Source: Chloroflexota bacterium (GTDB taxonomy: Bacteria; Chloroflexota; UBA11872; VXOZ01). From it: 64,000 nt of DNA. How positions within the stretch are numbered: position 1 is the first letter of the stretch; every line of letters begins with the position of its first letter. Where the stretch lies: positions 224,001 through 288,000 of the forward strand of contig OY760183.1 in NCBI GenBank assembly GCA_963663275.1. Reading direction: 5' to 3'. The notes beneath the pieces are model-generated. The model was not told the origin of the DNA. It saw only the letters and a program-made list of their open reading frames with translations, and made no database searches. The position numbers and the translations under genes are program-made. Below, one piece after another: positions 1 to 64,000 of this stretch.

Positions 1-74
1 GGCGCTGGGGCTCCCCAGATAGTTCGCTAGCCGCCTCGGCTCAATAACCTAACCCCTGAGCACTGTCCTCGACA

Positions 75-857
75 TTAAAGCTGCGGCACGCACACTTTGC
101 CGCCGCGGGCCACGGGCAGGCCGGCGAAGGCGCAGCGGTTGCCCCACTGGTCGATGGCCGCTTTGGACTTGTATTCGTTGATGACCTTGTGGCGGGACGT
201 GTGGCTGTAGTTATTGCCGGCGGTATGCAGCACCATCACGTGGATGAAGAGCACGTCGCCGGGCTTGGCGATCATCGGCACCGGGTCGTAGTCCGCCACC
301 TTCTCGTCGGCTACGGTATGGCCGTGTGACGTCTCCCACTCGCCCATCAGGTGGCTGCCGGGCAGCACCGTGGTCGCGCCCGCGTCGACGTCATTGGCAT
401 CCAGGTAGATGATGGCCGCCGCCAGTTCCGACTTACTGTGGCGCTCGTAGGGCCAGTCCTGGTGCCAGCCCTGTTCATTCGTGAAGCCCGGCGGATTGTT
501 GCGCACCTTGCCGTTGTGGAAGTCGATGTCCGGGCCGAAGAGGTCGATGAAGACGTTCACTATGCGGGGGTCGGTAACGTTGTTGAACCAGTAATCGCTC
601 GCCAACGGCTGGTCCATGATGCCCTGCACGTTCTTGGGGTTATAGGGGTCGATGGGATACCCCTCCGCCTGCTCCATGAAGGTGTATCTTATAGCCTCAG
701 GACGGCCGTCCGTATTGGTGATGAGGTCATGGAACTCCCGCCGCATCTCCTCAATCTCAGCGGCGTTGTACAAGCCCTCCATCACGAGATACCCGTTATC
801 GTCGAAGAACTGCTTCTGCTCCGGCGCCAAAGTCACCAGTTGCATAGTACTTGCCAT
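75..857 (-). CDS. Phytanoyl-CoA dioxygenase (PhyH) family Fe(II)/2-oxoglutarate dioxygenase
   Basis: F..NGYL N-terminus, GWHQD (HxD) motif, VLPGSH, GDVLFIH...LHTA; ATG at 857 preceded by an AGGAGAGG RBS. Confidence 0.9.
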   Translation of the reverse strand: MASTMQLVTLAPEQKQFFDDNGYLVMEGLYNAAEIEEMRREFHDLITNTDGRPEAIRYTFMEQAEGYPIDPYNPKNVQGIMDQPLASDYWFNNVTDPRIVNVFIDLFGPDIDFHNGKVRNNPPGFTNEQGWHQDWPYERHSKSELAAAIIYLDANDVDAGATTVLPGSHLMGEWETSHGHTVADEKVADYDPVPMIAKPGDVLFIHVMVLHTAGNNYSHTSRHKVINEYKSKAAIDQWGNRCAFAGLPVARGGKVCVPQL

Positions 858-1187
858 CGTTTCCTCTCCTAATTCTGCCGTGCTCGAATTCGTCGATGGT
901 GAGCACACCTTGTTCGATTATACAACCTTCTGCGCGAGGCTGGCATGGGGGCGTTCGCACCCGCCTGCGGAGCCCGCGCGCATGGCCTTGCGGAGCGCCA
1001 CTTCAGGCCGATAGCGCCGGTTGCGCGGGAAAAACGCCATGCGGAAGACCACCTCCGCAAACCGTCTTGCGTTACTATGAACTTTAGACTATCGACTGTC
1101 AATAGTACAGTCGCGAATCGAGACAGAACAAGGCTGGATATAGTAGTCTGGGATTGGAGTTTCGCATCGAGCAACGGGAGTGTCCTC

Positions 1188-1430
1188 ATGGAGATCCTGG
1201 TCAGAGAGTACGCCGTATACGAGGACAAACGGGCTGAATTAGAAGCCGAATTCATGGGCAAGTGGGTCGTCATATGCGGTGACGACTTCCTGGAAGTGTA
1301 TGAAACCTTCCAGGTCGCCGCCGATCAAGCGGCGCAGAAGTTCGGCCGCGGCCCATACCTCATCGAGGAGATCGGCAGAGACCACGCGGCCCGGCTGCCT
1401 ACTTCCGTGATGTACGGCACGAGAGTATGA
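1188..1430 (+). CDS. Small DUF5678-like protein (80 aa)
   Basis: E.F.GKWVVICG pattern; stop overlaps the next start (ATGA at 1427-1430). Confidence 0.65.
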   Translation: MEILVREYAVYEDKRAELEAEFMGKWVVICGDDFLEVYETFQVAADQAAQKFGRGPYLIEEIGRDHAARLPTSVMYGTRV

Positions 1431-1876
1431 GCGGTAAGAGCCTGGATCTTCTGCGCAACGGGCCCACCCTGCCCGTTCACATAGGGTTTCATCCCACGTA
1501 CCGGCTAGGCAGTAGCGCCATCGACGCCGATGTGCTAAGCGCGCTCTTCGAGCCATGCTCAGCGCTCATAGACACCGGCGCCTCCGTCAGTTGCATTGAC
1601 GACGATCTCGCCAGAGAGCTGGAACTGCCTGCCGTTGCGGTACGTACGATAGCCGGCGTCACCGGCGCGGCGACGTACTTCGAGTATTCCGCTCAGATTT
1701 TCGTTCCCGAGTTGGATAGGCTCGTCTATGGTGAGGTCGTTGGCGTCAACCTGGCCGAGATCGACCGCGAGTATCGCGTGTTGCTGGGGCGAGACTTCCT
1801 GCAGTATTGCAGAATGGTCTACGACGGCATCGCCGGTGAGGTCAGCTTGACCGACTATTCACTGCCTGCAAATTAG
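1427..1876 (+). CDS. Retropepsin-like (clan AA) single-domain aspartyl protease
   Basis: ALIDTGAS catalytic motif and C-terminal LLGRDFL motif. Confidence 0.85.
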   Translation: MSGKSLDLLRNGPTLPVHIGFHPTYRLGSSAIDADVLSALFEPCSALIDTGASVSCIDDDLARELELPAVAVRTIAGVTGAATYFEYSAQIFVPELDRLVYGEVVGVNLAEIDREYRVLLGRDFLQYCRMVYDGIAGEVSLTDYSLPAN

Positions 1877-1914
1877 ACTCCACTCACGACCGAGCGACCG
1901 CTCTGAGACCGCTT

Positions 1915-2955
1915 TCACTCCTGAACCTCAACCCTCCCGCCGCCGTGGGAACTCTCATACACCGCCTCGCCGAAGGTGAGCGCCTTGTAGCTATCCCAGA
2001 GGTCGGGGCCGCCGGTTTCCAGGCCCAGGCAGCGGCGGGCGAAGTGGCGCACCTCGCCGGTGTAGCCGAAGTTTATCTGGCTCCGCGCTATGCTGTTCCA
2101 CGCGGGCTCCACGGTGTAGTTGTAGCGGCCCAGGTGCGGCTTCTCCTGCGTCCATTCCTCGTAGGGCTGGTACGTGACCTTCAGCATATCCTCGCAGACC
2201 ACGTGTTTTTCCAGGCCGATGAGTTCCAGGTTCTCGATGATGTCGCGGAACGCCACCTTGGAATCGAGCGTATTGATGTCCATCTGGCCGACCATGCCGT
2301 TCGTGAATTCCACGTTGATCAGATAGGCGAAATTCTGGGGGCCCACCTCGTGGTAGAGCGCGTTCACGGCTTTCACGTCGCCGCCATAGAAGCGCATCAG
2401 GTCGAAGATGTGCACGCATTGGCCGATGAGGAACGCCCGTTTGGCGGAGTCGATGCCCCAGATCTGCGGGTACTTGCCCTGCCCGAACTTGGTCTTGACC
2501 ACGTGCAGGTCGCCAAACTCCGGCCGGGAGACGATCTCCTTGGCGATGAGGTACACGTCGGCAAAGCGCTTCATGAAGCCCACCTGGCCCCACACACCGT
2601 TTGCCTCCGCCATTTCGGCCAGTTCCTTGGCTTCCGCCGAGGTATTGGCCGACGGCTTTTCCGTGTACACCGGCAGGCCGCGCTGCAGCACCACCGGCGC
2701 TAGCTGGTACTGCTGGGGCGCGGGGCCGATGGTGAACACGCCGTCAAGCTCTTCCGTGTCCAGCATCTTGTGCATGTCGGTGTAGACGCGGCGCGCGCCG
2801 AAGTTGCGGGCGTTGCGCTGCGCCTTCTCCTCTTCGATGTCGCACACGGCGACCAGGTCGATTTCGGGGATGAGTTGAATCTGGGGAAAGATCGAGGCGG
2901 TGGCAAAAGCGCCACAGCCGATGAAGGCAAGTCTGGCGCGGCGTTCGGTACTCAT
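1915..2955 (-). CDS. Gfo/Idh/MocA family oxidoreductase (346 aa)
   Basis: IGCG Rossmann motif, EKP motif, VGFMKRF; start taken at MSTERR by comparison with the adjacent paralog. Confidence 0.92.
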   Translation of the reverse strand: MSTERRARLAFIGCGAFATASIFPQIQLIPEIDLVAVCDIEEEKAQRNARNFGARRVYTDMHKMLDTEELDGVFTIGPAPQQYQLAPVVLQRGLPVYTEKPSANTSAEAKELAEMAEANGVWGQVGFMKRFADVYLIAKEIVSRPEFGDLHVVKTKFGQGKYPQIWGIDSAKRAFLIGQCVHIFDLMRFYGGDVKAVNALYHEVGPQNFAYLINVEFTNGMVGQMDINTLDSKVAFRDIIENLELIGLEKHVVCEDMLKVTYQPYEEWTQEKPHLGRYNYTVEPAWNSIARSQINFGYTGEVRHFARRCLGLETGGPDLWDSYKALTFGEAVYESSHGGGRVEVQE

Positions 2956-3101
2956 GGGAAAATTCGCTCCTTGCGATGGGGGCGCGATGCAATTGCAATG
3001 CGGTGAAGCAGTCGCGGGCAGTCCAATCGCACCGGCAAGAGTATTACGGAGATTATATGCCCACGTGGCAGGCGCATCAAAGTACCGCCGGGCCTTGCCC
3101 C

Positions 3102-3278
3102 CAATGGTGTCGCATAAACGTAGCGCGGGGGCTTGTCCCCCGCCGGAACGAGAAAAATGAGAACGGGATGGATTTACCCTACGGAACACGCAGGTTATGC
3201 GCACCAGCCGTGCGAACCTGCGCTACCGGAGAAACGAGCGTAGTTTTCAATCTCATTGCGTTTAGCGCGACAACACTA
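3102..3278. mobile_element. MITE family D (YAATG-type ends), copy 1
   Basis: Imperfect TIR caatggtgtcgcataaacg / cgtttagcgcgacaacacta; flanks ggccttgcccc vs ggtcttgtccc (9/11); carries GTAG-REP hairpins. Confidence 0.6.
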
Positions 3279-3400
3279 GGTCTTGTCCCCCGCCTCTTGC
3301 GCGGATCAAGACCGGCGTGCCCAGCGCGCGGCAAAGCAAGCCGGATTCCGCAATGCTGAGAAATCAACTGCGCGGCAAACGCTGTGTCCGGCGCCGGCGC

Positions 3401-4441
3401 CTATTGTTCCACCAGCACCCGGCCCCCGCCGTGTGAGCTCCGGTAGACCGCTTCCCCGAACGTGAGCGCCTTGTAGCTATCCCAGAGGTCGGGGCCGGTG
3501 TTCACCTCGCCCAGGCAACGGCGGGCGAAATGCTCCACCTCGCCGGTGTAGCCGAAGTTGCGCTTGCTGATCGACAGGCCGGTCCACGAGGGCTCCAGGG
3601 TGAAGTTGTACCGGCCCAGGCGCGGCGCTTCATCCGTCCACGCTTCCTGGGGCTGGTATTTGACCTTCATCATGTCCTCGCAGACCAGGTGGGTCTCCAT
3701 GCCGATGAGTTCCAGCGTCTCGATGATGTCGCGGGTGCCCACCTTGGAATCGAGCGTATTGATGTCCATGTGGCCGACGCTGCCGTTCACGAACTCCAGA
3801 TTGATGAGATAGGAGAAGTTTTGCGGGCCGACCTCATAGTAGAGCGCATTCACGGCGCGCACGTCGCCGCCGAAGAAACGCACCAGGTCGAAGATGTGCA
3901 CGCACTGGCCGATGAGAAAAGCGCGCTTGGCGGAGTCGATGCCCCAGATTTGCGGATACTTGCCCTGGCCGAACTTGACCTTGAGCACGTGCAGGCCGCC
4001 AAATTCTGGACGGGCGATAACTTCCTTGGCAATTCGATAGACGTCGGCGAAGCGCTTCATGAAGCCCACCTGGCCCCACGTGCCGTTGGCCTCGGCCAAT
4101 TCGGCCAGTTCCTTGGCCTCCGCCGAGGTATTGGCCGACGGCTTCTCCACGTACACCGGCAAGCCGCGCCGGAGTACCACCGGCGCAAGCCGGTACTGCT
4201 GCGGCGCCGGTCCGATGGTGAACACACCATCGAGTTCCTCCGTATCGAGCATCTTCTCCATGTCGGTGTACACGCGGCGCGCGCCGAAGTTGCGGGCGTT
4301 GCGCTGCGCTTTGTCTTCGTCGAGGTCGCACACGGCGACGAGTTCGATCTCGGGGATGAGCTGAATCTGCGGAAAGATCGAGGCCGTGGCAAAGGAGCCA
4401 CAACCGATGAAGGCAAGTCTGGCTTGACGCGCGGTGCTCAT
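3401..4441 (-). CDS. Gfo/Idh/MocA family oxidoreductase (346 aa), tandem paralog of 1915-2955
   Basis: Same motifs, same length and long identical stretches (e.g. KFGQGKYPQIWGIDSAKRAFLIGQCVHIFDL). Confidence 0.92.
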   Translation of the reverse strand: MSTARQARLAFIGCGSFATASIFPQIQLIPEIELVAVCDLDEDKAQRNARNFGARRVYTDMEKMLDTEELDGVFTIGPAPQQYRLAPVVLRRGLPVYVEKPSANTSAEAKELAELAEANGTWGQVGFMKRFADVYRIAKEVIARPEFGGLHVLKVKFGQGKYPQIWGIDSAKRAFLIGQCVHIFDLVRFFGGDVRAVNALYYEVGPQNFSYLINLEFVNGSVGHMDINTLDSKVGTRDIIETLELIGMETHLVCEDMMKVKYQPQEAWTDEAPRLGRYNFTLEPSWTGLSISKRNFGYTGEVEHFARRCLGEVNTGPDLWDSYKALTFGEAVYRSSHGGGRVLVEQ

Positions 4442-4597
4442 GGGGTAATCGCTCCATCAGGTGAGGCCGGGGCGCAGCCAATTCGCGGTGAGATGCATGC
4501 TGACTGGCATTCCACGACCGGGAAGGGTACTACGGCAATTATATTCTCACGGCGCGGGCGCATCAATGCTGAGCGATTTTGGCATGATCCCCATTAG

Positions 4598-4928
4598 GAG
4601 ACCTTTTCATAGCCCCTTCCCTCTCGATGGCTGACTGGGGTATGTATTCTACAGTCGACTTCACGTGTCATTCCGAACGGAGCGCAGCGGAGAGAGGAAT
4701 CTAAGGCGCCACTCCGCAAAATCAGCAACTCTAGATTCCGCGAACCCTGTTCGACGCTCCACTCGGAATGACATTTACATACCCTTGTCAGCCCCTCAAT
4801 GGGGAAGGTTGGGATGGGGGTGAAATGGCTTGACTTGATGCTATCTTTAGTTGCAACAGCGCCCTGTGTTCTGCGCCCCCGCGCAGGGGCGGGCTTTCGC
4901 AGGAAAGACGGAGTCATGTAAGAGTTTC
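4598..4928. mobile_element. GAGACC-ended MITE (family B) carrying a nested CTGAC-MITE
   Basis: Degenerate TIR gagaccttttcata / catgtaagagtttc; same internal layout as the intact 140-bp copies. Confidence 0.6.
4631..4791. mobile_element. CTGAC...GTCAG MITE (family A), copy 1
   Basis: TIR ctgactggggtatgta / tacatacccttgtcag; 11-bp flanks cctctcgatgg vs cccctcaatgg; internal GTCATTCCG..GGAATCT REP doublet. Confidence 0.75.
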
Positions 4929-5087
4929 CTCAGGGGCAGGCAGCCAGCGCGTTGACCCGTAGCGGGTATACTTTGTACTAGAATACCTCTAACGTGCAGC
5001 GCCTGACACCGGCGCGGTGGGCGCTTTCATCCATCGCGGAAAGACCGGAGAGCGTGAGAACGCAAAGCAGTAGCAGAGGAGCACCCC

Positions 5088-6680
5088 ATGAGCGAGCGGC
5101 CGAATTTCCTCATCATCCTCACCGACCAGATGCGCGGCGACACCATGAGGTGCGCCTGGCGCGACTGGCGAGATGACACGCCGCTGCAAACGCCCAATCT
5201 CGATCGGCTGGCGGCCGGCGGCGCGCTGCTTGAACGCGCTTATGTCAATAATCCTCTCTGCATGCCCTCCCGCTCCACGCTGCTCACCGGCCTCACCCCG
5301 CGCGGGCACAACGTGCGCACCAACGGCATCGACCTGGACCCGGCCTTTCCCACGGTCACCGGCACATTGGCCGATGTCGGCTACCGCACCCACAGCATCG
5401 GCAAGATCCACGTGCGCACGGGCGGCGAGCCCATCGGGGTTGACCCGAAAACGCTCGAGCCGCTGGACTTTCCCGAAACCCGCTGGATGTGGCGCAACCG
5501 CAAGGTCTCGTCGCTGCCCACGCCTTACTACGGGTTCGAAAGCACGGAACTGACCATCGGCCACGGGCCAGGGAACTTCGACAATCACTACCTGTGGCTG
5601 GAGCGCGAGCACCCGGACGTGCTGCCCTTCTGGAACCGCCAGGCGTCCACTCCCGCGGCCAGCGGCGCGGAGCAGTCCTACCGCATCAACGTGCCGCCAG
5701 AGTACCACTACAACACCTGGATCGCCGACCGCTCGATTGCCTATATGAAAGAGGCGGCCGCCCAGCCGCAGCCTTTCATGCTCTGGGCCTCGTTCCCCGA
5801 TCCCCATCATCCGTTTGCCGCGCCGGAGCCGTGGTTTTCCCTGTACGACCGCGATGCGATCCCGCCGGCGACGCGGCGCGAAAACGAACTGGACGACCTG
5901 CCGCCGCACATGCGCCTGAGGTACGAGACCGACCAGTGGACGTCCGGCCGGCGCATGGCCACCAGGATGCCGGATGAACAGATGCGCGAAATTACGGCCA
6001 TCACCTTTGGCATGGTTTCATTCATCGACGAGCAGGTGGGGCGCATACTGGACTCGCTCGACGAACTGGGCCTGGCCGCAAACACCGTTGTCGTCTTTAC
6101 CGCCGACCACGGCGATCTGCTCGGCGACCACTGGCTATTGAACAAAGGGCCCTACCACTTCGACGGCATGCTGAACATCCCCTCGATCTGGCGCTGGCCG
6201 GCGCGCTTCCCGGCGGGCCAGGTCTCCCAGAGCCTGGTCTCGCACCTGGACATCCCGCCGACGCTGCTCGACCTGGCGGGTGTTGAAGCGCCGGAGTACG
6301 GGCCGCCGTTCATGAAAGGCATACCGCAGCCGGAAGCGGAACGGCAGATGGCGGCCTGGCCGGGACGCGCGCTCACGCCGCTGCTCGCCGGCGCGGCGGA
6401 GTCCGTGCAGGACGCCATCATCATCGAGAACGACGAGGACTACATCGGGCTGCGCCTGCGCACGCTGGTCACAGACACCCACCAACTCACGGTCTACGTG
6501 GGCGACGACGGCGAGCAGGAGTACGGCGAACTCTTCGACACCCGGAATGACCCCGGCCAACTCCACAATCTCTGGAGCGATCCCGCCGCGCAAGGCCTGA
6601 AACGCGAACTCAAGGCGCGCCTGATGGCGGAACTCGTCCGCACCGACAACCGGCTGCCTAGAAGGCAAAGCCATGCGTGA
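5088..6680 (+). CDS. Sulfatase (formylglycine-dependent, Cys type)
   Basis: RPNFLIILTDQ, CMPSRSTLLTG signature, GKIH, DPHHP, TADHGD; GAGGAG RBS. Confidence 0.95.
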   Translation: MSERPNFLIILTDQMRGDTMRCAWRDWRDDTPLQTPNLDRLAAGGALLERAYVNNPLCMPSRSTLLTGLTPRGHNVRTNGIDLDPAFPTVTGTLADVGYRTHSIGKIHVRTGGEPIGVDPKTLEPLDFPETRWMWRNRKVSSLPTPYYGFESTELTIGHGPGNFDNHYLWLEREHPDVLPFWNRQASTPAASGAEQSYRINVPPEYHYNTWIADRSIAYMKEAAAQPQPFMLWASFPDPHHPFAAPEPWFSLYDRDAIPPATRRENELDDLPPHMRLRYETDQWTSGRRMATRMPDEQMREITAITFGMVSFIDEQVGRILDSLDELGLAANTVVVFTADHGDLLGDHWLLNKGPYHFDGMLNIPSIWRWPARFPAGQVSQSLVSHLDIPPTLLDLAGVEAPEYGPPFMKGIPQPEAERQMAAWPGRALTPLLAGAAESVQDAIIIENDEDYIGLRLRTLVTDTHQLTVYVGDDGEQEYGELFDTRNDPGQLHNLWSDPAAQGLKRELKARLMAELVRTDNRLPRRQSHA

Positions 6681-6761
6681 CTCACGCAGTCGGCGCCTTG
6701 CGGGGGATTGCGCGAGTCCGGCGTCATGCGTTACGTTGAAAGGAGACAGGAGACACTGGCC

Positions 6762-6947
6762 ATGGAGAACTACGAGTTCATCCGTTCCTTAGCCGTTGCC
6801 GCCGTGGCAATCGCGGCACTGATATGGCGTTTCGATACACGCCTGGCCGGTGTCGAAACGCGCATTGCCGACTTGTCCCACCGTGTATCCCGCATCGAGG
6901 GGCTACTCGAGAGATACGTTCTCCAGGCTGGCAAGAAGCAAGAGTGA
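6762..6947 (+). CDS. Small membrane-anchored coiled-coil hypothetical protein (61 aa)
   Basis: AGGAG RBS; hydrophobic N-terminal helix followed by a heptad stretch ending RVSRIEGLL. Confidence 0.6.
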   Translation: MENYEFIRSLAVAAVAIAALIWRFDTRLAGVETRIADLSHRVSRIEGLLERYVLQAGKKQE

Positions 6948-7009
6948 CCCGGCTCCTACAGGGACGGGTCACTTGCCGATAAACCCCTCAGGTATCCCCA
7001 CCGTCTCTC

Positions 7010-7270
7010 ATGAGAAATTTCGTGGCCGTGCTTTTCCCAGAGCGCCTGGCCGTCCTTGTCAAGCGGGCGGTGATCGCGCTGCGCTGCACGTACCCCGAAG
7101 AGAAAGAGACGGCGTACTCGCTGGAATTGAGAATGACCGGCAGAGTGCGCTACGCCGTGCGCCGCGACTTGATCCTGGCCAACGGGTTGAGAACGGTGCT
7201 GTACCAACTGGAGGAATCGACCGAACCCCAGACGTTTAGCAAGGGCGCACAACCGCCGGCGATCCCTTAA
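7010..7270 (+). CDS. Hypothetical protein or gene fragment
   Basis: 86-aa ORF filling the gap; no RBS or motif recognised. Confidence 0.25.
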   Translation: MRNFVAVLFPERLAVLVKRAVIALRCTYPEEKETAYSLELRMTGRVRYAVRRDLILANGLRTVLYQLEESTEPQTFSKGAQPPAIP

Positions 7271-7335
7271 CAAGACAATGACGACTCCCACTTTCAGGGG
7301 AATCGCCATTGTCCGCCGCCGTTGTCCGGTCAATT

Positions 7336-8619
7336 CTATACCCGGTAATACTCCGCCACTTTGGCGAACATCGTCGCCATGTCTTCCACGTCCTCGGCGG
7401 TGTGCTTATCGGTCCAGCCCCAGCGGATGGTGGTATCCACGTGTTCCTTGCCCTGGGGGCACATGGCCGCGCTGTACTCGATGTCCTTGGCAAAAGCGTT
7501 CATGGGGTGGTCCCACGGCCAGCCGGACTTGCCGGCCACGTGGGCCTTCTTCTGCATGAACGTATGGCTGTCGGGCACCAGGTAGTAGGGCGCGGGGCCC
7601 GCGCCGGCACTCAGGCCCTCGGCCTTCAGCGCGTCGGCAAAGTCCCAGATGGAGCAGCGGAACTGGTCCAGGTCCAGGCGGACGTGGTAGAGCCAGTGGA
7701 TGTGGTCGCTGCCGGGGGGTGTATACGGCGGGGTCAGGCCGTCGATCTCAGCGATCAGGGAGTTCAAGTGAGCCGCGCCCTGCCGCCGCCGCTCGTTCTG
7801 CTCCTCCAGCACGCCAAGCTCCGCCAGCCCCAGCGCCGACTCGAACTGGCCGAAGCGCAGGTTCAGGCCGAACGTATCGTGCTTGCGGCCGTAGTTGGGA
7901 TACGACACCGCGCCGCGCGAGAGCGCAAATTGCCGCACGCCGTCGGCAATGTCCTTGTTGTCCGTGGTGATGGCGCCGCCGTGGTCGGCGCTCAGGTGCT
8001 TCTCCGCGTCGAACGAGAACGCGCCCACGTCGCCCAGCGAGCCGGCCTTGCCGCGCACGTTCTGCCCCGTGTAATTCGCCAGCGGCGCCTGGCAGACGTC
8101 CTCCACCAGCGTGATGCCCCTGTCCGCCGCCAGCGCCACGATCTCTTCCATGGGGCAGAGCAGGCCGTAGAAATGCACCGCCACGATGGCCGCCGTGCGC
8201 GGCGAGAGCACTTTCTCGATCGTCTCGGCGGTCACGTTGCCCGTGCGCACGTCCACGTCGGGGAAGATCGGAATCGCCCCCTGCGCCACGATGCCGGCGA
8301 TGGTGCCGAAGTCCGTGATGGGGCTGACGACGATTTCGTCGCCCGGTCCGGCGCCCAAGCCGGCGTACAGCGCGTGCAGCGCCGCCGTGCAGTTGGCGAT
8401 GGCGACGCAGTACTTGGTGCCCGTCGCCGCGGCAAACGCCTCCTCGAAACGGCCGATCATGTTGCTGGCGACGCCGCCGTCCAGCACCTCGCGCACGTTG
8501 TCGTAGGCGCTCTCCGGCACGTAGCGGGGAAAGACTTCCTGCAATGGATTGTCCGCGCTCCGCACCGGCGCGCCTCCATCGATAGCCAAACTGACGTCCG
8601 CGGGACTCTTGATTGCCAT
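7336..8619 (-). CDS. DegT/DnrJ/EryC1/StrS family PLP-dependent aminotransferase
   Basis: NCTAALH, GPGDEIVV, VEDVCQA, FSFDAEKHL (PLP lysine); AAAGGAG RBS before MAIKS. Confidence 0.92.
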   Translation of the reverse strand: MAIKSPADVSLAIDGGAPVRSADNPLQEVFPRYVPESAYDNVREVLDGGVASNMIGRFEEAFAAATGTKYCVAIANCTAALHALYAGLGAGPGDEIVVSPITDFGTIAGIVAQGAIPIFPDVDVRTGNVTAETIEKVLSPRTAAIVAVHFYGLLCPMEEIVALAADRGITLVEDVCQAPLANYTGQNVRGKAGSLGDVGAFSFDAEKHLSADHGGAITTDNKDIADGVRQFALSRGAVSYPNYGRKHDTFGLNLRFGQFESALGLAELGVLEEQNERRRQGAAHLNSLIAEIDGLTPPYTPPGSDHIHWLYHVRLDLDQFRCSIWDFADALKAEGLSAGAGPAPYYLVPDSHTFMQKKAHVAGKSGWPWDHPMNAFAKDIEYSAAMCPQGKEHVDTTIRWGWTDKHTAEDVEDMATMFAKVAEYYRV

Positions 8620-8800
8620 ACCACGCTCCTTTCGCGGGTTGTTTACTGGATTATACACCGATAGTTGGCGCGATGTGGATTCCCCCCCCTCTCCCCCAGG
8701 AAAACATCGCGTAACCTCGCTGAGAGGCGAACAGTACCCACTCCCAGGGGTAGAGGGAGCAAACGAAGCCTAGCGCGCGCGTCTTATCCCCTCTCCCTAG

Positions 8801-8946
8801 CTGACAGGGGTAGGCATTCTACATCCGACTTCACGTGTCATTCCGAGCGGAGCGCAGCGGAGAGAGGAATCTAAGGCTTTCGCTGCAAAAACGTCGGTTC
8901 TAGATTCCTCGCTCCGCTCGGAATGACACTTGCCTACCCCTGTCAG
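8801..8946. mobile_element. CTGAC MITE (family A), copy 2, 146 bp
   Basis: Perfect TIR ctgacaggggtaggca / tgcctacccctgtcag; flanks cctctccctag vs cctctcgctgg; inserted in a CCCTCTCCC..GGGAGAGGG hairpin. Confidence 0.85.
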
Positions 8947-9202
8947 CCTCTCGCTGGGGAGAGGGTTAGGGTGAGGGGAGATTATGCGGCGACTCATACC
9001 CAAGTCTTGCGAAATTGGGGAAGACCAACGAGGATTCCCCCTCACCCCGGCCCTCTCCCCAGGGAGAGGGGGCTTTTTGCCTGCCGGCCTTGTTGTGAAT
9101 AGACCTACCCCAGGAGAGGGAATGTCCGTTTGCATTTTGCACGCAGGCGGATTTTGCAAGCCCAAGGGTATTGCGGGCAGGTGAATGCGTCTCGCGCACG
9201 CG

Positions 9203-10195
9203 CTACGCGATTCGCGGAATTGCAACCGGCGCGTCCGCCGCCGCGGCCGCTTTGGCCGTGAGCGCCGCTTGCATCGATTGCAGCGCGCCGTCCGTATCCA
9301 CCAGCGGCTCTTCGCCGGCGGCGGCTTTCAGGGCAAAGTCGGCAAACACGTTTTGCGCGGCCGGCAGCAATTCAACCTGCCCGGCGTGGCCGCTATTGTA
9401 GAGAATCACCTCGCCTTTCGCCGTGATCTCCACCTGGCCGTCCGTGCCCACCACCTTCATGCGGCAGTCCATGCCGCCGAACGACGGATGCGCCAGGCGG
9501 TGGTGCTCCATGATCGCCGTCGCGTTCCCTTCCTGCAGAAAGAAGAGTTGGCCCGCGTTGCGGTAGTAGGGGTCGTCGGGACGGGCGAAGTTGGCCTCCC
9601 GCGCCAGCACGTGCTCGTACTCCAGTCCCGTAATCCAGCGGAGCGCGTCGATGTCGTGGATGAGCAGGTCGGGAATGGGGCCGCCGGAGAGCCGCTCGTC
9701 GAAGAACCACGGCGCGCGGGTCTCGCGCTTTTCCATGGCCGAGCGCAGGCCGTAGCTCTGCACAACGTCACCAATCGCGCCGCCGCGCACGATCTCGCGC
9801 AGCTTGGCGTAGCCTGGGCTGCCGCGCAGGGTGAAGAGTTGCCCCACTTTGCGGTCCGGCTGCTGGCGAGCCAGCGCCGCGACGGCGTCGAGTTCCGCCT
9901 GGGTAATGACCAGGGGCTTGTCCGCCGTGACGTGCAGGCCCGCCCGCAAGGCGTCGATGACGACTCGTCCCTGGTCGGCGGGAATGAGGCAGACCGCCGC
10001 CACGTCCAGTTGCTCCTGGGCGAACATCGCCGCGTGGTCGTCGTAGAGCCGCGCGCCGTACTTCTCCTGTAGTTCTCCGGCGCGCGCGCCCGCCTGCGCC
10101 ACCGCCGCCAGTTCGATGTTATCCGATTCGTCGATGCCCGCGAATACGTGCGGCACGTGCTGTTCCACGCCCACCAAACCTACTCGTGCTGCCAT
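9203..10195 (-). CDS. Gfo/Idh/MocA family oxidoreductase
   Basis: RVGLVG start, HVTADKPL motif, GGPIPDLLIHDID. Confidence 0.88.
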   Translation of the reverse strand: MAARVGLVGVEQHVPHVFAGIDESDNIELAAVAQAGARAGELQEKYGARLYDDHAAMFAQEQLDVAAVCLIPADQGRVVIDALRAGLHVTADKPLVITQAELDAVAALARQQPDRKVGQLFTLRGSPGYAKLREIVRGGAIGDVVQSYGLRSAMEKRETRAPWFFDERLSGGPIPDLLIHDIDALRWITGLEYEHVLAREANFARPDDPYYRNAGQLFFLQEGNATAIMEHHRLAHPSFGGMDCRMKVVGTDGQVEITAKGEVILYNSGHAGQVELLPAAQNVFADFALKAAAGEEPLVDTDGALQSMQAALTAKAAAAADAPVAIPRIA

Positions 10196-10358
10196 CGGCT
10201 TCGGCTATCCTTTCTGTCCGGGAGACAATTCTCGCTGCCTTGCTCCTCGCGCAACGCGGCAAACCGCGCTCCACGCGGCTAGCCCTGCCAGAGATAGTAC
10301 CGCACCCGCCAATCTCGCGCACGGTCTCCTCTATGGGTTAAAGGCCTCATGACACAAC

Positions 10359-10393
10359 AAAGCAGGCCCGGGTGTGCAACCCGGGCCTGCTTT
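10359..10393 (-). terminator. Intrinsic terminator-like hairpin downstream of the solute-binding protein gene
   Basis: Perfect 15-bp stem aaagcaggcccgggt / acccgggcctgcttt with a 5-nt loop; T-rich tails on both strands. Confidence 0.75.
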
Positions 10394-10431
10394 CTCTTCG
10401 CCTCGATGCGGACGAACGCGCCGGCTGCGCG

Positions 10432-11826
10432 TTAGCAGATGCAGCCGCCCTCTTCCAGGGCGACCGTCGCCACCTGCTGCAACTCGTCCTGCACGTCTTG
10501 AACGGTGCGCGCGCCGTCCTCGATGTCCTTCCAGCCCTGGCTCCAGACGCCGTTGACCTCAGACTGCTTCACAATCTGCTTGGCGCCTTCGCTGATCTCC
10601 GCCATCTTGGCGTACACGTCAGCGTCCTCGTAGGGCCACAGGGTCACCGGGCTCTGCTTGCGGCTGGCCGTGTAGCGGCGGCCGCCCAGCCGGGCAATCT
10701 GCTGGTCGGACTCCGGCCCCACGAGAATCTTGTAGAGTTCCCAGGCCAAGTCCGCTTCCGGCGCGGACGAACTGAGGTAGTTCGCGTTGAGCGCCTGGAT
10801 GGTCTTGCGTCCGCCCGGACCCTCGGGCAGCATGGTGTGGCCGATGTTGAAGGGCTTGTCCTTGGTCATGATCTTTTCCTGGAAACTGCGCGTATTGGCG
10901 CCGCTTGCCAGGCGCGCGGCAAGGGTCTCCTCTTCGAAAGACGCCTTGGCGTCGTTCTCACGCGGCGTGCTGATGCGCGGCGAGACCTCGTGCTTGGTGA
11001 CCAGGTCCTGCGCCGCCTGCACCGCGGCCGCGAATTCGGGCGTGTTCATCGTCGCCGCGCTGATGTCGGCGTTCCACCAGTCGGCGCCCCAGGCCTTCAG
11101 GTGATGCCCGAACCAGCCGGTGGAGTGATAGGCGTAGAAGAAGCCCCAACGCGTCGTGTTCTGGCCTTCCTTCTTGGTGAGCTTCTGCGCGAACTCAAGC
11201 GCGGCGTCCCACGTCCACTTGCCTTCCGCCTCCAGTTCGGCCGGCGAGGTAAGGCCGGCTTCGGTCACCTGGTCGGCGTTGTACCAGAACTCTTTGCCCT
11301 GGTTGAACCAGGCAATGCCGTAGATCTGGCCGCCGATCTTCTCCAGCGCGTGATCGTAGAAGTCGCCGCGCGACACGTCGCCGTCCTTCGCGATGAACGG
11401 ATCCAGCGGCTGGATCATCTCCTGCTGGGCAAACTGGCTGATGTAGGAGAAGTGGCCGTAGTACATGTCGATCGGCACGTTGCCCGCGAACGAGGCCACG
11501 GCTTTCTCGATGAGTACCTTAAAACCGCCGGTTACCGGGTCCACTTCCAGGTTCACGTCCGGGAACTTCGCCCGGTAGGCGTCGAAGATCTGGCCGAAGT
11601 TATCCTCCCACACCGCCTGCGTGGTGGTGTAGTGCAGGTAACGCACGGTCTTCGGCTCCGCGGCCTTGGTTTCCTCAGCCGGCTTGGCCTCTTCTTCCTT
11701 CGGCGCCGGGGCTTCGCCCTCAGCCGGCGAGGCAGGCATAGCCTGTCCGCACGCAGCCGCCAGCATGCCCGCGCCAGCTATTAGGCTGCCGCCCAGCAAT
11801 GTTCGTCGCGTTACTTTCGCTTTCAC
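10432..11826 (-). CDS. ABC sugar-type extracellular solute-binding lipoprotein (Tat signal)
   Basis: GTG start with GGAGG RBS; TRRTLL twin-arginine, LAAAC lipobox, Pro/Glu/Ala linker, PLDPF, WTWD motifs. Confidence 0.88.
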   Translation of the reverse strand: MKAKVTRRTLLGGSLIAGAGMLAAACGQAMPASPAEGEAPAPKEEEAKPAEETKAAEPKTVRYLHYTTTQAVWEDNFGQIFDAYRAKFPDVNLEVDPVTGGFKVLIEKAVASFAGNVPIDMYYGHFSYISQFAQQEMIQPLDPFIAKDGDVSRGDFYDHALEKIGGQIYGIAWFNQGKEFWYNADQVTEAGLTSPAELEAEGKWTWDAALEFAQKLTKKEGQNTTRWGFFYAYHSTGWFGHHLKAWGADWWNADISAATMNTPEFAAAVQAAQDLVTKHEVSPRISTPRENDAKASFEEETLAARLASGANTRSFQEKIMTKDKPFNIGHTMLPEGPGGRKTIQALNANYLSSSAPEADLAWELYKILVGPESDQQIARLGGRRYTASRKQSPVTLWPYEDADVYAKMAEISEGAKQIVKQSEVNGVWSQGWKDIEDGARTVQDVQDELQQVATVALEEGGCIC

Positions 11827-12077
11827 GTTCTCTCCCTCCGTGAATGAAACGATACAAACGTACTTCCTAGTGGTCTCACCACCAATGCATAGTGTGCGCA
11901 CGCGGCGTCTATCTGTCAAGGAAACCGCGCGCGCAGCCCAGCGGCCGGTCATCCCGCTTGCCCGCCAAGCCCGCGACCGCCGTTGGCAGTAGTATACCAC
12001 CGCCGCGCCGGCAGGCAACCCGGCCGCGCTCAGGCCCACATTCGCCGCGTTTGACCGGCAAAGCGGGCGGCCCGGCG

Positions 12078-12839
12078 CTAGCGCGCCGTGAGGCCGCCGT
12101 CTATCACCAGTTCCGTGCCGGTGATGAACTCGGCGGCGTCGGAGGCCAGGTAGAGGGCGGCTTTGGCGACTTCGTCGGGTTGGCCCAGGCGGCCCATGGG
12201 CTGCCGCAGGCGCAGGTTTTCCATGGCGGCCGCCGGGTCGTCCTCGATGGCGAGCAGGCGCTGCACCCAGGGGGTTTCCACGGTGCCGGGGCAGACGCAG
12301 TTCACGCGGATGTTCTCAGCCACGTACTCGATGGCGACCTGCTTGGTGAGGGCGATCACCGCGCCTTTGGACGCGCTGTAGACCGCGCGCTTGGGCAGGC
12401 CGACCTGTCCCGCCACCGACGCGGTGTTCACGATGATGCCGCCGCCCTGGGCCAGCATGTAAGGAACCGCGTACTTGCAGCCCAGCCAGACGCCGCGCAC
12501 GTTCACCGCCATCACCCGGTCCCACTCCTCGGGGGTGACCTCCAGCACGCTGCCCACGTGGCCGATGCCGGCGTTGTTGCAGAGAATATCGATGCTGCCA
12601 AAGGCCTCGACCGTCTCGGCCATCAGGTGTTCCACGGCGTTCGGATCGGTCACGTCGGCGCTGAACGTCCGCATGGGGCGGCCAATTGCTTCCACGTCCG
12701 CCGCGGTCTTGGCGAGGCCCTCCACGTCCACGTCCGCGCCCATGATGCGCGCGCCTTCCCGCGCGAAGAGCGTCGCCATCTCGTACCCGATGCCGGACCC
12801 GGCGCCGGTAATGACCGCTACCTTATCTGCCAGTTTCAT
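12078..12839 (-). CDS. Short-chain dehydrogenase/reductase (SDR)
   Basis: TGAGSGIG, NNAG, YSASK catalytic motif, IDGG. Confidence 0.95.
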   Translation of the reverse strand: MKLADKVAVITGAGSGIGYEMATLFAREGARIMGADVDVEGLAKTAADVEAIGRPMRTFSADVTDPNAVEHLMAETVEAFGSIDILCNNAGIGHVGSVLEVTPEEWDRVMAVNVRGVWLGCKYAVPYMLAQGGGIIVNTASVAGQVGLPKRAVYSASKGAVIALTKQVAIEYVAENIRVNCVCPGTVETPWVQRLLAIEDDPAAAMENLRLRQPMGRLGQPDEVAKAALYLASDAAEFITGTELVIDGGLTAR

Positions 12840-12903
12840 GGATCACATTTCCCTCTTGGCTGGGTTCATTTACAGTAGATTCGACGGTTTCCCGCGCCTA
12901 GCG

Positions 12904-13043
12904 GAGACCATTGCGTAACTCTGTCATTCCGGCGAAAGCCGGAATCCAGACAGCATTTACACCTCACAATAGCTTGAGGTCAAGCCTTTCCACCCCCATC
13001 CCAACCTTCCCCCTCGATGGGGAAGGGGCTATGCAAAGGTCTC
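12904..13043. mobile_element. GAGACC-ended MITE (family B), intact 140 bp
   Basis: TIR gagaccattgcgta / tatgcaaaggtctc; direct repeat ctagcg on both sides (12898-12903 and 13044-13049, the latter including the stop of the EamA gene). Confidence 0.8.
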
Positions 13044-13460
13044 CTAGCGGGTGAGGAATACAATCGCCAGCGCGGCGAAGAGGATGCCGAGCGCGCGCAT
13101 CAGCGTCATCTGTTCGCCCAGGAAGAGCACCGCCAGTATCGCCGTCAGCACGGGATAGGTGCCGCTGGCGGGCGTGACGAGCGAGGCGTCGCCCAGGCGC
13201 AGGGCGTTGTAGAACCCGATGACGGCGCTGGCGGTGAACGCGGTCACGACCACGACCAGCGCCCAGACCTGCCAGGTTGGCGTAATCGAAATCGAGTTGG
13301 CGCGCTGCGCCCAGACCAACGGCAAGAGCAGCAGAACGGTGAAGATGCTCCGCACCCACACGAGATACGGCGCGCCAAAGTAGGGCGCGACCATCTTGCC
13401 GAAGAACGACGCCAGTCCCCACGATACGAACGCTACGCCAATCCAAAACCACAGCGCCAT
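13044..13460 (-). CDS. EamA/DMT family single-domain membrane protein
   Basis: Hydrophobic helices; FYNALRLGDASLVTP...YPVLTAILAVLFLGE motif. Confidence 0.85.
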   Translation of the reverse strand: MALWFWIGVAFVSWGLASFFGKMVAPYFGAPYLVWVRSIFTVLLLLPLVWAQRANSISITPTWQVWALVVVVTAFTASAVIGFYNALRLGDASLVTPASGTYPVLTAILAVLFLGEQMTLMRALGILFAALAIVFLTR

Positions 13461-13526
13461 AGCCGCTCCTACGTTCTTTGCTGCAACGGTTCCTACTTCG
13501 CGCCGCCGGCAGCCAACCCCTCACTC

Positions 13527-13720
13527 TAATGCCGTCGCACGAAGTTTCATGGTGAAAGCACAACGTCACACATCCCCGGTAGCGTAGGTTTGCAACCTGC
13601 GCACACGTGGGGTCTCTATGTGGAAACGGATTCCTCATGCGAGACCGCCGGTGATCGCTTTTCGTGCTTCACGCTCCGGCGGGGGACAAGCCCCCGCGCT
13701 ACGTTAGTGCGACAGTACTT
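13527..13720. mobile_element. MITE family D, copy 2
   Basis: TIR taatgccgtcgcac / gtgcgacagtactt; flanks acccctcactc vs ccccctcaccc (9/11); carries two GTAG-REP hairpins. Confidence 0.65.
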
Positions 13721-14015
13721 CCCCCTCACCCCGGCCGGCCCAGGGAGAGGGAACTCCCTGCCCGCGCGCCCGGCGCGCTTCCTCTGCAACTATAGCAAAC
13801 CTGTCTGTGGGCTGCGGAGTCCGCTCTCCATGCGGCTACCTTTGGTCTGCGCGCTGCGGAAATGGCTCTGCAACGCGGCGACACGTGGCCCGTTCGCTTC
13901 TTCGCTATACTAAGAGCACATTGAGCCGGACCGCACGCTCCGGCGGGCAACACGCTCCGGCGGGCGGCGCGCTGCGGCATAACCCACCCAAGCAGACCTG
14001 GAGGCACGCACACCA

Positions 14016-15110
14016 ATGGACCTTACCGTCGGCGTACTCGGTACCGGGCGCATGGCGCAACTGCACAGCGCGGCATTGCGCTCAATTCAAGAAAAGGGCT
14101 TGACCATCGACGGCGAGCGCCACCACGTCGCCGTCGCCCTCTACGGGCGCGATCCCGCGAAAGTCGCGCCGCTCGCCGCGGCCTGCAATGCCGCCAAGAC
14201 GAGCACCGACCTGGAAAGCTTCATCGACGACCCCGACCTTAGCGCAATCGACAACTGCCTCGTCAACCGCCTGCACTTCCAGCCGCTCTTGCGGGCCATC
14301 CAGAACGGCAAGCACGTCTACACGGACAAGCCGCTGACCAATACCGCCGCGGAAGGCCGCTACCTGCTGCGCGCGGCGCGGCAGGCCGGCGTGCGGCACG
14401 GCATCGTGCAGAACATGCGCTTCCAGGCCGGGCCGGCCAAAGCCAAGGAGATCATCGCCTCCGGCGCGCTGGGCCGCATTCTGCACGCGCGGGGTGTGTT
14501 CGGCTACTTCGTGCCGCAGCGGGTGGAGAACCGGCCGGCGTGGTTCTACCAAAAGGACGAGGCCGGCGGCGGCATCGTGCACGACATGATGGCGCACTTC
14601 TTCGACCTGCTGGGCTGGATGATCGGCCCCATCGAGCGCGTCTCGTGCGACATGACGAACGTCTTTGCGGAGCGCGAGACGCCGGAAGGCGAGCGTTTTC
14701 GCTCGGAAGTCGAAGACGCGGCCACGGTGCAGATGCGCTTCGCGAACGGCGCGTTGGGCGACGTGTTCGTCTCCTGGGCGCGGCGCAAGCACGAAGAGGT
14801 GCCGTTCTTCGAGATCGACGGCGAGGACGGCAGCTTGATCTTCAGCTTCAACGCCATGCGCCAGCAACTCCAGGCCGACACCCCCGGCTTTCGCTACGAT
14901 CCGACCCAACTCCAGGCCGACCCCATGACTGGCTGGGAACCGGTGGCCCTGGAAGGCGGCGACCCGTTTGAAATCCAACTGCGGGCATTCCTGGAAGCCA
15001 TCGTCACCGGCGCGCCCGCCAAGCCCGACTGGGAAGACGGCGTGCGTGCGTTGGAACTGGTGGAAGCGGCGTACGAGTCCGTGGAACATGGCAGAGCGGT
15101 GCGCGTGTGA
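14016..15110 (+). CDS. Gfo/Idh/MocA family oxidoreductase
   Basis: GVLGTGRMA, GKHVYTDKPL, GGGIVHDMMAH; GGAGG RBS. Confidence 0.92.
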   Translation: MDLTVGVLGTGRMAQLHSAALRSIQEKGLTIDGERHHVAVALYGRDPAKVAPLAAACNAAKTSTDLESFIDDPDLSAIDNCLVNRLHFQPLLRAIQNGKHVYTDKPLTNTAAEGRYLLRAARQAGVRHGIVQNMRFQAGPAKAKEIIASGALGRILHARGVFGYFVPQRVENRPAWFYQKDEAGGGIVHDMMAHFFDLLGWMIGPIERVSCDMTNVFAERETPEGERFRSEVEDAATVQMRFANGALGDVFVSWARRKHEEVPFFEIDGEDGSLIFSFNAMRQQLQADTPGFRYDPTQLQADPMTGWEPVALEGGDPFEIQLRAFLEAIVTGAPAKPDWEDGVRALELVEAAYESVEHGRAVRV

Positions 15111-15155
15111 GCGCTCTTGTCAGAGTAGCGAGCCAATGACCCTGCAAGAGGCGCC

Positions 15156-15185
15156 TTGCATTCAATGTATCCTGTGGCCTACAAT
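15156..15185 (+). promoter_or_regulatory. Putative sigma70 promoter with overlapping operator for the TA operon
   Basis: TTGCAT-18 nt-TACAAT; imperfect palindrome tgtatcc-tgt-ggcctaca overlaps it; ATG 15192 lies 7 nt after the -10 box (leaderless-like). Confidence 0.55.
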
Positions 15186-15191
15186 ATGGTG

Positions 15192-15482
15192 ATGGTCGAG
15201 GTTCGCCAAACCGAAGTCTATGCCCGCTGGTTCAGACGGCTTAGGGACGGGCAAGCCAGAGTGAGAATCGACAGCCGCATCCGGCGGCTGTCCCTGGGTA
15301 ACCCCGGCGACGTTAGGCCGGTGGGAGAGGGAGTGTCGGAGATTCGGATCGACTACGGACCCGGCTACCGGGTGTACTTTGTGCAGAGAGGTGAGGCACT
15401 GGTCGTCCTTCTGGCCGGAGGCGACAAGAAAAGCCAAGTACGGGACATACGTAGGGCGCTGGCACTCGCCAGAGGACTCTAG
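15192..15482 (+). CDS. Type II TA toxin, RelE/HigB-like addiction-module killer protein
   Basis: GNPGDVRPVGEGVSEIRIDYGPGYRVYF...LLAGGDK signature. Confidence 0.92.
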   Translation: MVEVRQTEVYARWFRRLRDGQARVRIDSRIRRLSLGNPGDVRPVGEGVSEIRIDYGPGYRVYFVQRGEALVVLLAGGDKKSQVRDIRRALALARGL

Positions 15483-15491
15483 GAGGCAGCT

Positions 15492-15797
15492 ATGGCAAAG
15501 ACGCAGACAAGGCCGTGGGACCCGGCAGAGCATCTGGAGACCAAGGAGGACATGGCGGCATATCTGAACGCCGCGCTGGAAGACGGTGACCTGAGCCTGA
15601 TCATGGCGGCCCTTGGAGACATTGCCCGCGCCCAGCGCATGGCGGTAGTGGCACAGGAATCGGGACTGGGCAGGGAGAGCCTGTACAAGTCTCTTTCAGC
15701 CAACGGCAACCCGGAGTTCGCCACCGTGCTGAAGGTGGTGCGCGCTCTGGGACTCAGACTTCAAGCCGCAGTTGGGCCTGTTGCGATCGGCGAGTAA
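15492..15797 (+). CDS. Type II TA antitoxin, addiction-module antidote (Cro/XRE HTH)
   Basis: WDPAEHL...AYL, ALGDIARA, RESLYKSLS..GNPEFATVLKV; AGGAGG RBS. Confidence 0.92.
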   Translation: MAKTQTRPWDPAEHLETKEDMAAYLNAALEDGDLSLIMAALGDIARAQRMAVVAQESGLGRESLYKSLSANGNPEFATVLKVVRALGLRLQAAVGPVAIGE

Positions 15798-15861
15798 GCG
15801 ACGCAATTTGGATAACACCTAGCTAACCAACGCAGAAATCCAGCGACCGCAAGGAGACGCC

Positions 15862-17490
15862 ATGACCCCTTCCGACCGGGCATCCCGCGCTCCCAGGTAC
15901 ACCTTCGCCGATACCCTCGACGCGCAGGAAGCCCAGCTTCGCGCTAACCCGCTGGTGCGGCGCATGGCCGCGTCCCGCAAGGCGCTGGCGGGCGACCCCC
16001 ACCGCCCGCTGTACCACTTCGTCAGTCCCGAGAACACACTGAACGACCCCAACGGGCTCTGCTTCTGGCAGGGACGCTGGCACCTCTTCTACCAGGGCTA
16101 CCCACCGGAAGACCCCCGGCCCCACTGGGGGCATGCCGTCAGCGACGACCTCATCCACTGGCGCGACCTGCCGTATGCTATCTACCCCGATCCGGAGGAG
16201 AGTTGCTACTCCGGCGGGACTCTCGTCGAAGACGATCGGGTCATAGCCATCTACCACGGGACGCAGGTGGGCAACATGGTCGCCGTCTCCCGCGACCCGC
16301 TCCTCCTCAACTGGGAGAAGGTCATAGGGCAGGCGGTCATCCCCATTCCGGCAGACGACGGCTCACCCAGAGAGTATGCGGTCTACGATCCCTGCATCTG
16401 GAAGCGCGGCGGCGTCTACTACTCCCTCTCCGGCGGCGCGCTAACCGACGGCCCCGGCGGCCGGCGCGTTGCCGCCGACTTCCTCTTCCGTTCGCGGGAT
16501 CTCGAAACCTGGGAGTACCTGCACCCCTTCACCGAGGATGACCGGTTCACGCTGGTGGGCGACGATGGCGCATGCCCCTATTTCTGGCCGATCGGCGACC
16601 GCCACATGCTCCTCTTCTTCAGCCACGTGAGCGGCGGCCAGTACCTGCTCGGCGACTACGACGAGGACCGCGACAAGCTGGTCGTCACCGCCCACGGCCT
16701 CTTCAACTTCGGCCCGGCGGTCCCGTCAGGCGTCCACGCTCCATCCGCCGCGCCCGACGGACAGGGCGGCATCATCGTGCTGTTCAACATGAACCCCGGA
16801 TTGCCCACCAAGGGCTGGAACCAGATCATGACCCTCCCCAGGCGTCTTACCCTGGCGGGAGACGACGACGTGCGCGTGGAGCCTACCGGCGACATCGAGT
16901 CCCTCAGGCATGACCACAGGCGCGTCGGGCCGATGGAACTCCCCGCCAACGAGGAAGTGGCGCTGGCAGGCATCGCGGGCAACGCGCTGGAACTGGCGCT
17001 GGAGCTCGACCCCGGCGCGGCGCCTATGGTCGAACTGAACGTCCTCCGGTCCCCGGGCCGGGAGGAGTACACGCGCATCGCCTTCTACAAGGATCGCGGC
17101 TTCAAGGTACAGCGCCCCGCCGTCCGGCCCGGCGCGGTGCACCACACCGGCCAGGTCGCCATCGGCGGCGCCACGCGCCCGCGGCCCGTCGACCGCTTTG
17201 AAAGCCTGCTGACCCTCGACTCTTCCTATTCGTCAACCCTGCCCGGCGCACTCTCCCGCGCTCCCGAGACGGCCCCTCTCCGGCTGGATCCGGACGAGCC
17301 GCTCAGGCTCCGGGTATTCGTCGACCGCAGCGTGGTAGAGGTCTTCGCGAACGGCAAACAATGCGCCGCGGTCCGCGTCTATCCCGGACGAGACGACAGC
17401 ACCGGCGTCTCCCTGCGCGCCCAAGGCAGCCCCGCCCACCTCCGTTCCCTCGACGCCTGGCAGATGCGGAGCATCTACACCCAGCATTAG
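15862..17490 (+). CDS. Glycoside hydrolase family 32-like protein
   Basis: RPLYHF, LNDPNG, WHLFYQ, HWGHAVS.DLIHW, YSG, C-terminal LRVFVDRSVVEVFANG. Confidence 0.9.
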   Translation: MTPSDRASRAPRYTFADTLDAQEAQLRANPLVRRMAASRKALAGDPHRPLYHFVSPENTLNDPNGLCFWQGRWHLFYQGYPPEDPRPHWGHAVSDDLIHWRDLPYAIYPDPEESCYSGGTLVEDDRVIAIYHGTQVGNMVAVSRDPLLLNWEKVIGQAVIPIPADDGSPREYAVYDPCIWKRGGVYYSLSGGALTDGPGGRRVAADFLFRSRDLETWEYLHPFTEDDRFTLVGDDGACPYFWPIGDRHMLLFFSHVSGGQYLLGDYDEDRDKLVVTAHGLFNFGPAVPSGVHAPSAAPDGQGGIIVLFNMNPGLPTKGWNQIMTLPRRLTLAGDDDVRVEPTGDIESLRHDHRRVGPMELPANEEVALAGIAGNALELALELDPGAAPMVELNVLRSPGREEYTRIAFYKDRGFKVQRPAVRPGAVHHTGQVAIGGATRPRPVDRFESLLTLDSSYSSTLPGALSRAPETAPLRLDPDEPLRLRVFVDRSVVEVFANGKQCAAVRVYPGRDDSTGVSLRAQGSPAHLRSLDAWQMRSIYTQH

Positions 17491-17603
17491 GGCGGCCCGT
17501 CTCGGCGAGGTCGTCGTTTGCGGCTCGCCAGGCGCTGTACCGGCATTAGTCGCATTGTCCGGTTGTCGGCAAGCGCGCGCGGAGCGCCACTGGGTACACG
17601 AGT

Positions 17604-18458
17604 CTAGTCCTGCGTCACCTTCTGCCAGTCCGCGCTGGGTTCCAGGCCGCCGACGTTGGTCAGGGCCTGGTTCAGGCGGTACACCGTGTGGTTGCCGATG
17701 CGGGCCTGGAGCGGGTCCTGGCCCTGGAGCCAGATCGGCCACACCTTGTGCAGGTTGCCACCGAGTTGGATGCTATCGCCGGCGGCAATCTGGTAGACCA
17801 GGCCCCGCCGGGGCGTATCGCTGTGGTTCGGATACGAGGCGTGCAACATGCAGCAGTGGTGGATGGTCATCGAGCCGGCCGGCACCACCAGGTCCACCAC
17901 GTTGCCGCGCGCCGCGTCGTCCTCGTATTCACGCGGTTCGGTGCAGCGGCCGGTAAACTTGCCGCTCTCATCGTCGTAGTGGTCAACCGGCCCGCGCAGG
18001 TGGCTGCCGGGAATCACCCTCATGCAGCCATTCTCCGGCACGGCGTCGTCCAGCAGGAACATGCACGCCAGCAAGTCGTAGTTGGTGTGGGGGAAGAAGG
18101 GGAAGTCCTGGTGCCAGCCCACCTCGCCCTTGCCCTTGGCCGGCGGCTTCCAGTTGAGCTTGCAGTGCTGCAGGCGCAGATTCTCGCCAATAAGCTGCGT
18201 CACCGCCCCCAGCAACACCGGATGCTTTGCGGCCTGCATGAAGGCGTCGTCGAAGAGCGCCACGTTGTGGATTACCGCCAGGCGGTCGTCGCCGGCCAGG
18301 CGGGCGCGCTCTTCCTTTAGCCGTTCCGACGCCGCTTGCAGTCCCTGTAGTTCAGCCGCCGAGAGCACGTCTTCCAGGATGAGATACCCATGCCGCCGGT
18401 AGAACGCGACCTGGTCGTCGCTCAGGACCTTTTCCTGGGTTGCGGGAGACGTCGCCAT
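17604..18458 (-). CDS. PhyH family dioxygenase
   Basis: GWHQDFPFFPHT, ENGCMRVIPGSH, LHAS.PN. Confidence 0.92.
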   Translation of the reverse strand: MATSPATQEKVLSDDQVAFYRRHGYLILEDVLSAAELQGLQAASERLKEERARLAGDDRLAVIHNVALFDDAFMQAAKHPVLLGAVTQLIGENLRLQHCKLNWKPPAKGKGEVGWHQDFPFFPHTNYDLLACMFLLDDAVPENGCMRVIPGSHLRGPVDHYDDESGKFTGRCTEPREYEDDAARGNVVDLVVPAGSMTIHHCCMLHASYPNHSDTPRRGLVYQIAAGDSIQLGGNLHKVWPIWLQGQDPLQARIGNHTVYRLNQALTNVGGLEPSADWQKVTQD

Positions 18459-18639
18459 GGGTTATCTGCTCCTTGATTACCGTCGTAAACATGTTTGGCG
18501 CACGTGTGCCTATCGGACAAGGGTATGGTGACACCGGATCAGTTCCAGCACAAGCCCGTAGTCCGTCAATCTATGGAAATTACGCCACGTGGCCGTCTTT
18601 CCCGCGAAAGCGGGAAGCCATCTTCAGAGTTGCGTGTGT

Positions 18640-18812
18640 GACATGCCATTGCGGGGGACAAGCCCCCGCGCTACGTTTACTACATGTGCCATTCGCCATT
18701 GCGGGGGACAAGCTCCCGCGCTACGTTAACTACGTCTGCCATTCGCCATGCGGGGGACAAGCCCCCGCGCTACGTTAACGCGACAGCATTGGGGACACGT
18801 CCCCGCGCTACG
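18640..18812. repeat. Tandem array of ~49-50-bp units containing the REP GCGGGGGACAAGCCCCCGCGCTAC (3 copies plus a partial)
   Basis: Copies at about 18651, 18701 and 18750, each preceded by gccat(t). Confidence 0.85.
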
Positions 18813-18874
18813 TTCTCCCTGCCGTTCACGCGAACCCTGGACTCCGGCGTTCGCCGGCGTGACGGAACAGCGGC

Positions 18875-19705
18875 TCACTTCTCGCTCGGTTCCAAGCCAC
18901 CGGCGTTGGTGAGCGGACGACTCAGCCGGAAGACCGTGCCGTCTCCCATGCGCGCGCGCAGCGGATCCTCGCCCTGGAGCCAAAGCGGCCACACCTTGTA
19001 CAGATGGCCGCCGAGTTGGATGCTGTCGCCGGCGGCAATCTGGTAGATCAGGCCCCGCCGGGGCGTGTCGCTGTTGTTGGGATAAGAAGAATGCACGATG
19101 CAGCAGTGGTGGATCGTGATCGAACCGGCCGGCGCGATAAGGTCCACTACGTTGCCGCGCGCCAGATCGTCAGCGTAGTCCGCCGGATCGGTGCAGTGTC
19201 GCGCGAAAGTCCCATCCGCGGCAAAATGGTCGACCGGGCCGCGCAGATGGCTGCCGGGAATCACGCGCATGCAACCGTTCTCCGGCACGGAGTCGTCCAG
19301 AAGGATCATACAAGCAAGCAGGTCAAAGTTGGTGTGAGGCAGAAATGGAAAATCCTGGTGCCAGTCCACCTCGCCGGCGCCTTTGGTGGGCGGTTTCCAG
19401 TTCAGCTTGCAGTGCTGCAGGCGCAAGTTTGCGCCGATGAGCTGTGTCACCGCAGCCAGCATCAGCGGATGGCGCGCAGCGCGCATGAAGGCGTCGTCCA
19501 GCAGCGCAAAGTCCATGATGGCGACGATATTGTCCTTGCCGCCCCGCCGGACGCGCTCATCGCGCAGGCCCTCTGTGGCAACGCGCAGTTCTTGCAATTC
19601 AGCCACAGACAGCACGTTTTCGAGGATCAGGTAGCCGTGCCGGTGGTAGAAGGCGACCTGATCGTCGTTTAAGACCTTATCCTGCGTAGCGGTAGCGTTT
19701 CCCAT
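18875..19705 (-). CDS. PhyH family dioxygenase, tandem paralog of 17604-18458
   Basis: DWHQDFPFLPHT; near-identical C-terminal half; start taken at MGNATATQ. Confidence 0.92.
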   Translation of the reverse strand: MGNATATQDKVLNDDQVAFYHRHGYLILENVLSVAELQELRVATEGLRDERVRRGGKDNIVAIMDFALLDDAFMRAARHPLMLAAVTQLIGANLRLQHCKLNWKPPTKGAGEVDWHQDFPFLPHTNFDLLACMILLDDSVPENGCMRVIPGSHLRGPVDHFAADGTFARHCTDPADYADDLARGNVVDLIAPAGSITIHHCCIVHSSYPNNSDTPRRGLIYQIAAGDSIQLGGHLYKVWPLWLQGEDPLRARMGDGTVFRLSRPLTNAGGLEPSEK

Positions 19706-19763
19706 TACGTCTATCTCTTCAGCGGGTGATTCGAGCGATTCTTGCACAAAATCAAAGCGCGCT

Positions 19764-20825
19764 TCACTCTTGCAGCCAGCGGTCAAGGAAGGCGAACGAC
19801 TCAATCCCGTGGATTACGTGCGGGCCATCGAAGACGCCGAGTTCGACCCGCTCCGGTATCCCCAGCCGCGCGTAGATAGCCTGGAGTTGCGCAAACTCCT
19901 CCTTCACGTGCTCCAGCCAGAACACCCGGTCTTCCGTGCCCGCCTCCACGAAGAACGGGCGCGGGCAGATGAGCGCGCCGATGTCGCAATCGGAAAACTC
20001 GTTCAACTGGCCCCAGAAGAACTTATCGTCATCGCCGGTTTGGATGAAGGACGTATAGTGGGGTGACGGCTCGATCATCTTCGGCGCGCGGTTGGTGAAG
20101 TAGCCGGAGCAGACGCAGGCGGCGATGCGCTCGTCGGCGGCCGCGGCCCAGAGGGCCATCATGCCGCCCTGGGAGATGCCCATGTAGCCGATACGGTTGT
20201 TGTCAACCTCCGGCAGGGTCTCCAGGAAGTCCACCACGCGCATCACCTTGCCCACTTCCAAACCCATCAGTTGCCGCGCGATGAGCGACGCCTTGCGGTT
20301 GGTGCGCGAGCGGTCCGGCGTGTTGTTCATCACCAGCGGAGCAAAGACCACGTAGCCTTTTTCGGCCAGGCGCAGGCCGAAGTCGCGCAGATACGCGGTC
20401 TCGTCCAGTTCGTAGTAGCCGCAGGTGGCTTCCGGCGAGCCGGAAAAGCCGTGCTGGGCGATGACGGCCGGTTTCGGGCCGGCGGGTTGCGCGGGCACGA
20501 GCAGCACGCCGTAAGCGTGGACGCCTGCATCGACCGGCAGCCAGACGCGCCGCGCCGCGATGCCCGGGCGCTCCGGCAAGTCCTGCGCACGCGGTTCCGG
20601 CGGCGCGGCGGCGCGCGGCACGCCGCCCATGAGGCGCCAAAACCGTGCCCGGTTCTCCGCCACCGATTGGCGATAGGCCTCGGGCGAACGAAAGTCCCGC
20701 TGCCACGCGCGCTCGCGGGTCTCCGCTGCCGCGTAGACCAGAGCGGCGTAGTAGCGGTCTATTTCGGCTACCTGCTCCTGGCGAATGGCTTCGGCGTCAC
20801 CGGGTGTAACGCCAAGATCGGCCAT
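19764..20825 (-). CDS. Alpha/beta hydrolase (dienelactone hydrolase / acetyl esterase-like)
   Basis: AVIAQHG, GISQGG nucleophile elbow, LICPRPFFVEAG..D, C-terminal GPH. Confidence 0.85.
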   Translation of the reverse strand: MADLGVTPGDAEAIRQEQVAEIDRYYAALVYAAAETRERAWQRDFRSPEAYRQSVAENRARFWRLMGGVPRAAAPPEPRAQDLPERPGIAARRVWLPVDAGVHAYGVLLVPAQPAGPKPAVIAQHGFSGSPEATCGYYELDETAYLRDFGLRLAEKGYVVFAPLVMNNTPDRSRTNRKASLIARQLMGLEVGKVMRVVDFLETLPEVDNNRIGYMGISQGGMMALWAAAADERIAACVCSGYFTNRAPKMIEPSPHYTSFIQTGDDDKFFWGQLNEFSDCDIGALICPRPFFVEAGTEDRVFWLEHVKEEFAQLQAIYARLGIPERVELGVFDGPHVIHGIESFAFLDRWLQE

Positions 20826-20937
20826 GCTCCTTGCCTTTCACGATGCTTTATCCGATGTTTCACCCCTCACCCTAGCCCTCTCCCTGAGGGAGAGGGGACA
20901 GGAGTTGCGATCCTGCACCGAGTCTCTGGCAACGGTT

Positions 20938-21020
20938 CAGTTGACCGGCTGCCTGGTGCGGTTAACCGACCTCCCGGTTTGGTCAACCGACCTGCCTGGT
21001 GCGGTCAACCGGCTGCCTGA
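20938..21020. repeat. Degenerate 21-22-bp tandem repeat x4
   Basis: Units resembling gtcaaccg(g/ac)ctgcctggtgcg, followed by a 28-bp GTAG palindrome at 21028-21055. Confidence 0.7.
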
Positions 21021-21133
21021 AACGCGCGTAGGGGCACGACATGTCGTGCCCCTACGTTGCGCGGGCTTCCCGTGAATGGTGTTCCAAGAACAACAAACAC
21101 CATGCGTCGTGCCCCTACGTATCGCGGGCTTGA

Positions 21134-22507
21134 CTACTGCCTGCTGGCGTTGTACTCATCCAGGATGGCCTGGGCCTCGCCTTGGGCCGTGCGCGTCGCC
21201 TCCTCCGGCGTCAGAGTCGGATTGGCGTTCGTCGCCTCACGGGCGTTCTTCCACAGGGGGCCGGCCAGATCGCCGCCAATGGGATGGAGCAAGAAAGGAA
21301 TGGCGGTTTCCATCGCGCGCAGGTACTCGACGATTCTCTCTCCGGGCGGCAGGTCCAGATTGATGAATGCGTCGCTCTCGGCAATCGACTTGATCGTCGG
21401 CGTGGTATCGCCGTTGCGGGCGGCCGTATCCAGTTGCTCCGGCCCGCAGATCCACGAGGCGAATTCCCAGCCGTGGTCCAGCACCTTGCTACCGTCCACC
21501 AGGGCGATTTCCTCGGTGTAGAGCGCGCCGTTGCGGGTCGGTTCACCTTCGAAATCGATGTACGGGATAGGATGGAGCGTCCAATTGAACTGCGCGTCGG
21601 TGCGGAAACTGGGCACCAGCCAGTTGTAGCCCGCGTAGATGGTGACCTTCTGGTTCTTGAAGTGATCGAAGATCGTCTCTTCCTTGGCATCGTCCCCATA
21701 GGCTTCCACCTGGTGCTTGTGGTACAGGTCTGCCTGCGTCCTGATCAGTTCGGTGCGCACCGGCGCGTCCCAACTCATCGTCTGCCACTCGTTGTTCACG
21801 GAACCCTGATCGCGGCCATAGGAGACGTACCAGGTAGACCAATACCAGAAGCGCGTCGAGACGCCCCACTTGCCGTTGGGGGCATCGGTGAGTTTGGCGC
21901 CAATGTCGATCATGTCCCCGAAGGTCCAGTCGTCGGCCGGCAACTCGATGCCCGCCGCCGCGAGCGAATCGAGGTTAAGGGCCATCACCGGCGTCAGGAT
22001 GCCCAGCGGCAGCGCATGCAACGTGCCGTTCCAGGTGACACCGTCGATGGCGGCTTTGTAATAGTCGTTCAGGTCCAGGCCCGACGCCTTGACATAGGGC
22101 TCCAGCGGCAGGAAGACACCTTCTTCGCCCCAGCGCGCCCAGCCCCAGCCATGCCAGGTAACGTCCAGCAAGCCGCCGCCGGCCGCGGCGTTCGTGCCGA
22201 TGCGGTCGTTCAGCGCCGTATCGAGAATCGTGGAGATGGTTACGTTGGGATTCTTCTCTTCGTAGGCGTTAACCAGGCGTTCGTACCAGCGCTCTTTGGC
22301 CGGCGAATAGGGCGGCCACATGAACTGAATGGTCACCTGCTCGGCTACGGGCGCCTCTTCGGCCTTCTTCTCTTCCGCCGGTTCTGCCGCTTTTTCTTCC
22401 ATGGCCTCGCCCGTCGTCGCTACCTGGCCGCACGCGGCCAGGGTTACGGCGCCGAAAGCGGCGGCGGAACCTGCCAGCATTGCACGTCTGCTCATCTGAG
22501 AACGCAT
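21134..22507 (-). CDS. ABC sugar-type solute-binding lipoprotein (Tat signal)
   Basis: SRRAML twin-arginine, LAACG lipobox, acidic linker, LPLEPY, ALP, DWTF. Confidence 0.9.
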   Translation of the reverse strand: MRSQMSRRAMLAGSAAAFGAVTLAACGQVATTGEAMEEKAAEPAEEKKAEEAPVAEQVTIQFMWPPYSPAKERWYERLVNAYEEKNPNVTISTILDTALNDRIGTNAAAGGGLLDVTWHGWGWARWGEEGVFLPLEPYVKASGLDLNDYYKAAIDGVTWNGTLHALPLGILTPVMALNLDSLAAAGIELPADDWTFGDMIDIGAKLTDAPNGKWGVSTRFWYWSTWYVSYGRDQGSVNNEWQTMSWDAPVRTELIRTQADLYHKHQVEAYGDDAKEETIFDHFKNQKVTIYAGYNWLVPSFRTDAQFNWTLHPIPYIDFEGEPTRNGALYTEEIALVDGSKVLDHGWEFASWICGPEQLDTAARNGDTTPTIKSIAESDAFINLDLPPGERIVEYLRAMETAIPFLLHPIGGDLAGPLWKNAREATNANPTLTPEEATRTAQGEAQAILDEYNASRQ

Positions 22508-22812
22508 GATTCCCTCTCCTTATGCGGCGCAGTCTTCCACGGCGCCGCCTTCCTAGAGATACTTCCCCGTGCTTAGACCCGGCTTTGGCAACCCGACGTT
22601 GCCGCTTGTGCGCGCGCACACCTCCCTTTCCCCATGCGGCGTATTCCTGGCAATCATCCTACCTGATGCGCAACGTATTGGCAATAGTATGTACGGAAAT
22701 CTACCGGCAGACCCGTGCGCAACCTCGATTGGCACGGGTTGAAACTCCCTCTCCCTGGGGAGAGGGCCGGGGTGAGGGGAAACCATCGAGGCAGCGCCAC
22801 GTTGACCGCGTA

Positions 22813-24315
22813 CTAGGCGAACATCTCCGCCAGGTTTGCCGCCGCGATGCGCGCCTCGTCCCAGGGCAAGGACTCATCGCCCCAGATGATCGAATGCTCG
22901 TGGCCCTTGCCGGCCAGCAGCACGGTATCGCCCGGCCGGGCCTGCTTGAACGCGGCGCGGAACGCCTGCGTCCGGTTCACGCTCACGCTGTAGTCCCGGC
23001 CGTAGACGCAGCCGGCCTGGAGCGCGCCCGCCTCGATTTCGCGGCAGATGGCGTCCGGGTCTTCGCTGCGGGGGTCCTCGCTGGTGATGACGAAGTAGTC
23101 GGCGTGCCGCGCCGCGACCGCGCCCATGAGCGCCCGTTTCTCCACGTCGCGCTCGCCGGCGCTGCCAAAGACGACCACGAGCCGCCCCGGCGTCACGCCG
23201 CGCAGGGCGTCCAGCACCAGGCGCAGGCTGTTGGGCGTGTGTGCGTAGTCCACGATTACCGCGAACGGCTGGCCGGCGCTGATCACCTGCATGCGGCCGG
23301 GCACGCCGGGGAAGGTACCGATTGCCGAAGCAGCCGCGTCGAGCGGCACGCCCAGCCCGGTGACGACGGCCAGCGCCGCCAGGGTATTCGCCGCGTTGAA
23401 ACGGCAGACCAGCGGCGAGCGCACGGACGCTTGGCCTTCCGGCGTTGTCACGGTGAACGCGGTGCGGTCCGCGCCCAGCGCCAGATCCGTTGCGCGCACG
23501 TCCGCATCTTCAGCAAAGCCAAACGTCCGGAGGCCGGGCGGCATCAGTCCGGCGAAGTACGCGAAGTTTTCATCGTCGGCGTTGAGCACGCTCACCCGGG
23601 GAAACGGCTTGCTTTGGTCCCGCGCCCGCACCCGCTGGAAGAGCAGACCCTTCGCCTCGCGGTATGCTGCGAACGTCTTGTGAAAATCCAGGTGCTCGTG
23701 GGTGAGGTTCGTCAGCACGGCGGCGTCGATCTGCGCCGCGTCCAGCTTGTGGAGCGCCAAACCGTGGGAACTGGCCTCCACCACCGCGTGCGTGCCGCCC
23801 CGCGCCCGTATATCCCGCAACATGCGCTGCAAATCCGAGGCGTGCTGGGTGGTGAGGCGCGTCTCGTTGGGCGTCTCCCGCCGGCTGTCGTGGAAAGCCA
23901 CCGTGGTGATCACGCCGGTGGGATGCCCGCATTCGCGCAGGATATGACCGATGAGCGTGGACGTGGTGCTCTTGCCGTCGGTGCCGGTGACGCCGATGAC
24001 GCAAAGTTCCTGTGAAGGGTCGCCGTAGAACGCCGCCGCCACTTGCCCGATTGCCGTCCACGTATCCGGCACAAGCGCCTGCGTGACGCGCTCCGGCAGT
24101 TCCAGAGGCCGCGCAACGAGGACGGCGGTAGCGCCGTTCTCCACCGCGGCCGCGGCAAAGTCGTGCCCGTCGCGGTGCAAGCCTTTCAACGCTATGAAAA
24201 GCGCCCCGGCCCGCGCCTCACGCGAGTCGTAGCAAAGCTGCGCTATGGGAACATCCACCGCGCCGGTGAGCACCTGCGCTTCCGGCACGGCGGCGAGGAG
24301 TTCAGAGAGTTGCAT
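22813..24315 (-). CDS. murE: UDP-N-acetylmuramoyl-L-alanyl-D-glutamate:amino acid ligase
   Basis: DSR, GVTGTDGKST, EASSHGL, TNLTHEHLDFH, DYAHTP, LLAGKGHE. Confidence 0.95.
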   Translation of the reverse strand: MQLSELLAAVPEAQVLTGAVDVPIAQLCYDSREARAGALFIALKGLHRDGHDFAAAAVENGATAVLVARPLELPERVTQALVPDTWTAIGQVAAAFYGDPSQELCVIGVTGTDGKSTTSTLIGHILRECGHPTGVITTVAFHDSRRETPNETRLTTQHASDLQRMLRDIRARGGTHAVVEASSHGLALHKLDAAQIDAAVLTNLTHEHLDFHKTFAAYREAKGLLFQRVRARDQSKPFPRVSVLNADDENFAYFAGLMPPGLRTFGFAEDADVRATDLALGADRTAFTVTTPEGQASVRSPLVCRFNAANTLAALAVVTGLGVPLDAAASAIGTFPGVPGRMQVISAGQPFAVIVDYAHTPNSLRLVLDALRGVTPGRLVVVFGSAGERDVEKRALMGAVAARHADYFVITSEDPRSEDPDAICREIEAGALQAGCVYGRDYSVSVNRTQAFRAAFKQARPGDTVLLAGKGHEHSIIWGDESLPWDEARIAAANLAEMFA

Positions 24316-24529
24316 GGCTCACTATCTGCTCCTGACGCATTAGCTCTTGCGCTTCGACAGGCTCAGCGCGAACGGTTTGTCAGTTTCAAGAATCATCGCT
24401 ATTGCCTAACTTCCATCAATTGTAGCGCAGCGGCGAAAGAGTACAGTTTTTGGAAATTCTGCACGTCCGGCGCAGAATTGAGTTGCAGTTACATGGTAAG
24501 GCTCGGTAGGAGTCTCGGCTGAAGTGCCT

Positions 24530-25075
24530 TTAGCTCTCCATCGGAAAGGGCCTACAGGTGCGCCGCAATCTGAGCGGATGCGCCGGTTCGCCTGCTTTTG
24601 TAATGCCAAGAGCGTGGAGCGGTCGCGGGAAGGCTTGGCGGAATGCCTGGGCGCGCCCTTGCCACGCGCCGTGCACGCCCCACGCCGCGATCACCAACTC
24701 CGCTTCCTCTGCCAGTTCGCGCAGCGCGCTGTCGTTGTCCCGGCCAATCGGGTCGACCACCGACCGTAACACCTCAGGATACGGTGTGCGCCACGCAAAC
24801 AGATTGCCCACGCGCACGCCGCCGTAGCCCCAGTCGCGGGCGAAGCCGATGCAGCGCCGGATGGTGGGGTCGTTCCGGGTCGCGTCCGCCGTGGAGGGGT
24901 TGAGCATGATGAACATGACCAGCGGGGCGTCAGCGTCCCACGTCCGCCAGAGCGTGTAGCGATAGCGGCCGCACGGGGAAAACTCAGCGCCGCTCCCCAT
25001 GGGCGCCATTCCACGTGCGCTGTTCACCGCGCCTGCCCCATTGCGCATACGCCCGGCAAGAGCTGAGGAATCCAT
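24530..25075 (-). CDS. DUF1643 domain protein
   Basis: FSPCGRYRYTLWR.W, FIMLNPSTAD...DPTIRRC, NLFA.R, AAWG, HPL; the true start may be ~25009. Confidence 0.88.
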   Translation of the reverse strand: MDSSALAGRMRNGAGAVNSARGMAPMGSGAEFSPCGRYRYTLWRTWDADAPLVMFIMLNPSTADATRNDPTIRRCIGFARDWGYGGVRVGNLFAWRTPYPEVLRSVVDPIGRDNDSALRELAEEAELVIAAWGVHGAWQGRAQAFRQAFPRPLHALGITKAGEPAHPLRLRRTCRPFPMES

Positions 25076-25222
25076 TTCTCATGCATCCATCGGCTTCACG
25101 ATAGGCAAACTCTGGCCGCCAGGACCGTTCAGTGTGATGATAGCACTGCGTTCAGCGGGAACTGAAGAGTTCGACCAATTCGTTGGCAGAATCCCGCTCT
25201 TCTCAAGAGTGTTGACCGTTCA

Positions 25223-25326
25223 CGTCATTCCGAGCGCGGCGAGGAGTCCAGGAGCCATGCCGCGCGCGGGCTGATAGGCCCAGCGCCTTAGATTCCTCAC
25301 TGCGCTGCGCTCCGTTCGGAATGACA
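25223..25326. repeat. Free REP doublet (GTCATTCCGAGCG...GGAATGAC) without MITE termini
   Basis: Inverted arms matching the cargo of family A MITEs. Confidence 0.75.
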
Positions 25327-25456
25327 TGCATACACGCCATGGATAGTTTCGTTTTTCCATTCTCTCTGTACGGAATTCTCTTTGTACAGAATCCGTAAAC
25401 GGACTTTCTGGCGATCACACGCCGGATTTCCGCTTGCGGCGGCATGGCGGCAGCAG

Positions 25457-25584
25457 GCGCAGGTTGCAAACCTACGCTACCCCGAGCACGGCCGGCAGCC
25501 GGGGAGGACGCAGGTTGTAAACCCGCGCTACCCGGGAGGCGGCCGGCAGCCGGGCAGACGCAGGTTGCAAACCTGCGCTACCGG
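25457..25584. repeat. Three tandem ~51-bp units with REP CGCAGGTTGCAAACCTGCGCTAC
   Basis: Hairpin ending CTAC (GTAG on the minus strand); related copies at ~3208, 13579 and 37371-37418. Confidence 0.8.
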
Positions 25585-25742
25585 AGCGAAACCGCCTACG
25601 GCATCTACTCTGCATAGCAATTGCGGGTCGACCTGGCGCGCTGCCGGCGGCGCTGGTTTGGCCGGCGCGAAGGCGGTACCATACGGCGTAGCCGACCGTT
25701 CGTGCGTCGCCGGCCCCAGCAACACGCAGGAGCACCCACGCC

Positions 25743-26882
25743 ATGAAGATTACCGCCGTCCGCGCGCTGCCCATCGACCGCTATCTCTTCGTGCAGATCG
25801 AGACCGACGCCGGCATCACCGGCCTGGGCGAATCCGGCACGTGGGGACACCTGGAAGCCTCCCAAGCCGCCTTGGGGAAGTTCGCGGACCACCTGATCGG
25901 CCAGGACCCCGCCCGCATCGAGCACCATTGGAACGTCATGTACCGCACGGCGCACTTTCGCGGCGCGGCCATCATGGGCGCGCTTTCCGCCATCGACATC
26001 GCGCTGTGGGACATCAAGGGCAAGGCCCACGGCGTGCCGGTCTACGACCTGCTGGGCGGCGCGTGCCGCGACCGGGCGCGGGTCTACTACCACGTCTACG
26101 GGCGCACCATCGCCGAGCAGGTGCAGGGCTGCGTGGAAGCGCGCGAGCGGGGCTTCAGCGCCGTTGGGCATCTCAACCCGCTGCTGGACGAGGGTCGGGA
26201 CGTGCCCTTCTTCAAGACCCACGCCGCCAGAATCGCCGAGGCCGCCGACAACGTGCGGCAGTACCGGGAAGCCGTCGGTACGGACGTTGACCTCTGCATC
26301 GAGATCCACCGGCAGTTGACACCCGCGGAAGCCGTGGTGCTGGCGCGCGCCATCGAACCCTTCCTTCCCTTCTTCTACGAGGATCCCACCTTGCCCGACA
26401 ACTTCGACGCCATGGCGCAGATCGCCGACAAGATCGCCATTCCGATTGCCACCGGCGAGCGGCTGCACACGCTGCACGAGTTCCAGATGCTGCTCACCCG
26501 CGCGGCGGTGCAGTACGTGCGGCCGGACGTCTGCCTGGTGGGCGGCATTTCGGGAACCAAGAAGATCGCGGCGCTGGCCGAGGCGCACTACGTGGGCGTG
26601 GTGCCGCACAATCCGCTCTCGCCGGTCAGCACCGCCGCCTGCCTGCAAGTGGCCGCCTGCATCCCCAACTTCGCCATCCAGGAGTACCCCATCGGCGAAG
26701 ACCGGCCGCCAAAGAGCGAAATCGTGCAAACGCCCGTGCGCTGCGAACAGGGCTTCCTGCTCATCCCGGACGCGCCGGGCATCGGCATCGAGCTAATGCC
26801 CGACGCCGCCGAAAAGCATCCGCCCGTGCCGCGCCCCACCGGCGCCCGCCTGCACGTGGACGGCAGCGTGGTGGATCAGTAG
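25743..26882 (+). CDS. Mandelate racemase/muconate lactonizing family enzyme, galactonate dehydratase-like
   Basis: MKIT, GLGE, SAIDIALWDIKGK, EIH, FYEDP, ATGERL, PHNP. Confidence 0.9.
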   Translation: MKITAVRALPIDRYLFVQIETDAGITGLGESGTWGHLEASQAALGKFADHLIGQDPARIEHHWNVMYRTAHFRGAAIMGALSAIDIALWDIKGKAHGVPVYDLLGGACRDRARVYYHVYGRTIAEQVQGCVEARERGFSAVGHLNPLLDEGRDVPFFKTHAARIAEAADNVRQYREAVGTDVDLCIEIHRQLTPAEAVVLARAIEPFLPFFYEDPTLPDNFDAMAQIADKIAIPIATGERLHTLHEFQMLLTRAAVQYVRPDVCLVGGISGTKKIAALAEAHYVGVVPHNPLSPVSTAACLQVAACIPNFAIQEYPIGEDRPPKSEIVQTPVRCEQGFLLIPDAPGIGIELMPDAAEKHPPVPRPTGARLHVDGSVVDQ

Positions 26883-26969
26883 GCGCCCCGTGCCCTTGCG
26901 CGTGGCCGGGGCGAGCGCGGCCAACCTGGCGCGGCGCGATCGTTGCCAAGCAAAGCGCCGCGCCCTGCG

Positions 26970-27291
26970 GAGAACTTTGCATTACCCCTTCCCAATTGAA
27001 GGCTTACAGGGGTAAGCAATCTTGAATGGGCCAATCGTGTCATTCCGAACAGAGCGCAGCGGAGAGAGGAATCTAGAGCGGGGAACCGCAAGTCCAGCAA
27101 TTCTAGATTCCTCGCTCCGCTCGGAATGACAGTCTGACACAACATACAAATGACATTTGCATACCCCTGTCAGCCCATTGAGGGGGAAGGTTGAAGTGGG
27201 GGTGAAATAGCTTGACTTCATGCTATCTTTAGTTGCAAAAGCACCCTGGATTCCGGCGAAAGCCGGAATGACGGAATTACGCAAAGGTCCC
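26970..27291. mobile_element. GAGACC-type MITE (family B) with nested CTGAC MITE
   Basis: TIR gagaactttgcatta / ttacgcaaaggtccc; flanks ctgcg vs ctacg. Confidence 0.7.
27003..27173. mobile_element. CTGAC MITE (family A), copy 3
   Basis: TIR cttacaggggtaagcaa / ttgcatacccctgtcag; flanks ccaattgaagg vs cccattgaggg. Confidence 0.8.
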
Positions 27292-27657
27292 CTACGGTCT
27301 CTTCCGCTCGCGCGGCGCTCTTGTTTGGCGCTCTATGCGGTCTCGCTTCTGACGGCCCTTAGCGCCTGCGGGACGGAGAATGGTGTTGTGATCGAGGTCC
27401 GCGTCCGCAATGTCTCGACGCTCGACTTCACCGGCGTCAGCGTCGCGGGCCAGCCTTATGGCGACGTCCCGGCCGGCGAGACCGGCGCGTATAAAGAGGT
27501 CAGGTTGCGCTTTAGGTTCGCGGCCCTGGAGTTCAAGGCCGGCGGACACCGGGTCACCGGACAGACCCTGAACCTGGGCGCGGAACGGTTCACGTACGCA
27601 ATCGACGTGGTCGACCTCGAAGCGGGGCATCTGGCCATCGAGGTCATCGCCGAGTGA
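27268..27657 (+). CDS. Putative lipoprotein with a beta-rich domain; start codon lies inside a MITE
   Basis: LLTALSAC lipobox, then VRVRNVS...YGDVPAGETGAY; GC-type codon usage. Confidence 0.6.
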   Translation: MTELRKGPLRSLPLARRSCLALYAVSLLTALSACGTENGVVIEVRVRNVSTLDFTGVSVAGQPYGDVPAGETGAYKEVRLRFRFAALEFKAGGHRVTGQTLNLGAERFTYAIDVVDLEAGHLAIEVIAE

Positions 27658-27713
27658 GCGCCGCCGGATAGACGCCGCGCATGCGCGGCAACGTCCGGTT
27701 CGGGCCTCAGACG

Positions 27714-27767
27714 CGGTTTTACAGGTGTAGGGGCACGACATGTCGTGCCCCTACACCTGTAAAACCG
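27714..27767. repeat. 54-bp perfect palindrome centred on the REP GTAGGGGCACGACATGTCGTGCCCCTAC
   Basis: cggttttacaggt-core-acctgtaaaaccg; the core also occurs at 21028, 32838 and 51526. Confidence 0.9.
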
Positions 27768-27856
27768 TACCCCAACATCTCTACCGGCCAGTCGTGCCCC
27801 TACCACCTGTGCCGTCGTACCCCAACCTCTTTACCGCCACAACCCTGGCGGCGCGC

Positions 27857-29314
27857 CTATTCCGGCGGTTCCCAGCGCAGGTTGGGTCGCCGCGCGGCGG
27901 TGGTCTCGTCCAGGCGGCGCACCGGCGCGGAGACTGGCGCGTCTTTCAGCTTCTCCGGCGCGGTCTGGGCTTCCTCGGCTATCGCCAGCAGCGCGTCCAC
28001 AAAGGCATCCAGGGTGTCCTTGTTCTCGGTCTCCGTCGGCTCGATCATCAGGGCTTCCGGCACGATCAGCGGGAAGTAGACCGTGGACGGGTGAAAGCCG
28101 TAGTCGATCATGCGCTTGGCCACGTCCAGCGTGCGCACGCCCTCGGCCTTTTCCTTCAGGCCCGCAAAGACCACCTCGTGCATGCAGGTACGGTCGTAGC
28201 GCAGGGCGTAGGCCTCGCGCAGGCGTTCTTTCAGGTAGTTGGCGTTCAGCACGGCGTAATCGCCAGCGCGCTCCACGCCCTCGGCCCCGAGCGTGCGGAT
28301 GTAGGTATAGGCGCGCACCTGGTTGAGGAAGTTGCCGTAGAACGAGTGGATGCGCCCGATGCTGTCCGGACGGTCGTAGTCCCAGGCGTACGCGCCGTCT
28401 TCCTCTTTCACCAGCGGCACCGGCAGGTAGGGTTCCAGGGTCTCGTTCACGCAGGTCGCGCCCGCGCCGGGTCCGCCGCCGCCGTGGGGCGTGGTGAACG
28501 TCTTGTGCAGGTTGAGGTGGAGCACGTCCAGGCCCAGCGCGGCGGGCTGCACCGTGCCCAGCAGCGCGTTCATATTCGCGCCGTCGCAGTAGACCAGCGC
28601 GCCCACGTCGTGCGCCATGCGGCAGATCTCCACGATGTCCTGCTCGAAGAGGCCCAGCGTGTTCGGCACCGTGAGCATCAAACCGGCCACGTCCTCGTCC
28701 AGCAGCCCGGCCAGCGCCTCCATGTCCACCGTGCCGCGCCCACTGGAAGGCACCTCGATGGACGTATAGCCGCACATGGCGGCGGTGGCCGGATTGGTGC
28801 CGTGGGCGGAATCGGGAATGATCATCTTGCGGCGCGGGTTGCCCTGCTTCACGTGGTGCGCGCGCATCATCAGCACGCCGCAGAGTTCGCCGTGCGCGCC
28901 CGCCGCCGGTTGCAGCGAGCAGTTGGCGTAGCCCGTTATTTCCTTGAGCAATCCGGTGAGACCGTGTATGAGCGCCAGCGCGCCCTGGATCGTGCTCTCC
29001 GGCTGGTGGGGATGGATGAACGAAAAACCCGGCAGGCCGGCGGTGGCGTCGTTCACCTTGGGGTTGTACTTCATGGTGCACGAGCCCAGCGGGTAGAAGC
29101 CGTGCTCGATGCTGTAGTTGCGCTGGGAAAGGCGGGTGAAGTGGCGCACCACGTCCAGTTCGGACGCTTCCGGCAAGGGCAGCGCATCGCGCCGCCAGTG
29201 CGCGGGCACGGCCTCTTCACCGGCTACATCAGGCACGTCGCTCTCCGGCAACGAAAAGCCGTGGCGGCCGGGCGAACTGCGCTCGAAGATGAGAGGTTCT
29301 GCGTTTTGCATCAT
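27857..29314 (-). CDS. gcvPB: Glycine dehydrogenase (decarboxylating) subunit 2
   Basis: YPLGSCTMKYNP, QPAAGAHGE, HLNLHKTFTTPHGGGGPG, MIEPTETE. Confidence 0.97.
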   Translation of the reverse strand: MMQNAEPLIFERSSPGRHGFSLPESDVPDVAGEEAVPAHWRRDALPLPEASELDVVRHFTRLSQRNYSIEHGFYPLGSCTMKYNPKVNDATAGLPGFSFIHPHQPESTIQGALALIHGLTGLLKEITGYANCSLQPAAGAHGELCGVLMMRAHHVKQGNPRRKMIIPDSAHGTNPATAAMCGYTSIEVPSSGRGTVDMEALAGLLDEDVAGLMLTVPNTLGLFEQDIVEICRMAHDVGALVYCDGANMNALLGTVQPAALGLDVLHLNLHKTFTTPHGGGGPGAGATCVNETLEPYLPVPLVKEEDGAYAWDYDRPDSIGRIHSFYGNFLNQVRAYTYIRTLGAEGVERAGDYAVLNANYLKERLREAYALRYDRTCMHEVVFAGLKEKAEGVRTLDVAKRMIDYGFHPSTVYFPLIVPEALMIEPTETENKDTLDAFVDALLAIAEEAQTAPEKLKDAPVSAPVRRLDETTAARRPNLRWEPPE

Positions 29315-29401
29315 TGCCTATCCTGGTTGTGTGGGAGCGTCATTGCTATAGCCATGGTTGCCGCTAGGCCGCTTGCCGTTTAGAAGCGCGGCCGCGGCCT
29401 T

Positions 29402-30760
29402 TCACGTTCCGCAAGAGCGCAGCGCGGCGACGAGGCGGTCGATGTCTGCTCGTGTATTGAGTTCCGTCACGCAGACCAGCATGTGGCGGTCGAGATCGCC
29501 GCGCACGTTGCCCAGGTCGTAGCCGCCCAGCACGCCGTGTTCCAGCAGATGCGCGTTCACCTCGCTCACCGGCGCGGGGCAGTGCGCCACGAATTCCTTG
29601 ATATACGGACCCGGCGCTGACACCGCAAAGCCGGGCAGGGCGTCGATCTGCGCCGCGGCGTAATGGGACTTGGCCAGGCAAAGCTCGGCCTTGCGCCTCA
29701 TGCCCGCCGGGCCAAGCCAGCTAACGTTGATCGTGAACGCCAGCGCCGCCAGCGCCTCGTTGGTGCAGATGTTCGAGGTGGCTTTTTCGCGGCGGATGTG
29801 CTGCTCCCGGGCCTGGAGGGTCATCACGAAACCGCGCTTGCCCTCGATGTCCTTCGTCATGCCGGAGACCCGGCCCGGCATCTGGCGCAGGTACCGCTTG
29901 CGCGTGGCGTAGAGGCCGAGGCGGGGGCCGCCGAGACCGGGCGGCAGCGCCAGGCTGTGCCCCTCGCCGGTCACCACGTCCGCGCCGTACTCGCCCGGCG
30001 GCGTCAGGATGCCCAACGCCACCGGATCGGCGCTGACCACCAGCATCGCACCGTGGGCGTGGACGGTCTCCGCGATCTCCTGGCATTCGTGCACCCAGCC
30101 GAAGAAGTTGGGCACCTGCACTGCCACGCAGGCCGTGTCGTCGTCGATAGCGGCGCTTACCGCGTCCCAGTTGTCCCGCAACGCGCCGTCGTCATCGATA
30201 CTGAAGGCCGGCACGCGCTCCAGGGTCACCTCGCGGCCCTCGGCGTAGGTCTCCAGCACCTCCAGCGTGGTCGGATTGAACGTGTCCGGCACGACGATCT
30301 TGGCGCGCTTGGTCACGCTGCACGCCGTCAGCGCCGCTTCCGCGGTGGCGGTGGCCTCGTCGTACATGCTGGCGTTCGCCACGTCCATGCCGGTAAGCAG
30401 GCAGACCATGCTCTGGAATTCGTACATAGCCTGCAAGGTGCCCTGGGAAAGTTCGGCCTGGTAGGGCGTGTAACTGGTGAGAAACTCGCCCCGCAGGATC
30501 AGCGCGTTGACGATGCTGGGGATGAAGTGGTTGTAGCAGCCCGCGCCGAGAAAGCTGGGCATGGCCTGGACGTTTTGGTTCTGTTGCCCCAACTCGTTGA
30601 GGTGGCGAAGCACCTCCGGCTCGGACATGCCCGGCGGCAAGTCGAGGCGCGGATGGCGCACGTCCGCGGGAATGTCGTGAAATAGCTCGTCGGTGCCGCC
30701 AACGCCAATCGCGCGCAGCATCGCCTCGCGGTCTTCGCTACTGTGGGGTACGTAGTCCAT
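29402..30760 (-). CDS. gcvPA: Glycine dehydrogenase (decarboxylating) subunit 1
   Basis: SFLGAGCY, YTPYQAELSQGTLQ, NASMYD, REQHIRREKATSNICTN. Confidence 0.97.
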   Translation of the reverse strand: MDYVPHSSEDREAMLRAIGVGGTDELFHDIPADVRHPRLDLPPGMSEPEVLRHLNELGQQNQNVQAMPSFLGAGCYNHFIPSIVNALILRGEFLTSYTPYQAELSQGTLQAMYEFQSMVCLLTGMDVANASMYDEATATAEAALTACSVTKRAKIVVPDTFNPTTLEVLETYAEGREVTLERVPAFSIDDDGALRDNWDAVSAAIDDDTACVAVQVPNFFGWVHECQEIAETVHAHGAMLVVSADPVALGILTPPGEYGADVVTGEGHSLALPPGLGGPRLGLYATRKRYLRQMPGRVSGMTKDIEGKRGFVMTLQAREQHIRREKATSNICTNEALAALAFTINVSWLGPAGMRRKAELCLAKSHYAAAQIDALPGFAVSAPGPYIKEFVAHCPAPVSEVNAHLLEHGVLGGYDLGNVRGDLDRHMLVCVTELNTRADIDRLVAALRSCGT

Positions 30761-30769
30761 GTGTTGTCC

Positions 30770-31165
30770 TTAGTGCGCGCCGGACTCGGCCAGAACCGCC
30801 GCATAGCCCGCGGCGTCGAGCAGCGTCGGCCAGTCTTCATCCAGGTTCGTGGGCCGGAGTTTCAGCATCCAGCCTTCCTCGTACGGCGAGTCGTTCACCA
30901 GTTCCGGACTGTCGGCCAGCGCCTCGTTGACGGCAACCACCTCTCCCGCCAGCGGCGCGTAGAGGTCGGACGCGGTCTTCACCGACTCCACCACGCCAAA
31001 CTCGCCCATCGCTTCCACCTGCGCGCCCGGCTCCGGCAGTTCCACGTAGACGATGTCGCCCAGTTCGCCCTGGGCGTAGTCGGTGATGCCGACCACGCAG
31101 AGGCCGTCCTCCAGGCGCGCCCACTCGTGTTCCTTTGTATAGCGCAACTCATCCGGTATGTTCAT
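30770..31165 (-). CDS. gcvH: Glycine cleavage system H protein
   Basis: YTKEHEW, GITDYAQ..LGD, VESVK lipoyl-lysine motif. Confidence 0.98.
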
Positions 31166-31226
31166 GTGCTTCTCCGTTTATGTGCACGCCTGGCGGCGCA
31201 TCCGCCTCTCATTCCATTGTGCCGCC

Positions 31227-32330
31227 TCAACGCGGGCGTTGATAGAACGGCATCGGGACCACCCTGGCCGCGCGCAAGTCCGCGCGCACGCGCACGTGGA
31301 CCGTCGCGTCCACCAAGGCCGTCCCGGTTTCCACGTTCGCGATCGCGATCGCCTTCCGCAGCGTGGGGCTGAACGTGCCGCTGGTAACGACGCCAACGTC
31401 TTCACCGTCCACCACGATGAGGCACCCGTCCCGCGCGATGCCGCGATCTATGAGTTCCAGGCCGATCAACTCCCGGTCGGGGCCCACCCGCCGCACGTGC
31501 GCCAGCGCCTCTTTGCCAATGAACTCCCGGTTGCGGAAACGCACGAACTTCTGCAGCCCCGCGTCGAAAGGATTTGTGGCGTCGTCCAATTCGTGCCCAT
31601 AGAGCGGCAGCCCGGCCTCCAGCCGCAGCGTGTCGCGCGCGCCGAGGCCGACGGGCTTGATGCCGCGCGGCGCGCCGGCCGCGAGCAACGCCGACCAGGC
31701 CGCTTCCGCGCCGGCCGCGGGCACGAATAGCTCGAAACCGTCCTCGCCGGTGTAGCCGGTGCGGGTGATGGTGATGGTTTTGCCGAGAAAGGGCGCCTGC
31801 GTCCCGCGATAGTAGCGCACCGCCGACAGATCCGCGGTGTGCCCCACCATGTCCTGCAAGAGCGCCAACGCCTGCGGGCCTTGCACGGCCAGCAAGGCGA
31901 GGTCGCTGTTCTGTACGCTTATGTCAATAGACCAGTGCTGGGTCGCGTTCCGGTGCTCCAGCCAATCCACGATCTTGTCGGTGTTGGAGGCGTTGACGAC
32001 CAGCCGGTAGTGGGTCGGCAGCCGGTAGATCAGCACGTCGTCCAACACGCCGCCGTCCGGGCGGCATACCAGGCTATAGCGAATCTGGTTGACGGCGAGG
32101 TCGGTAACTTTGTTGGTCAGGATGCCGTCCAGAAAGGCGGGAACGCCGGCGCCGGCGAAGTCCACGATGCCCATGTGGCTGATGTCGAACAGGCCGCACG
32201 CGCCGCGCACCGCCTGGTGTTCCGCGATGACGCCCTCGTATTGCACGGGCATCTCCCAGCCCGCGAACGGCACGATCCGCGCGCCGGCCGCCGCGTGGGT
32301 CGCATAGAGAGGGGTGCGCTTGAGTTGCAT
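31227..32330 (-). CDS. gcvT: Glycine cleavage system aminomethyltransferase T
   Basis: LKRTPL, FAGWEMPVQY, FDISHMG, RTGYTGEDGFE, GLGARDTLRLEAG. Confidence 0.97.
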   Translation of the reverse strand: MQLKRTPLYATHAAAGARIVPFAGWEMPVQYEGVIAEHQAVRGACGLFDISHMGIVDFAGAGVPAFLDGILTNKVTDLAVNQIRYSLVCRPDGGVLDDVLIYRLPTHYRLVVNASNTDKIVDWLEHRNATQHWSIDISVQNSDLALLAVQGPQALALLQDMVGHTADLSAVRYYRGTQAPFLGKTITITRTGYTGEDGFELFVPAAGAEAAWSALLAAGAPRGIKPVGLGARDTLRLEAGLPLYGHELDDATNPFDAGLQKFVRFRNREFIGKEALAHVRRVGPDRELIGLELIDRGIARDGCLIVVDGEDVGVVTSGTFSPTLRKAIAIANVETGTALVDATVHVRVRADLRAARVVPMPFYQRPR

Positions 32331-32549
32331 CGGCTTCCTGCGCGGGTATAGAGGGACTAAACTGAATCCGGTTTTGCGTTCGGTACGCATATCTTACCCA
32401 GTTCGCGGGTTGCGTTCAACGTACCCCGCGCGCAACGCGCCTCTGGCCGTCCCCGCGAGCCGCGCGCAGTCCTTCCATTGCCGCAGATTAACCCCCTCTC
32501 CTCGGGGAGAGGGCCGGGGTGAGGGGGTGGCTAACTCCCTCTCCCTGGG

Positions 32550-32695
32550 CTGACAGGGGTATGTAAATGTCATTCCGAGCAGAGCGAGGAATCTAGGGAA
32601 GACATTCTTGCAGGGTAAGCCTTAGATTCCTCTCTCCGCTGCGCTACGTTCGGAATGACACGTGAAGTCGATTCTATAGTACATACCAATGCCAG
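32550..32695. mobile_element. CTGAC MITE (family A), copy 4, 146 bp, reversed orientation
   Basis: TIR ctgacaggggtatgta / tacataccaatgccag; flanks ctctccctggg vs ctccccgaggg. Confidence 0.7.
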
Positions 32696-32770
32696 CTCCC
32701 CGAGGGAGAGGGCTGGGGTGAGGGGGCCAACTAACTCCCTCTCCCTGGGGAGAGGGCTGGGGTGAGGGGG

Positions 32771-32932
32771 AAATGGTGTCGCATTAGGAATTGGAGCGAT
32801 ACGAACAAGATGCCAACACACGGTCTGCCACGCCGGTGTAGGGGCACGACATGTCGTGCCCCTACACCGGCGCGCGCCGCGTTGCAAGAGGCGGGGGACA
32901 AGCCCCCGCGCTACATTAACGCGACAGCATTG
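32771..32932. mobile_element. MITE family D, copy 3
   Basis: TIR aatggtgtcgcatta / taacgcgacagcatt (13/15); carries two different GTAG REPs; TSD weak. Confidence 0.55.
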
Positions 32933-33002
32933 GGGGCGAGGCCCCGCGTTACGTGGCTTCACGTGTCATTCCGAACGTAGCGCAGCGGAGAGAGGAATCT
33001 AA

Positions 33003-33175
33003 GAACCTGTTTACTATCTGCTTATGAGGGAGTTAGCAAAGCCGATAAAGACCGTTCGTGCTGAGCCTGTCGAAGCATGAACGGCTATATGCAACCTTGC
33101 GGTGGTTCCGTTCACCCTTCGACGCGGCTCAGGGCGAACGTTCCTCGTGCAGACAGAAAGATCGTAAACAGGCTC
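33003..33175. mobile_element. 173-bp MITE with GAGCCTGTTTAC-type ends and TAA duplication, nested in a truncated family A copy
   Basis: TIR gaacctgtttactatct / agatcgtaaacaggctc (15/17); taa on both sides; removing it restores gaatctaaggc as in other family A copies. Confidence 0.8.
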
Positions 33176-33335
33176 TAAGGCGCTATCCTGTTATTTCAGC
33201 ATCTCTAGATTCCTCGCTCCGCTCGGAATGACATATTCATACCCTTGTCAGTTGGGGTGAGGGGGCGATGGTGTCGCATTAGTCGCTCGAGGCGGCGTGA
33301 TACAATGGGCGCGGAAAGGGAAAGGAACGTACCCA

Positions 33336-34727
33336 ATGCCTCGGCTGCTCCTGCTTGGCCTCGACCCCGGCGGCGCTTCCGCCGTGTCCGGCGCCGCCCG
33401 CGCGTCCGTGGAGCGTTCCACGCCGCTGGCCGGCAATCCCGGCCATCCCCTCATCCGGCGGCTGTGCGGTGAGCGCGTCCAGCAGGCCGGCGCCGCGCGC
33501 ATCCGCACCGCGCTTGAAAACCGGCAAGACATCACCCACGTCGCCGTCGGGCATCCGCTCCTGGACGACGGCAGCGCGCGCGCGTTGCATCAGCAGGCGC
33601 AGGCGGCCGGCTGGGAGGTGCGCCTGGAGGCCGCGCCCAGCCTGCTGGAGCGGGCATACGCCGCCTTCGGCCTGGACGGCGCGCCGCACACGGTCGTAAG
33701 CGGGGCCGCGCCGGAGGCAAGCGCATCGGATGCGGCGCTGCTCGTGTTGGCGGCAAACCTGCCCAGGCGCGCGTTGCAGACGCTCGCAGAGCAGTTTCCC
33801 GGCGGGCATAGCGTGAGCGCGCTGGTTGGCGGCGATTCGCGGCCGCCGGAAGCGCGCGCCCTGCCGCTGCGCGCGGCCTTGGCGGCTCACCCGGACGCGC
33901 TCTACGTGCCGCCGCTGCCGCCTCTGGAACGCCTGGGCGAACCGCAGACGCTCCGCTGGCTCATGGCCCGCCTGCGCGCGCCGGACGGCTGCCCGTGGGA
34001 CCAGGAACAAACCCTGCAAACGCTCAAGAAGCACCTGCTGGAGGAGACCGCCGAGGTCATCGACGCGCTGGACGAAGAGGACGTGGACGCGCTGCGCGAG
34101 GAGCTTGGCGACCTGCTCTTGCAGGTCTACTTCCAGGCGCAAGTGGCCGAGGAGCAGGGCGACTTCTCGTTCGACGACGTGGTGCGCGGCATCAGCGAAA
34201 AACTCGTGCGCCGCCATCCCCACGTCTTCGGCGACCGCGCCGCGGACAACGCGGCCCAGGCCCTGGCCAACTGGGAGTCGATCAAGCGGGAAGAACACGC
34301 CGCCCGGGGCAAGGAGCGCCGCTCGCTGCTGGAGCGCGTGCCCCGCTCGCTGTCCGGCCTGGCGACGGCGCAGGCAATCGGCAACACCGTGGCCAAAGTG
34401 GGGTTCGATTGGCCGGACGTGGACGGCGTGCTGGCAAAGCTGCGTGAAGAGATCGACGAGTTGGTGGAAGCCGAGACCGTCGAGCACCGTTTCGAGGAAC
34501 TCGGCGACGTGCTCTTCGTCCTGGCGCAGGTAGCCAAGTGGCTGGAGGTGGACGCGGAAGAGGCGTTGCGCGCCTCCAACGCCAAGTTCCGCCGCCGCTT
34601 CGGCTACATGGAAGAGGCCGCCCGCCGCGCCGGCGGCGAACTGGGCGACTATCCGTTCGAGAAACTCGACTCGCTCTGGGAAGAGGCCAAACTCGCCACC
34701 AGCAATCCCTGGGGATGCCCCCGCTAG
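33336..34727 (+). CDS. mazG: Nucleoside triphosphate pyrophosphohydrolase with a degenerate N-terminal tetrapyrrole-methylase-like domain (YabN-type)
   Basis: LRAPDGCPWDQEQT, EELGDLLLQ, KLVRRHPHVFG, GFDW, second EELGD; N-terminal LLGLDPG. Confidence 0.92.
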   Translation: MPRLLLLGLDPGGASAVSGAARASVERSTPLAGNPGHPLIRRLCGERVQQAGAARIRTALENRQDITHVAVGHPLLDDGSARALHQQAQAAGWEVRLEAAPSLLERAYAAFGLDGAPHTVVSGAAPEASASDAALLVLAANLPRRALQTLAEQFPGGHSVSALVGGDSRPPEARALPLRAALAAHPDALYVPPLPPLERLGEPQTLRWLMARLRAPDGCPWDQEQTLQTLKKHLLEETAEVIDALDEEDVDALREELGDLLLQVYFQAQVAEEQGDFSFDDVVRGISEKLVRRHPHVFGDRAADNAAQALANWESIKREEHAARGKERRSLLERVPRSLSGLATAQAIGNTVAKVGFDWPDVDGVLAKLREEIDELVEAETVEHRFEELGDVLFVLAQVAKWLEVDAEEALRASNAKFRRRFGYMEEAARRAGGELGDYPFEKLDSLWEEAKLATSNPWGCPR

Positions 34728-35980
34728 TGACACCCTGGCAACGGCGTCTCTTTCCCATCCTGCTCGCGGCCTTCACCGCCCAGCTTGGCGTGCCGGCGTT
34801 CCTGCCGTTCATCCCGCTCTACATGACGGAGTTGGGCATCGACGACGTGGGCGCGGCAGCGCGCTGGAGCGGCGTGCTGGTGGCGATTACGCCGCTTACC
34901 TCCACGCTCTCCGTGCCCTACCTCGGTCTCGTTGGCGACCGCATCGGCCTGAAGCCAATGGCCTTGATCGGCCTGGGCCTCGGCGGCTTCACCATCGCCG
35001 CGCTGGCCTTGGCCGCCAGCCCCTGGCACCTGCTGGTCGGGCGCACCCTCTTTGGCTTTTGCGGCGTGTACTGGACGTTCTTCGCCGCCGCCATTGCCGA
35101 GCACGCGCCGCGCGAACACATGGTGCGCGCCTTTGGCTGGCTGCAGATCGCCAATTTCGGCGCGCTCATCGTCGCGCCGGTCATGGGCGGCGCGATCGCC
35201 TCCGCGCTGGGCCTGAAAGCGGCCTTCGTCCTGGGCGGCGTGATGTTCTGGATCGCCACCGGCATGGTGGCGTTCATGTATCCCGGCGGGAAGAGGCTCA
35301 AGCCGCAACGCTCTGAAACCGGCAACGGCTCGCCCTGGCAGATGATCTTCGCGCAGCCGCAGATGGCGATGCTCTCGCTGGTGCTGCTGGTCTCCTTCTA
35401 CGCCGAAGGCAGCACGCTGCCGATCATCCCGCTCTACGTGCAACTGCTGGGCGTCTCGCCGGGCCAGGTGGCGGCGACCGTCGGCCTGATCACGGCCTTG
35501 AGCGCGGTGACCTACGTGGCGGCCAACGCGCTGGTGGGGCGCGTGGTGCCGACGCGGCTGGCGCATCTGGCCGTGCTGCCGGGACTGATTGGCGCGGCCA
35601 TCGTCTGCGTGCCGCTCTTCTTTGCCGGCCAGTTGTGGCACCTGCTGGTCTTCCGGCCGCTGCTCTCGTTCTTCACCGGCACGATTCCGGCGCTGGTCTA
35701 TACGGCCGCCGAGCCGTTCGTGCCGCCGGAGCGGCGCGGCGCCGGGTTCGGCCTGCTAACCAGCGTGGGTTTGGGCGGCACCGCCGCCGGCCGCATCGCC
35801 AGCGGCATGGTGGCCTCGCTCTCGCTCTCCGGCGTCTTCGTCGTGGACGGCGCGCTGCTCCTGGGCGGCTTCGGACTCTACGCCGCCCTGCGCCGCCGGT
35901 TCCCCTATCCCCGCGTGGCTGAAGAGCCGCTTGCGGAAGACGCCGGCGCCGGTTTGAACAACGGCGGCAGTTCACGCTAG
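34727..35980 (+). CDS. MFS transporter (DHA1/MdtG-like)
   Basis: About 12 hydrophobic segments, GLVGDRIGLKP motif A; GTG overlaps the mazG stop. Confidence 0.88.
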   Translation: MTPWQRRLFPILLAAFTAQLGVPAFLPFIPLYMTELGIDDVGAAARWSGVLVAITPLTSTLSVPYLGLVGDRIGLKPMALIGLGLGGFTIAALALAASPWHLLVGRTLFGFCGVYWTFFAAAIAEHAPREHMVRAFGWLQIANFGALIVAPVMGGAIASALGLKAAFVLGGVMFWIATGMVAFMYPGGKRLKPQRSETGNGSPWQMIFAQPQMAMLSLVLLVSFYAEGSTLPIIPLYVQLLGVSPGQVAATVGLITALSAVTYVAANALVGRVVPTRLAHLAVLPGLIGAAIVCVPLFFAGQLWHLLVFRPLLSFFTGTIPALVYTAAEPFVPPERRGAGFGLLTSVGLGGTAAGRIASGMVASLSLSGVFVVDGALLLGGFGLYAALRRRFPYPRVAEEPLAEDAGAGLNNGGSSR

Positions 35981-36055
35981 CATTGAATCAGGCGCATTGC
36001 CGGAGACGACGCGCGCGCATCGCGCCGCGCCGTGCCGGCGCTGGAGGGCACATCC

Positions 36056-37240
36056 TTGAAGATCTTCGTGACCGGCGGCGCGGGCTACATCGGCAGCGTG
36101 GTGACCGAGACGCTGCTGGACAGCGGCCACGACGTGGTGGTCTACGATAGCTTCGAGACCGGCCACCGGGCGGCGGTGGATCCCCGCGCCGCGCTGGTGG
36201 AGGGCGATACGGCGGACGCGGACGGCCTGCGCGCGGCCATGCGCGCCGCCGCGCCGGACGCCGTGGCGCACATGGCGGCCTACATCCAGATGGGCGAGTC
36301 CATGACCGCGCCGGGCAAGTACTTCCGCAACAATACCGCCCACACCCTCAACGTACTCGATGCCATGCTGGCGGCGGACGCGCGCCACGTGGTCTTTTCG
36401 TCCACCGCCGGGGTCTACGGCACACCTCAATCGCTGCCCATCGCCGAAGACCATCCCCTCGACCCGCTCAATCCTTACAGCGAGAGCAAACGCCAGGTGG
36501 AGAGCGTCATCCGCTGGTACGCCCAGGCGCACGGGCTGGCGGCCACGATCTTCCGCTTCTTCAACGCCGCGGGCGCGACGGCGCGGTTTGGCGAAGACCA
36601 CCGGCCGGAAAGCCACCTGATTCCGATCGTGCTCCAGGTGGCCCAGGGAACGCGGGAACGCCTGGACCTCTACGGCACGGACTACCCGACCCGCGACGGC
36701 ACCGCCAGCCGGGACTACATCCACGTGCGCGACCTGGCCCAGGCGCACCTGCTGGCGATTGAGGGGATTCACCCTCACCCTAACCCTCTCCCTCCAGGGA
36801 GAGGGGATGCCGCGCCCGGCGGTCACGGTGACCCGAGGGTTGCACGGCGCGGCAACGACGGGGAAGGCAACGAGGCAGGCGGCAGTGAGACAGACGGTAG
36901 TGTCGGCGGCGGCAGTGAGACAGGCGGTAGTGACGGCGGCGGCAGTGGGACAGGCGGTAGTGACGGCGGCGGCGTGGCGATCTACAACATCGGCAGCGAG
37001 AGCGGCGCGACCAATCGGGAAGTGATCGAGACCGCGCGCCGGGTGACCGGGCGGCCCATACCCGTGCGGGAGTGCCCGCGCCGGCCCGGCGACGCGCCCG
37101 CTTCCCTGGCCAGCGCCGCCACAATCCGCCGCGAACTGGGCTGGGAACCGGCATACTCCGACCTGGAAACAATCATGCGCACCGCCTGGGACTGGCTCCA
37201 ACGCCACCCCCGCGGCTACGACTCCGTTCCCCCTCCCTGA
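36056..37240 (+). CDS. galE: UDP-glucose 4-epimerase with a ~60-70-aa in-frame insertion
   Basis: TTG start with GGAGG RBS; TGGAGYIGS, FSSTA, PYSESK, FRFFNAAGA, HLIP, DGT..RDYIHV.DLA.AH, RRPGD. Confidence 0.92.
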   Translation: MKIFVTGGAGYIGSVVTETLLDSGHDVVVYDSFETGHRAAVDPRAALVEGDTADADGLRAAMRAAAPDAVAHMAAYIQMGESMTAPGKYFRNNTAHTLNVLDAMLAADARHVVFSSTAGVYGTPQSLPIAEDHPLDPLNPYSESKRQVESVIRWYAQAHGLAATIFRFFNAAGATARFGEDHRPESHLIPIVLQVAQGTRERLDLYGTDYPTRDGTASRDYIHVRDLAQAHLLAIEGIHPHPNPLPPGRGDAAPGGHGDPRVARRGNDGEGNEAGGSETDGSVGGGSETGGSDGGGSGTGGSDGGGVAIYNIGSESGATNREVIETARRVTGRPIPVRECPRRPGDAPASLASAATIRRELGWEPAYSDLETIMRTAWDWLQRHPRGYDSVPPP

Positions 37241-37318
37241 GGTCGTTCCCCTCTTCCGGTGGAGACCCTCACATAACTGGAGAGAGAACGGACAGAGCCC
37301 AGCGCGCCACTCTAATCC

Positions 37319-37506
37319 TAGTGTTGTCGCACTAAACGCAATGAGAGTGAAATCTCCGCTCGACTCTCCGGTAGCACAGGTTTGTAACCTTCTCCGGTAG
37401 CACAGGTTTGTAACCTGTGTCTTCCGTAGGGTCAACAGATTCCGTTCTCACTTTTCGTGTTCAGGCGGGGGACAAGCCCCCGCGCTACGTTAACGCGACA
37501 ACGTTT
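37319..37506. mobile_element. MITE family D, copy 4
   Basis: TIR tagtgttgtcgcactaaacg / cgttaacgcgacaacgttt; flanks cactctaatcc vs ctctcttaccc (8/11). Confidence 0.55.
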
Positions 37507-37796
37507 CTCTCTTACCCCCTTCTTATCCCCTCTCCCGCTGGAGACCTTTGCATAAACCCTTCCCCATTGAGGGGGAAGGTTGGGATGGGGGTGCAAAGGA
37601 TTGAAAACAAGCTATTTTTAGTTGTAAATGCGGTCTGGATTCCGGCTTTCGCCGGAATGACAGAGTTATGCAAAGGTCTCCGTAGGGTCAACAGATTCCG
37701 TTCTCACTTTTCGTGTTCAGGCGGGGGACAAGCCCCCGCGCTACGTTAACGCGACAACGTTTCTCTCTTACCCCCTTCTTATCCCCTCTCCCGCTG
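37425..37796. repeat. 116-bp perfect direct repeat (37425-37540 = 37681-37796) bracketing a MITE
   Basis: Base-by-base identical by eye. Confidence 0.9.
37541..37680. mobile_element. GAGACC-ended MITE (family B), intact 140 bp
   Basis: Perfect 15-bp TIR gagacctttgcataa / ttatgcaaaggtctc; same length as 12904-13043. Confidence 0.88.
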
Positions 37797-37819
37797 GGAG
37801 AGGGTTAGGGTGAGGGTCT

Positions 37820-39010
37820 CTATCGCGGCTCGTATTGCGCCACCACCGCCTCATCCACGTCGATGCCCAGGCCCGGCGCTTGCGGTATCGTCACCGTCCC
37901 GTCCTCCTCCAGGGTGAACGGTTCGCGCAGCAGCGTATCCCGCAGCGGATTGGGATTGCGGTCGAACTCCAGCATCGGTTCATTCTGGGCCGGCAGCGGG
38001 TTCGCCGAGTGCGGGCTGGGCGGCAGGGACGCGATGAAGTGCAGCGCGGCGGCCAGGGCGATGCCGGAACCCCAGACGTGGGGAATGACTTGCACGCCGA
38101 ACGTGCGCGCCAGGGCGGCAATCTTCACCGCTTCCGAAATGCCGCCGGTGCCGCAGATGTCCGGCTGCGCGATGTCGATGCCGCCGTCCAGGATCAGGTC
38201 GCGGAAGCAGTAGCGCGTGTGCTCGCACTCGCCGGCCGCTATCGCCAGATCCAGCGTCTCCGCCACCTGGCGGTAGCCTTTGCGGTCCTCCGGAATCACC
38301 GGCTCCTCGAACCACAGCGCGTCCTCCTCTTCCAGCCCGCGCCCGACGGTGATGGCGATGTGGGGCGGATAGGCGTGGTTGGCGTCCACCATGTAGGGGA
38401 AGCGCGCGCCGGTGGGAGCGCAGGCGTCCAGCGCCTGCCGCGCCGCCTTAACGCGGGCCAGGTCCTCGGCCACCGAGAGCAGGCCGACCTTGATCTTGAG
38501 GGCGCGGAAGCCGTTAGCAACGTGTCTTTCCACCTCGGCCTTGAGCAGCCCGGTATCCGCCCACTTTTCCGGCCCACCTTTGTAGTAGCCGCCGGTGGCG
38601 TACGCCTGCACCCGGTCGCGGTACGCGCCGCCCAAGAGCGCGTGGATTGGCTGTTGCAGCGCCTGTCCGGCGATGTCCCAGCAGGCGATGTCCACGCCGC
38701 TGATGGCCTCCACCGCCGTGCCCTGCCGTCCCCAGTCGCGGATATGCGCGTAGAGCCGTTCCCAGATCACGTCCGTATGCAGGGGATTCTGCCCCAGGAT
38801 GCGGGGTGTCAGCACGTGATCGATCATGGCCGCCACCGGCTCCGGCGCGCCCCACAGCCCAGCCTCGCCCCAACCGACCAAGCCGCTATCCGTCCGGATG
38901 CGCACCAGGCAACTGCTGCGTTCGGAGAAAGACTCCTGCGAGGCGTAGAATCCCTCATCATCGCCCAGCGGAGACTTCAGCACGTAGCTTTGTACGTCAA
39001 CGATTTTCAT
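37820..39010 (-). CDS. Mandelate racemase/muconate lactonizing enzyme family protein
   Basis: GWGE, SGVDIACWDI, ALKIKVG, MVDAN, WFEEP, AAGE, QPD, PHVW. Confidence 0.92.
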   Translation of the reverse strand: MKIVDVQSYVLKSPLGDDEGFYASQESFSERSSCLVRIRTDSGLVGWGEAGLWGAPEPVAAMIDHVLTPRILGQNPLHTDVIWERLYAHIRDWGRQGTAVEAISGVDIACWDIAGQALQQPIHALLGGAYRDRVQAYATGGYYKGGPEKWADTGLLKAEVERHVANGFRALKIKVGLLSVAEDLARVKAARQALDACAPTGARFPYMVDANHAYPPHIAITVGRGLEEEDALWFEEPVIPEDRKGYRQVAETLDLAIAAGECEHTRYCFRDLILDGGIDIAQPDICGTGGISEAVKIAALARTFGVQVIPHVWGSGIALAAALHFIASLPPSPHSANPLPAQNEPMLEFDRNPNPLRDTLLREPFTLEEDGTVTIPQAPGLGIDVDEAVVAQYEPR

Positions 39011-39270
39011 GCGTTTGCTTCCTTGAAGATTGTGTGAGTAACCAGGTTCATTATACCGGCAAACGGTCATTACCCCTCCTGGGCCGCGCACAAGAGTATT
39101 GTAGTGGGTATGAGGATTGTGGGGATCCGCAGTTTGCGCCGGATCTTGGAGCGGCCGCAGGGTTCTTCCTCAGTGAAACCTGCGCTACAATACGGAGTGC
39201 AAAGGGAAACGGAACGGCAAGAAAGCCGTGTGGTCGGCATCTGCCGGTGTGTAGCCTTTGCGCGGCAGAG

Positions 39271-39488
39271 CGGTATGTGCTTCGACACGCTCAGCACGAA
39301 CGGTACGTGCTTCGACAGGCTCAGCACGAACGGTATGGGCTTCGACAAGCTCAGCACGAACGGTACGGGCTTCGACAAGCTCAGCACGAACGGTGTGTGC
39401 TTCGACAAGCTCAGCACGAACGGTATGGGCTTCGACAAGCTCAGCACGAACGGTGTGTGCTTCGACGAGCTCACCACGAACGGTACGT
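39271..39488. repeat. 30-bp tandem repeat x7 of a REP-like hairpin (cggtatgtgcttcgacaagctcagcacgaa)
   Basis: Head-to-tail units with no spacers; isolated copies at ~24352, 33052, 33117 and 56077. Confidence 0.95.
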
Positions 39489-39564
39489 AGGCCACGGTAC
39501 TTGGGCAATTGCAGTATCCTACACGCTTCGTAACATACATTTCTGGATTGGGAAGGTGACGTCT

Positions 39565-40791
39565 ATGCGCGACCCATTGACCATTGCGCGATCGATCGGC
39601 GACCGCTTTGCCGGCTGGCAGGGCACAATCGGGCGGCCCGACCCGCAGAAGTGTCCCTTCGTCACGACCGGCAGCAGTTTCGGTCCCACGCATGCGCACT
39701 CGCCGCCGTACCTCGCACAGGCGCTTTACCGGCTCTATGAGCGCACCAATGAACCGCGCTATAAAGAGGCGGCGGACCGCTACGCGGTCTTTTCATTCAG
39801 CTTCGTCCGCGACCCGGTCCCGCCGGTGGCCGACCGGCAGCGAAATCTGCGGCTGAGTGAGAGGATGGAGCGGGATCCAACGAGCGTCGGCGATCCGCGC
39901 ACCGTCAATAATCTCTTCAGCCGCTCGTGGATGCAAGGCGTCGGACTGTGGTGCTATGGCGAGTTCCGCATGCACAACCCGGACGAAACGTGCTTCGACG
40001 CCCGGGCCGATTCGCTCTTCGACTACTTGCAGCAGCATCGCACCGATCGGGGTCATGCCTACAACATCGGCTATCCGCCTTCGAACTGCCAAGACCCGGC
40101 CATTACCGACGGCGCCTTCACCGACGATCTGCGGTGGGTCGGCATGGGCCTGGTGCACTACTATGAGCAGTCGCGGCGGGATGACGTGTTGGCGTCAGCG
40201 GTGCGTTTGGCCGACTACTACCTTCGCCGCCATGAAGCGGGTTCGCCGGACGGCGCTTTCGTTGAGTCATTGGGCACGTGGTGCATAGGCCCGTGGCCCA
40301 CGGAGATTGCCGCCGAGCACTTTCCCAGCGTGCGCATGGATGAGACCGGCTGGGGTTTTACGGCACGCGGCGCGGTGGAGTTTCTCACGCGGTTACACGG
40401 GTGGTTGCCGGACGGGCATCCGCGCGCGGCGCTGATGCGCGACCGCTGCACGCGCTCGGTCGCCTGGCAGTTCTCTTGCCAGTTTCCGGATGGCGCGGTC
40501 GGCATGCACACCCAGGACGATCACTGGCTGGGCATGACCGCGGCGGCCCTCCTGGCCTATGATCACATACGCGCCGTCGGGTGGGTGAACGCCGCATTCG
40601 AGGATCTCGTGCGCTCGAAGGCGGCGCGGGCGACGGAGTGGTTGCTTACAAATGCCACGGAAGATTTCATTGATCAAGGCGGTTACCGTAAGGTTACGGG
40701 CAGAACCACGCCGCGCCCACCGGAAAACCTGGCCTGGCTGCTTGGTTGGACGCTTGAAGCGCTGCTGCGGATTGAGGCTGACGCACTGTGA
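39565..40791 (+). CDS. Hypothetical alpha/alpha-barrel protein, GH76/six-hairpin-glycosidase-like
   Basis: Repeated helical motifs (LYRLYERTNEPRYKEAA; LVHYYEQSRRDDVLASA) and FTDDLRW resembling the GH76 DDxxW motif. Confidence 0.6.
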   Translation: MRDPLTIARSIGDRFAGWQGTIGRPDPQKCPFVTTGSSFGPTHAHSPPYLAQALYRLYERTNEPRYKEAADRYAVFSFSFVRDPVPPVADRQRNLRLSERMERDPTSVGDPRTVNNLFSRSWMQGVGLWCYGEFRMHNPDETCFDARADSLFDYLQQHRTDRGHAYNIGYPPSNCQDPAITDGAFTDDLRWVGMGLVHYYEQSRRDDVLASAVRLADYYLRRHEAGSPDGAFVESLGTWCIGPWPTEIAAEHFPSVRMDETGWGFTARGAVEFLTRLHGWLPDGHPRAALMRDRCTRSVAWQFSCQFPDGAVGMHTQDDHWLGMTAAALLAYDHIRAVGWVNAAFEDLVRSKAARATEWLLTNATEDFIDQGGYRKVTGRTTPRPPENLAWLLGWTLEALLRIEADAL

Positions 40792-40862
40792 GGCGGGGAC
40801 ACAAGATACAAGAGCGGGAGCCGGCGGCAATCACACTCGCCGGGACGGCGCCCTACGGCGTG

Positions 40863-41228
40863 CTACACTTCTCCTGCCGGCGCGCCCCAGATCAGGAGCA
40901 ACTTCAGCGTCTCGCCGCCGGTGTTGCGGAAACCGTGGTCAACCCCGGGAGGCGCCATGACGGCGTCTCCCGCCCGCACCGGCAGTTCCTTCCCGTTCAT
41001 CCACATGACGCCTTGGCCCTGGATGAAGTAGTAGAACTCCTCCAGCGCGTCGTCGCCGTCGTGGATATGGGAGCCCTCGCTCGCGCCCGGCGGCAGTTCC
41101 CATACCTCGACGCGAACGGGCAGCCGCGTGGCGTCCCGGAAGAACCGCCGGCGCGTGATCACACCGTCGCCTTCGTGGATGGCGGGCGTGTCAATCACGT
41201 CCGCCGCTTCGTTCTGCTTCCATGCCAT
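40863..41228 (-). CDS. Cupin domain protein
   Basis: LPPGASEGSHIH...EEFYYF..G.G, GDAVMAPPGVDHGFRN. Confidence 0.9.
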   Translation of the reverse strand: MAWKQNEAADVIDTPAIHEGDGVITRRRFFRDATRLPVRVEVWELPPGASEGSHIHDGDDALEEFYYFIQGQGVMWMNGKELPVRAGDAVMAPPGVDHGFRNTGGETLKLLLIWGAPAGEV

Positions 41229-41412
41229 CCCGCACCTCCGAGCCTACTGGTTTGGACTCCAGTATAACGCTCTCCACGCCTCAGATGTGGCGCTGCCGGC
41301 GTGCCAAACCTACTCATTGCGGTGACTCTGGTATTCTTGGATAGAATCTGTAGAGAAGCCCCGATGTTCGGCCTGGCGCGTCTCGCCCGCGTAGTGAAAC
41401 CGAATAAGTGGC

Positions 41413-41614
41413 GGGAATTAGTGGCGCTAGACTTGGTAGCTCTATGGGGCTGCGTTTCTGTCATTCCGAGCGCAGCGAGGAATCTAGAATGCCCGCACAC
41501 GAGATTCTTCGTCGCTGCGCTCCTCAGAATGACAGATCGGGAAGTCACATTGGGTGTGGCTGCGAGCGACAATCCGCTTGTCTCCACAAAGTAAGTCTGA
41601 ATCTACTAATTCCC
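41413..41614. mobile_element. 202-bp MITE with GGGAATTAGT termini and 8-bp TSD
   Basis: TIR gggaattagtggcgctagactt / aagtctgaatctactaattccc; flanks taagtggc vs taaatggc; carries a GTCATTC REP doublet (41460-41534). Confidence 0.75.
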
Positions 41615-41714
41615 TAAATGGCGGCGCTCGAGTCTTGCCCGGCCATTACGCGGCAACCCACGGAGCGCGCGTGGCAGTTAGGGAGGGCGCACGGAATATG
41701 GGAAGCAATGAGTA

Positions 41715-43037
41715 ATGAGTCGCGGTCGTAAGATCCGGCAACGTGAACCGGTAGAGATGACGCTCACCGGCATGGCGCATCGCGGGCCGGCGGTGGGGCG
41801 CGTGGACGGGCAGGTGGTCTTCGCCTTCTACGGCATACCGGGCGAGCGCGTGCGCGTGCAACTGGAGCGGCGGCGCAAGAAATTCCTGCACGGGCGCGTG
41901 GTAGAGACGCTGGAACCGTCGCCGGACCGCGTCGAGCCGTCGTGCCCCTACTACGGCGCGTGCGGCGGCTGCCAGTGGCAGCACGTGGACTACCCGGCCC
42001 AGGTGCGCCTGAAGCGGCAGGTGGTGGAAGAGCACTTTGCCCGCATCGGCAAGCAGCCGGTCGCCATCGACGCCGTGCACACGCCGCCAACGCCCTGGGA
42101 ATACCGCTACGGCTGCGAAATCGCCCTCTCGCGGGAGGCCGGCTTCCGGCAGCGCGGCAGCCGGCGCGTGGTGGAAGTCGAGCGGTGCGCCATCAGCCAT
42201 CCGCTCATTTCACAACTGCTGGCGACGTTGAACGGCATGATCAAAGACGGCCTCATGCCCGACCTCTGGGGACGCAACTGGGTGGAGACGCGGGTGATCC
42301 CCCAGGGCGATACCGCGAAACTGGCGCTGATACTGGAAGGCGTGCGCAACGTGGACCTGAAGGCGGAACCGGAACTGCGCGCCGCGCTGGAGGCGCTCGC
42401 CACGATTCCGGAGGCGGTGAGCGTCTGCTACCGCACGCCCAGCGGCGCGGTGGAACCCTATGCCGGTCCGGCAATGGTGGACGTGGAACTGATGGGCAAG
42501 ACGCTCCGGTTTCCGCCCGGCGCGTTCTTCCAGGCGAGCGTGGAGATGCTGCCGCTTGCGATCTCCCGTATGCGCGCCCTGGCGGCGGTGCAGTCCCATG
42601 AGACCGTGCTCGATCTCTACTGCGGCGTGGGCGTTTTCGGTCTCTTTTTGGCGGCGGACGCGGGCCGCGTGATCGGCGTGGAGGTGGACGCGCAGGCCAT
42701 CGACGCGGCGCGGCAGACGGCGGCGCAGTGGGGGCTGCGCAACGTCGAGTTTTGGGACGCGCCCGCCGAAAAGGCGACGGGAGACCTGCCAGCGGCGGAC
42801 GTGATCATCGTCGATCCGCCCCGCACCGGCCTGGACCCGCGCGTCCTGCGCGCCGCGGCCGCCAGCGCCCCCGGCCGCATCGTCTACCTCTCGTGCGAGC
42901 CGTCCACCCTGGCCCGCGACGCGGCGCTCCTGCGAGCCGAGGGCTATGGCGTGGAACGCTTGGAACTCTTCGATTTCTTTCCACAAACGTACCATATCGA
43001 AAACCTGGCGCTCTTCCGCCGCAACGAAGCGCGGTGA
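41715..43037 (+). CDS. rlmD: 23S rRNA (uracil-C5)-methyltransferase RlmD/TrmA family
   Basis: TRAM domain, CPYYGACGGC Fe-S motif, FFQ, DLYCGVG, VDPPRTG, YLSCEP.TLARD, FPQTYHIE. Confidence 0.9.
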   Translation: MSRGRKIRQREPVEMTLTGMAHRGPAVGRVDGQVVFAFYGIPGERVRVQLERRRKKFLHGRVVETLEPSPDRVEPSCPYYGACGGCQWQHVDYPAQVRLKRQVVEEHFARIGKQPVAIDAVHTPPTPWEYRYGCEIALSREAGFRQRGSRRVVEVERCAISHPLISQLLATLNGMIKDGLMPDLWGRNWVETRVIPQGDTAKLALILEGVRNVDLKAEPELRAALEALATIPEAVSVCYRTPSGAVEPYAGPAMVDVELMGKTLRFPPGAFFQASVEMLPLAISRMRALAAVQSHETVLDLYCGVGVFGLFLAADAGRVIGVEVDAQAIDAARQTAAQWGLRNVEFWDAPAEKATGDLPAADVIIVDPPRTGLDPRVLRAAAASAPGRIVYLSCEPSTLARDAALLRAEGYGVERLELFDFFPQTYHIENLALFRRNEAR

Positions 43038-43047
43038 GGTGCCTCCA

Positions 43048-43725
43048 ATGAATCCGCATCCTCGTAGCGCGGCGGCGCAACGGCGCGCGCCCGTGATCGG
43101 CATTACGGGCAACATCGGCGTTGGCAAGAGCACCGTAGCCGGCCTGCTGGCCGCCCGGGGCGTGCGCGTCATCGACGCCGATCGGGTCGTGCACGACCTC
43201 TACGCCGATCCGAACGGCGCGCTGGCGCCGGCGATCGCGGCGGCCTTTGGCGCGGGCGTCGTCGCGCCCGGCGGCGCGCTCGACCGGGCCGCCTTGGGCA
43301 GCATCGTCTTCAACGACGCCGGGGCGCTGGCCGCCTTGGAGCGGCTCGTGCATCCGGCGGTCGTGGCGGCCGTGGAGCGGGACGTGCGCGCCGCCGCGCC
43401 GCGCACGCCGGTGGCAATCGAGGCCGTCAAGCTCATCGAGAGCGACCTTGCCGCCTTGCTGGACGCGGTCTGGCTCGTAACGGCCGCGCCCGCAATACAG
43501 GCGGCGCGTCTGCGGGCGAAAGGCATGGCGGACGACGAAGCGCGGCGGCGCATCGAGGCGCAGACGCCGCCCGCGGAGAAGATCGCCCTGCTGCGGCGCA
43601 AGCGCGGCGCGTCGGCGCCGGTGATGAGGATTGACAATACAGGCACGCTGGCGCAATTGCGGCGCGCCGTGGACAACGCCTGGCAGTCTATGCAGGCCGC
43701 TTTGAGCAATACGGAGGAAAGGTAG
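43048..43725 (+). CDS. coaE: Dephospho-CoA kinase
   Basis: IGITGNIGVGKST, IDAD, LDR..LG..VF, HP, EA.KLIE, RI.AQ, IDN.G. Confidence 0.93.
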   Translation: MNPHPRSAAAQRRAPVIGITGNIGVGKSTVAGLLAARGVRVIDADRVVHDLYADPNGALAPAIAAAFGAGVVAPGGALDRAALGSIVFNDAGALAALERLVHPAVVAAVERDVRAAAPRTPVAIEAVKLIESDLAALLDAVWLVTAAPAIQAARLRAKGMADDEARRRIEAQTPPAEKIALLRRKRGASAPVMRIDNTGTLAQLRRAVDNAWQSMQAALSNTEER

Positions 43726-43729
43726 CATC

Positions 43730-44341
43730 ATGCCCTGGACCGCCATCGGACTCGCCTGCGCCGCCGGGCAAAACCCCTATGCGGCCTTGTTCATCCTGGC
43801 AGTGCTGGCGCGCTCCGACGACGTGCCGCTGGCGCTGCAATCCCCGTTCACCTTCCTGACCCAGCCCGCGGTGATTGGCGCGCTCTTCGTGCTCACCGGG
43901 GCGCAGGTGTTCGTCGACAAGCATCCGCGCTGGTGGCGATTTGAAGCCGTGACCGGCGCGGCGGCCCGGCCCGTGTGCGCCGCCGTGAGCGTGCTCAGCC
44001 TGCTCGATACCGACGGCGGGGTGTGGCTGTGGGCGGCGGCGGCCGTGGCCGCCGCGCTGTGCAGTCACGCCGTCCGCCTGCGCCTGCGCCGCCAGCTCGC
44101 GCGCAGCCTGTCCGGCATGGGGTACTTTCCGGCCAGCCTGACGCTGGATAGCGCCGCCTTGATTACCGGACTGCTCGCGGTCCTCGCGCCGGTTGCCGGC
44201 GCCGCGGCGGGCATAGCCGCCCTCGGCGGCTCAGCGGGCCTCTCCCTGCGCCTGCCCTCCACGCCGGACGCCCCCAGCGAAGCGGAACCGTCCAGCGATG
44301 CGGAATCCCCCGGCGAAGCGGAACCGTCCAGCAAGGCATAA
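43730..44341 (+). CDS. DUF4126-like membrane protein
   Basis: GLA.AAG.N.Y N-terminus and FVDKHP motif; repetitive acidic tail. Confidence 0.7.
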   Translation: MPWTAIGLACAAGQNPYAALFILAVLARSDDVPLALQSPFTFLTQPAVIGALFVLTGAQVFVDKHPRWWRFEAVTGAAARPVCAAVSVLSLLDTDGGVWLWAAAAVAAALCSHAVRLRLRRQLARSLSGMGYFPASLTLDSAALITGLLAVLAPVAGAAAGIAALGGSAGLSLRLPSTPDAPSEAEPSSDAESPGEAEPSSKA

Positions 44342-44405
44342 TCCTCCGGCGAAGCGGAGTCCACCAAGCATACGTAGCCGACGCTGCTCCGTTTCCCTCT
44401 CCCTG

Positions 44406-44705
44406 GCTGACAAGGGGAACGCAGGTGTCATTTGTATGTTGTAAAAGGCGGGGAGATAGGGGAAAGTGAGGAGGAAGCGCGAGGGGGCGCGTCGCTTGTC
44501 ATTCCGAGCGGAGCGAGGAATCTAGGGTCGATGCCCCAAAACTCGCATAGCTGGCTCGGCGTCCCAAATCGCATAGCTAGCTCAGCGCCCCCACAACCCG
44601 CATAGCTGGCTCGGCGCCCTAGATTCCTCTCTCCGCTGCGCTCCGTTCGGAATGACAGGGGAAGCCGTTTACCCCTGCTCCGGCGGGGGACAAGCCCCCG
44701 CGCTA
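44406..44705. repeat. Degenerate family A element whose REP-doublet loop holds 3 tandem cgcatagctggctcggcg units
   Basis: cctctccctgg|ctgacaagggg left end; GTCATTCCGAGCGG...GGAATGAC arms at 44498-44657. Confidence 0.65.
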
Positions 44706-44875
44706 CGGTGACACGACTCCTCTATGCACAAATGCCCGCGCTGCGTTGACGCGACACCTCCAGGGTGAAGGGGAGGGGGATTCCTCCAGTTCCCTCTTCT
44801 TGGGGGGCGCAGCCGCCCCTCCGGTTCCCTCTCCCTGGGGGGAGAGGGTTAGGGTGAGGGGGATTCCGCTTGCGC

Positions 44876-46633
44876 CTAGAGCAGGTGCAGCAGGTCGTTC
44901 CGCACGAAGAAGTAGAAGTCCTGCGAGCCGATCGGTTGCGGCATCTTGCGACTCACCAGCCAGGACGTGAAGTTGCCGCGCGTCTGGGAATTGGTGATGA
45001 ATTCCAGCCAAAACGTCGGGCGCAAGTCCCGGTAGAGCGCCTCCGGGAACCACCAGCGCAGCTTGTAGCGGAACGGCACGTAGTTGCCCAGGTGTTCGCT
45101 GGCGTTCTCAAACTCGCTGGCGGTCACGATCACAAACGCCGCCTCGCCGGGATCGCCGATTTTCGATATGTAGGCTACCTTGGTGTAATCGCGCAGATAC
45201 CACGCGAACGGCCAGGAGTCTTCATTGTCGATGATGCCGATCACTTCCGTGCCGCCGGTGAGCATGCGGGACATCTGCTCGATTTGCGCGGCCACGTAGG
45301 GCACGTCCGGGCTGGTCTGCACGTAGACCAGCGTGTCGCGCGGCGTATCCGCGTGCGCGAACGTCAGCGGCAGCCCGGTGTGCAGCGCGTAGACGCCAAT
45401 CACGACGCAGAGGCCCAGCGCGATACGATGGCGGCGCAGGCCGTTTGGCTCCGAAAACTGCTGCCCCAGGAAGCGCGCCACCAGCAGGATGCCGGGCAAC
45501 GAGATGTGCAGCACCAGCCAGGGCATGCGCTCGCCCGCCAGCGAGTAGAGCACAACCGCCGCGACGAACCAGAAGCAGAGAAAGCGATCGGCCAGCGCGC
45601 CGCGCCGGCCCAGCCGCCACAGCGCCGGCAGCGCAAAGGCCGCCACCATCAACTCGTAGAGCGGCAGTTGCATGAAGTAGTACCAGACCGGCTGGTTGCC
45701 CCGGCTCACGTCCTGCTGCGCCAACCAGTACTCCAGCGCCTTGATGATGCCGCTGGCAAAGTCCTGGGGATGCGTGTAGAACGCGGTATAGAACGTGACG
45801 AAGATGAGCACGAACGTCACGATGCCGGCCAGGAGCAGCGAGCGTTCGTGCCAGAGGTCGGCAAGCGCGCTCCGCACCGACTCGTGGCTGGGCAGGCGGC
45901 CGCCGCGCGCGGGCATGAACATCTCCCGCAGATAGCGAAACACGATGAAGGCCACGATGATCGCCAGGGTGATGTAGGTATTCTCCTTGGAGGCCAGCGA
46001 AAGCGCCGCCGCCGCCGCGCCCAGGTAGACGTACCAGCGTTGCCTGGTGTGCAGCCAGCCAAAGAGCGCCAGCACGATGAGCATGGTCCAGGCCACCACG
46101 TAGATGTCGTTGCGCGCGAACCGGGAGAAGTAGAGCAGCGGCGGCGAAATGGCCATGAAAACGGCGGCCAGCACCATGCCGCCGCGCCCCAGATAGGGTT
46201 TCAGCGGAAAGACCAGCAGCACGGAGAGCACGCCGAACAAGGCCGGGCCAAAGCGCGCTACCGCGTCGCTGACGCCAAAGAGGAAGTACATGAAGGCGGT
46301 GAAGTAGAACTGGAACGGCCCGTGCAGCACCGGGTTGTAGCGGTAGTCGAACGAGCGGTAGATGTCCCACGCGAAGCGCGCGTGCATGCTCTCGTCGTGG
46401 TGCAGGGCGCGCGTGCCCAGGTCGTAGAACCGCGTAAAGCAGACGAACGCCATCACGCCCAGGATCACCAGCGCCTGCCAGCGGGTCAGCCCGAAGTGGG
46501 TTTCCACGCGCAGCCAGGCCGCAATCGCGGGCCAATCGGCGGCTTTCGCGTCCAGCGGAGACGACTCGTTGCGCTGCCGCTGCCTGCCCGGCTGCGGTTT
46601 CGTTCCCCGCGATGTCGCTTTCTTAGGAGGCAT
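44876..46633 (-). CDS. TIGR03663/Agl23-like GT-C (PMT-type) membrane protein
   Basis: RFYDLG.RALHHDES.HA, YRYNPVLHGP, YFSRFARND, ASKEN, LVYVQTS, WPFAWYLR. Confidence 0.85.
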   Translation of the reverse strand: MPPKKATSRGTKPQPGRQRQRNESSPLDAKAADWPAIAAWLRVETHFGLTRWQALVILGVMAFVCFTRFYDLGTRALHHDESMHARFAWDIYRSFDYRYNPVLHGPFQFYFTAFMYFLFGVSDAVARFGPALFGVLSVLLVFPLKPYLGRGGMVLAAVFMAISPPLLYFSRFARNDIYVVAWTMLIVLALFGWLHTRQRWYVYLGAAAAALSLASKENTYITLAIIVAFIVFRYLREMFMPARGGRLPSHESVRSALADLWHERSLLLAGIVTFVLIFVTFYTAFYTHPQDFASGIIKALEYWLAQQDVSRGNQPVWYYFMQLPLYELMVAAFALPALWRLGRRGALADRFLCFWFVAAVVLYSLAGERMPWLVLHISLPGILLVARFLGQQFSEPNGLRRHRIALGLCVVIGVYALHTGLPLTFAHADTPRDTLVYVQTSPDVPYVAAQIEQMSRMLTGGTEVIGIIDNEDSWPFAWYLRDYTKVAYISKIGDPGEAAFVIVTASEFENASEHLGNYVPFRYKLRWWFPEALYRDLRPTFWLEFITNSQTRGNFTSWLVSRKMPQPIGSQDFYFFVRNDLLHLL

Positions 46634-49040
46634 CGGCTTTCAACACGTACACGTTGCCGCTCTGATACACCACCGGGAACCAATCCAGCAGGCGCTCCAC
46701 GTTCTCGCCGTAGAGTTGACGTTCCCAGTCACCTACAAAGATATAGTCGGCCTCGTACTTGCGCAAGAAGGCCAGGGCGCCTTCGCGCGGGGCGGCCGCG
46801 TAGAAGGCTTGCAGGTCGTTTTCGCGCTCGAACACCAGTTGGAAGTCGTCGCGCCACAGGTGCTCGTGCTGGCGCCAGCCCAGCACCGTTTGCAAGCCGG
46901 TGAAAGTGGAGACGCGGCTGTACTGGCTGTACTCCTGCCCCGAGGCCTCCACCACCACGCTATCCGATGCGGCGTTATTCTGCAACCAGGCGATGGCGGC
47001 CACCTCGTCGGCGTGGTCGCGGGCGTAGTACTTCGTGCCGTCCAGCGTCGGCGGCTCGCGTTGGAACGAGGCGAAGACGGGCGCGGTGAGCAGGCTGTAG
47101 TACAGTCCGCTCAACCCAAGCAACACCACGGCCACGCGAAAGACCCAGCTCAACGGACGCTGCCGCTCCCGCAGCCAGACGGTGGCGTAGTAGATGGCAA
47201 AGGCCACCACCGGCGCCAATAGCGTCCACACCTGGAAGTAGAGCTTGAACACGGTGTTCATGCGCATGTTCGGCGGGCCGTAGAAGTCCCGCACGTAGAA
47301 TAGCTCGCTGGCCAGGACCAGCAGCGCGGCAATGCCGACGACGACGCACACGAACGGCAGCGGCTCGCTGTACTCCCGCCGCCACAGCAGGATGCCCAGA
47401 CCGGCGATCAGGCTCAGCGCGAGGATGGCCAGCGCCGCGGAATCGATGAGCCGCGCCAGGAAGAGCGTCAACGCCACCCATCCAACCAGCGCCAGCGCGT
47501 AGGGCCGGTAGTACTCCCAGCGCGCCCCGGGTTCCGGCTGGGCAGCGGCGGCGGGGCCGCTCTGGCCGCCGTCCGCCCGCCGCCGCTGCCGGCGGGACTT
47601 GCGCCCCCGCGGCCGCGACTGCTGTTGCGGTGTGTCGGGCGCTACCCGCCGCCGCGCGGCCTGTATGCCGAGAATAACCAGAAGAACGCCCAACGGCACC
47701 AGAAAGATGCCGTACATGGTGAAGAACTGGCCGAGATTCGTGCGGAAGGGCACCAGGCCGATGCCCTGCGTGGGCGGATCGAACGTCAGGTAGAACGGCG
47801 CGAAGAACGCTAGCGCCAACGCGCCGGTGGCGGCCAGCCACGCCAGCGCGTCCTTCCACTCCCCCAGGCGACCGTGCACTTTCAGCGACACCAGCGCGCA
47901 GAGGCCCAGCAGCAGGAAGTAGGTGGGGAAGTCCCACGAGTTCAGAAAGTAGAGTCCGCCGAAGACGACGGCGCTCATCACCACCCGGCCAACGCGCGGG
48001 ATGGTGAGCAGCGCGCCGATGGCTGCCCGCGTTCGCGGGAAAGACGCGGTTATGGGCGGAAAGTCGGGATTGGCGTACCAGGTAAGCGCGGTGAATATCG
48101 CCAGCAGCGCAAAGGGCAGCGCCATGACGTGCGGGTGCAGGTCGCCCAGGATGTAGCTGAACGCCGGAAACTCGTTGATCGTATAGTCCAGCGCCGTGTC
48201 GCCCTCGATGCGGTTGACCACCCGGGTGGCGTTCCAGCCCACGCCGAACCAGAAGCCCTGGCTGAGATACTCCACCTCGGTCAACGCCTTCCAGATGGTG
48301 AAGAGGTTGCCGCTGAAGAGCAGCAGGAAGACGGCCAAGAGACCCGTGAGCGTGCCGGCGCGGGGTTTCTTGATCCCACCGCCGGCCTGGAAGCGCTTCA
48401 ACAGGCTGAAGCCGATGCCGTACGCCCCCAGGCCGCTGAGGGCGAAGAAGAGCGCCAACGCCAGATTGTAGGTGACTGCGGAGGAGATGCCCGTAAGGCG
48501 CGTGAAGAAGGCCACGATGAGGTAGCCAAAGTAGTAGTAGTTTACCGAGAGTCCCCCGGCCCAGGCGTCGTGGGGCGGCATGGACGAGGATTGCAGGATG
48601 CTGTTCACCAGCATGAGGTCCATGAACTTCTCGGTGCCCATCACCTCCGGCGCGTACTGGCGCAGCAGCGCGTAGCCGCCCAGCAGTATCAAGAAGAGGG
48701 CTTCCACCACGTAGACCTGATGCCCCAGCGGCTGCCGCAGCGTGTCCACGCGCACGCCGCAGCGCCAGACGACCAGCGCCGACAACGCGCCCAGCAGGAT
48801 GAACACCACGATGAGCGCCCACAGGGTGTTCGGCAGGATGCGCAACGACATCAGGAACCAGCCGAGGAAGCCAAACAGCAGGATGCCAAGGGTCTTGGCG
48901 AAGGGATAGCCGGCCAGCGGCATGGAACGGAAGAGCAGCCAGGTAAGCGGCAGCGTCACCAGGCTGACGGCCTGCGCCGCCAGCCACCACAGCAGGATGT
49001 ACCCGATGGTTGTCACCGTTACCGCTTCACTCTCGCCCAA
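46623..49040 (-). CDS. DUF2298 (Chloroflexi/Archaea YYY) membrane protein
   Basis: GTEKFMD, PPHDAW.GG...NYYYFG, TINEFP.FSY.LGDLHPH, NSWDFPTY, RMNTVFKLY, TVLGW..HE.LWR. Confidence 0.9.
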   Translation of the reverse strand: MGESEAVTVTTIGYILLWWLAAQAVSLVTLPLTWLLFRSMPLAGYPFAKTLGILLFGFLGWFLMSLRILPNTLWALIVVFILLGALSALVVWRCGVRVDTLRQPLGHQVYVVEALFLILLGGYALLRQYAPEVMGTEKFMDLMLVNSILQSSSMPPHDAWAGGLSVNYYYFGYLIVAFFTRLTGISSAVTYNLALALFFALSGLGAYGIGFSLLKRFQAGGGIKKPRAGTLTGLLAVFLLLFSGNLFTIWKALTEVEYLSQGFWFGVGWNATRVVNRIEGDTALDYTINEFPAFSYILGDLHPHVMALPFALLAIFTALTWYANPDFPPITASFPRTRAAIGALLTIPRVGRVVMSAVVFGGLYFLNSWDFPTYFLLLGLCALVSLKVHGRLGEWKDALAWLAATGALALAFFAPFYLTFDPPTQGIGLVPFRTNLGQFFTMYGIFLVPLGVLLVILGIQAARRRVAPDTPQQQSRPRGRKSRRQRRRADGGQSGPAAAAQPEPGARWEYYRPYALALVGWVALTLFLARLIDSAALAILALSLIAGLGILLWRREYSEPLPFVCVVVGIAALLVLASELFYVRDFYGPPNMRMNTVFKLYFQVWTLLAPVVAFAIYYATVWLRERQRPLSWVFRVAVVLLGLSGLYYSLLTAPVFASFQREPPTLDGTKYYARDHADEVAAIAWLQNNAASDSVVVEASGQEYSQYSRVSTFTGLQTVLGWRQHEHLWRDDFQLVFERENDLQAFYAAAPREGALAFLRKYEADYIFVGDWERQLYGENVERLLDWFPVVYQSGNVYVLKADAS

Positions 49041-49228
49041 TTAAGTCGTTGCAAGAACCCACACCGGCATGAGCACACTTCTCCCGCTCCCTCCACATTT
49101 CCCCCTCTCCCTGGAGAGAGGGCCGGCGTAAGGGGATACGCCTCACCGCACCCTCCTCATGTCCCCCTCTCCCTGGGGAGAGGGCCGGGGTGAGGGGATC
49201 TTTCACCGGCAGGCGTGCCGCTCTCCGC

Positions 49229-49867
49229 TCACAGCGCCCCCGCCGCCCACGCCACGCCGCGCCGCAACAGTCTCGCCGCGCCCGGATACTGGAGCGCGGC
49301 CCGATCGTGGCCTAGGAGAAGCGTGCACACCCGCGACTGCGGGTGTTCCACCGTCCACAGCAGCGGCTGCGCCTCGCCGTGCAGCGGAGCGTGGGCCAGC
49401 AACCGCGCCTGGGGCGTCAGCCGCACGTTGGCGTAGAGTTCGTCGCGCACGGCAAAGTCCACCATGCGCGCCGTAATCGGGTGCGCGGCATCGTCGATGG
49501 TCACGCCAAAGGGGCCGTAGGGCGGATGGTAGAAGTCGGCCGCGGGCCAGCCGCCGATAAGTTCCGTGTAGGCGTCCCAGCCGCGAAAGCTCAGCACGCC
49601 CGCGTGCAGCACGAACAGCCCCGTGCCCCGCCCGACGGCATCCAGCAATGCCGCTTCCCTGCCGGCCGGCCAACGCTCCTCTTGCGTATTGAGATAGAGC
49701 AGAATGGCGTCGTACGCCTCGACGGCGCCGGATTCGAGAATGGCGGCGTCCTCGCTGATGGTCACCCGCGCGCCGCCCCGCGCCTCCAGGTGATCCGCCG
49801 CGTACGCCGCCACGTCCCGCGGCGAATGCGCCGGATTCGGGCCGCCAAGGAGCAGGATTTCTTTCAT
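49229..49867 (-). CDS. ThuA-like (trehalose utilisation / glutamine amidotransferase-like) domain protein
   Basis: G.GLFVLH, LIGG...HP, HPIT, DELY, PLLW, LLGHD. Confidence 0.85.
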   Translation of the reverse strand: MKEILLLGGPNPAHSPRDVAAYAADHLEARGGARVTISEDAAILESGAVEAYDAILLYLNTQEERWPAGREAALLDAVGRGTGLFVLHAGVLSFRGWDAYTELIGGWPAADFYHPPYGPFGVTIDDAAHPITARMVDFAVRDELYANVRLTPQARLLAHAPLHGEAQPLLWTVEHPQSRVCTLLLGHDRAALQYPGAARLLRRGVAWAAGAL

Positions 49868-49997
49868 CTGTGGCTTCCGCTTCCCACTACGAATCGCGCC
49901 TTAAGTCTTCTCTCTATCTTATACCGATTGTCGGCGCGCTGCGCGGCGGCGCGCGGGCGCGGCGCCAGAGTCCCTGCCGCCAGCGCGCGCCATTCGG

Positions 49998-51305
<1,308 letters not shown>

Positions 51306-51770
51306 AGGCCTCGTTCCCACGCTGCGCAAGAAACCGTATTGCCGTCAATGACAGGCGGCTATAGTCGCTAGTATAGCGCAAGCGCGGGATAGCGCATGAG
51401 GCAAGGGCGCGGCGCGCGGTAGGCAATGCGGCGTAGGGGCGCGGCGTGGTGGGCACAACGACGCAGGGACACGGCACGTGATGGGCGCAGCGACGTTGGG
51501 ACAGGGCGTTTGGTGGGCGAACGGTGTAGGGGCACGACATGTCGTGCCCCTACCACGTCGCGGTGGACCTTCAATTTACATAGCGGAAACGTAGCGCGGG
51601 GGCTTGTCCCCCGCCGGCGCACGCGCAATCTCCCCTCACCCTAACCCTCTCCCCGGGGAGAGGGAACCGGAGGAGCGCAGAGCGCCCTACTAAACCCATC
51701 GTGTCACTCCCCCTTCGCCTTACTCCCCCCTTCGCGTCACTTCACCCGTTGCGCTGCTCAACCCGTTGCG

Positions 51771-52901
51771 TCACTTGACCCGCTTGGAGTTCTCCTGCAC
51801 CGCCTTATAGACCAGGCGCGGCGTGAATTCCGGGTCCACCATGCGGAAGTAGTATTCGGACGCGGTGGGGGGGATGTCGCCCACTTGGCGCAGGTACCAG
51901 ATGCAGAAGACGCCGGCCCACGGCCAGTTGGCGCGCCCGTACTCCACGCCCTCGATAGTCCAGGCGGCCTGCTCTTCCTCTTTCACCCGCCGCCAGATCA
52001 GCTTTTCCGCGGCCATGTCGGGCGGCGATGCGTTCCAGCCGTACTCGTTGAACCAGACCGCCTTGTGGGCGTCGCCGTAGCGTTCCATGATCTCGCGCAG
52101 CAGTTCCACGCGGCGGAAGTTGAGGACGGCCGGGTCCGGCGGCGCGGTGGGCGGATATTCCAGGCCGTAGGCGTTCGCCGACATGATGTCGAAGGCGTCG
52201 TACGCGCCGTCCTGGTACATCTGCTCCAGGAAGTCTAGCTCCACCATGGCGCGCGGCGAGTGCTCCAGGGTGATTGCCAGCGGCGCGGTGAGCACTTTTA
52301 TCTCTGGATCGACCGCCTTGATGCGCCGGTAGCCGATGCGCAGCAGGTCCACGTAGCTTTGCGGGTTGGGCGGTTCGCCCCACTCGTGGGCCAGGTTCGG
52401 CTCGTTCCAGAGTTGGTAGTGCGCGATGCGGCCTTGGTAGCGTTCCGCCAGCACAGCCACGAAATCGCCAAAGTCCGCGTAGTTCGCCGGCGGCGCTTCC
52501 GGCGGCGCGCCCTCCCGGCGCGCCCAGAGGGGGCTGCGGTCCACGCGCACGATCAGCTTGATGCCGTACTGTTCGGCCAAATCCGCGATTTCGTCGAACT
52601 TCTGCCAGGTCGGCTTCTGCCACGTCTGGTCGTAGAAGTCGCCCTTCTGCGTCTTCTCGATCTCTTCCCAGGGGAATTGCTGTTTCAGCCACACGATGCC
52701 GGCGTCCCGCGCCATCTCGAAGGTCTTTTCCTTCTTCCAGAACTCGACCTCCTTGTGCAGGAAGGCGTTCGCGCCCCAGGGGTTCACGCGGGTATCCACG
52801 ATGGCGCGTTCCACTTCCGGTTCGGCGCTTTCAGCGAAGGGGCCGCAGGCCGCCGCGGCCAGAGAGGCGGCGGTGGCCGCCAGTATGTTTCTGCGTCGCA
52901 T
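51771..52901 (-). CDS. Clan GH-A glycoside hydrolase (GH5/GH39-like) lipoprotein
   Basis: RRRNIL...AAAC signal, F.W..IE, LWNEPNL..EW acid/base, VWFNEYGW nucleophile. Confidence 0.85.
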   Translation of the reverse strand: MRRRNILAATAASLAAAACGPFAESAEPEVERAIVDTRVNPWGANAFLHKEVEFWKKEKTFEMARDAGIVWLKQQFPWEEIEKTQKGDFYDQTWQKPTWQKFDEIADLAEQYGIKLIVRVDRSPLWARREGAPPEAPPANYADFGDFVAVLAERYQGRIAHYQLWNEPNLAHEWGEPPNPQSYVDLLRIGYRRIKAVDPEIKVLTAPLAITLEHSPRAMVELDFLEQMYQDGAYDAFDIMSANAYGLEYPPTAPPDPAVLNFRRVELLREIMERYGDAHKAVWFNEYGWNASPPDMAAEKLIWRRVKEEEQAAWTIEGVEYGRANWPWAGVFCIWYLRQVGDIPPTASEYYFRMVDPEFTPRLVYKAVQENSKRVK

Positions 52902-53779
52902 CAGTCTTGCCCTGCCTCTTTCTCGTGCGCGGCGGCGGCCGCCACGTACTCATACGTCGCGTGCAGCGCCTCGGGCGCGTCCGCGGTATCCGGTTGCAGG
53001 TCGAGCGCGTACCATTGGCAGTTTCCGGCCCGGAGCAGCCGCCGCAGCGGTTGGCGCAGAGGCGCGTGGCCCTGCCCGGGCGGCACGAACAGGCCGGCCG
53101 GCGCCGCGCTCGCCAGGCCGCGCAGCCCCAGGTGCACGTGGTTCGTCAATTCCTCATCCAGATCCCGCACGTAGCAGTAGCGTATGCGCGCGCCGTGCCG
53201 CCGGATGATGGGCATAGGGTCGATCTGCATCAGCGCCAGGTGCCCCAGATCCAGGGCCAAGGCCACAAGTTCCGGCTCCGTCTCTTCCAGGAAGCGTTCC
53301 ATCTCGTCCTCGGTTTCCACGAACGAGGCGAGGCGGGGGCGAAACGCCGGCTGCACGCCAATGGAGCGGATCATGTCGGCCAGACTCTGCACCGTGTCCA
53401 CCAGCAGCGCGTGGTCGCTGAGCGAAAGGGAATCGAAGCGCGTCGGGTTCGGCCAGCCGGCGGTGGAGAGGCGCTCGTTGGAGCCCGGCACGGAGAGGAT
53501 GCAAAAATCGGGCTCCAGCGCCGCCAGACCGTCCAGCAATGGCGGCAGCGCCTGCTCGTGGGCGGCGGTGGCGGCGCGGTCATGCCAGGGTTCGTGCAGC
53601 GTGAGCGCGGAAAGCGCCAGTTCCGCGTCGGCCAGCGCCTCCCGCTGCGCCAGCAGCGCCGGCATGGCGGCGGCGCGTTGCTCCAGCCCGCTGAACCCGG
53701 CGTCGCGGCAGACCGCGGCGACCTCTTCCAGCGGCGCGTCCTTCCACAGCCCCGGCGCGCAGCTTAGCGGCGGCTCCAC
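52901..53779 (-). CDS. Xylose-isomerase-like TIM barrel protein (IolE-like, degenerate)
   Basis: AGFSGLE, FVET..E.ERFL, LALDLGH, FVPPGQG. Confidence 0.75.
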   Translation of the reverse strand: MEPPLSCAPGLWKDAPLEEVAAVCRDAGFSGLEQRAAAMPALLAQREALADAELALSALTLHEPWHDRAATAAHEQALPPLLDGLAALEPDFCILSVPGSNERLSTAGWPNPTRFDSLSLSDHALLVDTVQSLADMIRSIGVQPAFRPRLASFVETEDEMERFLEETEPELVALALDLGHLALMQIDPMPIIRRHGARIRYCYVRDLDEELTNHVHLGLRGLASAAPAGLFVPPGQGHAPLRQPLRRLLRAGNCQWYALDLQPDTADAPEALHATYEYVAAAAAHEKEAGQD

Positions 53780-53782
53780 CGC

Positions 53783-54502
53783 TCACTTCTCCTCGTCGTT
53801 CGTCCTGGGGTAGCCGCGGCTACCGGGGTATCGTTCCTGCGATGCGCCGTCCCCGCCGTCCCGCGCGCCCAGCGCCGTCAGGGAGGGGGACTCGGCCGGC
53901 GAGGACGGCGCGGACAGGCCGCTCTCCGCGGTCGCCTCGCGCCCGCCGTTGGGCGGCAGGGTCATCTGAATGGTCGGCGCCAGTTCCGAGAGTTCCGTAA
54001 ACGTATCCGCCACGTCGATCAGCGCCATCGCCGTCATCTCCGCCAGTCCCACCACCTCGACGCGCACCCCCTTGAACTGCACCGCTTCCACCAGCCGCAC
54101 GAAGTCGCCGTCGCCGGAAACCAGCACCGCCGTATCGATGTGCGGCGCGATCATGAGCATGTCTATGGCGAGTTCCACGTCCAGGTTGGCCTTGACCGTG
54201 CCGTCGGAGAAGCGGCGCAACTCTTTGGTGACCACGCGGAAGCCGTGGCGCTTCATCCACGTCAGGTAGCCGTGGGACTCCGGGCTGTGCGGGTCCACAC
54301 CGGCATAGGCAAACGAGCGCAGCAGGCGCCGGCCTTTGGTGAGCACCGCCACCATGCGCTTGTAGTCCACCCGGATGTTCAGCTTGCGCGCCGCAAAGTA
54401 GAGATTCCCCAGGTCGATGAAGAGCGCCACCTTCTCGAAATAGGGGGGAAACCCAAGCTGTTCCGACTCGACGCTGGGACGGTCAAGAGCGTTTGCACTC
54501 AT
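53783..54502 (-). CDS. NYN/LabA (DUF88) domain protein
   Basis: ALFIDLGNL, KANLDVELAIDM, LVSGDGDF, GVRVEV. Confidence 0.92.
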   Translation of the reverse strand: MSANALDRPSVESEQLGFPPYFEKVALFIDLGNLYFAARKLNIRVDYKRMVAVLTKGRRLLRSFAYAGVDPHSPESHGYLTWMKRHGFRVVTKELRRFSDGTVKANLDVELAIDMLMIAPHIDTAVLVSGDGDFVRLVEAVQFKGVRVEVVGLAEMTAMALIDVADTFTELSELAPTIQMTLPPNGGREATAESGLSAPSSPAESPSLTALGARDGGDGASQERYPGSRGYPRTNDEEK

Positions 54503-54579
54503 GAAAAACACCTTACGCTACACGGAGGACTGACGGGAGTAGTTGTGCGAAGACGAAGCGGGCGCGAATGCCCTGTGAG

Positions 54580-54874
54580 GAGAACTTTTCCTAACCCCTT
54601 CCCCCTTGTGGGCTGACAGGGGTATGTGCTCCAAAGTCGACTTCACGTGTCATTCCGAACGGAGCGCAGCGGAGAGAGGAATCTAAGGCTTTCGCTGCAA
54701 AAACGTCGGTTCTAGATTCCTCGCTCCGCTCGGAATGACACTTGCCTACCCCTGTCAGCCCCTTGAGGGGGAAGGTTGGGATGGGGGTGGAGTGGATTGA
54801 AGTCATATTTTTTCATTGTACAAGCACTCTGGACTCCGGCTTTCGCCGGAATAGCGGAGTCTTGCAAGAGTCTC
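54580..54874. mobile_element. GAGACC-type MITE (family B) with nested CTGAC MITE
   Basis: Ends gagaacttttccta / cttgcaagagtctc; flanks gtgag vs ctgag. Confidence 0.7.
54613..54758. mobile_element. CTGAC MITE (family A), copy 5, 146 bp
   Basis: TIR ctgacaggggta / tacccctgtcag; flanks ccccttgtggg vs ccccttgaggg (10/11). Confidence 0.85.
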
Positions 54875-55260
54875 CTGAGGAGATTCAAGGCAGGCACTGA
54901 GGAAAAGCGGTCTCGAAGCGCGGGTTTGCGCAACCGCGAGACGCAATGCGACCGTCAAGAAAAACGAGAGCGAACGGGCGCTACCGGATACGTCGATACA
55001 GGGGGAGCGGTCAGCCTGGAACTGGATGTCATGTAGTGTAGCACAGCGCGCGCGCGGCTGGCAAGTGCGCCGCCTTTCGGATTGAGGAGCGCCGCGCGCG
55101 GCAGCCTTGCCCGCCAGCGCCTCCCGCGCCGCTCCCCGCGCGCCGCGCAACGACCGCTCTCGCGGCGCTACCGCGGCCCGGCTCTGCTATGCTCAGGATG
55201 CAGGCGGGGGATGTGCGAGCAAGAGCAGGCGGCGCGCCGCGCTAGTAAGGAGCACGAGCC

Positions 55261-56031
55261 ATGATTCGCTTTGGATACCGTACGCCGGGGTTGAAGGCGC
55301 TTTCGTTCCGGCAGAAGGCGCAGCTTGCGGCCGACCTGGGGTTGCCCGTGATCGAGGTGGCGCGCACCGAGTTCGACACGCTGGACGACTGCCGCGAAAT
55401 GCGGGAAGCGTGCGCGGACCTGGGCGTGGAGATCACCTCCATGGGCGGCGCTATGAACCTGTGCGACCCGGCGCTGGCGGCGGATACGCTGGGCCAGCTT
55501 GACTTTGCGCTGGACGCCTGCGCGGCGCTGGACGTGGACATCTTCTTCACCCGCGTCATGTGGCCCCCGCCGGGCGTGCCCCAGGCCGACACGTGGCGGG
55601 CCTGCGCGGACATCACGCGCGCGGTCTGCGAACGGACGGCGGCGCGCAACATTCGCTTTGCGCTGGAGGCCGACCCGCCGTGCTTCGTGCACACGCTGGA
55701 GCGCGTGGAGCGGCTCATGGAACTGGTGGATCATCCGAACTTCTGGCTGAACTACGATCCCACCAACTACTACGTGGTCGGCAGCGACCCGCTGCAGGTC
55801 ATCGAACGCCACGCCGGCCGCATCATCAACGGCCACGTCAAGGACGGCGTCTATCACGCCGATGAGAAGGGCGAGCGTCCGGTGGGCGCGGGCGAGGTGC
55901 CCTACGCGGCAATTTTCACGGCGCTGCTGGACCGCAACCTGGACGTGGCCATGCACGTGGAGCATTGCAACACCGTCGCGTGCGTTTCGGAGGCGGCGGC
56001 GCACGTACAAGGCGTGCTGGCGTCGCTGTAG
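55261..56031 (+). CDS. Sugar phosphate isomerase/epimerase (xylose-isomerase-like TIM barrel)
   Basis: FALE, LNYDPTN, GHVKDG, VGAGEV, HVEH; AAGGAG RBS. Confidence 0.88.
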   Translation: MIRFGYRTPGLKALSFRQKAQLAADLGLPVIEVARTEFDTLDDCREMREACADLGVEITSMGGAMNLCDPALAADTLGQLDFALDACAALDVDIFFTRVMWPPPGVPQADTWRACADITRAVCERTAARNIRFALEADPPCFVHTLERVERLMELVDHPNFWLNYDPTNYYVVGSDPLQVIERHAGRIINGHVKDGVYHADEKGERPVGAGEVPYAAIFTALLDRNLDVAMHVEHCNTVACVSEAAAHVQGVLASL

Positions 56032-56386
56032 GCGAGTCGCGGCAACCGGCGCTCTGTATGCTTCCCCCGCGTTCATGCTTCGACAGGCTCAGCACGAACG
56101 GTCATGGGCGCGGCCAGCACGAACGGTCATGTGCGCTCAGCGGGAACGATCAGGGGCGTTCAGCGGTTCAGCGGAATCGGCCAGGCGCCCGGCGGCTACG
56201 TACGTACGTTCTTCCTGTACGCTGCGATCACTCTCCACGAAGATCGCACACTGGCTCTGCGCGCGGGGTTGTTTCTGCCCCTGTTCCTGCCTAGACTAGT
56301 GGATACGCCCACGTCCGCCGGCTCTCTTGCCGCCGGCGGCTGAGCACGGGTACGCGAAGGCCACCCTTACTGGAATGAGAACGGTC

Positions 56387-57670
56387 ATGGCCGACCAGGC
56401 GGCGACCATTGCCGACGAGCAGAAGAAAACGCGAGCGGCGCCGGAGAGCGGGCCGCGCATGAGGCCCTGCGTGGTGGCGCACTACCACGAGGTGGGGTTG
56501 AAAGGCCGCAACCGCCCCTTCTTCCTGAGCACGCTGGAAGAGAACCTGCACCGCGCCACCGCCGGACTGGGCGTGAAAGAAGTCGAGCGCGCCAGCGGGC
56601 GCATCATCCTCTGGCTGGAGCCGGACGCGCCCTGGCCGCCGCTGCGGGAGCGCATCGCCAGTGTCTTTGGCATCGTAAACTTCGCGCGCGGCTACGCTGT
56701 GCACCCGTCGCTGGAGACGCTGCTGCGGGGCGTGCTGGCGCGGTTGCCGGAAGCCGGCGCGTTCGGCACCTTTGCCGTCCGCGCCCGGCGCGCGTTCAAG
56801 GACCTGCCGCTTTCCTCGCGGGAGATCGCGGTGAAACTGGGCGCGGCGGTGCAGGCGGCCAGCGGCGCCGGCGTGAACCTCAGCGCGCCGGAGATGACGG
56901 TCTACGTAGAGGTGCTGCCCCAGTTCGCGCTCTTCTTCTTTGGCAAGGAGCGCGGCCCCGGCGGCCTGCCGGTAGGGTGCAGCGCGCCCGTCACCGTGCT
57001 GCTCTCCGGCGGCATCGACTCTCCCGTGGCCGCCTGCCGCCTCTTGAAGCGCGGTTCACCGGCGGTGCTGGTGCACTTCCACTCGTTTCCCTACCTCGAC
57101 ACCGCCTCGCAGGAGAAGGCGCGGGAACTGGCGCATATCATCAGCCGCTACCAGGGAGACACCGTGCTCTACCTGGCGCCGCTGGGCGAAATCCAGCGCC
57201 AGATCGTGGTGGCCTGCCCCGCGCCCTACCGGGTGGTGCTCTACCGCCGCTTCATGGTGCGCATCGCGGAAGAACTGGGCCGCCGGCACGGCGCGCGGGC
57301 GCTGGTCACCGGCGATAGCCTGGGGCAGGTGGCGTCGCAGACCATCGAGAACCTAGCCGCGATCGAGGACGCCGCTACGGACATCATGCTGCGCCCGCTC
57401 ATCGGCATGGACAAGCAGGAAATCGCCGACGAAGCGGAGCGCATCGGCACCTACGCCGTCTCCATCCGTCCCGACCAGGACTGCTGCGCGCTCTTCGTGC
57501 CTTCCAATCCCTCGATCCACACCGATCTGCAAGGCATCCGCGCCGCCGAAGCGGTGCTGGACGTGGAGTCTCTCGTGAAGCAGGGTATCGCTGAAGCGGA
57601 GGTGGTGGCGTATCGACACAACGATGTGAGGACTCTTCCTGCGAAGGGTAAGAGTTCACTGCCTGTGTAG
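56387..57670 (+). CDS. thiI: tRNA 4-thiouridine synthase (no rhodanese domain)
   Basis: HY.EVGLKG.NR, THUMP domain, GPGGLPVG, LLSGGIDSPVA, TGDSLGQVASQT, RPLIGMDK, QDCC. Confidence 0.93.
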   Translation: MADQAATIADEQKKTRAAPESGPRMRPCVVAHYHEVGLKGRNRPFFLSTLEENLHRATAGLGVKEVERASGRIILWLEPDAPWPPLRERIASVFGIVNFARGYAVHPSLETLLRGVLARLPEAGAFGTFAVRARRAFKDLPLSSREIAVKLGAAVQAASGAGVNLSAPEMTVYVEVLPQFALFFFGKERGPGGLPVGCSAPVTVLLSGGIDSPVAACRLLKRGSPAVLVHFHSFPYLDTASQEKARELAHIISRYQGDTVLYLAPLGEIQRQIVVACPAPYRVVLYRRFMVRIAEELGRRHGARALVTGDSLGQVASQTIENLAAIEDAATDIMLRPLIGMDKQEIADEAERIGTYAVSIRPDQDCCALFVPSNPSIHTDLQGIRAAEAVLDVESLVKQGIAEAEVVAYRHNDVRTLPAKGKSSLPV

Positions 57671-57680
57671 GGCGACAAGC

Positions 57681-57935
57681 ATGAAACCAATTCGATTGAC
57701 ACGACATGCTAAAGAGCAATGCGCAGAACGAGGAACGATGGAGAGTGAGGTCATTGAGGCAATCAATCATGGCATACGAGAACCGGCGAAGCTTGGACGG
57801 AAGATGTGCCGCATGGACATCCCGTTTGGCAGCACTTGGCACGGCTCGTTCTATTCCACAAAGCAGGTCGCTGCCATGATTGTGGAAGAACCTGAAGAAA
57901 CAGTCGTAGTCACCGTTTACACCTTCTATTTCTGA
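57681..57935 (+). CDS. DUF4258 family protein (putative RelE-like toxin)
   Basis: IRLTRHAKEQ..ERG N-terminus, VVVTVYTFYF C-terminus; lower GC. Confidence 0.8.
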   Translation: MKPIRLTRHAKEQCAERGTMESEVIEAINHGIREPAKLGRKMCRMDIPFGSTWHGSFYSTKQVAAMIVEEPEETVVVTVYTFYF

Positions 57936-58037
57936 GATTCTACAGCCACCCATTCGAGTATTAGGTAGATGGGCGCGCTTGTGGTTGAGATACGATTATA
58001 ATGAGGTATGTGGTTTAACGAAGGAGAGGGATAGAAG

Positions 58038-58283
58038 ATGAAACTTAGCTATGACTCGGAAGCGGATGCGCTGTACATACGCCTCATCAAGGAGAATCAG
58101 GAGTGCCGCACTTTGCGGCTCAACGAAGAGATAGCGCTCAATATGGGGCCTGGTGAAATGCTCGTGGGCATTGAGATCCTCAATGCCTCTCAGGTATTGG
58201 GGGACGGCCCGCTGCCCGTCATAGAGCTAGTGAATCTGAGCGCAACGACAAGCAGCGACCGGGAAGAACCGGCGGCCGTATAG
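58038..58283 (+). CDS. DUF2283 family protein (putative antitoxin partner)
   Basis: MKLSYDSEADALYIRL...GIEILNAS; AAGGAG RBS. Confidence 0.88.
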   Translation: MKLSYDSEADALYIRLIKENQECRTLRLNEEIALNMGPGEMLVGIEILNASQVLGDGPLPVIELVNLSATTSSDREEPAAV

Positions 58284-58310
58284 CCGCTGCCCATTCCGAC
58301 TGTTTTACCT

Positions 58311-59006
58311 CTAGCCCCGAGACTTGGGCTCCAGGCTCTCGATCAGCGGCAGCAGGCGTTCGTAGAGTTCCGCCGTGGCGCGGGCGTCGGCCAGGCAGTA
58401 GCGGGCGATGTCGTCCCACGCGCCCGCGTCGTACGCCTGGGGCACGGCGCTGCCGCTGAGGCCCGCTTTGGGATCGCTGATGCCGAACTGCTGGCACCAG
58501 AATTGCAGCGTATAGGGCGCGATCGCGCGGTGGAAGGTCAGAACTTCCAGCAGGTCGCAGTGCTGCCGGAAGCTATAGCGGTAGGGCATCAGGTTGCGCG
58601 CCGGGGGGACGTCCAGCACGGCGGAGCGCAGCATCAGAACGGGGCAGTCGAACGTTCGGCCGTTGTAGGTGACGATGGTATCGAACTGCTGGACGCGCCG
58701 CCAGAACTCGGCCAGTATCTCTTCCTCGCCGCCGTGGAAGACCCGCGCGCCGTCGTGGAAATCCTCCCATTGGCGCGCGCCGGCGCTGTTGTTCACCAGC
58801 ACCCCGCCGCGCTGCTCGCCGGGCATCCACATGCCGATGGCCACGATCCGCGCCGTGCCGGGATTGAGCGCCAGCCGCTCCGGCATGGCCGCGCGCGCCT
58901 CATCGTCCCGCTCCCGCGCCAGCAGATATTCCTGCATAGCGGGCACGAAACCGTCCCACGGCAGGCCGACCGTCTCCACGTCGATAGCCAACGGCTGTGC
59001 CGCCAT
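58311..59006 (-). CDS. DnaQ/PolB-type 3'-5' exonuclease (RNase H-like domain)
   Basis: AIDVET (Exo I), TYNGRTFD (Exo II), HCDL, RYCLAD (Exo III). Confidence 0.88.
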   Translation of the reverse strand: MAAQPLAIDVETVGLPWDGFVPAMQEYLLARERDDEARAAMPERLALNPGTARIVAIGMWMPGEQRGGVLVNNSAGARQWEDFHDGARVFHGGEEEILAEFWRRVQQFDTIVTYNGRTFDCPVLMLRSAVLDVPPARNLMPYRYSFRQHCDLLEVLTFHRAIAPYTLQFWCQQFGISDPKAGLSGSAVPQAYDAGAWDDIARYCLADARATAELYERLLPLIESLEPKSRG

Positions 59007-59080
59007 AGAATCCTCTCTCCCGCACTGCGCGGCGCCGGCGCGTCACCCCCGCCCCACGCCGCAGAGAACGCGCTCGCTTC

Positions 59081-61558
59081 CTACGCCGGGCCTTCTTGCC
59101 GCTCGCGGCGGCGGAAAGTTTCCTCGATCTCCGCGTCGAGTTCCTGCGCCCAATTCCGCACCCGGGAGCGCAGGCGCATGTTCTGGTACGCGCCCCAGAC
59201 CGTCATCGCCGGCGGCACCACCAGCACGGACACCACCAGCGAGTAGAGGATCGTAATCGCCGCCGTGAAGGCGAACTGCTGGAACATGATCTGGGTGGAG
59301 ACCAGCAGCGCGCCGATGCCCAGGGCCGTGGTCAGCGCCGAACCCAGCAGCGCCGAGCCGGTAGTGCGCAGCGTCCGGATGGCCGCCTGCTCCGGGTCGC
59401 GCCGGCGGGCGTACTCCTCGCGGTAGCGATGGATGATGTGGATGGTGTAGTCCACCCCGATGCCGATCGAGAGCGCCGCGATGATCGACGTGATCAGCGA
59501 ATAGGGAATGCCCAGCAGCGCCATCGTGCCGATCACCGAGACGAGCGCGATGACGATCGGCGCCACCGCGATCAGCGCCAGCGCCGGTTGGCGCGCCGTC
59601 ACCCAGAAGAAGAACGCCAGCACGCTGAGGGCGGCCGCGATGATGGTTATCACCGCCTCCGTCTGCCCGTCGGTAATCGCGTCGGTAATCGTAATCGTGA
59701 TGATGCTGTCCGACGTTGCCGTAATGTCAGTGTCTTCGCCGCGCCAGCGCGTCTCTATCTCCTCCTGGATTGCCTTCGTTTGCGCGGCATTGCCGGTATA
59801 TGCCGGAAACTGGAGCAGTATTGAGTCTCTGCCATTGGGATCGTTGGAGAGAAGATACGCCAAGGTGGGGTCTTGCGCCTGGAGCCTGACGAGCGCCTCC
59901 TGCATCAGCCCGGTATCGAGTTGCACGCCGGCGGAGGCTTCCCCGAAGAGCGCGGCCAGTTCCGGGTCGTACTTGTCGCCGGGCTCCCCGCTGTCGTGGA
60001 TCCAGTCGCGCAGGAGCGATTCGTACGAGGCGATGATGGGGCTTGCCGCCGCGCTCGGGCGCAGCCCTTCATCCTCGAAGGCGGTCATGAGGTCCCGCAG
60101 GTTCAGCAGCGTGCGCGTCTCCGCGGCCTCGGCCGTTACAAGCACGTTGACCATCTCCGTGGAGCCGCCAAACGCCGCGTCCAGCGTATCCATGTCCGCC
60201 ATGGTGGGCCCGCCTCTGGGCACCACGTCGCGGAGTTGGAACTCCGAGCCGACTCCCCTGGCCGCAATCCCAAGTCCGACGACAATCACGAACACGACGA
60301 TGAGATAGGGCGCGGGCCTGCGCGTGACTCCCCGCCCCAGCATCTCCGCCAGCCGCTCGACGCCGGGCAGCGCGTGCGCCACCAAACGAGGCTGTTTCAA
60401 CGTGCCGCGCGCTTCGCGCCGCCGGTCGATGAGCGTCCGGCCGGCCGGCACCAGGGTCAACATCACGATGAGGGTCATGCCCACGCCCAAGCCGGCGATC
60501 ACGCCGAAATCGCCCACGATTTCGATGGGAGAGAACAGGCTCACCAGGAAACTGACAATCGTGGTGACGCCGGCCAGCGTCAGCGGCACGGTGACGTTGT
60601 TCAGCCCCACGCGCGCGGCCTCGGCCACCGGCTCGCCCAGGTGGCGTTGCTCGCGGTAGTGCGAGACGATCTGAATCGCGTAGTCCACCGTGAGACTCAT
60701 CATGACGACGGGCACCACCGCCGTCAGCGCGTTGGGCGGGCCGATCAGGCCCAAACCGTACGGGCCGAGCCAGCCCTCCACGCCGATGATCCAGACGAGG
60801 GCCAGGGTCAACCCTCCCAGCGTGAGCAGCAAATCGGTGAACGTGCGCATGAAGAGCAGCGTAAGCCCCGCGATGAGCAGGAGCGTCAGCCCGGACAAGG
60901 GCAGCCTCCCTTCCCGCGTGGCCTGCCGGAAGGCGTCGTCGACCACCACGGTCGAGAGGCTGCTGGCGCGCAGCGGGCCTTCGCTGGCGAGCGCGGCCTC
61001 GTAGATCCGGCGTTCGGCGTCCACCACGCGCTCGTCACCCGTTCTGCGCAGGCGGATGCTGGCAACCGCGACCGGCGTGTCGTCCGCGTCCACGCCGGTC
61101 AGCGCGGCGAGCGCCGGCTGTATCTCCGGGCGGGCGCCGGCCGCGTCGATCTGCTCCTGGGTGACCGCCTCGAAACTCTGCACGCGCAGCAGCGCCTTGA
61201 TCAGCAGCGAGGGCGCGACCACCGGGTCCACCGGCGCCAGAATTCCCCCCACCGTTGGATCGGTGACGACCTCGCCAATCAGGGCGTCCATCTGCGCCAA
61301 TCCCGCCGGAGTGAGCCCGTTGCCCCGGAAGATGAGCGTTACGACGGTGGCGTTGCCGGTTTCACCGAAGCGCTCTTCGATCTCTGCGAGCGCCATGGCG
61401 ACGGCGCTCTCCTCGGGCAGAGACGCAATTGAAGGCGGCAGCGGCGCCCGCCGCGCCGCCCCCGCGGCGAGAAAGATCGTCACGTTCAAGAGCATGAACA
61501 GCGTGAGCCACGGACGCTCGACGACCAGCCGGCTCAACTCGCCGAGAACGTTGCTCAT
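59081..61558 (-). CDS. MMPL/RND superfamily transporter
   Basis: Two 1+5 TM repeats with extracytoplasmic loops; SLTVDYAIQ and GIGVDYTIH motifs. Confidence 0.9.
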   Translation of the reverse strand: MSNVLGELSRLVVERPWLTLFMLLNVTIFLAAGAARRAPLPPSIASLPEESAVAMALAEIEERFGETGNATVVTLIFRGNGLTPAGLAQMDALIGEVVTDPTVGGILAPVDPVVAPSLLIKALLRVQSFEAVTQEQIDAAGARPEIQPALAALTGVDADDTPVAVASIRLRRTGDERVVDAERRIYEAALASEGPLRASSLSTVVVDDAFRQATREGRLPLSGLTLLLIAGLTLLFMRTFTDLLLTLGGLTLALVWIIGVEGWLGPYGLGLIGPPNALTAVVPVVMMSLTVDYAIQIVSHYREQRHLGEPVAEAARVGLNNVTVPLTLAGVTTIVSFLVSLFSPIEIVGDFGVIAGLGVGMTLIVMLTLVPAGRTLIDRRREARGTLKQPRLVAHALPGVERLAEMLGRGVTRRPAPYLIVVFVIVVGLGIAARGVGSEFQLRDVVPRGGPTMADMDTLDAAFGGSTEMVNVLVTAEAAETRTLLNLRDLMTAFEDEGLRPSAAASPIIASYESLLRDWIHDSGEPGDKYDPELAALFGEASAGVQLDTGLMQEALVRLQAQDPTLAYLLSNDPNGRDSILLQFPAYTGNAAQTKAIQEEIETRWRGEDTDITATSDSIITITITDAITDGQTEAVITIIAAALSVLAFFFWVTARQPALALIAVAPIVIALVSVIGTMALLGIPYSLITSIIAALSIGIGVDYTIHIIHRYREEYARRRDPEQAAIRTLRTTGSALLGSALTTALGIGALLVSTQIMFQQFAFTAAITILYSLVVSVLVVPPAMTVWGAYQNMRLRSRVRNWAQELDAEIEETFRRRERQEGPA

Positions 61559-61816
61559 GTCCCCACTTCCTGTATGCGGACGCTCCCACACGCGGCGTGG
61601 GCAACCTCGCGGCCGCGGCGGGCGCGCCGCCCAGGCCCACAGTCGTCTCGAAGGTCCGTTCGTGCCGTCCTCTCACCACTTGAGCACTTAGCACTATACA
61701 CGAAAGCGAGCCGAGCGGCATACCCGACTTGACGTGTGCGCCCACAAGCTCGCCCTCCGGCCGGAGAAGCAACGGCACAACCCGGCCGCTAGGCAGAATG
61801 AACTCCCTCTCCCTGG

Positions 61817-61897
61817 GGCGCCCAGGTGCGGGCAATAGGCCTCGGCCACGCAGACGCGCCCGTTCTCATCACAGTACGCAATGATATTCTCACCCAG
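61817..61897 (-). pseudogene. Fragment of a Rieske [2Fe-2S] oxygenase
   Basis: LGENIIAYCDENGRVCVAEAYCPHLGA contains the first CxH ligand motif; no second CxxH; ends abruptly at a repeat arm (aactccctctccctgg). Confidence 0.7.
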
Positions 61898-61904
61898 TCT
61901 CAAA

Positions 61905-61968
61905 TTGACAGCGTATACCATTTTCAAGTACAATATAGTCGAATAGACCGAATAGTCGAACAGACCGA
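61905..61968 (+). promoter_or_regulatory. Near-consensus sigma70 promoter plus tandem 17-bp operator-like repeat
   Basis: TTGACA(61905)-18 nt-TACAAT(61929); atagtcgaatagaccga / atagtcgaacagaccga at 61935-61968. Confidence 0.7.
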
Positions 61969-62193
61969 AATGAACTGCCTGTACGCCCCGGGAACGCGCG
62001 CTCAAAGGTGAGTCCGTGCTCCGTTGTCGGTTAGCCTCTCCTTTTTCCTGCCCAGTGGTCGAGTCTGCCCGTAGCGCGCCATGCTCCGGATGGTGTGCCG
62101 GCAGGTCGATCCGCGCGCGGATACTGTGGCTGGGAGGTTCTCATTCACTCTTCCACCAGTCAAGGTTATCACGAGTCCTTGGAGGAAAGACGT

Positions 62194-64000
62194 ATGTCTC
62201 TCGAAGTAGACCGGATCGCGACTCACGAGTTAACGCTGCCGCAAGAACTCGTCCTGATGCTGCTCAATGAGGAAACCGGCTACTTTCGCCAAGTGGTCGG
62301 CTGGGACTTGAACTGCGCAATTGTGGGCGCAATACTCGCTGAGCTATCGCTCCGTTCCCGCATTGACACGGACATGGAATCCCTGAAGCTTCTCGATCCG
62401 ACGGAGACCGGCAACCCGGTCTTAGATACCGTACTCGAGAAGATCGTCAATGAACCCGTTGAACATAATGCCACCTACTGGATCGAGCGGCTTGTCTTTC
62501 GCGCGCCCCAGATCATCGACCGGATTTTGGACCGCTTGGTTGAACTGAAGGTGCTTGACTACCACGACGGCGAATTCTGGACGCTGTCTCGCACTGCGTG
62601 GCAGACGGAAGTGCACAGTGACGTTGGCGAAGGCACCGCGGTTGAGTTCGTCAAGTCGCGCGTGAGCAGGGTGATCTTCAACAATGAGATTCCCGCACCC
62701 AGAGATGTCATCATGGTCTGTCTTCTCAATACGTGCGATGTCCTGCGCTTCATCTTTCACCTCGAAGAAGAGACCGAGGAGCGTGTCCGGCTGATCAGCA
62801 GGATGAACCTGATTGGCCGCTCCGTGGCCGAGGGGGTCGCCGACAACTTCGTCGGGCCGCTGCTCCAGCGGTCCGCGCTTTCCAAACCAATCCCAACAGT
62901 AAAGCTGCAAGACCTGCTGCTCAATCCACACCTGCGCACCGGCAACATTCCCGCGATCTTTGCGGAACTTCAAAAGAAGTACGGCCCAGTGTTTACCATA
63001 CGCCCGCCTCTCTCAGAGCCTCTGTATTTTCTGGCCGGGCCCCGGGTCAACCAGTGGGTGCAACGGAACGGCCGCCATTTCCTGAGAGCCAAGGACTATT
63101 TCACCGACTTCGAGAAAGTCTTCGGCGCATCCGGCTTGATACCGGCCGCGGACGGCGCCGATCACTTCCGGCTGCGCAAGGCCATGTCGCCAGGGTATTC
63201 ACGCGAGAGGCTGGAAGGGCAACTGGACGAAGTGTACCGCAATGCCCGGACGTACATGGCGGACTGGAAGGTTGGCGACTCCTACGCTGCCAATCGCCTC
63301 TGCCGGCGGATGATAAACGCGCAACTTTCGCCGTTCACGGTGAACATTGACTCGCAAGACATCGTCGACGATCTCATGGCGTACAAGGAACGCGCGCTCA
63401 GCACGCACGTCGCGCGGGTCCTGCCCAAATTCATGCTGCATACCCCCGGCATGAAACGCCGGGCGAAAGTCGTCAACGAGGTGCTGGATCGCGTCCTGAG
63501 CGAGCATACGCCCGCCCAGCGCGCCGGCAGTCCGCGGGATCATGCCGACGACCTGCTGAGCCTGCACGCAAGCGACCCGCAATTCCTGCCGGAATCTAAT
63601 ATGGGGTTTATGCTATCGGCCCCGCTGCTTGCCAGCATGTACCTGGGCGATGCGCTGAGCTTCGCGGTCTACGCCATGGCCGCGCAGCCTGAACTCTACG
63701 ATCGGATCAAAGTCGAAGCGGATGCGCTCTTTGGCAACGGCGATCCGGCGGGCGCCGACTTCACGCTGGAGGCAATCGACGTCACGCACCGCTTCCTCAT
63801 GGAATGCATGCGCATGTACCCGGTCGTGCCCGTGTCTATTCGCAACGTCATGAATGCGTGCGTGGTGGAAGGCTTCGAATTGCCGGTCGGGGCGCGGCTC
63901 CACATTGCCACGACCGCCACGCATTATTTGGACGATATCTTCCCTGATCCCTTCACGTTCGATATCGACCGCTATCAGGCGCCGCGCAATGAGCATCGCA
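62194..64000 (+). CDS. GPP34/GOLPH3-like domain fused to cytochrome P450 (3'-truncated by the window edge)
   Basis: GGAGG RBS, ATG 62194, open for 602 codons. N-terminus LTLPQELVLMLLNEETG..GAILAELSLRSRI..DPTETGNPVLD. P450 part KYGPVF, DGADHFRLRK, ECMRMYP (ExxR), VVEGFELPVG, FPDPFTFDIDRY. Confidence 0.88.
   Translation, partial: MSLEVDRIATHELTLPQELVLMLLNEETGYFRQVVGWDLNCAIVGAILAELSLRSRIDTDMESLKLLDPTETGNPVLDTVLEKIVNEPVEHNATYWIERLVFRAPQIIDRILDRLVELKVLDYHDGEFWTLSRTAWQTEVHSDVGEGTAVEFVKSRVSRVIFNNEIPAPRDVIMVCLLNTCDVLRFIFHLEEETEERVRLISRMNLIGRSVAEGVADNFVGPLLQRSALSKPIPTVKLQDLLLNPHLRTGNIPAIFAELQKKYGPVFTIRPPLSEPLYFLAGPRVNQWVQRNGRHFLRAKDYFTDFEKVFGASGLIPAADGADHFRLRKAMSPGYSRERLEGQLDEVYRNARTYMADWKVGDSYAANRLCRRMINAQLSPFTVNIDSQDIVDDLMAYKERALSTHVARVLPKFMLHTPGMKRRAKVVNEVLDRVLSEHTPAQRAGSPRDHADDLLSLHASDPQFLPESNMGFMLSAPLLASMYLGDALSFAVYAMAAQPELYDRIKVEADALFGNGDPAGADFTLEAIDVTHRFLMECMRMYPVVPVSIRNVMNACVVEGFELPVGARLHIATTATHYLDDIFPDPFTFDIDRYQAPRNEHR

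Follow-up and report, generated by a model that had tools for sequence, protein, structure and literature searches.

The gene that closes the window, by which we mean the whole stretch of 64,000 nucleotides that was analysed (G000:C1:224001-288000), codes for a GPP34 domain fused to a cytochrome P450 (62194..64000, + strand), and its product is probably a cytoplasmic sterol-tailoring P450 that acts on host sterols and uses the GPP34 domain as an adaptor module. The architecture of this protein was already known; new here are its sterol-gene neighbourhood, the loss of the PI4P-pocket residues in the GPP34 domain, a deletion in the I-helix of the P450 and the gene content of the genome that carries the window.

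The gene, the protein and its family

The reading frame is open from 62095 to 63999 (+) and runs out of the window; its in-frame ATG at 62194 leaves 602 of the 677 codons inside, as given by the list of open frames, the translation and Pfam. By inspection, a Shine-Dalgarno-like GGAGG lies 8 nt upstream of this ATG (62181..62185, +), and the start methionine is common to the fusion protein and its homologues in the alignment A1. The gene ends at G000:C1:288227, 227 nt beyond the window, and the downstream part recovered from the genome sequence completes a protein of 677 aa. On this complete frame, Pfam places the GPP34 domain (PF05719) at aa 15-213 (62236..62832, +) with an E-value of 3.5e-28 and 99.5 bits for a cut-off of 29.1, covering positions 1-196 of the 201 of the profile, and the P450 domain (PF00067) at aa 247-652 (62932..64000, +, within the window to aa 602) with an E-value of 1.6e-32 and 113.3 bits for a cut-off of 22.8. 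The window-encoded part taken alone gives PF05719 at aa 15-213 (E 2.7e-28, 99.8 bits versus 29.1) and PF00067 at aa 247-598 (E 6.2e-24). The single frame of more than 602 codons and the domain fusion announced in the preliminary description are thereby both confirmed.

The two domains are joined by a linker (aa 214-246; 62833..62931, +) marked by a dip in pLDDT around aa 221-230 of the full-length predicted model, whose overall quality (pTM 0.89, pLDDT 91.9) suggests a single rigid two-domain unit. A hydropathy scan found no transmembrane helix in the fusion protein, no N-terminal hydrophobic leader or signal peptide was seen by eye, and in NCBIfam the protein had no match above any curated cut-off.

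This architecture, which had been presented as possibly novel, is in print under the name GPP34_L: Ferreira et al. (2025, Microbiome 13:4) reported it for 656 of 663 long-form GPP34 proteins and found it only in sponge symbionts. Of the 780 symbiont and 85 free-living genomes that they surveyed, only those of symbionts had the family; they describe it as limited to sponge and coral symbionts and expressed in sponge tissue (Aplysina), and propose that it acts as a secreted PI4P-binding effector. The gene in the window is a member of this family. Among 2676 matches at E<=1e-3 (8000 scored), the best 120 all combine PF05719 with PF00067 at 65% identity or more, and the gene is 79-82% identical to full-length orthologues from other species of the genus. 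All the relatives come from MAGs, part of which bear bin names used in sponge studies, including SB066x sponge bins, and four "sponge metagenome" runs of a single study contain 0.27-0.45 of the gene's sampled words. RNA runs were absent from the listed sequencing runs holding the gene, which has no bearing on its expression. Our literature search found no biochemical study of any family member, so the statement that no example has been characterized still stands; nor did it find a sterol link of GPP34-P450 in print, the main texts of Ferreira, Brown and Kelly included, although their supplements may show the gene in sterol clusters.

The GPP34 domain

GPP34 domains are known best from eukaryotes, where GOLPH3 attaches to the tails of membrane-bound enzymes. 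A search of the PDB with the single sequence of our N-domain gave only a weak match to Vps74 (E 0.0035) and a profile search was used instead, which recovered Vps74 (E 1.6e-8) and GOLPH3 (E 3.2e-8). When the model of the N-domain (pLDDT 79.9) was compared with the PDB, all eight matches at E<=1e-3 were GOLPH3/Vps74 chains, with TM-scores of 0.55-0.66. In the predicted structure, the domain has the all-helical GOLPH3/Vps74 fold, including the protruding beta-hairpin (aa 121-131).

The preliminary description had suggested that the domain targets the enzyme to membranes, and for a PI4P site of the GOLPH3 type this was not supported. The PI4P pocket is made of W81, R90, R171 and R174 in GOLPH3, equivalent to W88, R97, K178 and R181 in Vps74 (Wood et al. 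2009), and in the profile alignment to Vps74, on which the mapping rests in place of a solved or superposed structure, none of these four residues is kept in the fusion N-domains: W88 is replaced by P or V, R97 by V, I or A, K178 by E or P, and R181 by I or V. The corresponding positions of the window protein are P/V35, V44, E/P105 and I108. The N-domain is moreover net acidic, with 21 K+R for 37 D+E. Judged from its sequence, the GPP34 domain of the fusion does not appear to be a PI4P reader. Another function, that of a redox-partner module, was raised as an analogy by Ferreira et al. (2025); we rejected it because the N-domain matches only GOLPH3/Vps74 by profile and fold, and Pfam assigns aa 1-246 to no cofactor-binding family.

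The P450 domain

Every P450 hallmark named in the preliminary description is present: YGPVF (263-267), HFRLRK (324-329), the K-helix ExxR as ECMR (537-540; E537 and R540, 63802..63813, +) and the meander DIDRY (590-594). The heme-cysteine motif, predicted to lie outside the window, was found 9 nt past its end in the genome sequence: the loop YAPYGLGTHTCLG (aa 606-618) carries Cys616 within the FxxGxxxCxG signature YGLGTHTCLG, and this cysteine is invariant in 67 of 67 sequences. So are E537, R540 and R593 in the same alignment (A3), which combines 8 hand-picked close relatives with 59 of 150 listed representatives, fragments excluded. These motifs make it very likely that the P450 domain binds heme. 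Foldseek returned only generic P450s for the full model, with CYP184A1 at the top (7wzm, E 8e-18, TM 0.82 on target; P450 targets TM 0.79-0.82), and did not discriminate the substrate class.

The I-helix is atypical, as had been noticed. In the segment SAPLLASMYLGDALSF (aa 475-490; 63616..63663, +), the motif reads ASM-YLGD: the acid column is deleted, Tyr483 occupies the place of the conserved Thr, and the (A/G)Gx(D/E)T acid-alcohol pair is absent. The same deletion and the same Tyr are seen in 81 of 81 close relatives from the best 80 of at least 590 loci, and the loss is a derived, subfamily-specific deletion of one residue. Other P450s without the acid-alcohol pair are the allene oxide synthase CYP74, the CYP152 peroxygenases and P450eryF.

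Gene neighbourhood of related loci

Related loci were collected as the best 80 of at least 590 confirmed stretches among 597 pattern matches, and their neighbourhoods were described by our own ORF calling and blastp clustering (at least 30% identity over at least 60% of the longer protein). The per-locus table excludes matches with less than 40% query cover, and the counts for ERG4/24 and for CYP51 with the squalene epoxidase-oxidosqualene cyclase (SE-OSC) exclude those below 50%. Within 10 kb of the gene, these best 80 loci contain a Rieske/KshA_C protein in 68 cases, a sterol methyltransferase (SMT) in 53 and a flavoprotein in 48. An RND lipid transporter is present in 65, a total obtained by adding 46 MMPL and 19 AcrB loci since no locus has both types. 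At least one partner family is found in 79 of the 80, the exception being a 2.9-kb contig. The amine-oxidase-like flavoprotein is 77-93% identical across phyla. The AcrB loci are all labelled non-Chloroflexota (19/19), while 44 of the 46 MMPL loci belong to Chloroflexota: the transporter type tracks the envelope type. These 80 are the loci of highest similarity; 49 come from Chloroflexota, and as many are closely related to one another, they are not independent. Two clusters (c28 and c30) were taken as shadow frames and left unannotated and uncounted, the representative of c28 lying opposite the AcrB gene and overlapping it.

Pfam assigned neighbours to Sterol_MT_C (7e-14) and ERG4_ERG24 (2.7e-68), and the first of these models is specific, with no match in 14 control genomes. 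The clearest sterol context is that of locus L033, where a Rieske gene, the GPP34-P450, ERG24, CYP51 and an SE-OSC fusion follow one another on one strand, then two SMTs. CYP51 with SE-OSC lies within 10 kb in 5 of the 80 loci, and ERG4/24 in 10. The CYP51 of L033 matches that of Methylococcus with an E-value of 2e-104 and stands two genes downstream of the fusion; the idea that the fusion P450 is itself the CYP51 of the clusters of Kelly et al. was rejected on this ground. The partners are annotated no further than to the family. The SdmA model gives 28.9 bits for the Rieske protein with a cut-off of 600, the methyltransferase also matches CMAS/cyclopropane-fatty-acid synthase models, the best PDB relatives of the flavoprotein are LkcE and the "putative aminooxidase" 2b9w, and NCBIfam gave no match above cut-off for the Rieske protein, the flavoprotein, the transporter, the SMT, ERG4/24, the FA_hydroxylase protein, the DUF7802 protein or the short GPP34.

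The window copy and related genomes

In the window itself, the sole intact neighbour of the module is the transporter, an RND protein of 836 aa of the MMPL/HAE3 type with a sterol-sensing domain (59081..61591, - strand; Pfam MMPL 4.2e-44, Sterol-sensing 1.6e-15, Patched 5.9e-13), which scores 205 bits with the NCBIfam model HAE3, 95 with the HpnN-like one, both below cut-offs, and 33 with that of BstA; its homologues are those counted in 46 of the best 80 loci. Next to it, tblastn with the intact paralogue L003:3575-4639 revealed a 27-aa remnant of a KshA-like Rieske oxygenase (61817..61897, - strand; 24/27 identical, E 6e-13), a decayed partner gene. The genome, which is 99.6% complete, has three copies of GPP34-P450, with the Rieske partners broken beside both tandem copies, and one SMT, about 2.26 Mb from the window copy. 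It is thus from orthologous loci that the sterol context is drawn. The same genome gave no match to a squalene or oxidosqualene cyclase and has no CYP51, its fourth P450 not being one.

Among 31 related genomes, 13 have a match spanning at least 600 residues and 9 of these 13 have an SMT, versus 1 of the 18 others. In G006, G008 and G009, the SMT abuts the fusion gene. Within the genus of the window, 11 genomes have a full-length copy and 7 of them an SMT, versus none of 6 with fragments or no copy. Five of 17 congeneric genomes retain only fragments of the decayed gene, and these still have a short GPP34. A cyclase is absent from all 17 genomes of the genus that were searched, so that a sterol role requires uptake from a host to be assumed.

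Proposed role and rival explanations

From these data, we infer a sterol substrate, an adaptor role for the GPP34 domain and an unusual oxygen chemistry. The gene product would be a cytoplasmic heme-thiolate P450 with an N-terminal GPP34-fold domain, working as a sterol-tailoring enzyme within a gene module that would be spreading horizontally among sponge-associated bacteria. Its partners would be a KshA-like Rieske oxygenase, a sterol C-24 methyltransferase, the very conserved amine-oxidase-like flavoprotein and an RND lipid transporter, which would be of the MMPL/sterol-sensing type in Chloroflexota and of the AcrB+MFP+OEP type in diderm phyla. Since the genome has neither cyclase nor CYP51, the substrate would be a host-derived sterol. 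The lipid substrate put forward in the preliminary description thus becomes plausible, through the sterol-gene neighbourhood of related loci. By analogy, the GPP34 domain would most likely be an adaptor holding the soluble oxygenase at the membrane, the transporter or the partner machinery, and the deletion of the I-helix acid with Tyr483 in place of Thr suggests that oxygen activation would be substrate-assisted or peroxide-driven.

Another possibility is that the enzyme oxygenates a lipid other than a sterol, for example a fatty acid or polyene, or a membrane terpenoid of the bacterium itself that resembles hopanoids or carotenoids, the "sterol" neighbours being recruited paralogues. CYP184A1, the nearest P450 of solved structure, was determined in complex with oleic acid; the PDB relatives of the flavoprotein and the cyclopropane-synthase matches of the methyltransferase point the same way, as does a transporter closer to the hopanoid type HpnN than to the sterol transporter BstA. 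The lack of a cyclase in the genus also counts in its favour, but excludes the bacterium's own hopanoids too. Against it stand the specificity of Sterol_MT_C, the five loci where the gene lies inside ERG24-CYP51-SE/OSC operons and the in vitro activity that Brown et al. (2023) report for bacterial SMT homologues of sponge-symbiont metagenomes, side-chain alkylation of the sterols desmosterol and 24-methylenecholesterol; altogether, we consider a non-sterol substrate unlikely.

The published proposal of Ferreira et al. (2025), in which GPP34 attaches to host PI4P of the phagosome and keeps the phagosome from maturing while the P450 assists in some host-directed way, is quite unlikely in our opinion. 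The restriction to symbionts and the expression in sponge tissue fit an effector as well as a sterol enzyme, the domain is known best from eukaryotes and matched in fold by GOLPH3/Vps74 only, and sponge metagenome runs contain part of the gene's sampled words. However, none of the four PI4P-pocket residues is kept, the domain is acidic, the protein has neither signal peptide nor transmembrane segment, no secretion-system gene was seen among the conserved neighbours in the best 80 of at least 590 loci, these neighbours being inner-membrane lipid transporters and sterol enzymes, and a reductase-dependent heme enzyme would be an odd cargo; moreover, congeners with a fragmented gene retain the short GPP34. 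A last reading, for which we see very little chance, is that the window holds a non-catalytic or decaying copy, one of three paralogues that is redundant or being lost. The broken Rieske partners and the fragments in congeneric genomes would agree with it, but the frame of 677 codons is intact and preceded by a good Shine-Dalgarno sequence, all the catalytic motifs are kept, and the identity to full-length orthologues of the genus is high.

Significance

GPP34-P450 is among the most widespread gene families marking sponge symbionts. If it handles sterols, the sole published functional hypothesis for the family is redirected, bacterial sterol pathways gain an enzyme that they lacked and perhaps a domain for recruitment, and the question of which organism produces the unusual sterols of sponges, which serve as the oldest animal biomarkers, is touched as well. 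It is also a candidate for new P450 chemistry on account of its atypical I-helix. A wider interpretation, which is tentative and which we would not yet favour, is that GPP34 is a bacterial lipid-pathway adaptor and GPP34-P450 an unrecognized sterol-tailoring enzyme with Tyr-based oxygen chemistry, and that symbionts which do not make sterols import, remodel and re-export those of their host with the Rieske oxygenase, the flavoprotein, the SMT and the RND transporter. Were it true, some unusual sponge sterols, including side-chain-alkylated biomarkers, would be made by symbionts, and the published phagosome-evasion effector reading would be wrong.

Comparison with known systems

The fusion N-domain has in common with GOLPH3 and Vps74 the Pfam family and the fold, beta-hairpin included, and may share with them an adaptor logic, in which soluble proteins are docked to membrane proteins; unlike them, it has no long N-terminal region, is joined to an enzyme and has all four PI4P-pocket residues replaced. 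For the P450 domain, the best solved relative both by sequence (E 5e-24) and by fold is CYP184A1 from Streptomyces avermitilis (7wzl/7wzm), which differs by its canonical I-helix (printed alignment), its fatty-acid ligand and the absence of GPP34, the identity being 22-23%. CYP51 is among the better PDB sequence matches (E 5e-17) and has the sterol context in common with the fusion P450, but its I-helix differs. Like CYP74, CYP152 and P450eryF, the fusion P450 has lost the proton-relay pair, whereas its heme loop is of canonical length; these three were absent from the best 60 of 125 sequence matches and from Foldseek ranks 1-50.

With the GPP34_L of Ferreira et al. (2025), the window protein shares the order GPP34 then P450 and a length of about 675 aa; members of the family are distributed over many phyla in sponge-associated MAGs, and the window gene may have such an origin too. 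Their flank analysis covers the short GPP34 form only, and the words "sterol", "steroid" and "MMPL" have no occurrence in their main text. The main texts of Brown et al. (2023), on SMT clusters, and Kelly et al. (2022), on sterol clusters (CSGs), do not mention GPP34, and P450 is absent from the former and appears in the latter only in a cited title. Whereas 75 of the 80 loci described here have tailoring and transport genes only, with no cyclase or CYP51, the elements of these published clusters, namely ERG24, CYP51, the cyclase, the SMT and the Rieske oxygenase, adjoin GPP34-P450 in related loci, and the phyla and the signs of horizontal spread are the same for both.

The GPP34-P450 Fusion and Its Family

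The open frame at the 3' end of the window (62095–63999, + strand) continues beyond it, and in the organism's own genome (a single contig of 3.53 Mb, 99.6% complete) it reaches its stop codon. From the ATG at 62194, which has a GGAGG 8 nt upstream and is the start Met shared by homologues, the gene encodes a product of 677 aa matching Pfam GPP34 (aa 15–213, E 3.5e-28; 99.5 bits, cut-off 29.1) and p450 (aa 247–652, E 1.6e-32); the part inside the window suffices for both domains. The preliminary description had read this fusion from the sequence, named its P450 motifs and predicted a heme cysteine beyond the window. Its observation is confirmed in full: both families are matched on the complete ORF, every motif lies where it was placed, and the heme loop YAPYGLGTHTCLG, with Cys616, starts 9 nt past the window end.

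The suggestion that this architecture might be undescribed was pre-empted, since Ferreira et al. (2025, Microbiome 13:4) had already named it GPP34_L. According to the main text of that paper, 656 of 663 long GPP34 proteins combine GPP34 with a P450, the long form was found only in sponge symbionts, of many phyla, symbiont genomes carry 1 to 6 GPP34 genes, and both short and long forms are expressed in Aplysina; the text holds no protein-level study and its flank analysis concerns the short form only. The family size in our own searches agrees with theirs. Of 8000 proteins scored, 2676 matched with E ≤ 1e-3; those listed, 120 in number, all have both domains, at least 65% identity and about 675 aa. 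Of the pattern matches in species-representative genomes (at least 597), at least 590 code for a relative, and the 50%-identity representatives gave 366 matches at E ≤ 1e-30, many of them full-length fusions at 27–54% identity. The window gene truly belongs to this family, which is known but functionally uncharacterised.

The P450 and GPP34 Domains

The nearest solved relative of the P450 domain is CYP184A1 (E 5e-24 by sequence; Foldseek E 8e-18, TM 0.82), followed by CYP51s, plant taxadiene hydroxylase and P450 BM3; these similarities are generic, at about 20% identity. The I-helix had been described as lacking the acid-alcohol pair, and this holds: it reads A-S-(V/M)-Y-L-G-D in 81 of 81 close relatives. 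We tallied it in the 48 fusions (40 cluster representatives plus 8 chosen from the close subfamily) of an alignment that also includes stand-alone P450s. The canonical pair is present in 26 and His-Thr in 4, while in 15 a one-residue deletion removes the acid column and the Thr column is Tyr (13) or Asn (2), leaving 3 others; stand-alone relatives are canonical in 18 of 19 cases. These states in relatives show that the anomaly is genuine and conserved, and that it is a derived trait of a single branch of the family. The chemistry that goes with it might be substrate-assisted activation of oxygen, use of peroxide or a rearrangement. A second GPP34-P450 subfamily (L026:7773–9794 and L013:4987–7008, both +), 27% identical to the first, lies beside AcrB in the same clusters and has the heme loop FGIGPHSCLG; no strict AGxxT occurs in the stretch seen, which ends ...QALD.

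GPP34 family membership is sound: GOLPH3 and Vps74 are the only PDB proteins that the predicted structure of the N-domain matches, and a profile built from 21 N-domains finds Vps74 at E 1.6e-8 and GOLPH3 at E 3.2e-8. Membrane targeting of the PI4P type, as first proposed, is not supported by comparison with the binding pocket defined by mutagenesis (GOLPH3 W81/R90/R171/R174, Vps74 W88/R97/K178/R181; Wood et al. 2009): in the alignment, none of the four residues is kept, the columns being P/V35, V44 (a position that is V, I or A across the family), E/P105 and I108, and the N-domain is net acidic (K+R 21, D+E 37). No hydrophobic leader or TM segment was found in the 677-aa product. Its full-length model is predicted with confidence as a single body (pLDDT 91.9, pTM 0.89), which suggests that the two domains may be packed in a fixed arrangement. 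The main text of Ferreira et al. (2025) also describes fusions of GPP34 with a Rieske domain and with an ABC ATPase, and reports that short GPP34 genes frequently have a P450 at most 5 genes away. Since these partners are soluble modules working at membranes on lipids, a role as adaptor domain would fit GPP34 better than that of PI4P reader.

A Conserved Sterol-Related Neighbourhood

For the neighbourhood survey, every frame of 90 aa or more within 10-kb flanks was clustered by blastp for the best 80 of at least 590 loci. A KshA-like Rieske oxygenase lies within 10 kb at 68 of these 80, a methyltransferase of about 350 aa (Pfam Sterol_MT_C, E 7e-14; sterol C-24 methyltransferase, SMT) at 53, an amine-oxidase-like flavoprotein at 48, an MMPL transporter at 46, AcrB at 19 (MFP at 18, OEP at 13) and an ERG4/ERG24 sterol reductase (E 2.7e-68) at 10. 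At least one partner family is present at 79 of the 80, the exception being a 2.9-kb contig, and the most frequent order, at 13, is flavoprotein(+) Rieske(−) fusion(+) SMT(−) MMPL(−). Because MMPL and AcrB never occur together (0 of 80), 65 loci have an RND transporter. AcrB is found under non-Chloroflexota labels only and MMPL under Chloroflexota in 44 of 46; given this split by phylum label, the transporter type varies with the envelope, whereas the fusion is retained. The flavoprotein is 77–93% identical across phyla to the copy in the window's genome, a conservation exceeding that of the fusion and every other module gene; the flavoprotein at L005:15965–17320 (−) has LkcE as top PDB match (3e-29). 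An MFS transporter and LppX/LprAFG-type lipoprotein pair, within 10 kb at 12 of the 80 loci and recurrent upstream of the fusion in Dehalococcoidia (e.g., L068:7617–9889, +), may form a second lipid-handling route.

CYP51 and a cyclase lie within 10 kb at five of the 80 loci. At one of them, in a Binatia MAG (L033), the fusion has a Rieske/KshA_C gene on one side and, on the other, ERG24, CYP51 (matching Methylococcus CYP51 at E 2e-104) and a gene joining squalene epoxidase to oxidosqualene cyclase, all on the same strand. Two SMTs and an OEP-MFP-AcrB set lie nearby, and the cluster also holds DUF7802 and FA_hydroxylase (ERG3/ERG25-like) genes at 6114–7262 (−) and 7277–8095 (−). Squalene epoxidase and oxidosqualene cyclase share a single frame of 1143–1269 aa here (L033:14134–17940, +) and at L057:14422–17850 (−), with Pfam SE, FAD_binding_3 and SQHop_cyclase_N/C, which looks like a putative fusion of the two opening steps of sterol synthesis; at L033 the 5' end of this frame runs over the CYP51 gene, which leaves its true start uncertain.

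For a 3.5-Mb genome with a single SMT, simple arithmetic gives about 0.6% of positions at which a 20-kb span would include that gene by chance. As bare counts among 31 related genomes, which are kin, SMT is found in 9 of the 13 with a match of at least 600 residues and in 1 of the 18 without; in the genus, likewise kin and bare counts, it is found in 7 of 11 genomes with a full-length fusion versus 0 of 6 with fragments or none. This co-occurrence points the same way as the neighbourhood, to sterols.

Copies, Spread and Loss

The fusion occurs three times in the window's genome: besides the window gene there is a tandem copy (73% aa identity), which lies about 0.7 kb downstream, and a third copy at 2.08 Mb (61%). 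An RND transporter of 836–854 aa adjoins each, that of the window copy having MMPL, sterol-sensing and Patched domains. The third copy adjoins the flavoprotein and the only intact Rieske oxygenase among the three (L003:3575–4642; Pfam Rieske and KshA_C; top PDB match KshA, 1e-20); only remnants lie upstream of the tandem copies, one of 27 aa at window 61817–61897 (−) and one of residues 21–162, spread over three frames, shortly beyond the window (L004:231–598). The genome has one SMT, at 2.55 Mb, and four P450s, namely the three fusions and a CYP184/CYP97-like enzyme, not a CYP51. Its one short GPP34, a stand-alone protein of 219 aa at 1.67 Mb (L092:1480–2139, +; Pfam E 1e-45), has no P450 close by, in contrast to what is reported from Actinobacteriota.

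In a FastTree phylogeny of 86 sequences, the window gene and tandem copy group with genus orthologues (support 99) and the third copy diverges basally, on a long branch. Sequences of several phylum labels do not stay together and cross-phylum distances are short, a pattern compatible with earlier reports of horizontal spread. Five congeners (G003, G004, G005, G007 and G013) hold the fusion as fragments only (frames of 241–414 aa, one with a stop), keep the short GPP34 and have no SMT; the fusion gene is thus dispensable in some lineages.

Proposed Function and Comparison with Published Work

From the neighbourhood evidence, the fusion is probably a sterol-tailoring enzyme coupled to RND transport. 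No squalene or oxidosqualene cyclase was found in the window's genome or in any of the 17 genomes of the genus searched; judged from gene content, the organism would be unable to make sterols, so a sterol substrate, if such it is, must be host-derived. Action on a non-sterol lipid is rather unlikely beside the SMT, sterol reductase and CYP51 neighbours. Somewhat less likely still is the proposal in the main text of Ferreira et al. (2025) that GPP34 is a secreted PI4P-binding effector blocking phagosome maturation: it suits a family reported from symbionts, but the conserved neighbourhood argues against it and for sterol tailoring with RND transport. That the window gene is a decaying copy, as its Rieske neighbour is, seems very improbable for a frame complete to its stop codon.

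GPP34 is absent from the main texts of Kelly et al. (2022) and Brown et al. (2023), 'P450' is absent from that of Brown et al. and appears in that of Kelly et al. only in a cited title, and 'sterol', 'steroid' and 'MMPL' are absent from that of Ferreira et al. (2025); in these main texts and in further literature searches, we found nothing linking the GPP34-P450 family to sterol clusters. As far as our literature searches reach, the sterol-neighbourhood evidence is unpublished, and the neighbours of the fusion are those in print as 'clusters of steroid genes' (Kelly et al. 2022) and as SMT clusters (Brown et al. 2023).
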